Shown one piece after another: positions 1 to 24,000 of a stretch of 24,000 bases of DNA. Numbering within the stretch: position 1 is the stretch's first letter; each line of letters opens with the position of its first letter. The stretch lies in NCBI GenBank assembly GCA_038859955.1, contig JAWCEH010000004.1, positions 11,196 through 35,195 of the forward strand, given 5' to 3'. The notes beneath the pieces were generated by a model. The model was not told where the DNA came from, did not search any database, and saw only the letters and a list, made by a program, of their open reading frames with translations. The stretch is from Candidatus Bathyarchaeia archaeon. GTDB lineage: Archaea > Thermoproteota > Bathyarchaeia > Bathyarchaeales > DTEX01. The translations under genes were made by a program, and so were the position numbers.

Positions 1-1
1 G

Positions 2-1054
2 ATTTATGGAAAAACAGGTACTGGAAAAACAGCTGTGGTTAAATTTGTGCTAAACAAACTTGCTCAAAAGGCTAAAGAAATAGGTTCATCAGTTAATGTT
101 TGCTTTGTAAATTGCCGATTAGCCGGAACAGAATATAGGGTTCTTGCTTCTTTATGTACAAGCATTAATGTAAAAGTTCCATTTACAGGTCTTGCTGTTG
201 GTGAAATTTTTGATAGATTTAAAAAGAATCTAGAATCTCAAGGGATAATCTTTATTGTTGCATTAGATGAAATTGATGCACTCGTAAAAATTCGCGGCGA
301 TACATTATTATATGAACTTACTAGGATAAATGAAAGTCTCCAAGAGAGTAAAGTTTCTATTATAGGAATATCCAATGACCTAAAATTTAAGGAATTTCTT
401 GATCCTAGAGTTCTAAGCACATTAAGCGAGGAGGAAATTGTTTTTAAACCTTACACAGCTGACGAACTTCAAGATATACTTATGGAAAGAGCCAAAATAG
501 CATTCTATAACGGAGTTTTAAGTGAAGGGGCTCTTAAATTATGTGCTGCTTTAGCAGCCGCTGAACATGGCGATGCAAGAAGAGCGCTTGATCTCCTAAG
601 AGTTGCTGGTGAAATTGCTGAGCGAAAGGGTGATGGAAAAATTACAGAGTTTCATGTACGTGAGGCTCAAGAGAGAATTGAGCATGATCAAGTTTATGAA
701 AGCATAAAAAGTTTGCCAACTCACTCGAAAATAGTCCTTCTAAGCGTTACCTTTCTTAACAAGTATGATTCAAATCGAACGATGACAGGAGACATATACA
801 ATTTATACTCGGAACTCTGTGAGCAACTAGGCATAAGCCCATTAACACAAAGGAGAGTTAGTGGATTGATTAATGAACTAGATGTAATGGGGCTCTTAAA
901 TTCACGTGTAATAAGCCTTGGACGATATGGGCGGACAAAAAAGATAACTTTGGGGATTCCACGAAAAGTTATTTTTGAAGTTTTCTCTGAAGATGAGAGA
1001 TTTAAAGGTTTAATAAATTATAAACCTAGGTATTTATCTTCATTATCCAAATAA
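2..1054 (+). CDS. cdc6: Orc1/Cdc6 replication initiator, 5'-truncated by the window edge
   Basis: The frame is open from base 2 and reads IYGKTGTGKTAVV, a Walker A motif, so the track's GTG at 35 is internal. Other motifs: Walker B IFIVALDEID, sensor-1 IIGISND, sensor-2 GDARRALDLLR, and a C-terminal winged-helix-like tail. Confidence 0.9.
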   Translation: MYGKTGTGKTAVVKFVLNKLAQKAKEIGSSVNVCFVNCRLAGTEYRVLASLCTSINVKVPFTGLAVGEIFDRFKKNLESQGIIFIVALDEIDALVKIRGDTLLYELTRINESLQESKVSIIGISNDLKFKEFLDPRVLSTLSEEEIVFKPYTADELQDILMERAKIAFYNGVLSEGALKLCAALAAAEHGDARRALDLLRVAGEIAERKGDGKITEFHVREAQERIEHDQVYESIKSLPTHSKIVLLSVTFLNKYDSNRTMTGDIYNLYSELCEQLGISPLTQRRVSGLINELDVMGLLNSRVISLGRYGRTKKITLGIPRKVIFEVFSEDERFKGLINYKPRYLSSLSK

Positions 1055-1063
1055 CTCCGGTTC

Positions 1064-2599
1064 TCATATTGCTGAAGTGAAATCTACTGAAATAACTTGC
1101 AATGTTTGTAAATCTACAATTGGAACTATACCCGGATTCGGTATATGGCCCATCTCTTTCTGATATTCAGTTTGGCCCTGCCATGCACCTGAATTCACTA
1201 CAAGTATGCCACGATAAGTGCTATATTTCATCATGTGTACGTGTCCGGCGTGAAATATATCAGGCACATGTTCTATAACTAAGTGATCAACCCTCTCAGA
1301 GGCTATTAAAGTTCTCATACCATAAATTGGAGCTAAATGCCTGCATTGCAAAAGAATCTTCATAGCTTCGTCAGGATCTTGAAAGCTCATGTTAGGAGCT
1401 GCTGAAATCACGTCATCTAAACTTCGCCCATGAGTTAGAAGAATACTAACACCATGTAGGCTTACAACAGATGGGTCACCTAAAAAATGTATTCTACCGA
1501 TGTCGTAAAGAGGTTCGGCATACTCTCGCATAATTGCAGGTTGAGGAAGAGCTCTTCTTGTTGCATCATGATTTCCAGGTATAATTATCACTTCAATGTA
1601 GTCTGGAATCTCCTCAAAAATTTTCGCCGCCATCTTATACTGTTTATAGAGATCTTTTATTTCCAACTCCTCATACTGCTGAGGATATATTCCAACGCCA
1701 TCAACAATATCACCGGCCACAACAAGATATTTAATACGATTTCTCAGTTCTTTGATGCCGCTTCCACCAGTCTCTCCTCTCAACCATTTTATAAAGTGCC
1801 TAAATTCCTTCTCCATAAACATTTTACTTCCAATATGCAGGTCTGATAATAAAACCGCGCAAACAGGTATTGGAGATTTATTAGGTTTTTTCGATGGAAT
1901 ATCTGGTAGCGCTACATCTTCAATTATAAGCAAGTCGTTTTTTCCACGTAAGGCATTTACACAAATAACTTGATCTAAAAGAATTCTTTGAGCCTTTAAA
2001 TATGCATTATGATTTTCGAACGGTGCAAATACTGTTACTTGATTATCTAGATCCTCAACTCTAAAGAAAATTCCACGTTTAGTTTCACGTTTATCAATCA
2101 CCATGCAGATAACTTTTACTTTAGAATTCTCTGGAGCCTTTAAGGCATCCGCTATACTACCAGCATCCCTAGCATCAACACGACTTCTTATTATCCTACT
2201 GATTTTTCGAAAGCGACTTCTAAAATATTCTACGCAGTCCTCCAAAGACCCGGTTCCACTTATCTTCTCAGTGGGGTCGCTTATTACCTCTATATCAGAC
2301 TCGATATCTTTTGCATAAGGCTGAAAACCTGTCTTTCCGGTGATTTCATATGCAATTTCAGTTCTCTTACTCCCAAATACACCTAATTCTTTCATCTTTT
2401 TTTCCAGAATTTCACGTGTTATAAATAGTGGCTTTTCTGGAAGAGAATTAACTTCTTCAATGACTTTTTCAACCAGAAATTTTAAATCGGTTTCTTGCAA
2501 TTTTTCTCTTAAAAATTCAAAGGCTTCTCTATCAATTTGATATCCGGACTCTATCATCAAAGATAGAACGTTTTTAATGTTTTCTTCCCGCTCTGACAT
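1064..2599 (-). CDS. polB: DNA polymerase II (PolD) small subunit DP1
   Basis: 511 aa with calcineurin-like phosphoesterase motifs VVAGDIVDGVGIYPQQ, IIIPGNHD and FHAGHVH, plus the typical DP1 N-terminal helical region and OB region. It converges on cdc6 with only a 9-nt gap. Confidence 0.9.
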   Translation of the reverse strand: MSEREENIKNVLSLMIESGYQIDREAFEFLREKLQETDLKFLVEKVIEEVNSLPEKPLFITREILEKKMKELGVFGSKRTEIAYEITGKTGFQPYAKDIESDIEVISDPTEKISGTGSLEDCVEYFRSRFRKISRIIRSRVDARDAGSIADALKAPENSKVKVICMVIDKRETKRGIFFRVEDLDNQVTVFAPFENHNAYLKAQRILLDQVICVNALRGKNDLLIIEDVALPDIPSKKPNKSPIPVCAVLLSDLHIGSKMFMEKEFRHFIKWLRGETGGSGIKELRNRIKYLVVAGDIVDGVGIYPQQYEELEIKDLYKQYKMAAKIFEEIPDYIEVIIIPGNHDATRRALPQPAIMREYAEPLYDIGRIHFLGDPSVVSLHGVSILLTHGRSLDDVISAAPNMSFQDPDEAMKILLQCRHLAPIYGMRTLIASERVDHLVIEHVPDIFHAGHVHMMKYSTYRGILVVNSGAWQGQTEYQKEMGHIPNPGIVPIVDLQTLQVISVDFTSAI

Positions 2600-2752
2600 T
2601 TACCTCTAACTCGGCCTCTAATCATATACTATTAATTTAAATGAGTGAATAATAGGAGCTAAATAGCAATTCATAATATGTGTGAATATACTTATAGGTT
2701 ATAAAATTAATGAATATAAAATTTCATTACCCGATAGTATGTTCACTGTTAC

Positions 2753-2768
2753 TACTTAATATTAAGTA
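2753..2768. promoter_or_regulatory. 16-bp perfect palindrome TACTTAATATTAAGTA directly upstream of a TATA-like box; candidate operator
   Basis: Read directly from the sequence. It sits 3 nt upstream of TTTTTATAT (2772-2780) and about 55 nt upstream of the ATG at 2823 of the AbrB/PhoU regulator gene. Confidence 0.4.
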
Positions 2769-2771
2769 CAC

Positions 2772-2780
2772 TTTTTATAT
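2772..2780 (+). promoter_or_regulatory. TATA-box-like element for the AbrB/PhoU gene
   Basis: TTTTTATAT lies about 45 nt upstream of the ATG at 2823. A GAGG Shine-Dalgarno lies between it and the start codon. Confidence 0.35.
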
Positions 2781-2822
2781 TGGCATACAGATTTATTATG
2801 AGGGGTCTATCGAGGAAGAATC

Positions 2823-3803
2823 ATGGAGCTTCGGAGAATACAGATGACTAGAGGCGGGACCTTTTTCGTTACATTACCAAAGGAATGGGCTGTACAAAAT
2901 GGTATAAGTCGTGGATCCATTGTTGCGAGCTTAGTCACACCTGATGGCAAACTTATAATTGATCCAAAATATAATATTGAACCTGCCCCAAAAACGGCGA
3001 CGATTAAGCCTGGTCCCCATCTGAGCCGAGAAATAATAAGTAAATATCTCCTAGGTTACGATGTTATTAGTATTGAAGCGAAAAATCGAATTACCACGGA
3101 ACAAAGAGATATCATTAAACAAACATCAGCCCGCCTCGTAGGGCTGGAAATAATAGAAGAGGATTATAGCAAAATTACTATGCAATGTTTACTCGAGCCA
3201 TCTGTATTATCTCCAGAAAAAATCTTGCGCCGTGAGCATTTAATAACCTCGGGTATATGTAGAGACGCTGTCACAGCATTATTAGAGGGCGATGCTCATT
3301 TAGCCAGAAATGTTATTGCTAGAGATAATGAGGTTGATAGGCTTTACTTTCTACTAGTTAGAGTTTTAAGAACTATAATACAGAATCCAAGTCTAGGCGA
3401 GAAGCTGAACATTCACCCAATAGACTGCCTAGACTATAGATTGGCAGCGAGCTTGGTCGAAGCTGTCGCTGATCAATCTTCACAAATAGCTGAATACGCG
3501 ATTAAATTTGAAGGTGTGAAATTGGATGTTGAAATTTCAAAGGCACTTCACAACCTTTACAAAATTATACATGAAACTTACAACGATGCTGTCGTAGCAT
3601 TTCTCTCTCGAAATACTCCCATAGCGGAGTCGGTGAGAGAGAAAAGGTCTAATGTTGAGGAATTAAGCCGTAAGGTCGAGTTGTTAACTGGAACCTTACC
3701 TTTAGATAGGGCGCAGGATTTAGTTGCGGTGCTATCATTACTAAACAGAGTATACGATCACGCTGTCGATATATCAGACTTAACAACTTCAATAACCTTT
3801 TAG
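2823..3803 (+). CDS. Phosphate-uptake-regulator-like protein: N-terminal AbrB/SpoVT DNA-binding domain plus PhoU repeats
   Basis: The N-terminus GGTFFVTLPKEWAVQNGISRGSIV is a swapped-hairpin AbrB-type motif. It is followed by two helical PhoU-like repeats (ARDNEVDRLYFLLVR...). This architecture is common in archaea. Confidence 0.8.
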   Translation: MELRRIQMTRGGTFFVTLPKEWAVQNGISRGSIVASLVTPDGKLIIDPKYNIEPAPKTATIKPGPHLSREIISKYLLGYDVISIEAKNRITTEQRDIIKQTSARLVGLEIIEEDYSKITMQCLLEPSVLSPEKILRREHLITSGICRDAVTALLEGDAHLARNVIARDNEVDRLYFLLVRVLRTIIQNPSLGEKLNIHPIDCLDYRLAASLVEAVADQSSQIAEYAIKFEGVKLDVEISKALHNLYKIIHETYNDAVVAFLSRNTPIAESVREKRSNVEELSRKVELLTGTLPLDRAQDLVAVLSLLNRVYDHAVDISDLTTSITF

Positions 3804-4645
3804 CACGATGAACTCGGTTCTTGTTTAAGAAGATTCTCCAAAAGCTCTTTAGCTCTTAAGATGTCTCTTGTCTGTTGAGGTCCACTTATCTCGCGCTCAA
3901 TAGTTATTGCTCCAGTATAATCTAGCGCTCTAAGCTTCGATATAAGTGCCGGAAAGTTCACTCTACCCTCGCCAAGAGGCTTCTCTTTACCCAGCTCACG
4001 CCCATTAGTCGGATAATCACCATCTTTCGCATGAACTCCTCTAACAAATCTGCCAAGGATATCAAGCGCGTCAACCGGGTTAGCTTTCCCATACATTAGT
4101 AGATTTGCAGGGTCAAAATTCACTCCAAGATTTTCAGCTCCAACATCCTCTATTGTTCTAAGAAGAGTTATAGGAGTCTCCTGCCCTGTCTCAAATAGGA
4201 AAAATTGCCCATTTTTAGCGCAAAATTTAGCCACATCTCTTAACACGTCTATAAGCGAGTTGTAAACTGGATCTTTCGGATTCTCCGGTATAAACCCAAC
4301 ATGCGTAGCTATATCTTCGACGCCAACCTCCTTTGTGAAATCAGAGGCCTTTTTCAAAGCTTTTATTCGAATCGCTCTTGTTTCCGGAGGAACTAATCCG
4401 ATTGTACTTGGGCCATCTATAAAATTCCAGACGTATTTGCCGGGTAGTCCAGCCCATACAGCCGTAATCTCAATACCATATTCGCTGGCTGAATTCTTAA
4501 GTGAACGAGCAATCTCGTTATTATAGAGATTTACATCCCAGCATGAAACTTGGCACGTCGGAAAATTATACATGTAAACCTTTTTTAATTCCTCGCTAGG
4601 GTTTGCTCTTAAAGAAACTATTAGGCCTAATCTAATTTCAGCCAT
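3800..4645 (-). CDS. Sugar phosphate isomerase/epimerase (xylose-isomerase-like TIM barrel)
   Basis: Motifs: ATHVGFIPEN, FLFETGQE, VNFDPANLLMYG and VHAKDG. The start was re-called to ATG 4645 (MAEIRLGL), which follows AGGAGGA by 9 nt; the track's TTG at 4675 is probably an over-extension. The stop overlaps the convergent PhoU stop (TTAG). Confidence 0.75.
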   Translation of the reverse strand: MAEIRLGLIVSLRANPSEELKKVYMYNFPTCQVSCWDVNLYNNEIARSLKNSASEYGIEITAVWAGLPGKYVWNFIDGPSTIGLVPPETRAIRIKALKKASDFTKEVGVEDIATHVGFIPENPKDPVYNSLIDVLRDVAKFCAKNGQFFLFETGQETPITLLRTIEDVGAENLGVNFDPANLLMYGKANPVDALDILGRFVRGVHAKDGDYPTNGRELGKEKPLGEGRVNFPALISKLRALDYTGAITIEREISGPQQTRDILRAKELLENLLKQEPSSSC

Positions 4646-4757
4646 TCTTATGGTTCCTCCTAAGAAGAATTTCAAGATAACATTAATTTAAGCTAATAGT
4701 TAATCCAAAAATTCTATAAGGTTTAAATAAGCCGTTTCAGAGATCTAACGCTTTTGT

Positions 4758-5633
4758 TTGGAGGCTCTGCTCTTGAGAAAGCGAAACTGGGTGTTATTCA
4801 CACTAATGGTTCTCATATGGGGTTCGAATTGGGTCGTCATGAAGGTGGGATTAAGGTTTGTCAGCCCACTAAACCTTGTCATGCAAAGGCTTTTGCTTGC
4901 CTCGATAGCGTTATTGCCAGTAATAGTATGGAGACAAAAGAGTCTTCCAAGAGATAGATTTACTTGGCTTAAGCTTGTCATGCTAAGCCTAATAAATGCT
5001 ACAAGTATGATTTCTACAAATATTGGCTTACTCAACGAGGCTTCAGGTTTAAGCTCCCTAATAACTTATACCCAACCCTTATTCGTCTTCTGTCTAGCAG
5101 TACCATTTCTTGGTGAAAAGATCAGCGCAACTAGGATATTGGGTGTAGTCTCAGGCTTTTTAGGCGTAGCCGCATTATATGCTGCGAGACTTCGCACCCA
5201 AATAAACATCTCAAGCCCATTTCTATTCCTGATTTTAGGAGCATTCTTCTGGGCTATCACGGTTATATACTATAAGAAGTTTTTAAATTATGTAGACCCA
5301 GCCATAGTAAACATGGTTCAATTCCCTATAGGGGCAATACTTCTCTTGTCTATTGCTTCCACGTTAGAAGGACTGACCTTTAGCGACAACATGCTATATA
5401 TTCTCTCCATATTATATATGTCAGTACTTGGATCCGCTTTAGCATCTACTATTTGGTTAACTCTTATGAGAGAGGAGGAAACAACCGTTGTCTCCACCTC
5501 AAGCCTTATAGTCCCAGCTATAGCTCTCATATTTGGTTTGGTCTTTTTAGGAGAGGTAATAGAGCAAATTTCACTTTTAGGGTTCGCACTTATATTAATT
5601 GGAATATATCTCGTAAATAAGTCTCATAAATGA
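4758..5633 (+). CDS. EamA/DMT-family permease
   Basis: About 10 predicted hydrophobic helices in two repeated halves, with an N-terminal WGSNWVVMK motif. The start is uncertain: TTG 4758, TTG 4773 (9 nt after a GGAGG), or ATG 4806. Confidence 0.8.
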   Translation: MEALLLRKRNWVLFTLMVLIWGSNWVVMKVGLRFVSPLNLVMQRLLLASIALLPVIVWRQKSLPRDRFTWLKLVMLSLINATSMISTNIGLLNEASGLSSLITYTQPLFVFCLAVPFLGEKISATRILGVVSGFLGVAALYAARLRTQINISSPFLFLILGAFFWAITVIYYKKFLNYVDPAIVNMVQFPIGAILLLSIASTLEGLTFSDNMLYILSILYMSVLGSALASTIWLTLMREEETTVVSTSSLIVPAIALIFGLVFLGEVIEQISLLGFALILIGIYLVNKSHK

Positions 5634-5696
5634 GAAACTTGAGTATTAGCTGAAGCAAAGATTAAACAAATTCTCTAGATTATATTTTTCGATATT

Positions 5697-5993
5697 CTAG
5701 AATATCTCCTTTTCACCGATCTTCCTAAAGATTTTTCCTCTAACTTTAATAGATGGTACTGTTTCTTCTTCGGGACTTTTATCAACAGTCTTTCTCTTTA
5801 ATGTCTCTCCACATATGCCTCCCGGAAGCAAACGTCTGCTCGCGCATATTGCATAGTTGCAATTTATTGGATTGCATGGTTCATCAGTCCATCGACACCA
5901 TGGTGTTTTCCCGCGAAATATAAGAAAATTCTTTCCACATCTAAATTTACTACACTTTGAAAAACATTTTTTTGCCTCAGACAAAGCCAACAC
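5697..5993 (-). CDS. Small cysteine-rich protein (8 Cys), function unknown
   Basis: 98 codons with patterned cysteines (C-x3-C-x4-C-x13-C-x6-C-x4-C-x4-C-x10-C) and a charged C-terminal tail. There is no in-frame ATG (GTG or TTG start) and I saw no clear Shine-Dalgarno. Confidence 0.45.
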   Translation of the reverse strand: MLALSEAKKCFSKCSKFRCGKNFLIFRGKTPWCRWTDEPCNPINCNYAICASRRLLPGGICGETLKRKTVDKSPEEETVPSIKVRGKIFRKIGEKEIF

Positions 5994-6121
5994 AACCCAA
6001 CCGAGTAAAAGACTTTTGACGCAACATACCTAACTCTTAATTTTTGGATAAAAGGAGCTGAGTTATAAACTTTTCTGGAACTTTCCGTTTAATCCAAAGA
6101 TTTATTAAACCTCTGAAGGTA

Positions 6122-8218
6122 GTGGTTTTTTATTTGGGGGTGAAATGTATAGGAAAAGAATACTTTAAAAGTCCAATAGTTGGAGCATATCTGCATATTC
6201 TACCGATGATAAAAAGTCGAGAGGAGATTGACAAATACTTACATGCTATTAAAAATGCTAATGCCACTTGCATCTGGGCTTTTGTAGGAGGCGTAGATGT
6301 TACTTTACTTAAGTATTTTATGGATAAAGCCTACGAGATGGGCTTAAAGGTTACTCCAGTATTACAACCATTTGTGTCTATTAGTGAGCATCCTGAGGTA
6401 AAAATTGTTAATGCTGATGGAACAACATCTGATGATCCCCGTTACTCTAATATTGGATGTTTTAACCATCCTTACCTCTTTGAGGTTTCGAAGAAATTAG
6501 TAAAGGACTTTTTAGAAAATTTCAAAGATCATCCAGCCCTTTATCGCATTGGAGGGGCTCCCCTCGTAAGCTTTGTTCATGAAGCGTACTACCGGAATGA
6601 TGTACCTGAATTTGGAGGAGGGCCATTAAAACCATGCTGCTATTGCAAATACTGTGTAGAGGATTTTAAGGCAAGAATGAAGGAGAAATATGGAAATGTT
6701 GAGAGTTTCAATGCTAAACATAAAACTGGGATTAAAAGCTGGGATGATCTTGAGCCACCAAAGGATAAGAGCAATGCTTCACTCTGGAAGAAATGGTTTG
6801 ATTACCACGCTGAAATTATACCTAACTTTCTGGAGAGACTTATAAAGTACGCCAGAAGCATAACTCCAGTTCTCGCCACACATGAATTAAACGACTTTTA
6901 TCCGTGTACATATCAGTGTGTTTATTCGGGCAATGATATATGGAGAATGGCCCGCGTAATCGACATTGGACATGAGGATATGTATCCCCTAGAATTTGAC
7001 CATAGATATGTTATCTACATCTTTGAATACATAAAAGACATCGTAAGATCAGCCATGGGATTTAATAGGCTCTACACTGGTAATGGGCAGAGCTTCGATT
7101 CTTGGCTGGGCTACAAAATACCCGTAGCAAGCATGTTTGAGCAAGTTTATTCGACGTTAGCTCACGGTGCACTAGGCATAGTTTGGTGGGTTGACTGGAG
7201 GAATCTAGAATTGTGGGCCCAAACATCTCAGCCCAATAGCGAGTATGCTCGCCTAGTATCTGCTTTAAGGAGTTACGAGTTAACTAGGGCTGAGGTGGCT
7301 CTTCTTTATCCATGGACTACAATGCAGCTGAAAACTGACGATAACTATCCTATGGACAATCTACTCTTTTACACAGCTTTGGTGAGAAGTGGTTTTCCAG
7401 TTGATGTCATCTCGGAGGATCAAATAGTCAATGGTGTGCTAGAAAACAGAAGATATAAAGTGCTCTGCACGATCGGAAACTCTACGCTTCCGATAGGCGT
7501 AGTTCAAGAAATAAAGGAGTTTGTGAGAGAAGGAGGCACATTAATAGCAGACTATGAGGGAGTCAGCATAGACGAATTCGCCTCTGCTTATCCGAACCTA
7601 GTAAACCAAACATCAGAGGAACATGTTATATACAAGATAGAAACAAAAATTCCCTCATTAAGCGGCATGAATGGAACTATAATACCAGTTGAAAATACTT
7701 GTGAAGAATTAAATGTACCATGTAATGCCGAAGTAATAGCGAAATATGAGGATGGAAAACCAGCCATTATAAAGTTTCCTGACGGTAGAGGCCGAGTTAT
7801 AAAGGCTGGTAGCTTTTTAGGTTGGGACTACTCGAATTATCCAGGGCATTACGATTTTGCAGTAATGTTTCCATTTCTCATAAAAAGAAATGAAAAGGTT
7901 AGAGAATTAATATCTGGCCTATTAAAGGATAGTGGTGTTCATCCACCCGCTGAGTCTTCAAACCCAAATGTCGAGGTTGCTGTTTGGAGAGGAAAAGGGT
8001 GCTTTATTGTTCTAGCAGTTAATCATTTGAATGAGAAATTAAAAGCAACTCTTAAAGTAAGAGTCGATATAGCGGAACAGTATGAAGTTAAAGACTTCTT
8101 TACGAGAACTATTATAAATTCGGAAAAACATGGAAATATGATAGCCTTCAAAATAGAGCTTTCAGGCTTTCAAGGAAAACCTTACTTAATAGAAGGTGAT
8201 ATTAATGGAGGCATCTGA
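6122..8218 (+). CDS. GH42-like glycoside hydrolase (beta-galactosidase family architecture)
   Basis: The segment SFVHEAYY...PCCYCKYCVEDFKARMKEKYGNVESFN...SWDDLEPP mirrors the GH42 pattern NE...CxCxxC..F..WL..YG.I..LN...W.E...P. The upstream NIGCFNHP supplies the fourth Zn-site Cys. The central GATase1-like region (VALLYPW...VDVISEDQI...YKVLC...FVREGGTLIAD) matches the GH42 trimerisation domain. A GTG start is assumed. Confidence 0.7.
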   Translation: MVFYLGVKCIGKEYFKSPIVGAYLHILPMIKSREEIDKYLHAIKNANATCIWAFVGGVDVTLLKYFMDKAYEMGLKVTPVLQPFVSISEHPEVKIVNADGTTSDDPRYSNIGCFNHPYLFEVSKKLVKDFLENFKDHPALYRIGGAPLVSFVHEAYYRNDVPEFGGGPLKPCCYCKYCVEDFKARMKEKYGNVESFNAKHKTGIKSWDDLEPPKDKSNASLWKKWFDYHAEIIPNFLERLIKYARSITPVLATHELNDFYPCTYQCVYSGNDIWRMARVIDIGHEDMYPLEFDHRYVIYIFEYIKDIVRSAMGFNRLYTGNGQSFDSWLGYKIPVASMFEQVYSTLAHGALGIVWWVDWRNLELWAQTSQPNSEYARLVSALRSYELTRAEVALLYPWTTMQLKTDDNYPMDNLLFYTALVRSGFPVDVISEDQIVNGVLENRRYKVLCTIGNSTLPIGVVQEIKEFVREGGTLIADYEGVSIDEFASAYPNLVNQTSEEHVIYKIETKIPSLSGMNGTIIPVENTCEELNVPCNAEVIAKYEDGKPAIIKFPDGRGRVIKAGSFLGWDYSNYPGHYDFAVMFPFLIKRNEKVRELISGLLKDSGVHPPAESSNPNVEVAVWRGKGCFIVLAVNHLNEKLKATLKVRVDIAEQYEVKDFFTRTIINSEKHGNMIAFKIELSGFQGKPYLIEGDINGGI

Positions 8219-9941
8219 ATACAGGAAAGATTACAAAAACTTTAATGTGGCAATTTACTGCCGAATCTACGATGTGCTTAGAATGACTGACCCAATATGG
8301 CTTGAAAAATCATTTAGTGAGATAAACCGGTTCATTAAATTCAACAAAGTATACATTGAGACCTTTCGTGATATGATCTTAGCCGACAAGGAAACTTTGC
8401 TGAAAATCAAAGACTTCTTCGAGAGGAAGGGTATTAGGGTTTCTGGCGGCATATGCACAGTTATGAATGAACGTGAATGGATGAGAACTTTCTGCTACTC
8501 CAACCCAGATCATGTAGATAAAATTAAGGAGATAGTTGCCTATACCTCTGAGATTTTTGACGAAGTAATTTTGGATGACTTTTTCTTCACAAACTGTAAA
8601 TGTGAGCTCTGTGTTAAGCAAAAGGGTGAGGAGAGCTGGACAAAATATCGCCTAAAAATATTAGTAAAGACCGCTGAAGAGTTAATTAGGGTTGCAAAGA
8701 AGGTTAATCCGAAAGTTAACCTGATAATTAAGTATCCAAATTGGTATGAGCATTACCAGTTTCTGGGCTACGACTTAGATGTGGAATCCAAGATTTTCGA
8801 CATGATATATACGGGAACTGAAACAAGAGATCCCGAATATACTTATCAGCACCTGCAACCGTATCAAAGCTATCTAATTATGCGCTATCTTGAAAACGTT
8901 AAGCCTGGAAAGAATGGTGGAGGATGGGTTGACCCGTTTGCAAGAAGAGTTATGGATTTATTTGCTCAGCAGATTAGACTTACATTGTTTGCTAAAGCCA
9001 AGGAAATTACATTATTCTGTTATGATGTTCTAATAAGGCCAGCTAAAGGAATTGACGGCTCTCAAAATGTCATTAGTACTGTTGCCCACGTAGCTGGCAA
9101 TACGCTTGAGGATATCGACGCTATACTACATCATTTAGGTCAACCCATCGGTGTTCCATGCTATAAGCCCTATAATTCCTCATCTGGGGAGGACTTTTTA
9201 CCTAATTATTTTGGTATGATGGGGGTACCCTTAGATCTTAGACCAGATTTTCCACGAAATGAAAAAACAATATTTCTAACAGAAAACGCGAAATTTGACA
9301 ACGAAATTATCGAAAAAATTAAGGAACATTTACTTCAAGGTGGAAACGTTATTATTACCTCTGGATTACTTAAAGCCCTGCAGAATAAAGGTCTGTCAAG
9401 CATCGTGGAGGTTGAGTGCGCAGACAAAAAGGTTTTAGTTAATAGGTTTTCGAGATTCATGTTCGCTGATGTATACCAATCTGACACTGATATTTTAATT
9501 CCTCAAATAAGATATCCAACTAACGATGTTTGGGAGATTATTACGTGCTTAAGTAAAGGCAATGGATATCCATTACTATTGCGTAGCCAGTATGCTAAAG
9601 GTATACTATACATACTAACAATTCCAGATAACTTTGGGGACTTATACCATTTGCCACAAGAGGTTCTTACAGAAATACGAAGAGTCTTAACTGGGGATAT
9701 CAAAGTTTACATTGAGGGTCCGAGCAGAGCATGCTTATTTCTATACGATAATAATACCTTTATAATTGAGTCATTCCTACCGCACTTCTTAAGATGTAAT
9801 GTTGTAGTAAAATCTAGAGGCGCCAAACTCTATGACTTGATTCTAGATAAGGAATTCGAAGGCTCAGAAAGAGGTGAAGAAACGGTCTTCCCAGTATTTG
9901 TAGAACCTCATCACTATAGAATCTATAAATTCAAAATTTAA
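8205..9941 (+). CDS. Divergent GH42-like paralogue: TIM barrel with a CxCxxC Zn site plus a GATase1-like domain
   Basis: FCYSNPDH followed by VILDDFFFTNCKCELC reproduces the GH42 Cys4 pattern. The C-terminal part (IFLTENAKF...LLQGGNVIITSG) resembles the GH42 middle domain. The start was re-called to ATG 8205, which follows GGTGAT by 4 nt, giving a 14-nt overlap with the upstream gene. Confidence 0.55.
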   Translation: MEASEYRKDYKNFNVAIYCRIYDVLRMTDPIWLEKSFSEINRFIKFNKVYIETFRDMILADKETLLKIKDFFERKGIRVSGGICTVMNEREWMRTFCYSNPDHVDKIKEIVAYTSEIFDEVILDDFFFTNCKCELCVKQKGEESWTKYRLKILVKTAEELIRVAKKVNPKVNLIIKYPNWYEHYQFLGYDLDVESKIFDMIYTGTETRDPEYTYQHLQPYQSYLIMRYLENVKPGKNGGGWVDPFARRVMDLFAQQIRLTLFAKAKEITLFCYDVLIRPAKGIDGSQNVISTVAHVAGNTLEDIDAILHHLGQPIGVPCYKPYNSSSGEDFLPNYFGMMGVPLDLRPDFPRNEKTIFLTENAKFDNEIIEKIKEHLLQGGNVIITSGLLKALQNKGLSSIVEVECADKKVLVNRFSRFMFADVYQSDTDILIPQIRYPTNDVWEIITCLSKGNGYPLLLRSQYAKGILYILTIPDNFGDLYHLPQEVLTEIRRVLTGDIKVYIEGPSRACLFLYDNNTFIIESFLPHFLRCNVVVKSRGAKLYDLILDKEFEGSERGEETVFPVFVEPHHYRIYKFKI

Positions 9942-10062
9942 TTCTTTTAACGCTTTTATTAGTATATTGGCGCGTAGTGATTAAAATCTAATTTACTGAC
10001 AAAATTTAAATATGCCTAAAATATAGATCTCTCTCAAAACAAGTGTTGTAGTGGAGTTAAAT

Positions 10063-10677
10063 ATGGGTGGGCGATCTGAACCCGGAATAGGCGAGGTTGG
10101 AAGCATACATTTTCCGATTAGTGAGGCATTTAAATACTGCTTAGAAAGCGTTAGAAAACGCTTTACAAGAACCTTGATAACATCACTGTCAGTCTTACTA
10201 AGCATCGCTTTTCTTGTTTCGCTATTAACGATGGGGGAAATACTCGCGCAACCACAGATTGGTGGGGCGCCACCTCAATACCAAATATGGGTGGCTATAA
10301 TAGCTCTGCTCGTATGCGGTGTTGGAATAGTCAATTCTATGCTGATGTCAGTAACCGAGCGTTACAAGGAGATAGGCACTATAAAATGTCTAGGCGCAAC
10401 GGACGGCGCAGTTTTAGAGATATTCTTGATAGAGGCTCTATTATTAGGTATAATAGGTGGAGTTATTGGTGCAGTAGTTGGATGGTTAGCCGCAGTATTA
10501 ATCTACTACTTTCAGTATGGGCCTCTAGTTTTCTTCGAGGGTGCAATGCTAAGATACGCTAGCATTATAGGAATGTCCATTGGAATAGCAGCGCTAATCA
10601 GCATAGCTGCTGCAGCCTATCCAGCGTTCTACGCAGCCAGGTTAAAGCCAGCAGAAGCCCTAAGATACGAGATATAG
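10063..10677 (+). CDS. Minimal FtsX/MacB-type ABC permease-like membrane protein
   Basis: TM1 is LITSLSVLLSIAFLVSLL. The FtsX core reads TERYKEIGTIKCLGATDGAVLEIFLIEALLLGIIGG...YPAFYAARLKPAEALRYE. The loop between TM1 and TM2 is only about 18 aa. An ATG at 10063 follows GTGGAG; the track start is GTG 10051. Confidence 0.6.
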   Translation: MGGRSEPGIGEVGSIHFPISEAFKYCLESVRKRFTRTLITSLSVLLSIAFLVSLLTMGEILAQPQIGGAPPQYQIWVAIIALLVCGVGIVNSMLMSVTERYKEIGTIKCLGATDGAVLEIFLIEALLLGIIGGVIGAVVGWLAAVLIYYFQYGPLVFFEGAMLRYASIIGMSIGIAALISIAAAAYPAFYAARLKPAEALRYEI

Positions 10678-10756
10678 CAACTAAAGACCAAGAGTTCAAA
10701 TCTTTTAAGGTTTTCTAAAAAGGTATTATAGAAAATAAAATTTTTTACTGGAAAAT

Positions 10757-11686
10757 TTAGAAATAGGATTTTTCAAGGACGGTTCTTGCAAGCCTAACTT
10801 TATCCTCCAGTGTCTTCATTATCGTATTAGTCAAAAGAACCTTAATTCCAAGATCCCTCTCTATTCTATCCTTTTCTTCTTCATCCACTTGATCTAACAC
10901 GAAAAGATTCAGAAAGTCTTTATATAAATATGCCACCGAGTATGCTGAGACCTCTAATCCGAGGCCCCTCATTAATTTATCAGCTGGTCCTTTTAATGGG
11001 GCTCCAGAGACAATTGGGCTTATGGCTACTTTACGCGCTTCGCTTTTTCTCATTGATTCTCTTACACCTTTAATAGATAGTATTGTACCTATGCTTACAA
11101 TCGGATTGCTTGGGCAGATAATTATTAAATTACTGTTGAGTATTGCATCGATAACCCCTTCAGCTGGACGAGCGTTTTCAACACTCATATATTTCACACC
11201 TAAAACTCTGTCTTTTGCTCCCCTCTTGACTAAATACTCTTGGAAATGCATTAAACCAGCGTCAGTCTCAATCCAAGTCTCAACTCGGTCATCAGTCATT
11301 GGGATTATATTAACTCTTAAGCCCAGACCTCGGCATATTTCCTTTGTCGCCTGAGAAAGTGTCAGTCCCCTCCTCAAGAGAACTGTTCTGTGAATATGTG
11401 TTGCAAGATCTCTGTCGCCTATATTAAACCATGTATCGTATCCATACTTTTGGAGCATCTCCAGGCAATGAAATGTATCATCCTTTATTCCCCAACCTTT
11501 TTCTTCATCAACTATGCCCGCAAGAGTATATGCGACTATATCAAGATCTGGCGAAATATGCAACCCAAAAAGTTCTATGTCATCTCCAGTATTCACGATA
11601 ATTGTTAACTCTTCTTCCGGAATAACTCTTATGAGACCGGAAAGAAATTTTGCAGCGCCAACACCACCAGCTAAAGCCGTTATCAT
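10757..11686 (-). CDS. cofD: 2-phospho-L-lactate (or EPPG) transferase CofD, F420 biosynthesis
   Basis: Motifs: MITALAGGVGAAKFLSGL, VNTGDDIELFGLHISPDLD, EKGWG and ICPSNPIVSIGTILS. The start was re-called to ATG 11686, which forms an ATGA overlap with the upstream nitroreductase stop. The track's TTG at 11701 is probably an over-extension. Confidence 0.85.
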   Translation of the reverse strand: MITALAGGVGAAKFLSGLIRVIPEEELTIIVNTGDDIELFGLHISPDLDIVAYTLAGIVDEEKGWGIKDDTFHCLEMLQKYGYDTWFNIGDRDLATHIHRTVLLRRGLTLSQATKEICRGLGLRVNIIPMTDDRVETWIETDAGLMHFQEYLVKRGAKDRVLGVKYMSVENARPAEGVIDAILNSNLIIICPSNPIVSIGTILSIKGVRESMRKSEARKVAISPIVSGAPLKGPADKLMRGLGLEVSAYSVAYLYKDFLNLFVLDQVDEEEKDRIERDLGIKVLLTNTIMKTLEDKVRLARTVLEKSYF

Positions 11687-12306
11687 AAGCTCACGCCCCA
11701 ATAATTCTTAAACGCTATCTCCTTAATTTCCTTTCTAGGCGGGGGCTCCGGACTCTCGGCCGGATAGCCAATTGCTATTAAAGCTTGGGGTTCGACGTCG
11801 CGCGGCATCTTTAAAACTCTTCTAACAGTCTTCTGACAGAATAGAGGTGCGCAGAACCAGCATGCGCCTAGTCCTTCAGCATAAGCAGCTAAGAGAATGT
11901 TCTGGATTGCGGCAGCTAAACTCTGCGTTGCCATTAAATGTTCGAATTTTTGTCTCCTCCTATCAGGATATTTGTGCATCTCCTTCATAGTCAGAGCGGT
12001 AACCACTAAAACTGGTGTCTCGGTAAAGCGTTTAATCGATTCACTGATCAGCTTTTTTGATTCTTCTTGAGGAACACCGTCTCTTTCAAGATCTTTAGCC
12101 CATTCTGAGGCCATAGCTTCAGCTAGCTTCTTCTTTACATCGGAATCGGTTATTACGACAAAACGCCAGGGTTGAGAGTTATGGGCGGATGGAGCCCATC
12201 TAGCAGCCTCAATCACCCTAAAAATAAGTTCTCCCGGGATACTCTCTGGCCGATAACGTCTTATACTTCTTCTGCCCTTAATAACATATTCTATAGGTTT
12301 TTCCAT
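11683..12306 (-). CDS. Nitroreductase-fold flavoprotein, resembling the FbiB C-terminal domain
   Basis: The motif KGRRSIRRYRPESIPGELIFRVIEAARWAPSAHNSQPWRFVVI is a classic nitroreductase N-terminal signature. The start was re-called to ATG 12306, which follows GGTGAG by 6 nt. Confidence 0.8.
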   Translation of the reverse strand: MEKPIEYVIKGRRSIRRYRPESIPGELIFRVIEAARWAPSAHNSQPWRFVVITDSDVKKKLAEAMASEWAKDLERDGVPQEESKKLISESIKRFTETPVLVVTALTMKEMHKYPDRRRQKFEHLMATQSLAAAIQNILLAAYAEGLGACWFCAPLFCQKTVRRVLKMPRDVEPQALIAIGYPAESPEPPPRKEIKEIAFKNYWGVSL

Positions 12307-12396
12307 CGACTTCTCACCAAAAATAATAATTGAAAGCAATAAGGGCTAAATATCTTAGTGCTTTGAAATGTTCCTTATTGATGGGAGTTGCTTTCC

Positions 12397-12978
12397 TTAC
12401 GTATAATATATCTTTATGCGAGTTCTGACGGCTTCCGCTATAATATGACCCAGTAGAATGGTATAAAAAGCGAGCGTAGCGTTGAAAAACGCGATTAATG
12501 GTAGAGAGAGTAATATCGCCTCTTCAGTTAAACTGAAGCCGATAGGCGGAGGGAAGCGGAGAAAAGCCCAGTTGACTAGAGTCATTATTACAACTCTGAA
12601 AATTATTCCGAAGACTATTAAAATCAAACTTGACTTAAGCTTAAATTCTTGAAAACATCGAATTGCAGTTCTCATCAAAAATTTGCTGAACAAGAGACCT
12701 AATAGCATGCTGATTATCGCTGCTAGGTTATAGAGAGGTCCTGTAAGCAATACTCCTGGAAAAATAGCTAGGAGTACAAGCGTATTTACTATAGATATAA
12801 GAACGCTTACCGAAAAGCCATATAGTAGAAACGCTGCAACTATGGGCACTTCCCATACCTGATATATTAAGAATGGAGCATATGGAGCTGGAATTTTTAT
12901 AGGTGAAAGGTTAAGCCCTATTGTAAGCGCTGTAAAAACAGTTATAAGTGCAATTTTACCTGATTTGGGCATGTTCAT
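12397..12978 (-). CDS. Polytopic membrane protein, possibly an ECF-type S-component
   Basis: About 6 hydrophobic helices in 193 aa. The N-terminus KIALITVFTALTIGLN...IKIP and the overall size resemble ECF substrate-binding S-components. No ECF T or A components are nearby, so the functional call is weak. Confidence 0.4.
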   Translation of the reverse strand: MNMPKSGKIALITVFTALTIGLNLSPIKIPAPYAPFLIYQVWEVPIVAAFLLYGFSVSVLISIVNTLVLLAIFPGVLLTGPLYNLAAIISMLLGLLFSKFLMRTAIRCFQEFKLKSSLILIVFGIIFRVVIMTLVNWAFLRFPPPIGFSLTEEAILLSLPLIAFFNATLAFYTILLGHIIAEAVRTRIKIYYT

Positions 12979-13095
12979 TCTCCCTCATGATGGTGTTGCT
13001 AGCTTATCTTAGAATTATTTCATACTATTATTTAAGAGTAATTACTCAAAAATGAGTAAAATTAACTCGAACTTTAAATTAACACTAACTGCTTC

Positions 13096-13536
13096 TTACT
13101 CAATTTTTTGTTCTTCAATCGAAATATCAAATAATTCATTAATGCTCTTATTTATTGTTTCAAAAGCTTTCTGCTCAGTATCCTCTTTAGTAGACATTTC
13201 TTTAAGGCTTTTGAGAGCATCGTCCTTAAGTTTCATTTTGAGTAATTTATTATCCTTAATAAATATAATTAAGATTGATTCTCCTTCCCTAACCGTGATG
13301 TTTCCTTTTCCCATAGTGCATCCTGTAGCGACTTGAATCCCATCGACGAGACAAGAATATGGCGGACTAGGTCTAGTTTCAACGATCGCTTTTGTCCTAA
13401 AGTAATCTTTTCCTAGAACTCTATTAGCAAATAATCCGGCCTTTAAGCCCAATATAAGGAATGGGCCGAGATGACCATGGAATTTCACAGCTTCATTTAA
13501 CAGCGCACTTGTAATTTCGTCATACATGCCATTCAA
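13096..13536 (-). CDS. FmdE-domain protein (formylmethanofuran dehydrogenase subunit E family)
   Basis: Motifs: AVKFHGHLGPFLILGLKAG and CLVDGIQVATGCTMGKGNI. A GGAGAGG Shine-Dalgarno lies upstream of the ATG. Confidence 0.75.
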   Translation of the reverse strand: MNGMYDEITSALLNEAVKFHGHLGPFLILGLKAGLFANRVLGKDYFRTKAIVETRPSPPYSCLVDGIQVATGCTMGKGNITVREGESILIIFIKDNKLLKMKLKDDALKSLKEMSTKEDTEQKAFETINKSINELFDISIEEQKIE

Positions 13537-13576
13537 ATACTGTCCTCTCCGTAATCTCAGTTAGTATTACGATTTT

Positions 13577-13602
13577 ATAAAAAAGTGTTACTGAAAACAC
13601 TT
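13577..13602 (-). terminator. Hairpin plus T-run after the PriS-like gene
   Basis: The minus strand reads AAGTGTT-ttcagt-AACACTT followed by TTTTAT, giving a 7-bp perfect stem (13583-13589 paired with 13596-13602). It starts 26 nt after the stop at 13628. Confidence 0.45.
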
Positions 13603-13627
13603 ATTTAAAAATATCTCGTTACTACTC

Positions 13628-14482
13628 CTATTCCTTTTGCAGCCACTCCATTATTTGCTTATCTAATGGTTTTGCTTTTCGTTTTTTCCGTCTAGGTTTA
13701 AATGGGTATCCACCTACCGCCCTATACGCTGCTTCTGCAAGTTTATCAGATTCTCCATCAATAAATTCATGCCAATTAGGGTTATGTCTAAAAATATGTG
13801 GGCTAGTCCATTCAGGCGTAAAATTTTCAAGTTCTTCCGGCTTCATGCATATGCATACCGCATCTAGTTCTCGATGCAAACTTAATGGACATGTGAAGAC
13901 TCTAGTTGGATCCATTTTATTCTCCACAGTTATTCCACCCTTAGGTGATAACTCTATAAGCTTTGAGGAAATCTTTGAATTTACGTACTCAACAATGGCA
14001 TATGCTAAATCTAAAGGATTATATTTTTCTAGCAGGTCTTCTGATATGCTTCTTTCGTTTATGTGAATATGGCATCCGTTTCCAGACCATTTAATATAAA
14101 TCGACTCTTTAATCCCGCAATTAAACAAGAATCTTACAATATCTTTAGCGACGCGAATAGTATTCTTCCAGTTTGGAAGTTCGCTGTCAATATCCCATGT
14201 GGGCGTGCAGTATATTATGTTTGACCACTCATAGAGGTCCTCAATATTTTGGAGATTTCTATAAACATTAGCCGTTGCATAGATTGATCTTAACAATTGG
14301 TTATTTAGCTTAATTATGTCCTCGGTTTTCTCCATTAAAATGGGTTTTCCTCTAATATACCTTTTAAAAACTAAACTGCCAACTGAATCTATATAGTGAA
14401 GTGCAACCCATCTACCTTTACAAAAATCTAAAATCTCTTTTTGAACATCTAAGCGCGAGTAGTGCTCATAGAGCATATTCAA
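13628..14482 (-). CDS. priS: Archaeo-eukaryotic primase catalytic subunit, PriS-like, without a Zn knuckle
   Basis: The AEP motifs occur in order: TPTWDIDSE (DxD), KWSGNGCHIHI (SGxGxH) and KMDPTRVFTCPLSLH (motif III). AKDIVRFLFNCGIKESIYIKWSGNGCHIHI aligns by eye to Pyrococcus p41 AKEIVRDTV..IHIIYSGRGYHIRV. The start is TTG 14482 (TTGA overlap with the upstream stop) or ATG 14476. Confidence 0.75.
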   Translation of the reverse strand: MNMLYEHYSRLDVQKEILDFCKGRWVALHYIDSVGSLVFKRYIRGKPILMEKTEDIIKLNNQLLRSIYATANVYRNLQNIEDLYEWSNIIYCTPTWDIDSELPNWKNTIRVAKDIVRFLFNCGIKESIYIKWSGNGCHIHINERSISEDLLEKYNPLDLAYAIVEYVNSKISSKLIELSPKGGITVENKMDPTRVFTCPLSLHRELDAVCICMKPEELENFTPEWTSPHIFRHNPNWHEFIDGESDKLAEAAYRAVGGYPFKPRRKKRKAKPLDKQIMEWLQKE

Positions 14483-15270
14483 GGTATTTCGGCTTCCCTT
14501 CTCTCGGTTGCTCTTTGAATTCGTTCCATAACGTGTTTGGGTAGAGATATATCTTCCTTTCTCATATCAATTGGCTTAACGATAGTTAAACCTTTTCCAG
14601 GCAATATCGCGATTTCATACATTTGTAGACTATGATTTGTTTGCCGCATCTTCTCTATGAGTACATAGCGCTTTAGAACCCCGTTTCTAACGGTTCTTCT
14701 AAATCTAATTATGCCATCAGCTATATGCTCTACACCCCAACCAAAAGCTTCGGAAGTTGTTATAGCATACTGTGATGTTGCCATAACCGTGAAATCCCAT
14801 TTAAATAAAACCTTCTTCACAAAATACGAGTATCTCCTAGCCATAGCTGGTTTATCGAGCCAAAATGCTGAAAGTGAATCGATAACGAGGCGGGCTCTGC
14901 CATAACCTAGAGTTTTCTTCGCTTCTATAACTTTATTCACAAGTTCCTCAATCTCTAAACTTTGGAGTGACCATTCATCCTTAGTCCCCATTAATGCATC
15001 AATAATTATTATTTTCTTTTCAGATATTCCCTTGTAGAAGTCGAAACCAAATTGTGCTGCCTGTGTAATGATTGACTCGCGGCTCTCCTCGGTTGTTACG
15101 TAGATGCATTTATCTCCCTCAATTATTCCTTGAGCAATAAAATGTATACAGAGGATGGTCTTACCAGTGCCTGGTTCTCCGGTAATAGCCACTGTAAAGC
15201 CTTTCGGTATTCCACCCTCAAGCATAGCATCTAAATCTGGAATGCCAGTTGACAAGCGCTCAATAAGCAT
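14479..15270 (-). CDS. Single-domain KaiC/RadB-type RecA-superfamily ATPase
   Basis: Motifs: RLSTGIPDLDAMLEGGIPKG, Walker A GEPGTGKT, Walker B RLVIDSL, and the typical KaiC-like tail LIEKMRQTNH...YEI...KGL. Confidence 0.85.
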   Translation of the reverse strand: MLIERLSTGIPDLDAMLEGGIPKGFTVAITGEPGTGKTILCIHFIAQGIIEGDKCIYVTTEESRESIITQAAQFGFDFYKGISEKKIIIIDALMGTKDEWSLQSLEIEELVNKVIEAKKTLGYGRARLVIDSLSAFWLDKPAMARRYSYFVKKVLFKWDFTVMATSQYAITTSEAFGWGVEHIADGIIRFRRTVRNGVLKRYVLIEKMRQTNHSLQMYEIAILPGKGLTIVKPIDMRKEDISLPKHVMERIQRATERREAEIP

Positions 15271-15347
15271 CTCTGATCAACTCTCTACAGTAGTAAAAAT
15301 AACCTTTAGGCGCTCTAAAACCTTACTGACTAATTATTTAATGATCA

Positions 15348-15971
15348 CTACTGAAAAACACTTGGCTTTATATTTAAATAAACTAAAGGACCCCTCTCCT
15401 TCGGTAGCCGTGCTATTCTAGCGCTAATAGCGTTATACATGCTTAATGGATCTAGCACTATCGGTTTCGTGTCTTTACTGGTCTTTTGAATGCGCTTAGC
15501 TATCTCCTCGACTATTAAGTTTTCAGCTATGAACTCAATCATGCATACCTCGTTTTGATTCACAAGTTTTCTAACGGCTATGCTCTTTAATTCAGATTTG
15601 TAATCCATGTCTTGATATATTCTCCTTGCTCTCCTAATATTTTCTACATAATCTGGTGGCAACTCAAATTTTGTTGATAAAACCCTCACTCGCTCCCGCC
15701 ACTTCTTAAGCCACATGCCGGCCCAAAAGTTTATCGAAGTCTTAAGATCCGCTGGTTTACTCTTAAGATACTCCTCAAGTTTTCTATAAACAATTCGACT
15801 ATCATCTGTGTCTAATTTAACCTTTAGCCAGGTCTCCAGATCCTTTGAAGCGTATACAACCATTTGGTAATCTAGGGTGTATGGCTTAAATTGCGGGATA
15901 TAACTCTCAAACTCCTTGATTAACAGCGAGAGAAATCTATTGCGAAAGTTTATAGCGCTCATTGAACGCAC
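15348..15971 (-). CDS. Hypothetical protein, predicted mostly helical, no motif recognised
   Basis: A 207-codon ORF in the same orientation as the ATPase-primase pair, 77 nt upstream of it. The start is GTG 15971 or ATG 15962. A TTTTAAATT TATA-like box lies about 40-50 nt upstream. Confidence 0.6.
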   Translation of the reverse strand: MRSMSAINFRNRFLSLLIKEFESYIPQFKPYTLDYQMVVYASKDLETWLKVKLDTDDSRIVYRKLEEYLKSKPADLKTSINFWAGMWLKKWRERVRVLSTKFELPPDYVENIRRARRIYQDMDYKSELKSIAVRKLVNQNEVCMIEFIAENLIVEEIAKRIQKTSKDTKPIVLDPLSMYNAISARIARLPKERGPLVYLNIKPSVFQ

Positions 15972-16033
15972 TCACACAACATTTTAATAATGCGTGAAGC
16001 GGAATTTAAAAGTTGCTGATGAAACATAAATAT

Positions 16034-16960
16034 TCACATTTCATCTTTAAAGTTACAAATATCGCGTGGCAAATCTGATAATCTTGGAAGCCCGTCCCTC
16101 GCCCCCATTCTTGTTAGGCACCTTGAAGCAACAAAGTTTCCTAAAAGACCGCACTCTTTGAGGTTTTTTCCTTTAAGAAGCCCATAAATAAAGCCGGCGC
16201 AGAAAGCATCGCCAGCACCAGTTGTATCAACAACTTCAACTTTAAATGGCTCAATTAAATGGCTTTCGCAGCCATCTGTGACATAACAACCCCTCTCCCC
16301 CAACTTAACTGCCACAATATTTGCTCCTTCTTCGAGTAAGGTTTCCGCGCCCTCACGGTAATCTTTACCTGTTAAAAGGCGTACCTCACCTTCACTTGGA
16401 AGAACGGCATAGCATCTTTTTATAATAGGTTTAAGGGCATCTAGACCCTTATGCGCATAAATAACCCCTGGGTCAAGCGTTATTTTAACCTCTGAAATTT
16501 TCTCCACAATTTTCTTTTGAGCTTCAAAGGGCACCTCGCCAGCGAAGGATGTTAGATGTAAGATTTTTGCATCTCTTACATATTCAAGATTAATTTCATC
16601 GTATCTCAATGTATCGTTGACGCCGGGATCCAAGTATAATGCTCTTCTCCCTTTTTGGTCAACGAAGCCTATAACTGATCCACTTCTGCCAGTTTTAGAG
16701 ATAATTATACCATTTGTGTCAACCCCTTCATCTATGAAGGATTTTAGGAGGAATTCGCCCTCTCTATCCTCCGCAATCTTACCAATGTAGCCTACCTTTA
16801 CGCCGAGCCGTACTAAACCCACGGCTGTATTTGCAGCTGAGCCACCTGGGGTTTCCTTAAAATCCAGTATTACACTCTCTTCATCGGCTCCAGCTAACCT
16901 ATCAACTTTATAAAGTTTATCGACATTTAATGCTCCAAAACAGACTACTTCAAGTTTCAT
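16034..16960 (-). CDS. PfkB-family carbohydrate/nucleoside kinase
   Basis: PfkB signature 1 is [16 protein letters not shown] and signature 2 is [16 protein letters not shown]. Its ATG overlaps the Ftr TGA (ATGA). Confidence 0.85.
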
Positions 16961-17862
16961 GATAATATCTCTCTCAGGTAGATTATATATTTGCCAAGTT
17001 TCCCACCATAGTTTCCAGCTGAAATTCTAACAACCCCCTTGACGGATGAGGCAGCTTTGATGCCAACTTTTATTGCTTCTTTAACAGAATCTAAGGTCAG
17101 TCCATTAATCACTATCTCTGGTATATAGCGAACTCCCTCTGGAACTTTCGATTCCATACCGAGTTTACTTTTAAGTGAAGGGCAATAGGGATGGTTTGTT
17201 GTTGGACCTATTTGTGGGAACTTTGTCTCAGGTTTTGAGCCCGCTGAGCATATATCAAATGGGGTGACTACACCCTCAACGTGGCTTATGGCTTTTAGAA
17301 CCTTTCTTCCAGCCTCTAAAACAACCCTCTTTGTTCGGCACATATACCAGAAGTTTCCGCCCATAACCCCACGGCCATAACCTATGAAGCGCTCAATTTT
17401 AAAGTCGGGGACCATTATTGGCACAATTATCATTTCACGCCCATATTGTTTCTCGATCCACTCGTATCCGTCACCACAGTGTCCTATCAACTCTAGAGTA
17501 TCTATTTTACCTATCGGGCTTGGACAAGCATCGAAAACTGCTGTAAATGGCTTAACAAGTATATCTTGCCTAACTCTGTAAGAAAATTCTCTATAAAACT
17601 TTTTAATGACTTCTTCGATAGGTTTTCTCTCGTCTACTCCGCTCCAGAACTGCAGTATTACACCTAAGCGTCCATCTGGTGTCTCATTTTTCGGAACCCA
17701 GCGTTCAATCCCACCTTCAATCCGACCTATAACTGTTGAAGGTGTTGCGGTTGAGTCTTCAGCAGCTCTCATGAGAATGCCTTTATCGTTTGCAGTGACA
17801 AGGACTCTAAAGTATAATCCTTCAAAGGCTTCCACATAAGTATCTTCAATAAACACATTCAT
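16957..17862 (-). CDS. ftr: Formylmethanofuran:tetrahydromethanopterin formyltransferase family (Ftr or an Ftr paralogue)
   Basis: It is collinear with Ftr throughout: [43 protein letters not shown] and [24 protein letters not shown] Shine-Dalgarno lies 4 nt upstream of the ATG. Confidence 0.85.
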
Positions 17863-17933
17863 TTAAATCACCATTTATATCAGAAAAAGAGGGTTTTAAG
17901 GTGTGATTTTAGGATTATCTGTCGATTAAGTGG

Positions 17934-18002
17934 CTATTTCTTAGGCTCTTCAGTCTTCTTTTCCTCAGTCTTCTTCTTTTTCTTTCCTCCGCAGCAGGAC
18001 AT
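17934..18002 (-). CDS. Candidate 22-aa micro-protein MSCCGGKKKKKTEEKKTEEPKK
   Basis: The ORF runs from ATG 18002-18000 to TAG 17936-17934. GGTGAG lies 5 nt upstream, the same Shine-Dalgarno and spacing seen at neighbouring genes. It sits in the only sizeable gap of the operon. It is too short for the ORF track and was translated by hand. Confidence 0.35.
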   Translation of the reverse strand: MSCCGGKKKKKTEEKKTEEPKK

Positions 18003-18069
18003 AATTACTCACCAAATCGATTGTTCTCAAAATTTCCTTTTATGATTTTCTATTATGCTATTTCGTTCA

Positions 18070-19149
18070 TTAGCCTAGAGCCCCTATCGCTTCTCCCCTA
18101 ATGGTTTTTCTGAAGGCTGTGCTCTCATGTATTAGCCGATCAATGTTCTGTGGGGTTATTCTTTCTACCCATGGAGTTTTCTCTGGATGCAAGCTTTTTA
18201 TGCGTTCAATTAAAAATGGACTGCAGTAATCTTCTAGCATAGATACGCTCCAGTTTTCCGCTAGATTGAGTACGTGTTCTTTGCCAAACCTCTTGAATTG
18301 TTCAGCTAATACAGCAAGTACAATTACATGATGCGATAGCACAGCGATTTCGGCTTCCCTAATAGCATATTGGTTCCCGTTGAATGAAACCGTTAAGCCT
18401 CCGCTTTTTCTAACAAGTCTAAAAGGTTCAACATCTGTTATACTATCACCTACATAAATGATTGATGAGAGTTCCCCGCCTAAAATAGTAGCAATATCCC
18501 TAACTGCCCTAGCCTTTTCATACCCACCAACCGGGTTAATATCTCTTAATGCTGCTCCTATTTTCATTTTCATAATTTCATCCCAAAAGATTTCGTCAAG
18601 ACGTTTTATTGTCCTCCGGGTTTCTGGCGGTAGATCACCTAGTGACTTTGCACCTTGAGGGATTTCTATCATAGGCATCTCGATTATCTCTTTTCTTAGA
18701 ACCTTTAGTCGCTCAATTTCCTCCTTTGGCACAATATACTTATCTATATCAATTTTAGTACAGTAAACGTTCTCTTTTGGGAAATCTATAGCATCACACA
18801 GGGCATTTATATAGGGCTCATAACTTGTGCTAACTATGAACGAGGGCATTATCGATCTAATATAGTGCAGTGCTTCACCGGCTCCGGGAACCACCAGTAG
18901 GGTTTCCGATGAGAAGCGCCTCATCATCTCGTTAGTTGCGCCATAAGCCTTCAGGAATGGCGCTATAAGCTTGAGGGTATCTCCAGCTTTATATCCTGGT
19001 CTCTTAACTATGTCAGCTAAAATATCATCATATCTGCTTATTTGAGTGAAAAACTTATCACCGTTCGGAATAAGCCAACAGGAGAGTTCGAATGCGTTAT
19101 CATTTTTTGAAATAGGTCCCTCGCAGTCAGTTACAAAAATTTTCATCAT
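18070..19149 (-). CDS. HAD-superfamily-like protein with a DCEGP motif (I recall this family being annotated EhaR)
   Basis: The HAD motif I variant is IFVTDCEGP and motif IV is YVGDSITDVEP, with a large cap region between them. Its ATG overlaps the PurD-like TGA (ATGA). Confidence 0.6.
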   Translation of the reverse strand: MMKIFVTDCEGPISKNDNAFELSCWLIPNGDKFFTQISRYDDILADIVKRPGYKAGDTLKLIAPFLKAYGATNEMMRRFSSETLLVVPGAGEALHYIRSIMPSFIVSTSYEPYINALCDAIDFPKENVYCTKIDIDKYIVPKEEIERLKVLRKEIIEMPMIEIPQGAKSLGDLPPETRRTIKRLDEIFWDEIMKMKIGAALRDINPVGGYEKARAVRDIATILGGELSSIIYVGDSITDVEPFRLVRKSGGLTVSFNGNQYAIREAEIAVLSHHVIVLAVLAEQFKRFGKEHVLNLAENWSVSMLEDYCSPFLIERIKSLHPEKTPWVERITPQNIDRLIHESTAFRKTIRGEAIGALG

Positions 19150-20561
19150 AACTGTTTCCTCAAGAGTTCCATATGCATTATGCTTCGCTCAATATGCTCC
19201 TTTGAGGCTATATCTGTCCTATACCAAAGAGCTCCTCCCTTAATGGCCTTTATTCCCTCCATGGCTATTTCACGTGCGCTTTGAATGTCATCGCCAATGC
19301 CAACGGTACATACTGCTCTAGAAGACAGCGCGTATGTTTTCCCATTCTCACGAATCTCCATTGAACCTGGATAAACTCTAATATTATCACCATGTTTGGT
19401 TGATAGCTTTTCAGCCGACTCTAGGATAACTGGCGTGCCTATCTCGCTCTTATTAACTAGGTGTGGAAAAGCGTCTATATAGCCGCCATATTTGGGGGGA
19501 ACCTTATAAATTACAACAGCAGCCTTCTCATCAATATTTACACGTGTTAGAGTCCCCTCAATCATTCTAAAGCATATCTCAACAAAATCATCTTTTAAAA
19601 GTGATAGGATTGGTATTATCTCCGGGTCGCCTGGCCTACTATTATTTTCCAGAATCATTGGCCCCTTACTCGTGTGTATAAATGCTTCGTAAAACGGTAT
19701 CCCCCGAAGACTTGGATTCGAGCTTCCACCCCTAAGCTTCTCAAATATTTTCTCAACAATAATCCTCTCTTTCTCCCAATCCTCAGTTCTCATGAATGGC
19801 AAAACATATCCCCTATCTTTATATGTGCCCATGCCGCCAGTGTTTGGTCCTCTGTCACCATCGAAAGCTCTTTTATAGTCCCTCGTTTCCGGCAATGGAA
19901 CGATATGTTTGCCATCGCAAAAGGCCTGAAAACTTGATTCCTCACCCTCAATTTTCTCCTCAACTATAACTGGCCCAAACTTAAAGTTGGCTAAGAAGTG
20001 CTCTAAAATTTCCTCGCGAGTATTAAAGTGATCTCCCCAAACTCCAACGCCCTTACCGGCAGCAGGAGCATCTGGTTTAACAGCCACCTTATTCTCGAGT
20101 TCATCTAACCATTTAAACAAGTCCCTTTTGACATCATCTAGATCCCTATAGTCTTTAGGGTCAAAGACCTTAAACCTCGGATTTACCTCCGGGGCAACTT
20201 CCTGAAAGAGTGTCCTCTGTGCAACCTTGCTCTTTTCAAGAGCATAATCCTTAGTTGGGCAGATTATTGGAATGTGAAGTTTACTCTCAATTAAATCCCT
20301 TACGCCTTCGATTATTGGCTTTTCTGGGCCAACTATTCCGAAGTCAATTTTATCCTTATGCTTTTCAGTAAAACTGTATATGGCATTAACATTGAGATCC
20401 GGGATTACAACATGCTCTTTAGCCCTATTAACATTAAATGGATTTCTCTGCTTATCAGCAATATAGAGCTCAACAGTGTACTCTTGGCTTCTCATGAAAG
20501 CATCAACCATAGCAGCCTCCCTAGAACCATAGGAAATGACGAGAATGCCAACGCGCTCCAT
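19146..20561 (-). CDS. purD: Phosphoribosylamine-glycine ligase (PurD)-family ATP-grasp enzyme
   Basis: Motifs: GPEKPIIEGVRD, VKPDAPAAGKGVGV and the GARS signature-like SRPGDPEII. The start was re-called to ATG 20561 (MERVGILV), which follows GGTGAT by 4 nt. The track's TTG at 20579 is probably an over-extension. Confidence 0.8.
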   Translation of the reverse strand: MERVGILVISYGSREAAMVDAFMRSQEYTVELYIADKQRNPFNVNRAKEHVVIPDLNVNAIYSFTEKHKDKIDFGIVGPEKPIIEGVRDLIESKLHIPIICPTKDYALEKSKVAQRTLFQEVAPEVNPRFKVFDPKDYRDLDDVKRDLFKWLDELENKVAVKPDAPAAGKGVGVWGDHFNTREEILEHFLANFKFGPVIVEEKIEGEESSFQAFCDGKHIVPLPETRDYKRAFDGDRGPNTGGMGTYKDRGYVLPFMRTEDWEKERIIVEKIFEKLRGGSSNPSLRGIPFYEAFIHTSKGPMILENNSRPGDPEIIPILSLLKDDFVEICFRMIEGTLTRVNIDEKAAVVIYKVPPKYGGYIDAFPHLVNKSEIGTPVILESAEKLSTKHGDNIRVYPGSMEIRENGKTYALSSRAVCTVGIGDDIQSAREIAMEGIKAIKGGALWYRTDIASKEHIERSIMHMELLRKQL

Positions 20562-20775
20562 CAGTATCACCACTTGCAATCTATTAGATTTAGTAATTCA
20601 TCTACGTAAAAGTTTTATGAGTCCGTTACAATCTCCCTGAAATTAAAGATAGGGGTTCTTTCCTCCCTTATCACAACTGAGCTTCGACTAGATCAGTTAT
20701 TACCTTGGAAGATAGCAAGTCTTTTAAGGATACCATGTATTAAAGAAGGAATTGGTTAAAGAGGAAAGATGCCTT

Positions 20776-21984
20776 ATGAAAGATCCCCCTGCAGTAATCG
20801 GTGTAGGTAGAACTAGATTTGGTGAGCATTACGAGCTGGATCCAGAAGACTTGATTGATGAGGCTGGCTTAATGGCTTTGGATTCTGCTGGAATAGAGCG
20901 CAAAGATTTAGATGCCTGCTTTATTTCAGACTATCTTTTACAAGTTACTAACAAGATAGGTTTAGAGGAGGGGTTCATATCTCAGCTACTAGAGATGAAT
21001 GTACCCATTGAGAGGATGAGATCCTTTAGCTCAGCGCTACTTAATGCCTGTAATGCCATAGAAGCCGGCAAATACGAGGTTGTTCTCGTTGGTGGGATGG
21101 AAAAGATGACCGATAGATGGAGTAAAATTAGGGATAACTTAATGCTCCTTGTGGATCACTGGAGCTACTATGCTGGTGGGACGCCTGAAACTAATCATGA
21201 ATTGCTTCTTAGAGAATATATAAAGGAATATAATATACACGGTGACGACCAGCAGAAGCTCATGACGACGCTTGCCCACATATCCGTTAAGAACCACCGT
21301 AATGCAGTATGGAATGAATATGCGCATTTCCGTAGGGAAATAGATGTCAAAAGGGTTTTTGCAGCTAGGGCTGAAGAGCGAAAAACTCTAGGGTTATACG
21401 ATTTTGCTCCTATATCCGACGGTGCAACCGCCCTGATATTAGCAAGTCCCCGAAGGGCTAAGGAATACACTGATAACATGGTATATGTTCTTGCCTCATC
21501 TCTAGCAACAGATTTCATTTCATATCCATCTAGGTCGCATAGAGCCGGTTTCATTGCAAGTAGGATAGCTATGGAAAAAGCCTTAAAAATGGCGAATATA
21601 AGCCTAAATGACATAAAACTGCTGGAGGTTTACGATCAATCAACAGTTCTCGAGATGATATCGCTTGAAGATCTAGGTTTTGTCGAGAAGGGTACTGCCT
21701 GGATAAAACTCTATGAGAATTTTGAAGACTTTAAGGGGTTCTACGATGCTGACGGAAAGCAAGTTTACGTGAATACAAATGGCGGATTGAAAGCTGATGG
21801 AAACCCGCTTGGTGCAACAGGTGGGGCGCAGGTCTTTGAGGTTGTGAAGCAAATTAAGGGTGAAGCGGGTCAGAGACAAATTAAGCCGGATGGCGATCTA
21901 CTTTATGGCTGTGTTCAAGAGATCGAAGGTTTTGGAACAAAAGTTTACGTTCATATTTTAGGGAGGGAGAAGAGTGGGCAGTGA
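20776..21984 (+). CDS. Thiolase-like protein (archaeal SCP-x type) with an apparently degenerate active site
   Basis: Thiolase-fold motifs are present: VVLVGGMEKMTD, PISDGATALILAS and NTNGGLKADGNPLGATG, the last being thiolase signature 2 with His replaced by Asn. The start was re-called to ATG 20776 (MKDPPAVIGVGRTRFG). Confidence 0.8.
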   Translation: MKDPPAVIGVGRTRFGEHYELDPEDLIDEAGLMALDSAGIERKDLDACFISDYLLQVTNKIGLEEGFISQLLEMNVPIERMRSFSSALLNACNAIEAGKYEVVLVGGMEKMTDRWSKIRDNLMLLVDHWSYYAGGTPETNHELLLREYIKEYNIHGDDQQKLMTTLAHISVKNHRNAVWNEYAHFRREIDVKRVFAARAEERKTLGLYDFAPISDGATALILASPRRAKEYTDNMVYVLASSLATDFISYPSRSHRAGFIASRIAMEKALKMANISLNDIKLLEVYDQSTVLEMISLEDLGFVEKGTAWIKLYENFEDFKGFYDADGKQVYVNTNGGLKADGNPLGATGGAQVFEVVKQIKGEAGQRQIKPDGDLLYGCVQEIEGFGTKVYVHILGREKSGQ

Positions 21985-23488
21985 ACCAATAGAGAGAAGA
22001 GTTTCATATGTAGGGGATAGGCTTAAGGGTAGTAGGTGTCCCTTCTGTGGAAAAGAATACTTCAGAACCAGAAAGTACTGCGGGAACTGCGGCAGGAAAA
22101 GTCTCGGTAAGATGGAGGACGTAGACTTCTTCTATGAGAAGGGGGTTCTCGAAACATGCACAGTTGTTAGGGAGCCAACTAATAGATTCACGAGACTTGG
22201 AGCATACATTTATGGAGTAATATCCTTTCATGATGGGAAAGTTAGGGTGCCTGGAAGATTAACTGATATGATTATAGGAAGCGACGAATCTATAAACCCC
22301 GAGGATTTTGAAGGCAGAGAGGTTATTCCAAGATTTAGGCGTAGATACTCGGTTGATAGAAGCGATATCATTCCAACAATCTCTTTAGCATTTACATTTG
22401 CTGATGAATACTATCCATTTCAGCAGTATGAGATAGTTAAGCCAAATAAGGAATATGATGCGCCGGGAATAGTGGGCTACGGCGTATATATTTCGAGGTT
22501 TAGAATAAAGGAGGGTACAATAGAGCGTTCAGTTCCATTCATGGATGAAGATGCTATAACGGCGGCTGTTGAATCTGGAAAGCTTGCATTAATACATTCA
22601 GGCGTAGACCACAGGCTTGTAGGCAAAATCTATGTGGGATCAGAGTCTAATCCATATGCTGTTAATCCAATAGCATCAAAAGTTGCGCAGGTTCTTAAAC
22701 TCGGCGAGGAGGAAAAGGCTGAGGGAGTTCAGGGCGTTGACGCTGTTGATACGGAATTTGCATGTAAGGCTGCAACAAGCATGTTTAAAGATGCTATGGC
22801 CCTAACGTACTATCAGAGAGATCCAACGGATTACGTGATGGTTATTGGTGCAGATAATGCCCAGGCAGCGCCGAGGGGTGAACCAGGTGGCGAACTAGAC
22901 TTCTTCGTTGGTTTCGGAGGAGCAGCCTTCATATTCGGGATGAAAGATGTTATTGCTGAGGTTGAGGGATGGTATTCATGTACATCTGATACACCTGACT
23001 TCTGGAGAAGGGATCTCGAGCCGTATCCACGGCATGGCGGGCGTTTTACCGGTGAACCAGCCTACTTCAAGCATATTATAAAAGCTGGCAGAAAACTAAT
23101 GGAAAAAATGAATCTCAAACCCAGCGATATAGACTACTTTGTTTGCCACCAGCCTAATCCGGCATTTCCCGCTAGGGCTGCGGCAACACTAGGCTTTAAA
23201 CCCGAACAATATACACTAGGTCTACAAGTTTCGAAGTTTGGTAACACATATTCCGGTTCCTCGCCAATAGGCTTAGCGGCTATATTAGATCAAGCCGAGC
23301 CCCATAAGAGAATAATGATTGTTAGCTATGGTTCAGGAGCGGGAAGTGACGCGTATGTATTTGTGACTACAAGTCAAATTAAAGACAAGAGGGATCGCCA
23401 AAAATTCACTGTTAAACATCAAGCTGAAAATAAATTTATTAAATATATAGATTACGCAACTTACAGGAGATTTAAAGAGGGTCTTTGA
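21974..23488 (+). CDS. Fusion of a DUF35 (Zn-ribbon plus OB) domain to archaeal HMG-CoA synthase
   Basis: The N-terminus carries CPFCGKEYFRTRKYCGNCG followed by an OB-like segment (GVLETCTVV...YIYGVISF..GKVRVPGRL). From about residue 160 it is collinear with archaeal HMGCS: GIVGYGVYISRFRI, YVGSESNPYA, EFACKAAT, DTPDFWRR..PYPRHGGRFTGEPAYFKH, CHQPN, GNTYSGS and SYGSGAGSD. The GTG start follows GGGAGGGAG by 4 nt, giving an 11-nt overlap with the thiolase-like gene. Confidence 0.85.
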   Translation: MGSEPIERRVSYVGDRLKGSRCPFCGKEYFRTRKYCGNCGRKSLGKMEDVDFFYEKGVLETCTVVREPTNRFTRLGAYIYGVISFHDGKVRVPGRLTDMIIGSDESINPEDFEGREVIPRFRRRYSVDRSDIIPTISLAFTFADEYYPFQQYEIVKPNKEYDAPGIVGYGVYISRFRIKEGTIERSVPFMDEDAITAAVESGKLALIHSGVDHRLVGKIYVGSESNPYAVNPIASKVAQVLKLGEEEKAEGVQGVDAVDTEFACKAATSMFKDAMALTYYQRDPTDYVMVIGADNAQAAPRGEPGGELDFFVGFGGAAFIFGMKDVIAEVEGWYSCTSDTPDFWRRDLEPYPRHGGRFTGEPAYFKHIIKAGRKLMEKMNLKPSDIDYFVCHQPNPAFPARAAATLGFKPEQYTLGLQVSKFGNTYSGSSPIGLAAILDQAEPHKRIMIVSYGSGAGSDAYVFVTTSQIKDKRDRQKFTVKHQAENKFIKYIDYATYRRFKEGL

Positions 23489-23641
23489 GAGCATCACACA
23501 GAATACTGGAAATGCAAAAACTTATATTTGACGTTAACTCTTTATTTTAACCACTAACATCAGAGCGGTTAAGCCGGGAAGACAATACTTCTCGACTTCT
23601 CTGCTTTGGTGTTAGTTCCGCGATACAGGACGAAAAAATAG

Positions 23642-23830
23642 ATGCTGACCGAGATAAGAATACTAAGGGGATCATTTAAGCTAGCGAGAGCAGAAAGGCT
23701 ATTTTTAGACGATTCAGAGGCGCCAAAAGCGGTTTTTCCTACACACTCTTCTACTAAAGTATTAAGGTTCAGCGTTTCTGCTCCTGGGATCGCGGAAAAA
23801 GACGCAACAGGAGGGATAGATTTAGAATGA
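23642..23830 (+). CDS. Doubtful 62-aa ORF upstream of the SSB gene
   Basis: Its only support is that its TGA overlaps the SSB ATG (ATGA at 23827-23830). I recognised no motifs and its Shine-Dalgarno is weak. The region may instead be a 5' UTR or ncRNA. Confidence 0.2.
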   Translation: MLTEIRILRGSFKLARAERLFLDDSEAPKAVFPTHSSTKVLRFSVSAPGIAEKDATGGIDLE

Positions 23831-24000
23831 AGATTAAGGAACTGAGGGATGGGATGCGTAAGGTTGATCTCGTAGCAAAGGTTCTAGAAATTTCAGAGCC
23901 TCGTGAGGTTATTTCAAGGTTTAGTGGTCAAGTATTTAAGGTTGCTGACGCAATTATAGGTGATGAGACTGATACGATAAAGCTCTCTTTATGGAATGAG
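23827..24000 (+). CDS. OB-fold single-stranded-DNA-binding protein (RPA/SSB-like), 3'-truncated by the window edge
   Basis: Hand translation gives MKIKELRDGMRKVDLVAKVLEISEPREVISRFSGQVFKVADAIIGDETDTIKLSLWNE, the typical archaeal single-OB SSB N-terminal pattern (K.L..GM..V.L...V.E...PREV......V....IGDETG.I.L.LW). A GGAGGG lies upstream. It is absent from the ORF track because it has no stop within the window. Confidence 0.6.
   Translation, partial: MKIKELRDGMRKVDLVAKVLEISEPREVISRFSGQVFKVADAIIGDETDTIKLSLWNE

Follow-up and report, generated by a model that had tools for sequence, protein, structure and literature searches.

The window, as we call the whole 24,000-nucleotide stretch of Candidatus Bathyarchaeia DNA analysed here, carries on its minus strand a gene for a RadA paralog, aRadC, followed by an overlapping gene for a compact AEP-fold protein (hereafter the AEP). 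The same pair occurs in Bathyarchaeia, Aigarchaeota/Caldarchaeales and some Nitrososphaeria. The chances are about even that the two genes form a chromosomal operon, inherited vertically, that serves DNA repair or the tolerance of DNA damage. The fold and motifs, the orthology of the ATPase, the conserved coupling and the coexistence with a canonical PriS and PriL are shown below. In the searchable literature we found no published description of the AEP family or of its pairing with aRadC.

A stand-alone AEP-fold protein with the three catalytic motifs

The 284-aa protein (13628..14482, minus strand) has neither a Zn knuckle nor a PriL-like domain. Its sequence gave no match in Pfam, NCBIfam or the PDB, the last searched to E <= 10. 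The AlphaFold model (mean pLDDT 89.8) was compared with the PDB using Foldseek, and all 59 of the 59 listed matches with E <= 1e-3 were AEPs, showing the primase catalytic alpha/beta (RRM-like) fold. The top match was Prim-PolC (6sa0; E 1e-8, TM 0.63). Prim-PolC and LigD-Pol, both enzymes of gap-filling repair, were closest in fold (TM 0.55-0.63), followed by PriS/Pri1 (TM 0.46-0.51). A family profile of the AEP reached PF01896/PF04104 proteins. The original prediction had called the protein PriS-like, which holds for its AEP fold but not for PriS identity: it fails both PF01896 and TIGR00335, and Prim-PolC and LigD-Pol are structurally closer.

The AEP superfamily is recognized by three motifs in a set order, hhhDhD (motif I), sxH (motif II) and hD (motif III), and the 284-aa open reading frame carries them all in this order, as had been predicted. 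Motif I, WDIDS (residues 96-100; 14183..14197, minus strand), contains the metal-binding D97 and D99, was invariant in alignment A1 and was found in 150 of 153 loci. Motif II, SGNGCHIH (residues 133-140; 14063..14086, minus strand), with invariant S133, G134, G136, C137 and H138, was present in 153/153. Motif III with its flange, ENKMDPTRVFTCPLSLHR (residues 187-204; 13871..13924, minus strand), has its core DPTRVFTCPLSLH at residues 191-203 and contributes D191, R194, S201, H203 and R204; it was conserved in 141 of 142 loci. These counts include only loci with enough coverage (142-153). Across 37 AEP homologues, D97, D99, S133, G134, G136, H138, D191, R194, S201 and H203 were invariant. The AEP is thus best read as a minimal nucleotidyl transferase of the AEP fold, whose metal-binding active site is predicted to be complete and which has no PriL/PriX-like helper domain.

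The spacer between motifs I and II has 33 residues and a single Cys (C122), and it is modelled as one helix (residues 102-121), bearing out the earlier claim that the Zn knuckle is missing. Canonical Bathyarchaeia PriS, unlike the AEP, has a Cys-rich insert at this point. Archaeal PriS has the motif RLIRLxxxLH, and when the motifs were lined up with canonical Bathyarchaeia PriS, the invariant T197 of the AEP fell on its second Arg, which we infer to be the Arg/Lys of PriS motif IV. Because T197 replaces this Arg, nucleotide binding by the AEP may be atypical.

T197 also speaks for a reading in which the AEP acts in vivo as something other than a DNA polymerase or primase, namely as an RNA-repair or nucleotide-signal-producing transferase or as a structural adaptor for aRadC. 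AEP domains do occur in RNA-repair systems (mentioned in PMC5862659). Moreover, the long-form relatives P0194, P0196, P0218, P0222 and P0225 have lost the DxD and the motif II His and are catalytically dead, so that some part of the family uses the scaffold for a purpose other than catalysis. However, every one of the top structural matches is a DNA primase or polymerase, and the catalytic set of the short, aRadC-coupled AEP is invariant in about 150 loci, which argues for retained catalysis. We regard a non-polymerase role as improbable.

The AEP ends in a basic linker and a conserved C-terminal helix, KPRRKKRKAKPLDKQIMEWLQKE (residues 262-284; 13631..13699, minus strand), which contains a PIP-box-like DxxIxxWL. 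AlphaFold models a low-pLDDT linker followed by a helix at residues 273-283. D274, I277, W280 and L281 were invariant among the Bathyarchaeia members of the alignment of 37, and an h-x-x-aromatic-hydrophobic pattern was present within the last 15 residues of 114 of 116 Bathyarchaeia AEPs (98%), compared with 13% of background ORFs. The PIP-like aromatic residue is lost in the Aigarchaeota members. A PIP box has the form Qxx[LIM]xx[FWY][FWYL] at the C terminus, after a flexible linker; in the AEP tail, the Q position is D. The binding partner of this helix may be PCNA or aRadC.

The ATPase is an ortholog-level match to SSO2452

The gene preceding the AEP (14479..15270, minus strand) encodes a single-domain KaiC-like ATPase of the RecA superfamily, 263 aa in length. 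It matched Pfam PF06745 (E 2.9e-55), passed the NCBIfam model TIGR03881 KaiC_arch_4 (375.7 bits, cutoff 247.8) and aligned through 228 residues (3-230) with SSO2452 of S. solfataricus (PDB 2w0m, E 5e-101). By sequence, it is an ortholog-level match to this Sulfolobales RadA paralog (aRadC/RadC1, 'Rad55'). Both proteins have a single domain and identical Walker A, Walker B and TTEES motifs; Walker A, GEPGTGKT, lies at residues 31-38 (15157..15180, minus strand). The ATPase had been described as KaiC/RadB-type. The KaiC-like part of this description stands, with GEPGTGKT and LVIDSL both present, but the RadB part does not, as the scores were far below the cutoffs (TIGR02237, 34.4 bits against 172.4; NF006861, 29.9 against 278). 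Circadian KaiC has two tandem KaiC domains and about 500 aa; the single 263-aa domain and 83 bits against a TIGR02655 cutoff of 546 exclude this identity as well.

The window protein differs from SSO2452 in a 33-residue C-terminal extension ending in RKEDISLPKHVMERIQRATERREAEIP (residues 231-263; 14482..14580, minus strand). The alignment with 2w0m stops at aRadC residue 230, equivalent to chain residue 229 of 235, and nothing in the SSO2452 chain corresponds to the extension. It is conserved among AEP-coupled aRadC genes, Aigarchaeota included, and may serve as a docking element.

SSO2452 binds ssDNA tightly, is an ssDNA-dependent ATPase and inhibits D-loop formation (PMC8708640). It was also a candidate for interaction with the ssDNA-SSB complex, and genetic work on RadC1, its S. 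islandicus orthologue, pointed to a part in DNA repair (PMC8708640, PMC10003305). Operon coupling to an AEP is a feature of the window aRadC that the SSO2452 literature retrieved does not mention.

The KaiC signature could also be read as that of an autokinase or signalling hub, which would switch the AEP by phosphorylation or by nucleotide-state-dependent binding without touching DNA itself. The TTEES catalytic glutamates, the strong PF06745 match and the conserved tails on both proteins fit such a regulatory pair, and archaeal KaiC homologues have been proposed as signalling hubs (Makarova et al. 2017, as cited in PMC6393860). However, the SSO2452 orthologue is documented as a DNA-binding RadA paralog, and in the loci inspected no sensor, MEDS, HTH or kinase-partner genes were linked to the pair. 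Purely regulatory coupling therefore seems to us unlikely.

The two genes remain paired in changing surroundings

The aRadC and AEP genes meet in a TTGA overlap (14479..14482, minus strand) within the sequence ...CCT TGA ATA TGC..., where the TTG start of the AEP (14482-14480) overlaps the TGA stop of aRadC (14481-14479); an alternative ATG lies at 14476-14474. The predicted start-stop overlap, at TTG 14482 or ATG 14476, was thus confirmed in the sequence. A start codon overlapping the aRadC stop was available in 118 of 131 adjacent loci, 65 of which have the same 4-nt overlap. Overall, aRadC was directly followed by the AEP in 132 of 157 loci, 11 more had a gene inserted between them, and aRadC was clearly absent beside the AEP in only 2/157. 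The flanks of the pair from Bathyarchaeia to Aigarchaeota consist of unrelated housekeeping genes, and AEP identity goes down to 37%.

This pattern bears on the origin of the pair. An origin from mobile elements has been proposed for fused and monomeric AEPs, HEPN/NTase or DndB genes lie near a few of the loci, and the AEP has a generic fold similarity to viral AEPs, all of which would suit a domesticated or resident mobile-element or defence cassette, be it the replication module of a plasmid or virus or a system directed against viruses. However, no AEP relatives were found in 72,556 plasmids, 50,697 phages or IMG/VR, and the AEP had no PADLOC or PHROG match. The housekeeping flanks are varied and free of integrases, and the GC content of the module (0.36-0.39) is inside the range of the window. 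Furthermore, identity falls steadily from Bathyarchaeia to Aigarchaeota with the pairing kept, as vertical descent would give. The domesticated plasmid or virus cassette that had been suggested left no sign in the collections searched, and we hold a mobile or defensive origin to be very improbable.

A canonical PriS and PriL coexist with the pair in one MAG

One alternative raised at the outset was that the AEP is simply the only replicative PriS of its host, placed in an unusual operon. The AEP motifs are present, and Pfam found no other PriS and no PriL in the 24-kb window, in agreement with the predicted absence of a PriL-like gene. This alternative was refuted in the one MAG tested, Bathyarchaeia JAVZNE01. 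Its scaffold 1 encodes PCNA-PriL and a PF01896 PriS that is truncated where the locus ends, and its scaffold 2 encodes the aRadC-AEP pair (locus L053), the co-occurrence being that of two scaffolds in one metagenome bin. The search for a second priS and for priL found both in this MAG, encoded away from the pair. Complete PriS-Gins51 pairs near PCNA-PriL were found on sister contigs, namely L168, from an NCBI Bathyarchaeia MAG, and L084/L086, contigs from JGI and Logan that group by PriL with the Bathyarchaeia ones.

PriS from the sister contigs passed TIGR00335 (157-184 bits, cutoff 143.5), whereas neither the window AEP nor its JAVZNE01 orthologue matched any NCBIfam model, and BLASTP between the AEP and a Bathyarchaeia PriS gave E 0.15. 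We take arCOG04110, TIGR00335 and PF01896 to define canonical archaeal PriS. This enzyme has the catalytic fold and the motif I-III order in common with the window AEP, but it passes its own HMMs and has a Zn knuckle, neither of which is true of the AEP. In length, the AEP also falls about 80-120 residues short of the PriS proteins recovered from Bathyarchaeia, and its neighbour is aRadC rather than Gins51. That the AEP is the sole PriS of its host is extremely improbable. Since the pair coexists with a normal replicative primase, a role in DNA repair or damage tolerance is probable.

Relatives with and without a helper domain

The AEP family profile reached DPANN fused PriS-PriL primases (PF01896 + PF04104) with E values of about 1e-9 to 1e-5. 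In NEQ395 of Nanoarchaeum equitans, the catalytic domain comprises residues 1-281 and is as compact as the 284-aa window AEP, and it is followed by a PriL-like [4Fe-4S] C-terminal domain (PMC10250227). The window AEP has just a 23-residue tail past its catalytic domain and no PF04104 match, which excludes a monomeric fused primase of the NEQ395 type. N. equitans has no primase other than NEQ395, whereas the window AEP is an extra one. Residues 1-281 of NEQ395 had no primase activity without the PriL-like domain (PMC10250227).

Closer relatives are long forms of 420-500 aa from Thermoproteota, Njordarchaeales and Nanopusillus/Nanobsidianus, whose AEP domain is 36-43% identical and which scored 250-336 bits against the family profile. 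Their C-terminal domain, about 160-200 aa long and free of Cys (GRFQVMGLLQAARYY...KSFGLNRAIFYAWAK), is missing from the window AEP and gave no Pfam or PDB sequence match. In 4/4 loci, long forms with this helper domain had no aRadC neighbour. It is possible, though we would call it doubtful, that the RadA paralog is an obligate partner of the minimal AEP across Bathyarchaeia, Aigarchaeota and Nitrososphaeria and functionally replaces the PriL/PriX-like helper domain of the stand-alone long forms. If so, these archaea would have a second, PriL-independent machine for priming or repair synthesis, with a RecA-fold ATPase as a primase accessory subunit, and aRadC, whose role in archaea is obscure, would gain a concrete biochemical job.

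Prim-PolC and LigD-Pol, which act in bacterial NHEJ and gap filling, are single-chain AEPs that, like the window AEP, have no Zn knuckle or PriL. They are only 11-16% identical to it and come from bacterial rather than archaeal hosts. Membership in this group was rejected, as there was no PF21686 match and no ligase or Ku gene in the inspected loci, and the likeness is one of fold only.

A candidate role in repair synthesis

In the best reading of these data, a RadA paralog that binds ssDNA would recruit or regulate a primase-polymerase lacking a helper domain, and the two would act in repair or gap synthesis. In its favour are the invariant catalytic residues and the AEP fold, with its nearest matches among gap-filling repair enzymes, the SSO2452-type identity of the ATPase, the conserved pairing with its overlapping start and stop, the canonical primase in the same MAG, the lack of an aRadC neighbour beside the long forms, and the analogy to the NEQ395 catalytic domain, which was inactive as a primase by itself. 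SSO2452 binds ssDNA in vitro, and aRadC would do likewise at gaps, at stalled forks or on recombination intermediates. The AEP would then be recruited or gated by aRadC, possibly through two conserved tails: on aRadC, the C-terminal extension of 33 residues, and on the AEP, the basic linker with the PLDxQIxEWL helix. The recruited AEP would fill gaps or extend 3' ends, and in one variant it would also re-prime, with aRadC in place of the missing helper domain. Alternatively, the PIP-like C-terminal peptide may couple the AEP to PCNA. Operon structure and conserved tails are what suggest a physical interaction between the two proteins, and the substrate and pathway given here are likewise proposals. 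The 'antirecombinase' role reported for SSO2452 by itself requires no polymerase, which speaks against the repair reading, as do the invariant T197, the loss of the PIP-like aromatic residue in the Aigarchaeota members and the finding that no ligase, Ku or nuclease genes were linked to the pair in the loci inspected.

Ring ATPases paired with primases, as in T7 gp4 and DnaB-DnaG, offer a different model, in which aRadC would form a KaiC/DnaB-like ring able to unwind DNA or move along it, and the AEP would be its dedicated primase for replication restart or a second priming system. KaiC-related RecA-fold ring ATPases do form hexamers (for example PH0284, PDB 2dr3, six chains), and in profile comparisons aRadC was weakly similar to DnaB_C and to phage primase-helicases. 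The strict gene coupling is in line with this model, as are distant AEP-profile relatives with an additional helicase-type domain, MCM in one member and D5_N in another. However, the SSO2452 literature retrieved reports no helicase activity and describes a D-loop-inhibiting ssDNA binder. The AEP has neither Zn knuckle nor helper domain, and de novo priming by NEQ395 needs its helper domain (PMC10250227). Canonical MCM-associated machinery (PriS-Gins51 and PCNA-PriL) is present as well. We consider an alternative primosome unlikely.

The 207-aa neighbour and the flanks of the pair

The upstream open reading frame, p207 (15348-15971, minus strand; 207 aa), was confirmed to lie on the same strand, 77 nt (15271-15347) from aRadC. 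It extends to GTG 15971, but the true start is most likely ATG 15962, giving a 204-aa protein (15348..15962), because homologues start there and the NCBI model has 204 aa. Its homologues formed 92 clusters, all from Bathyarchaeia. The protein is all-helical (AlphaFold pLDDT 85) and had no Pfam match, its best PDB match in Foldseek reached only E 0.7 with TM <= 0.22, and a RadC N-terminal match was sub-threshold (19.5 bits against a cutoff of 134). With no profile match in Pfam and no fold match in the PDB, p207 was rejected as a PriL N-terminal domain, PriX or GINS homologue, the identities proposed for checking.

Loci without aRadC-AEP retain the gene order Ftr-PfkB-p207, and p207 adjoins the pair only in the closest clade, placing it outside the unit to which it had been assigned. 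Of the proposed primase/RecA-type-ATPase module, the two-gene coupling (132/157 adjacent) therefore survives and the third member does not; likewise, of the three-gene order, only aRadC-AEP is conserved in related genomes.

Downstream of the AEP, 28 nt past its stop, a weak hairpin (GTGTT/AACAC) with T6 is found at 13579..13600 (minus strand). A hairpin and T-run had been predicted to close the unit. The T6 is there, but the hairpin itself (13585-13600) has 5 bp with 2 G-C pairs, and the terminator scan did not call the element. It is likely an oligo-T terminator, the T-run being the more credible archaeal signal. At the other end, the 77-nt intergenic region upstream of aRadC (15271..15347, minus strand) may contain a promoter of its own, for which the A/T-rich GGTTATTTTTAC, roughly 25-35 nt upstream of the ATG, is a candidate.

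A compact primase-fold protein encoded with a KaiC-like ATPase

The three minus-strand ORFs of the original prediction were recovered at their predicted positions: a 284-aa archaeo-eukaryotic primase-fold protein (AEP; 13628-14482, 100% identical to NCBI QXU95_03285), a 263-aa KaiC-like ATPase (14479-15270) and a 207-aa protein upstream of it (15348-15971). As proposed, the AEP start overlaps the ATPase stop, with TTG and TGA sharing TTGA in the junction CCT-TGA-ATA-TGC, and the ATPase is spaced 77 nt from the upstream ORF. An alternative AEP start, an ATG, lies 2 nt past the ATPase stop. For the hairpin thought to close the unit, the T-run (T6) is present but the stem is weak (5 bp with 2 G-C pairs). 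The terminator scan made no call there, and an intrinsic terminator was rejected on these two grounds.

The catalytic motifs WDIDS, SGNGCHIH and DPTRVFTCPLSLH are all present in the AEP, with key residues invariant in 37 homologues (52-73% identity). The predicted loss of the Zn knuckle was also borne out, in that the stretch between motifs I and II comprises 33 residues with a single Cys and forms one helix in the AlphaFold model (pLDDT 89.8, pTM 0.85). The protein had no match in Pfam, NCBIfam, PHROGs, PADLOC or PDB sequences, and it is the modeled structure that clearly identifies it as an AEP. All Foldseek matches listed were AEPs, led by M. smegmatis Prim-PolC (E 1e-8, TM 0.63) and followed by LigD polymerase domains, archaeal and eukaryotic PriS/Pri1 and CRISPR-associated Prim-Pol. 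Its nearest kin are single-chain repair polymerases at the level of fold, whereas at the level of sequence they are monomeric primases. The catalytic set is complete and the helper domain is missing; that the AEP serves in a non-polymerase role appears distinctly improbable.

Several further positions are invariant. One Thr, T197, stands between the likewise invariant R194 and R204 and lines up by motif with the second Arg of Bathyarchaeia PriS RLIRLVGTLH, which, judged from its spacing, would be the motif IV Arg/Lys of PriS. In the AEP tail, a basic linker leads into the helix PLDxQIxEWL, in which D274, I277, W280 and L281 are invariant. A PIP-like pattern was present in this tail in 114 of 116 Bathyarchaeia members, compared with 13% of background ORFs; however, the aromatic residue is lost in Aigarchaeota, which leaves PCNA binding by the AEP uncertain. 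We also observed four Cys residues (C137, C198, C210 and C212, one of them inside motif II) with complete or near-complete conservation among the Bathyarchaeia short forms; the long forms have Ala, Val or Ile instead. They could form a lineage-specific metal or disulfide site close to the active site.

The AEP family and its relatives

A family profile search of 1.8 billion representative proteins recovered 172 relatives, which fall into five groups. The first comprises short forms of about 285-308 aa, the type linked to the ATPase. The second consists of long forms (420-500 aa) from Ignisphaera, other Thermoproteota and Nanopusillus/Nanobsidianus; their C-terminal domain (GRFQVMGLLQAARYY...KSFGLNRAIFYAWAK) lacks Cys and matched no PDB sequence (best E 0.34) and no Pfam family. 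The third group, of Njordarchaeales type, has a C-terminal domain of a different kind, and the fourth is made up of long forms in which both DxD and the His of motif II have been lost. The fifth, at E 1e-9 to 1e-4, contains proteins that combine PF01896 with PF04104; these are the fused PriS-PriL primases known from DPANN archaea (PMC7414124, PMC3914693). Together, the motifs, the fold and the family profile results place the AEP in an undescribed branch of the AEP superfamily. Pfam and NCBIfam models leave the family undetected in the window protein. Many members of the Bathyarchaeia, a globally abundant and uncultured lineage, have it.

Five of the long forms (P0194, P0196, P0218, P0222 and P0225; e.g. 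L083:5001-6308) have lost both DxD and the His of motif II, while their C-terminal GRFEVMALLQAARYY domain is almost unchanged. From their sequences, these look like catalytically dead AEPs kept for a structural or regulatory role.

The long-form and DPANN relatives bear on the origin of monomeric primases in nanosized archaea. A nanoarchaeal protein (P0149/P0271; Nanopusillus, Nanobsidianus stetteri 'Eukaryotic-type DNA primase') scores 262 bits against the Bathyarchaeia profile. It carries the Cys-free crenarchaeal-type C-terminal domain, whereas a PriL-like 4Fe-4S domain is present in NEQ395, the fused primase of N. equitans, and in the other fused primases of DPANN archaea. One monomeric primase type has been claimed as a synapomorphy unique to the nanosized-archaea clade (2026 preprint, bioRxiv 10.64898/2026.06.17.729505), a claim with which this protein sits awkwardly; it hints at exchange with crenarchaeal hosts.

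The partner ATPase is an aRadC-type RadA paralog

The ATPase scored 376 bits against TIGR03881 (KaiC_arch_4; curated cutoff 248) and aligned to S. solfataricus SSO2452 (PDB 2w0m) over 228 residues at E 5e-101. It is a bona fide aRadC. A RadB identity, as first suggested, was not sustained, with RadB models scoring far under their cutoffs, and a clock KaiC was rejected on curated cutoffs. We consider it quite unlikely that the pair works as a KaiC-type regulatory switch.

RadA paralogs of the aRadC/SSO2452 type are conserved in Thermoproteota. SSO2452, also termed aRadC/RadC1, shows tighter ssDNA binding than RadA and inhibits the formation of D-loops. It was also a candidate partner of the ssDNA-SSB complex, and genetic analysis has implicated its orthologue RadC1 in DNA repair (PMC8708640, PMC10003305). 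Beyond the in-vitro 'antirecombinase' effect and the genetic repair link, the literature retrieved defines no pathway for these proteins. The 235-residue solved chain of SSO2452 has no counterpart to the 33-residue C-terminal extension of the window aRadC, which is kept in all AEP-linked copies, Aigarchaeota included. In two loci (L036:2570-5056 and L064:448-1689) the aRadC gene is split by an intein; the L036 product, of 828 aa, resembles an intein/LAGLIDADG-containing match.

The aRadC-AEP pair is conserved

In three long Bathyarchaeia contigs, aRadC precedes the AEP and the two genes overlap at their ends, while the genes around them differ completely. Scanning one genome per GTDB species yielded 74 loci, whose hosts are Bathyarchaeia, Nitrososphaeria and Aigarchaeota/Caldarchaeales together with a few MAGs that bear the label Methanomethylicota; a metagenome scan added 80 more. 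aRadC lies directly upstream of the AEP, on the same strand and within 80 nt, at 132 of 157 loci. A gene is inserted between the two at 11 and a contig end cuts the locus at 5; aRadC is absent from the sequence examined at the other 9, where for 7 the upstream sequence covered only 1.0-1.5 kb. The only clear exceptions to pairing are L074 and L080. A start codon that overlaps the aRadC stop is available to the AEP at 118 of 131 adjacent loci, in 65 with the 4-nt overlap seen in the window, and the pairing persists down to identities of 37-41% for the AEP and 64-69% for aRadC. Co-expression of the two is near-obligate and probably translationally coupled.

At L036 and L044 the insertion is a small ORF. 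One Bathyarchaeia subclade carries a same-strand alpha/beta-hydrolase-like gene of ~250 aa between the two partners (L008:5150-5896; also L009, L013, L014, L019, L021, L094, L096 and L104), which breaks the start/stop overlap and keeps the gene order; L013 and L021 contain extra ORFs besides.

No aRadC neighbour was found at four long-form loci (Ignisphaera L005 and L006, the Njord-type L082 and the dead form L083). In contrast, short forms are paired, indicating that loss of the C-terminal helper domain accompanies linkage to aRadC.

The original prediction had also raised a domesticated plasmid or virus cassette. AEP relatives were not found in plasmids, phages or IMG/VR, the AEP had no PADLOC match, and a BFVD search returned generic AEP fold matches only. 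The window derives from a Candidatus Bathyarchaeia MAG. The module has a GC content of 0.36-0.39, inside the range of the window, and its neighbours are ordinary chromosomal genes (CofD, nitroreductase, an FmdE-like protein, PfkB kinase, Ftr, PurD, thiolase, Cdc6/Orc1 and the PolD small subunit). It is highly improbable that the pair has a mobile or defence origin.

The AEP exists beside canonical PriS/PriL

The more mundane possibility, that the AEP is simply the only PriS of its host, was addressed through PriL. As a probe we used ~260 residues of Gerd_aPriL1, rebuilt from OCR of a published alignment (PMC12770985 supplement), which groups with Bathyarchaeia PriL (PMC12770985). This recovered about 2,000 PriL homologues, several of which carry the NCBI annotation 'DNA primase large subunit PriL [Candidatus Bathyarchaeia archaeon]'. 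One, P0516, lies on JAVZNE010000001.1 with PCNA just upstream and a PF01896 PriS gene ~9.5 kb downstream, whose called product of 405 aa is cut by the locus end. A second scaffold of the same MAG, JAVZNE010000002.1, carries an aRadC-AEP pair (L053). The AEP therefore exists beside canonical PriS/PriL, as seen on two scaffolds of one metagenome bin, and there is next to no chance that it is the sole PriS. Within the metagenome scan, no contig was common to the AEP loci and the PriL matches.

The PCNA-PriL ... PriS-Gins51 arrangement recurs in three sister contigs: L168, from an NCBI Bathyarchaeia MAG, and L084 and L086, which are JGI and Logan contigs that bear no label but have a PriL grouping with that of labelled contigs. 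Their complete PriS proteins score 157-184 bits on TIGR00335 (cutoff 143.5), and the one translated in full, from L084, has a Cys-rich Zn-knuckle insert. No NCBIfam model matched the window AEP or its L053 orthologue, and BLASTP of the AEP against Bathyarchaeia PriS was not significant (E 0.15). In Bathyarchaeia, PCNA is immediately upstream of PriL, and PriS is immediately upstream of Gins51, 8-10 kb from PCNA-PriL with a glycosyltransferase cluster between (L084:9232-11035 and 19260-21014; L167; L168).

A proposed role at single-stranded DNA

Searchable literature mentions neither the AEP family nor its pairing with aRadC, and a search for a link between KaiC/RadA paralogs and primases returned nothing relevant. 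The pair brings an uncharacterised AEP family together with a RadA paralog in a partnership that is both conserved and new. The near-obligate operon of this paralog with a catalytically intact AEP leads to a direct, testable hypothesis, namely that aRadC brings a specialised primase-polymerase to ssDNA or controls it there. ssDNA-bound aRadC would recruit or license the AEP, which could then extend DNA, fill gaps or re-prime. Contact between the two might be made through the C-terminal extension of aRadC and the tail of the AEP. We give even chances to the pair serving repair or damage tolerance. A helicase-primase-like primosome, one of the arrangements first envisaged, is unlikely. In NEQ395, the catalytic domain alone (residues 1-281) has no primase activity without the PriL-like domain (PMC10250227).

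The 207-aa protein and the wider neighbourhood

The 207-aa protein had been considered a possible PriL N-terminal domain, PriX or GINS. All three identities were rejected, since no profile or fold match was obtained and its synteny is with Ftr-PfkB and not with the pair. The proposed three-gene order likewise did not hold up beyond the clade closest to the window, in which alone the gene sits between PfkB and aRadC. Its family comprises 92 clusters, in Bathyarchaeia only. In a distant member, Ftr-PfkB-p207 (p207 being the 207-aa protein) is followed by GAPDH on the other strand, with aRadC and AEP absent, showing that the gene travels with Ftr-PfkB. The model is all-helical (pLDDT 85) with no PDB fold match (best E 0.7). 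Translation probably starts at ATG 15962, giving 204 aa with many invariant Trp and acidic residues. The order Ftr, PfkB-family kinase, 204-aa protein (window 15348-17862, minus strand; L081:4132-6609) is kept in distant Bathyarchaeia, and the protein may be a new component tied to C1 or sugar-phosphate metabolism.

The gene immediately downstream of the module encodes a small FmdE-domain protein (13096-13536, minus strand), syntenic with it in the closest clade only (e.g. L007, L010, L011, L015, L017 and L035). A 581-aa ORF without a Pfam match (8196-9941, plus strand) overlaps the end of a GH42-like beta-galactosidase homologue (6122-8218). Cdc6/Orc1 (35-1054, plus strand), its N-terminus cut by the window edge, is tail-to-tail with the PolD small subunit DP1 (1064-2599, minus strand; DNA_pol_E_B and Metallophos domains), ~11 kb away from the module. 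This corresponds to the cdc6-polD association already described in other archaea, and there may be a replication origin just outside the window.

Follow-up and report, generated by a model that had tools for sequence, protein, structure and literature searches.

A purD-linked trio of EhaR-type, Ftr-like and PfkB-family genes as a candidate GAR formylation module in Bathyarchaeia

In Methanothermobacter, the last genes of the eha operon include those for an Ftr-like protein, EhaS, and a ribokinase-like protein, EhaT (PMC3087415). What are members of these families doing behind a purine gene in a bathyarchaeon? The question is raised by a block of four co-directional, partly overlapping minus-strand genes and one 22-codon ORF (16034-20561, Table 1) in the 24,000-nt stretch analysed here, hereafter the window. 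A first-pass annotation of this DNA had pointed to the eha 3' genes and remarked that, unlike in Methanothermobacter, the trio stands here without eha hydrogenase genes. The comparison proved right for EhaS and EhaT (PMC3087415), and the HAD protein belongs to a family labelled EhaR by JGI. The absence is borne out too: a Pfam scan of 19 window ORFs brought up no hydrogenase family. The accompanying claim that C1 context is also missing is only roughly true, a FmdE-family gene (13096-13536) and cofD (10757-11701) being present in the window.

Table 1. Genes of the minus-strand block, with positions in the window
Feature	Position	Strand	Basis
purD, phosphoribosylamine-glycine ligase, purine synthesis step 2	19146..20561	-	GARS_N/A/C, TIGR00877
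EhaR-type HAD-fold protein	18070..19149	-	JGI name on relatives; profile and fold match to 1Y8A
22-codon ORF MSCCGGKKKKK...	17934..18002	-	ORF in 207-nt spacer, own Shine-Dalgarno
Ftr2, divergent Ftr paralogue, proposed GAR formyltransferase	16957..17862	-	PF01913 + PF02741
PfkB-family (ribokinase-like) kinase, EhaT-type	16034..16960	-	PF00294, 196 bits

The ORF coordinates bear out the gene run as annotated, including the ATGA overlaps of purD with ehaR (19146-19149) and of ftr2 with pfkB (16957-16960). The ORF list carries purD as 19146-20579 from a TTG start; the true start is likely the ATG at 20561 given in the first annotation, behind a GGTGAT Shine-Dalgarno. A single gap (17863-18069) interrupts the block and holds the micro-ORF, with a GGTGAG Shine-Dalgarno 5 nt upstream of its start. 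Outside this genome the ORF was recovered in L044 alone, where its 69 nt differ by one synonymous change, and the ehaR-ftr2 spacer, 207 nt long here, measures 4-20 nt in most Bathyarchaeia; the micro-ORF is lineage-specific, unconserved and outside the conserved module. A terminator scan returned three hairpin-plus-T-run sites where 4.3 were expected from shuffled sequence, that is, no excess. Close upstream of its Shine-Dalgarno, ftr2 has a T5 run followed by ATATAAAT within the spacer, so that an internal transcript boundary is possible at this place.

The ATP-grasp gene at the head of the block was first read as a second, PurD-like amide ligase that a new pathway had recruited. The gene is instead the housekeeping PurD, and the only one of its genome: a profile search found no second purD there (G000), and the gene is single-copy in 38 of 40 related genomes. 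The N, ATP-grasp and C domains are all present, residues 12-460 align to Aquifex PurD (2YW2), and the motifs GPNTGGMG and GDPE are retained. The TIGR00877 score (250 bits) lies below the curated equivalog cut-off of 288; scores in all 41 order-level genomes run from 199 to 274 bits, and the cut-off is too strict for this lineage. Throughout the relatives purD adjoins ehaR, and the purine clusters of other families place purD directly behind purF; it is a single PurD in purine gene context, in a genome with the rest of the pathway. The extra-ligase identity was rejected on the single copy, the full-length match to solved PurD structures, the kept GDPE and the purF neighbour elsewhere.

Ftr2 is a second copy, deeply divergent and non-canonical. 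It has the two-lobe domains PF01913 and PF02741 and passes the subfamily-level model NF002554 (337 bits, cut-off 297), while scoring below the cut-off of the TIGR03119 equivalog (223 against 292.6 bits). A canonical Ftr1, about 40% identical to it, is encoded elsewhere in the same genome and reaches 313-345 bits against solved Ftrs, compared with 169-189 bits for Ftr2. In the phylogeny that the first-pass annotation had proposed, Ftr2 falls outside the canonical clade and forms a separate clade on a long branch (SH-aLRT 100). Alignment to the solved Ftrs places the equivalent of the catalytic Glu245 within PEIVINGL. An uncharacterised Ftr2 clade has been described in Archaeoglobales, M. kandleri, M. 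marburgensis and ANME-1 (PMC9012536).

The HAD protein gives a weak PF12710 match, and its relatives are named 'energy-converting hydrogenase A subunit R' by JGI. Nothing in its surroundings makes it an Eha subunit or a partner in Eha transcription: ehaR follows purD, and its flanks in the relatives are purine genes. Motif I is TDCEGP and motif IV GDSITD, and motifs I-IV are invariant in the family alignment (signature TDCEGP...GDSITD...SFNGN). The family profile matches 1Y8A (AF1437 of Archaeoglobus fulgidus, a structural-genomics protein) at 238 bits, and the AF2 model (pLDDT 96) superposes on it with TM-scores of 0.81/0.93, followed by SerB-type HAD-IB structures. AF1437 belongs to the same family, with only 28% identity to the window protein; the literature searched yielded neither function nor ligand for it. 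EhaR is predicted to be a phosphatase or phosphotransferase. As for the PfkB protein, its best NCBIfam match is ribokinase (TIGR02152, 162 bits, far under the cut-off of 299.65); it scores about 100 bits against solved fructokinase and ribokinase structures, and the catalytic DTTGAGDAF (GAGD) motif is kept. In about 60 of 80 loci its gene comes after ftr2.

Gene order is conserved across Bathyarchaeia. Related families show purF-purD-ehaR-ftr2-pfkB abutting purM-purL-purQ; in the closed genome G040, purM, purL and purQ are followed by convergent pfkB<-ftr2<-ehaR<-purD<-purF. The order purF-purD-ehaR-ftr2 also occurs in G033, G025 and G066; pfkB comes directly next in the first and last of these, and in G025 it lies about 3 kb off. 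The purD-ehaR synteny of ftr2 persists from family to family while the flanks change, and in some genomes the pairs ftr2-pfkB and purD-ehaR lie apart. As purine genes flank the trio, steps 1, 2, 4 and 5 are encoded around it and step 3 alone is left without an assigned gene. Three findings had been named beforehand as speaking against a dedicated cassette: a single housekeeping purD, a sole canonical Ftr and an unconserved order. One is true and two are false, so that the outcome of this test is mixed.

A second form of the module carries a divergent PurN-like enzyme in place of Ftr2, followed by folD: G072 and G067 show purF-purD-PurN-like-ehaR-pfkB-folD, and G072 has an AICARFT gene alongside. 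The PurN-like proteins retain the Asn/His/Asp triad and carry 'STGRD' at the position of the GAR-phosphate loop, which reads 'SGxGSN' in PurN. The arrangement pfkB-PurN-like-ehaR is also found in one Methanomassiliicoccales genome and one Thermodesulfobacteriota bin, in neither of which a canonical PurN was found. Finally, EhaR occurs fused to a PurN-like protein (P0179) and to PurT-like ATP-grasp proteins (P0195, P0214).

The distribution of these genes was followed in 101 Bathyarchaeia genomes, all at least 90% complete except the window's own. EhaR is present in 45, and PurT or PurN above cut-off in none of the 45. Ftr2 is found in 40 genomes, always with EhaR (40/40); the other five EhaR-positive genomes have a PurN-like gene beside EhaR (n = 4) or a contig edge (n = 1). 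Conversely, about 44 of the 47 or so EhaR-negative genomes with PurD carry PurT-like (9), PurN (11) or PurN-like genes (about 24, at 86-102 bits), many of the PurN-like and PurT-like calls being under curated cut-offs and their function deduced from adjacency in some genomes only. PurT or PurN stands beside purD in at least 14 of the EhaR-negative genomes; roughly one in two PurN and PurT carriers shows this adjacency. One family (f15) contains all three solutions. This complementarity is strongly clustered by family and therefore represents few independent events. In five relatives that are 97-100% complete, PurF, PurL, PurC and PurP are present, with no PurT-grade match and no PF00551 match. 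Beyond Bathyarchaeia, both PurN and PurT are lacking in Archaeoglobi, Methanobacteriales and M. kandleri (PMC3261824), as well as in ANME-1 (PMC9012536). GAR formyltransferases are classed by the PurN fold (PF00551) or the PurT ATP-grasp, and Ftr2 has neither; no link between Ftr2 and the missing GAR formylation step was found in the literature searched.

Taken with the gene order, this distribution makes it probable, in our view, that the EhaR-Ftr2-PfkB trio supplies GAR formylation, using a formyl donor matched to the C1 carrier of the cell. The unit would comprise the housekeeping purD and a three-gene module for step 3, GAR to FGAR, in an organism without PurN or PurT, a role that we infer from gene position and complementary distribution. 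Ftr2 would be the component transferring the formyl group, most likely from formylmethanofuran or N5-formyl-H4MPT, both made via the canonical Ftr1 pathway, and the HAD protein and the kinase would be its obligatory partners. Our leading guess is a cycle of phosphorylation and dephosphorylation on the acceptor ribose, for instance formylation of the dephospho (riboside) form and subsequent re-phosphorylation; alternatively, the partners may supply ribose phosphate. The residues retained in Ftr2, the PurN-like enzyme, EhaR and PfkB speak for predicted catalytic competence. Several facts count against the module: canonical PurN functions alone, with neither kinase nor phosphatase partner; the folate-type variant, with a high-energy donor (folD in the operon), still keeps EhaR and PfkB; and the methanogen trio lies in the eha hydrogenase operon, not in a purine cluster. 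Of the three pathways first guessed for this locus, a 'purine-branch pathway' came closest, and a separate ligase-based pathway found no support.

Would Ftr2 suffice for step 3? EhaR and PfkB could then share the operon for co-regulation and serve ribose-phosphate supply, a ribokinase providing the ribose-5-phosphate that goes into PRPP, with the HAD protein as a pentose-phosphate phosphatase or mutase. The nearest models of PfkB (ribokinase, fructokinase, ribose-1-phosphate kinase), its N-x-D sugar motif and GAGD, the SerB/MtnX-like HAD-IB fold of EhaR, typical of small phosphoester phosphatases, and the separation of ftr2-pfkB from purD-ehaR in some genomes would all fit. We nevertheless hold it unlikely: EhaR occurs only with a module-type formyltransferase (45/45 accounted for) and never alongside a canonical PurN or PurT, a pattern not expected of a general role in ribose supply; EhaR is fused directly to formyltransferase-type domains; and lineages with PurN or PurT manage without the EhaR-PfkB pair. 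The location of the Methanothermobacter trio, co-transcribed with the Eha hydrogenase and not with purine genes (PMC3087415), points another way, as do two PurP-like genes that these genomes carry in tandem: whether or not the ligase takes part, the trio might make some other formylated ribosyl compound, such as a cofactor or precursor, as the first annotation suggested, while another enzyme, for example a PurP paralogue, formylates GAR. This too appears improbable given the position of the block after purF-purD and beside purL, purQ and purM in several families, the folD that follows the folate-type variant, the AICARFT gene adjoining it in G072, and the distribution complementary to PurN and PurT. 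Moreover, two PurP copies are also present in the PurT genomes G051, G059, G092 and G114, so that the second PurP is no specific substitute.

We find it very hard to believe that Ftr2 serves the Wood-Ljungdahl pathway just as a further formylmethanofuran:H4MPT formyltransferase isoenzyme and that its adjacency to purD is meaningless. The NF002554 score and the catalytic Glu would agree with it; the low identity to Ftr1, the long separate branch and the TIGR03119 score do not, nor do the synteny that outlasts changing flanks and the substitution of a PurN-like enzyme for Ftr2 at its place in the module.

A bolder version of the GAR formylation module, which we consider doubtful, is a three-enzyme route in place of one transformylase, in these archaea and in bacteria with the PurN-like form. 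The HAD protein would dephosphorylate a purine intermediate, or the kinase/phosphatase pair would tag it; the altered acceptor would be formylated by Ftr2 with formyl-methanofuran or by a special PurN-like enzyme with 10-formyl-THF, and the PfkB kinase would spend one ATP to restore the 5'-phosphate. In that case, methanogen EhaR, EhaS and EhaT would be purine enzymes and not hydrogenase subunits, and their placement in the eha operon would reflect the anaplerotic supply of formyl-methanofuran by Eha for biosynthesis. The trio offers a testable candidate for a purine enzyme whose absence from several archaea has been on record since 2011.

The bathyarchaeial trio matches EhaR-EhaS-EhaT, the last three of ehaA-T in Methanothermobacter (PMC3087415), family by family and in gene order, whereas it follows purD and lies, in relatives, inside purine clusters; Ftr2 and EhaS are likened here at the family level. 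Compared with Ftr (1FTR/2FHJ, 1M5H, 1M5S) and FhcD (6S6Y), Ftr2 displays the same two-lobe fold, a full-length alignment and the catalytic Glu, but differs from canonical Ftr in its lower scores, separate clade and other genomic context. With the GAR transformylases PurN, which uses 10-formyl-tetrahydrofolate, and PurT, which uses formate and ATP, the module shares the purD-adjacent slot in a complementary distribution; it differs from them in the unrelated fold of Ftr2, in a formyl group presumably bound to methanofuran or H4MPT, and in its two extra proteins. For the pairing of a PfkB-type kinase with a HAD phosphatase, ADP-heptose synthesis gives an example in which HldE and GmhB each work at their own position on a single sugar phosphate. 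By analogy, and with no formyl transfer in that pathway, this would offer a precedent for pairing a kinase with a phosphatase without a futile cycle.

The window (G000:C4:11196-35195) belongs to a Bathyarchaeia metagenome-assembled genome, G000, that is 86% complete with 7% contamination. Pfam and NCBIfam confirmed the families that a first-pass annotation, made from the sequence alone, had given to four of its genes. TIGR00877 gives 250 bits on the window PurD, under its cut-off of 288; the Ftr scores above the cut-off of NF002554 (337 bits) but below that of the equivalog TIGR03119 (223 bits), and the ribokinase model reaches 162 bits on the PfkB kinase, far under its cut-off. The ORF list displays ATGA overlaps in the purD/ehaR and ftr2/pfkB pairs. 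The ATG at 20561, preceded by GGTGAT, is the most likely purD start, as had been proposed.

Positions and family assignments of the operon genes and adjacent features (window numbering)
Feature	Position	Strand	Assignment
purD	19146-20579, or to 20561 with the likely start	minus	three GARS domains (Pfam)
EhaR HAD-like gene	18070-19149	minus	weak generic HAD matches only (Pfam/NCBIfam)
ehaR-ftr2 spacer	17863-18069		207 nt
ftr2	16957-17862	minus	NF002554 match
pfkB kinase gene	16034-16960	minus	best NCBIfam match: ribokinase
207-aa ORF downstream of pfkB	15348-15971		no Pfam family; conserved in close relatives only

The spacer between ehaR and ftr2 contains a 22-codon ORF, MSCCGGKKKKKTEEKKTEEPKK, with its own GGTGAG Shine-Dalgarno. 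This ORF recurs only at L044, a locus of a same-genus genome where the flanks differ and the copy shows one synonymous change in 69 nt; a possible relative with a TTG start (MSRCCVS...K/R-rich) is seen at L047. In most of the class the ehaR-ftr2 spacer measures 4-20 nt, and the micro-ORF does not belong to the module. A T5 run and ATATAAAT stand immediately ahead of the ftr2 Shine-Dalgarno, so that ftr2-pfkB may have a promoter of its own in this genus. At the other end, the gap of about 60 nt separating pfkB from the 207-aa ORF includes T-rich and TATA-like stretches, and this ORF is probably a separate unit.

The ligase had initially been taken for a PurD-like enzyme recruited to a new pathway. 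This view was not sustained, since the suggested search for a second purD in G000 returned one PurD-type gene, that of the window. Exactly one PurD (199-274 bits) is present in each of 38 out of 40 same-order genomes, where it adjoins EhaR wherever contig context permits. The window protein retains the diagnostic motifs and can be aligned with solved PurDs over its full length. PurF, PurL, PurC and PurP are encoded in five relatives that are 97-100% complete; three of them have purF immediately upstream of this purD, and the map of the closed genome G040 reads purM, purL, purQ, then convergent pfkB<-ftr2<-ehaR<-purD<-purF. Single copy, full-length alignment, motifs and purine context together rule out a recruited paralogue and establish the ligase as the housekeeping PurD, the curated model being too strict for its lineage.

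Bathyarchaeial PurDs fall into two score classes. Most EhaR-negative lineages have a PurD above cut-off, at 300-505 bits, and EhaR-positive lineages one at 175-281 bits, with exceptions: G066 has the high-scoring type beside ehaR, and family f19 the low-scoring type without EhaR. The split may reflect either phylogeny or co-adaptation. In G023, a 98% complete genome of the same family, purD, ehaR and ftr2 are all absent while purF, purL, purC and purP are kept, reflecting either an assembly gap over the whole block or its loss as a unit. For purF, the search of G000 gave a GlmS-like match only, and its absence there is probably an assembly gap. With 3.39 Mb in 233 contigs, against 1.1-1.7 Mb for 22 same-genus genomes, the G000 bin may be composite; yet purD, ehaR and ftr2 are each single-copy.

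A locus search with an 11-sequence EhaR alignment returned almost exclusively Bathyarchaeia loci. The gene-neighbourhood comparison that had been proposed was carried out on the 80 named ones, and about 60 conserve the order purD-ehaR-ftr2-pfkB, down to 51% EhaR identity, with flanking genes common to close kin only. Where ftr2 and pfkB are apart from purD-ehaR, they stay paired elsewhere in the genome. An extra gene is found between ehaR and ftr2 at loci L065, L066, L095 (about 1 kb) and L100 (about 1.9 kb); judged by its HxHxDH motif, the L100 insert resembles a metallo-beta-lactamase/RNase J-type protein.

The two checks suggested for Ftr, a search for a second copy and a phylogeny, both set the window protein apart. 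A second Ftr, Ftr1, is encoded on a different contig of G000 and scores 313-345 bits against characterised Ftr structures, compared with 169-189 bits for the window Ftr2. The two proteins are about 40% identical, while operon-linked Ftr2 copies across the class share 50-87%. In a quick maximum-likelihood IQ-TREE tree, in which five Ftr1-labelled rows within the Ftr2 clade are Ftr2 duplicates, a branch with SH-aLRT 100 separates 7 Ftr1 from 96 operon-linked Ftr2 sequences. Ftr2 retains the equivalent of the catalytic Glu245.

The statement that Ftr-like and ribokinase-like genes lie at the 3′ end of the eha operon proved correct: according to the Thauer-group genome paper (PMC3087415), the Methanothermobacter genes for EhaS and EhaT, which had been given formyltransferase and ribokinase annotations, share a transcript with ehaA-R. 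For the HAD-like protein the statement is supported by the JGI label of close relatives, ‘energy-converting hydrogenase A subunit R’. At E ≤ 1e-3, the EhaR family counts 5,432 matches among scored candidates from a collection of 5.8 billion proteins, and 638 cluster representatives in a 50%-identity library. It includes a solved structure, AF1437 of Archaeoglobus fulgidus (PDB 1Y8A); literature searches gave no function assignment for EhaR, EhaS, EhaT or AF1437. EhaR is a SerB/MtnX-like HAD-IB protein; its motif I, D-C-E, is unusual, and its Arg-rich C-terminal tail is conserved. Catalytic motifs are retained in both EhaR and PfkB.

For the formylation of GAR to FGAR, the third step of de novo purine synthesis, the five relatives gave neither a PF00551 (PurN/Fmt fold) match nor a PurT-grade match. 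We surveyed 101 Bathyarchaeia genomes, at least 90% complete except the window's own, of which 91 have PurD and 45 EhaR. PurT-like genes, none reaching the 502-bit PurT cut-off, occur in nine (purD-adjacent in four) and PurN above cut-off in 11 (purD-adjacent in at least nine), in no case together with EhaR. About 24 further EhaR-negative genomes carry a PurN-like gene scoring 86-102 bits; that of G075 lies beside purD and has the canonical SGSGTN phosphate loop. Ftr2 (≥50% identity) is present in 40 genomes, all EhaR-positive, and the five EhaR-positive genomes devoid of it are G029, whose contig ends past ehaR, and four with another arrangement, described below. By these counts, which follow lineage and cannot be taken as independent events, nearly every PurD-bearing genome has exactly one solution among PurN, PurT, PurN-like and the EhaR module. 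Family f15 holds three of them.

The module also exists in a form where a PurN-like protein replaces Ftr2. Genomes G072 and G067 share the operon order purF-purD-PurN-like-ehaR-pfkB-folD, accompanied in G072 by an AICARFT gene. In this PurN-like protein the catalytic Asn/His/Asp triad is intact, and STGRD stands in place of the GAR-phosphate loop of PurN. A Methanomassiliicoccales genome and a Thermodesulfobacteriota bin each have, flanked by pfkB and ehaR, a gene with 41-50% identity to it, and canonical PurN was not found in either. Among metagenome proteins, P0179 fuses a PurN-like domain to a C-terminal EhaR, and P0195 and P0214 join a region of about 590 residues, weakly assigned as PurT/PurK-like ATP-grasp, to a C-terminal EhaR. 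The formyltransferase type tracks the C1 regime: Ftr2-form genomes have the formate-dependent PurP, while PurN-like-form genomes are without PurP and have folate enzymes.

Since the formyltransferase slot beside a constant EhaR and PfkB is filled by different folds, and the set occupies the position of purine step 3, we read the EhaR module as the candidate GAR-formylating system of these organisms. A second PurP could have been thought to perform this step, tandem PurP genes being present in G002, G023, G025 and G040 (G033 has a single PurP ORF), but we rejected this explanation because tandem pairs also occur in PurT-bearing genomes. PurO (PF07826) is absent from all five of these 97-100% complete genomes, and by this search the IMP cyclohydrolase step may be a second gap. 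EhaR or PfkB as the missing cyclohydrolase was set aside because Methanothermobacter has PurO alongside the trio. As partners in GAR formylation, EhaR and PfkB could take part in a cycle in which the acceptor is dephosphorylated, formylated and then re-phosphorylated, or else supply ribose-phosphate. The simple argument that ATP cycling offsets a low-energy formyl donor is weakened, as the folate-type variant, with folD in its operon, still has EhaR and PfkB.

The literature records a missing GAR formyltransferase for Archaeoglobi, Methanobacteriales and M. kandleri (PMC3261824), and describes an uncharacterised Ftr2 clade in Archaeoglobales, M. kandleri, M. marburgensis and ANME-1, the last being without PurN and PurT (PMC9012536). 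For Archaeoglobi, Methanobacteriales, Methanopyrus and ANME-1 the gap has been on record since 2011 (PMC3261824, PMC9012536). Methanothermobacter, which is among the organisms with this gap, is known to be prototrophic for purines. Our reading of the module matches both the missing enzyme and the Ftr2 clade, and our literature searches found no publication joining the former with the latter or with formylmethanofuran. A three-gene candidate makes this gap directly testable. If true, purine synthesis would be linked to methanofuran/H4MPT-bound C1 units, and three genes long labelled hydrogenase subunits, redundant Ftr or ribokinase would be re-assigned. Eha reportedly replenishes formyl-methanofuran drawn off for biosynthesis (Lie et al. 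2012); with a GAR-formylating module, this would explain the placement of ehaRST after eha. The chemistry may be unlike that of PurN and PurT, as the obligatory partners, kinase and HAD protein, hint.
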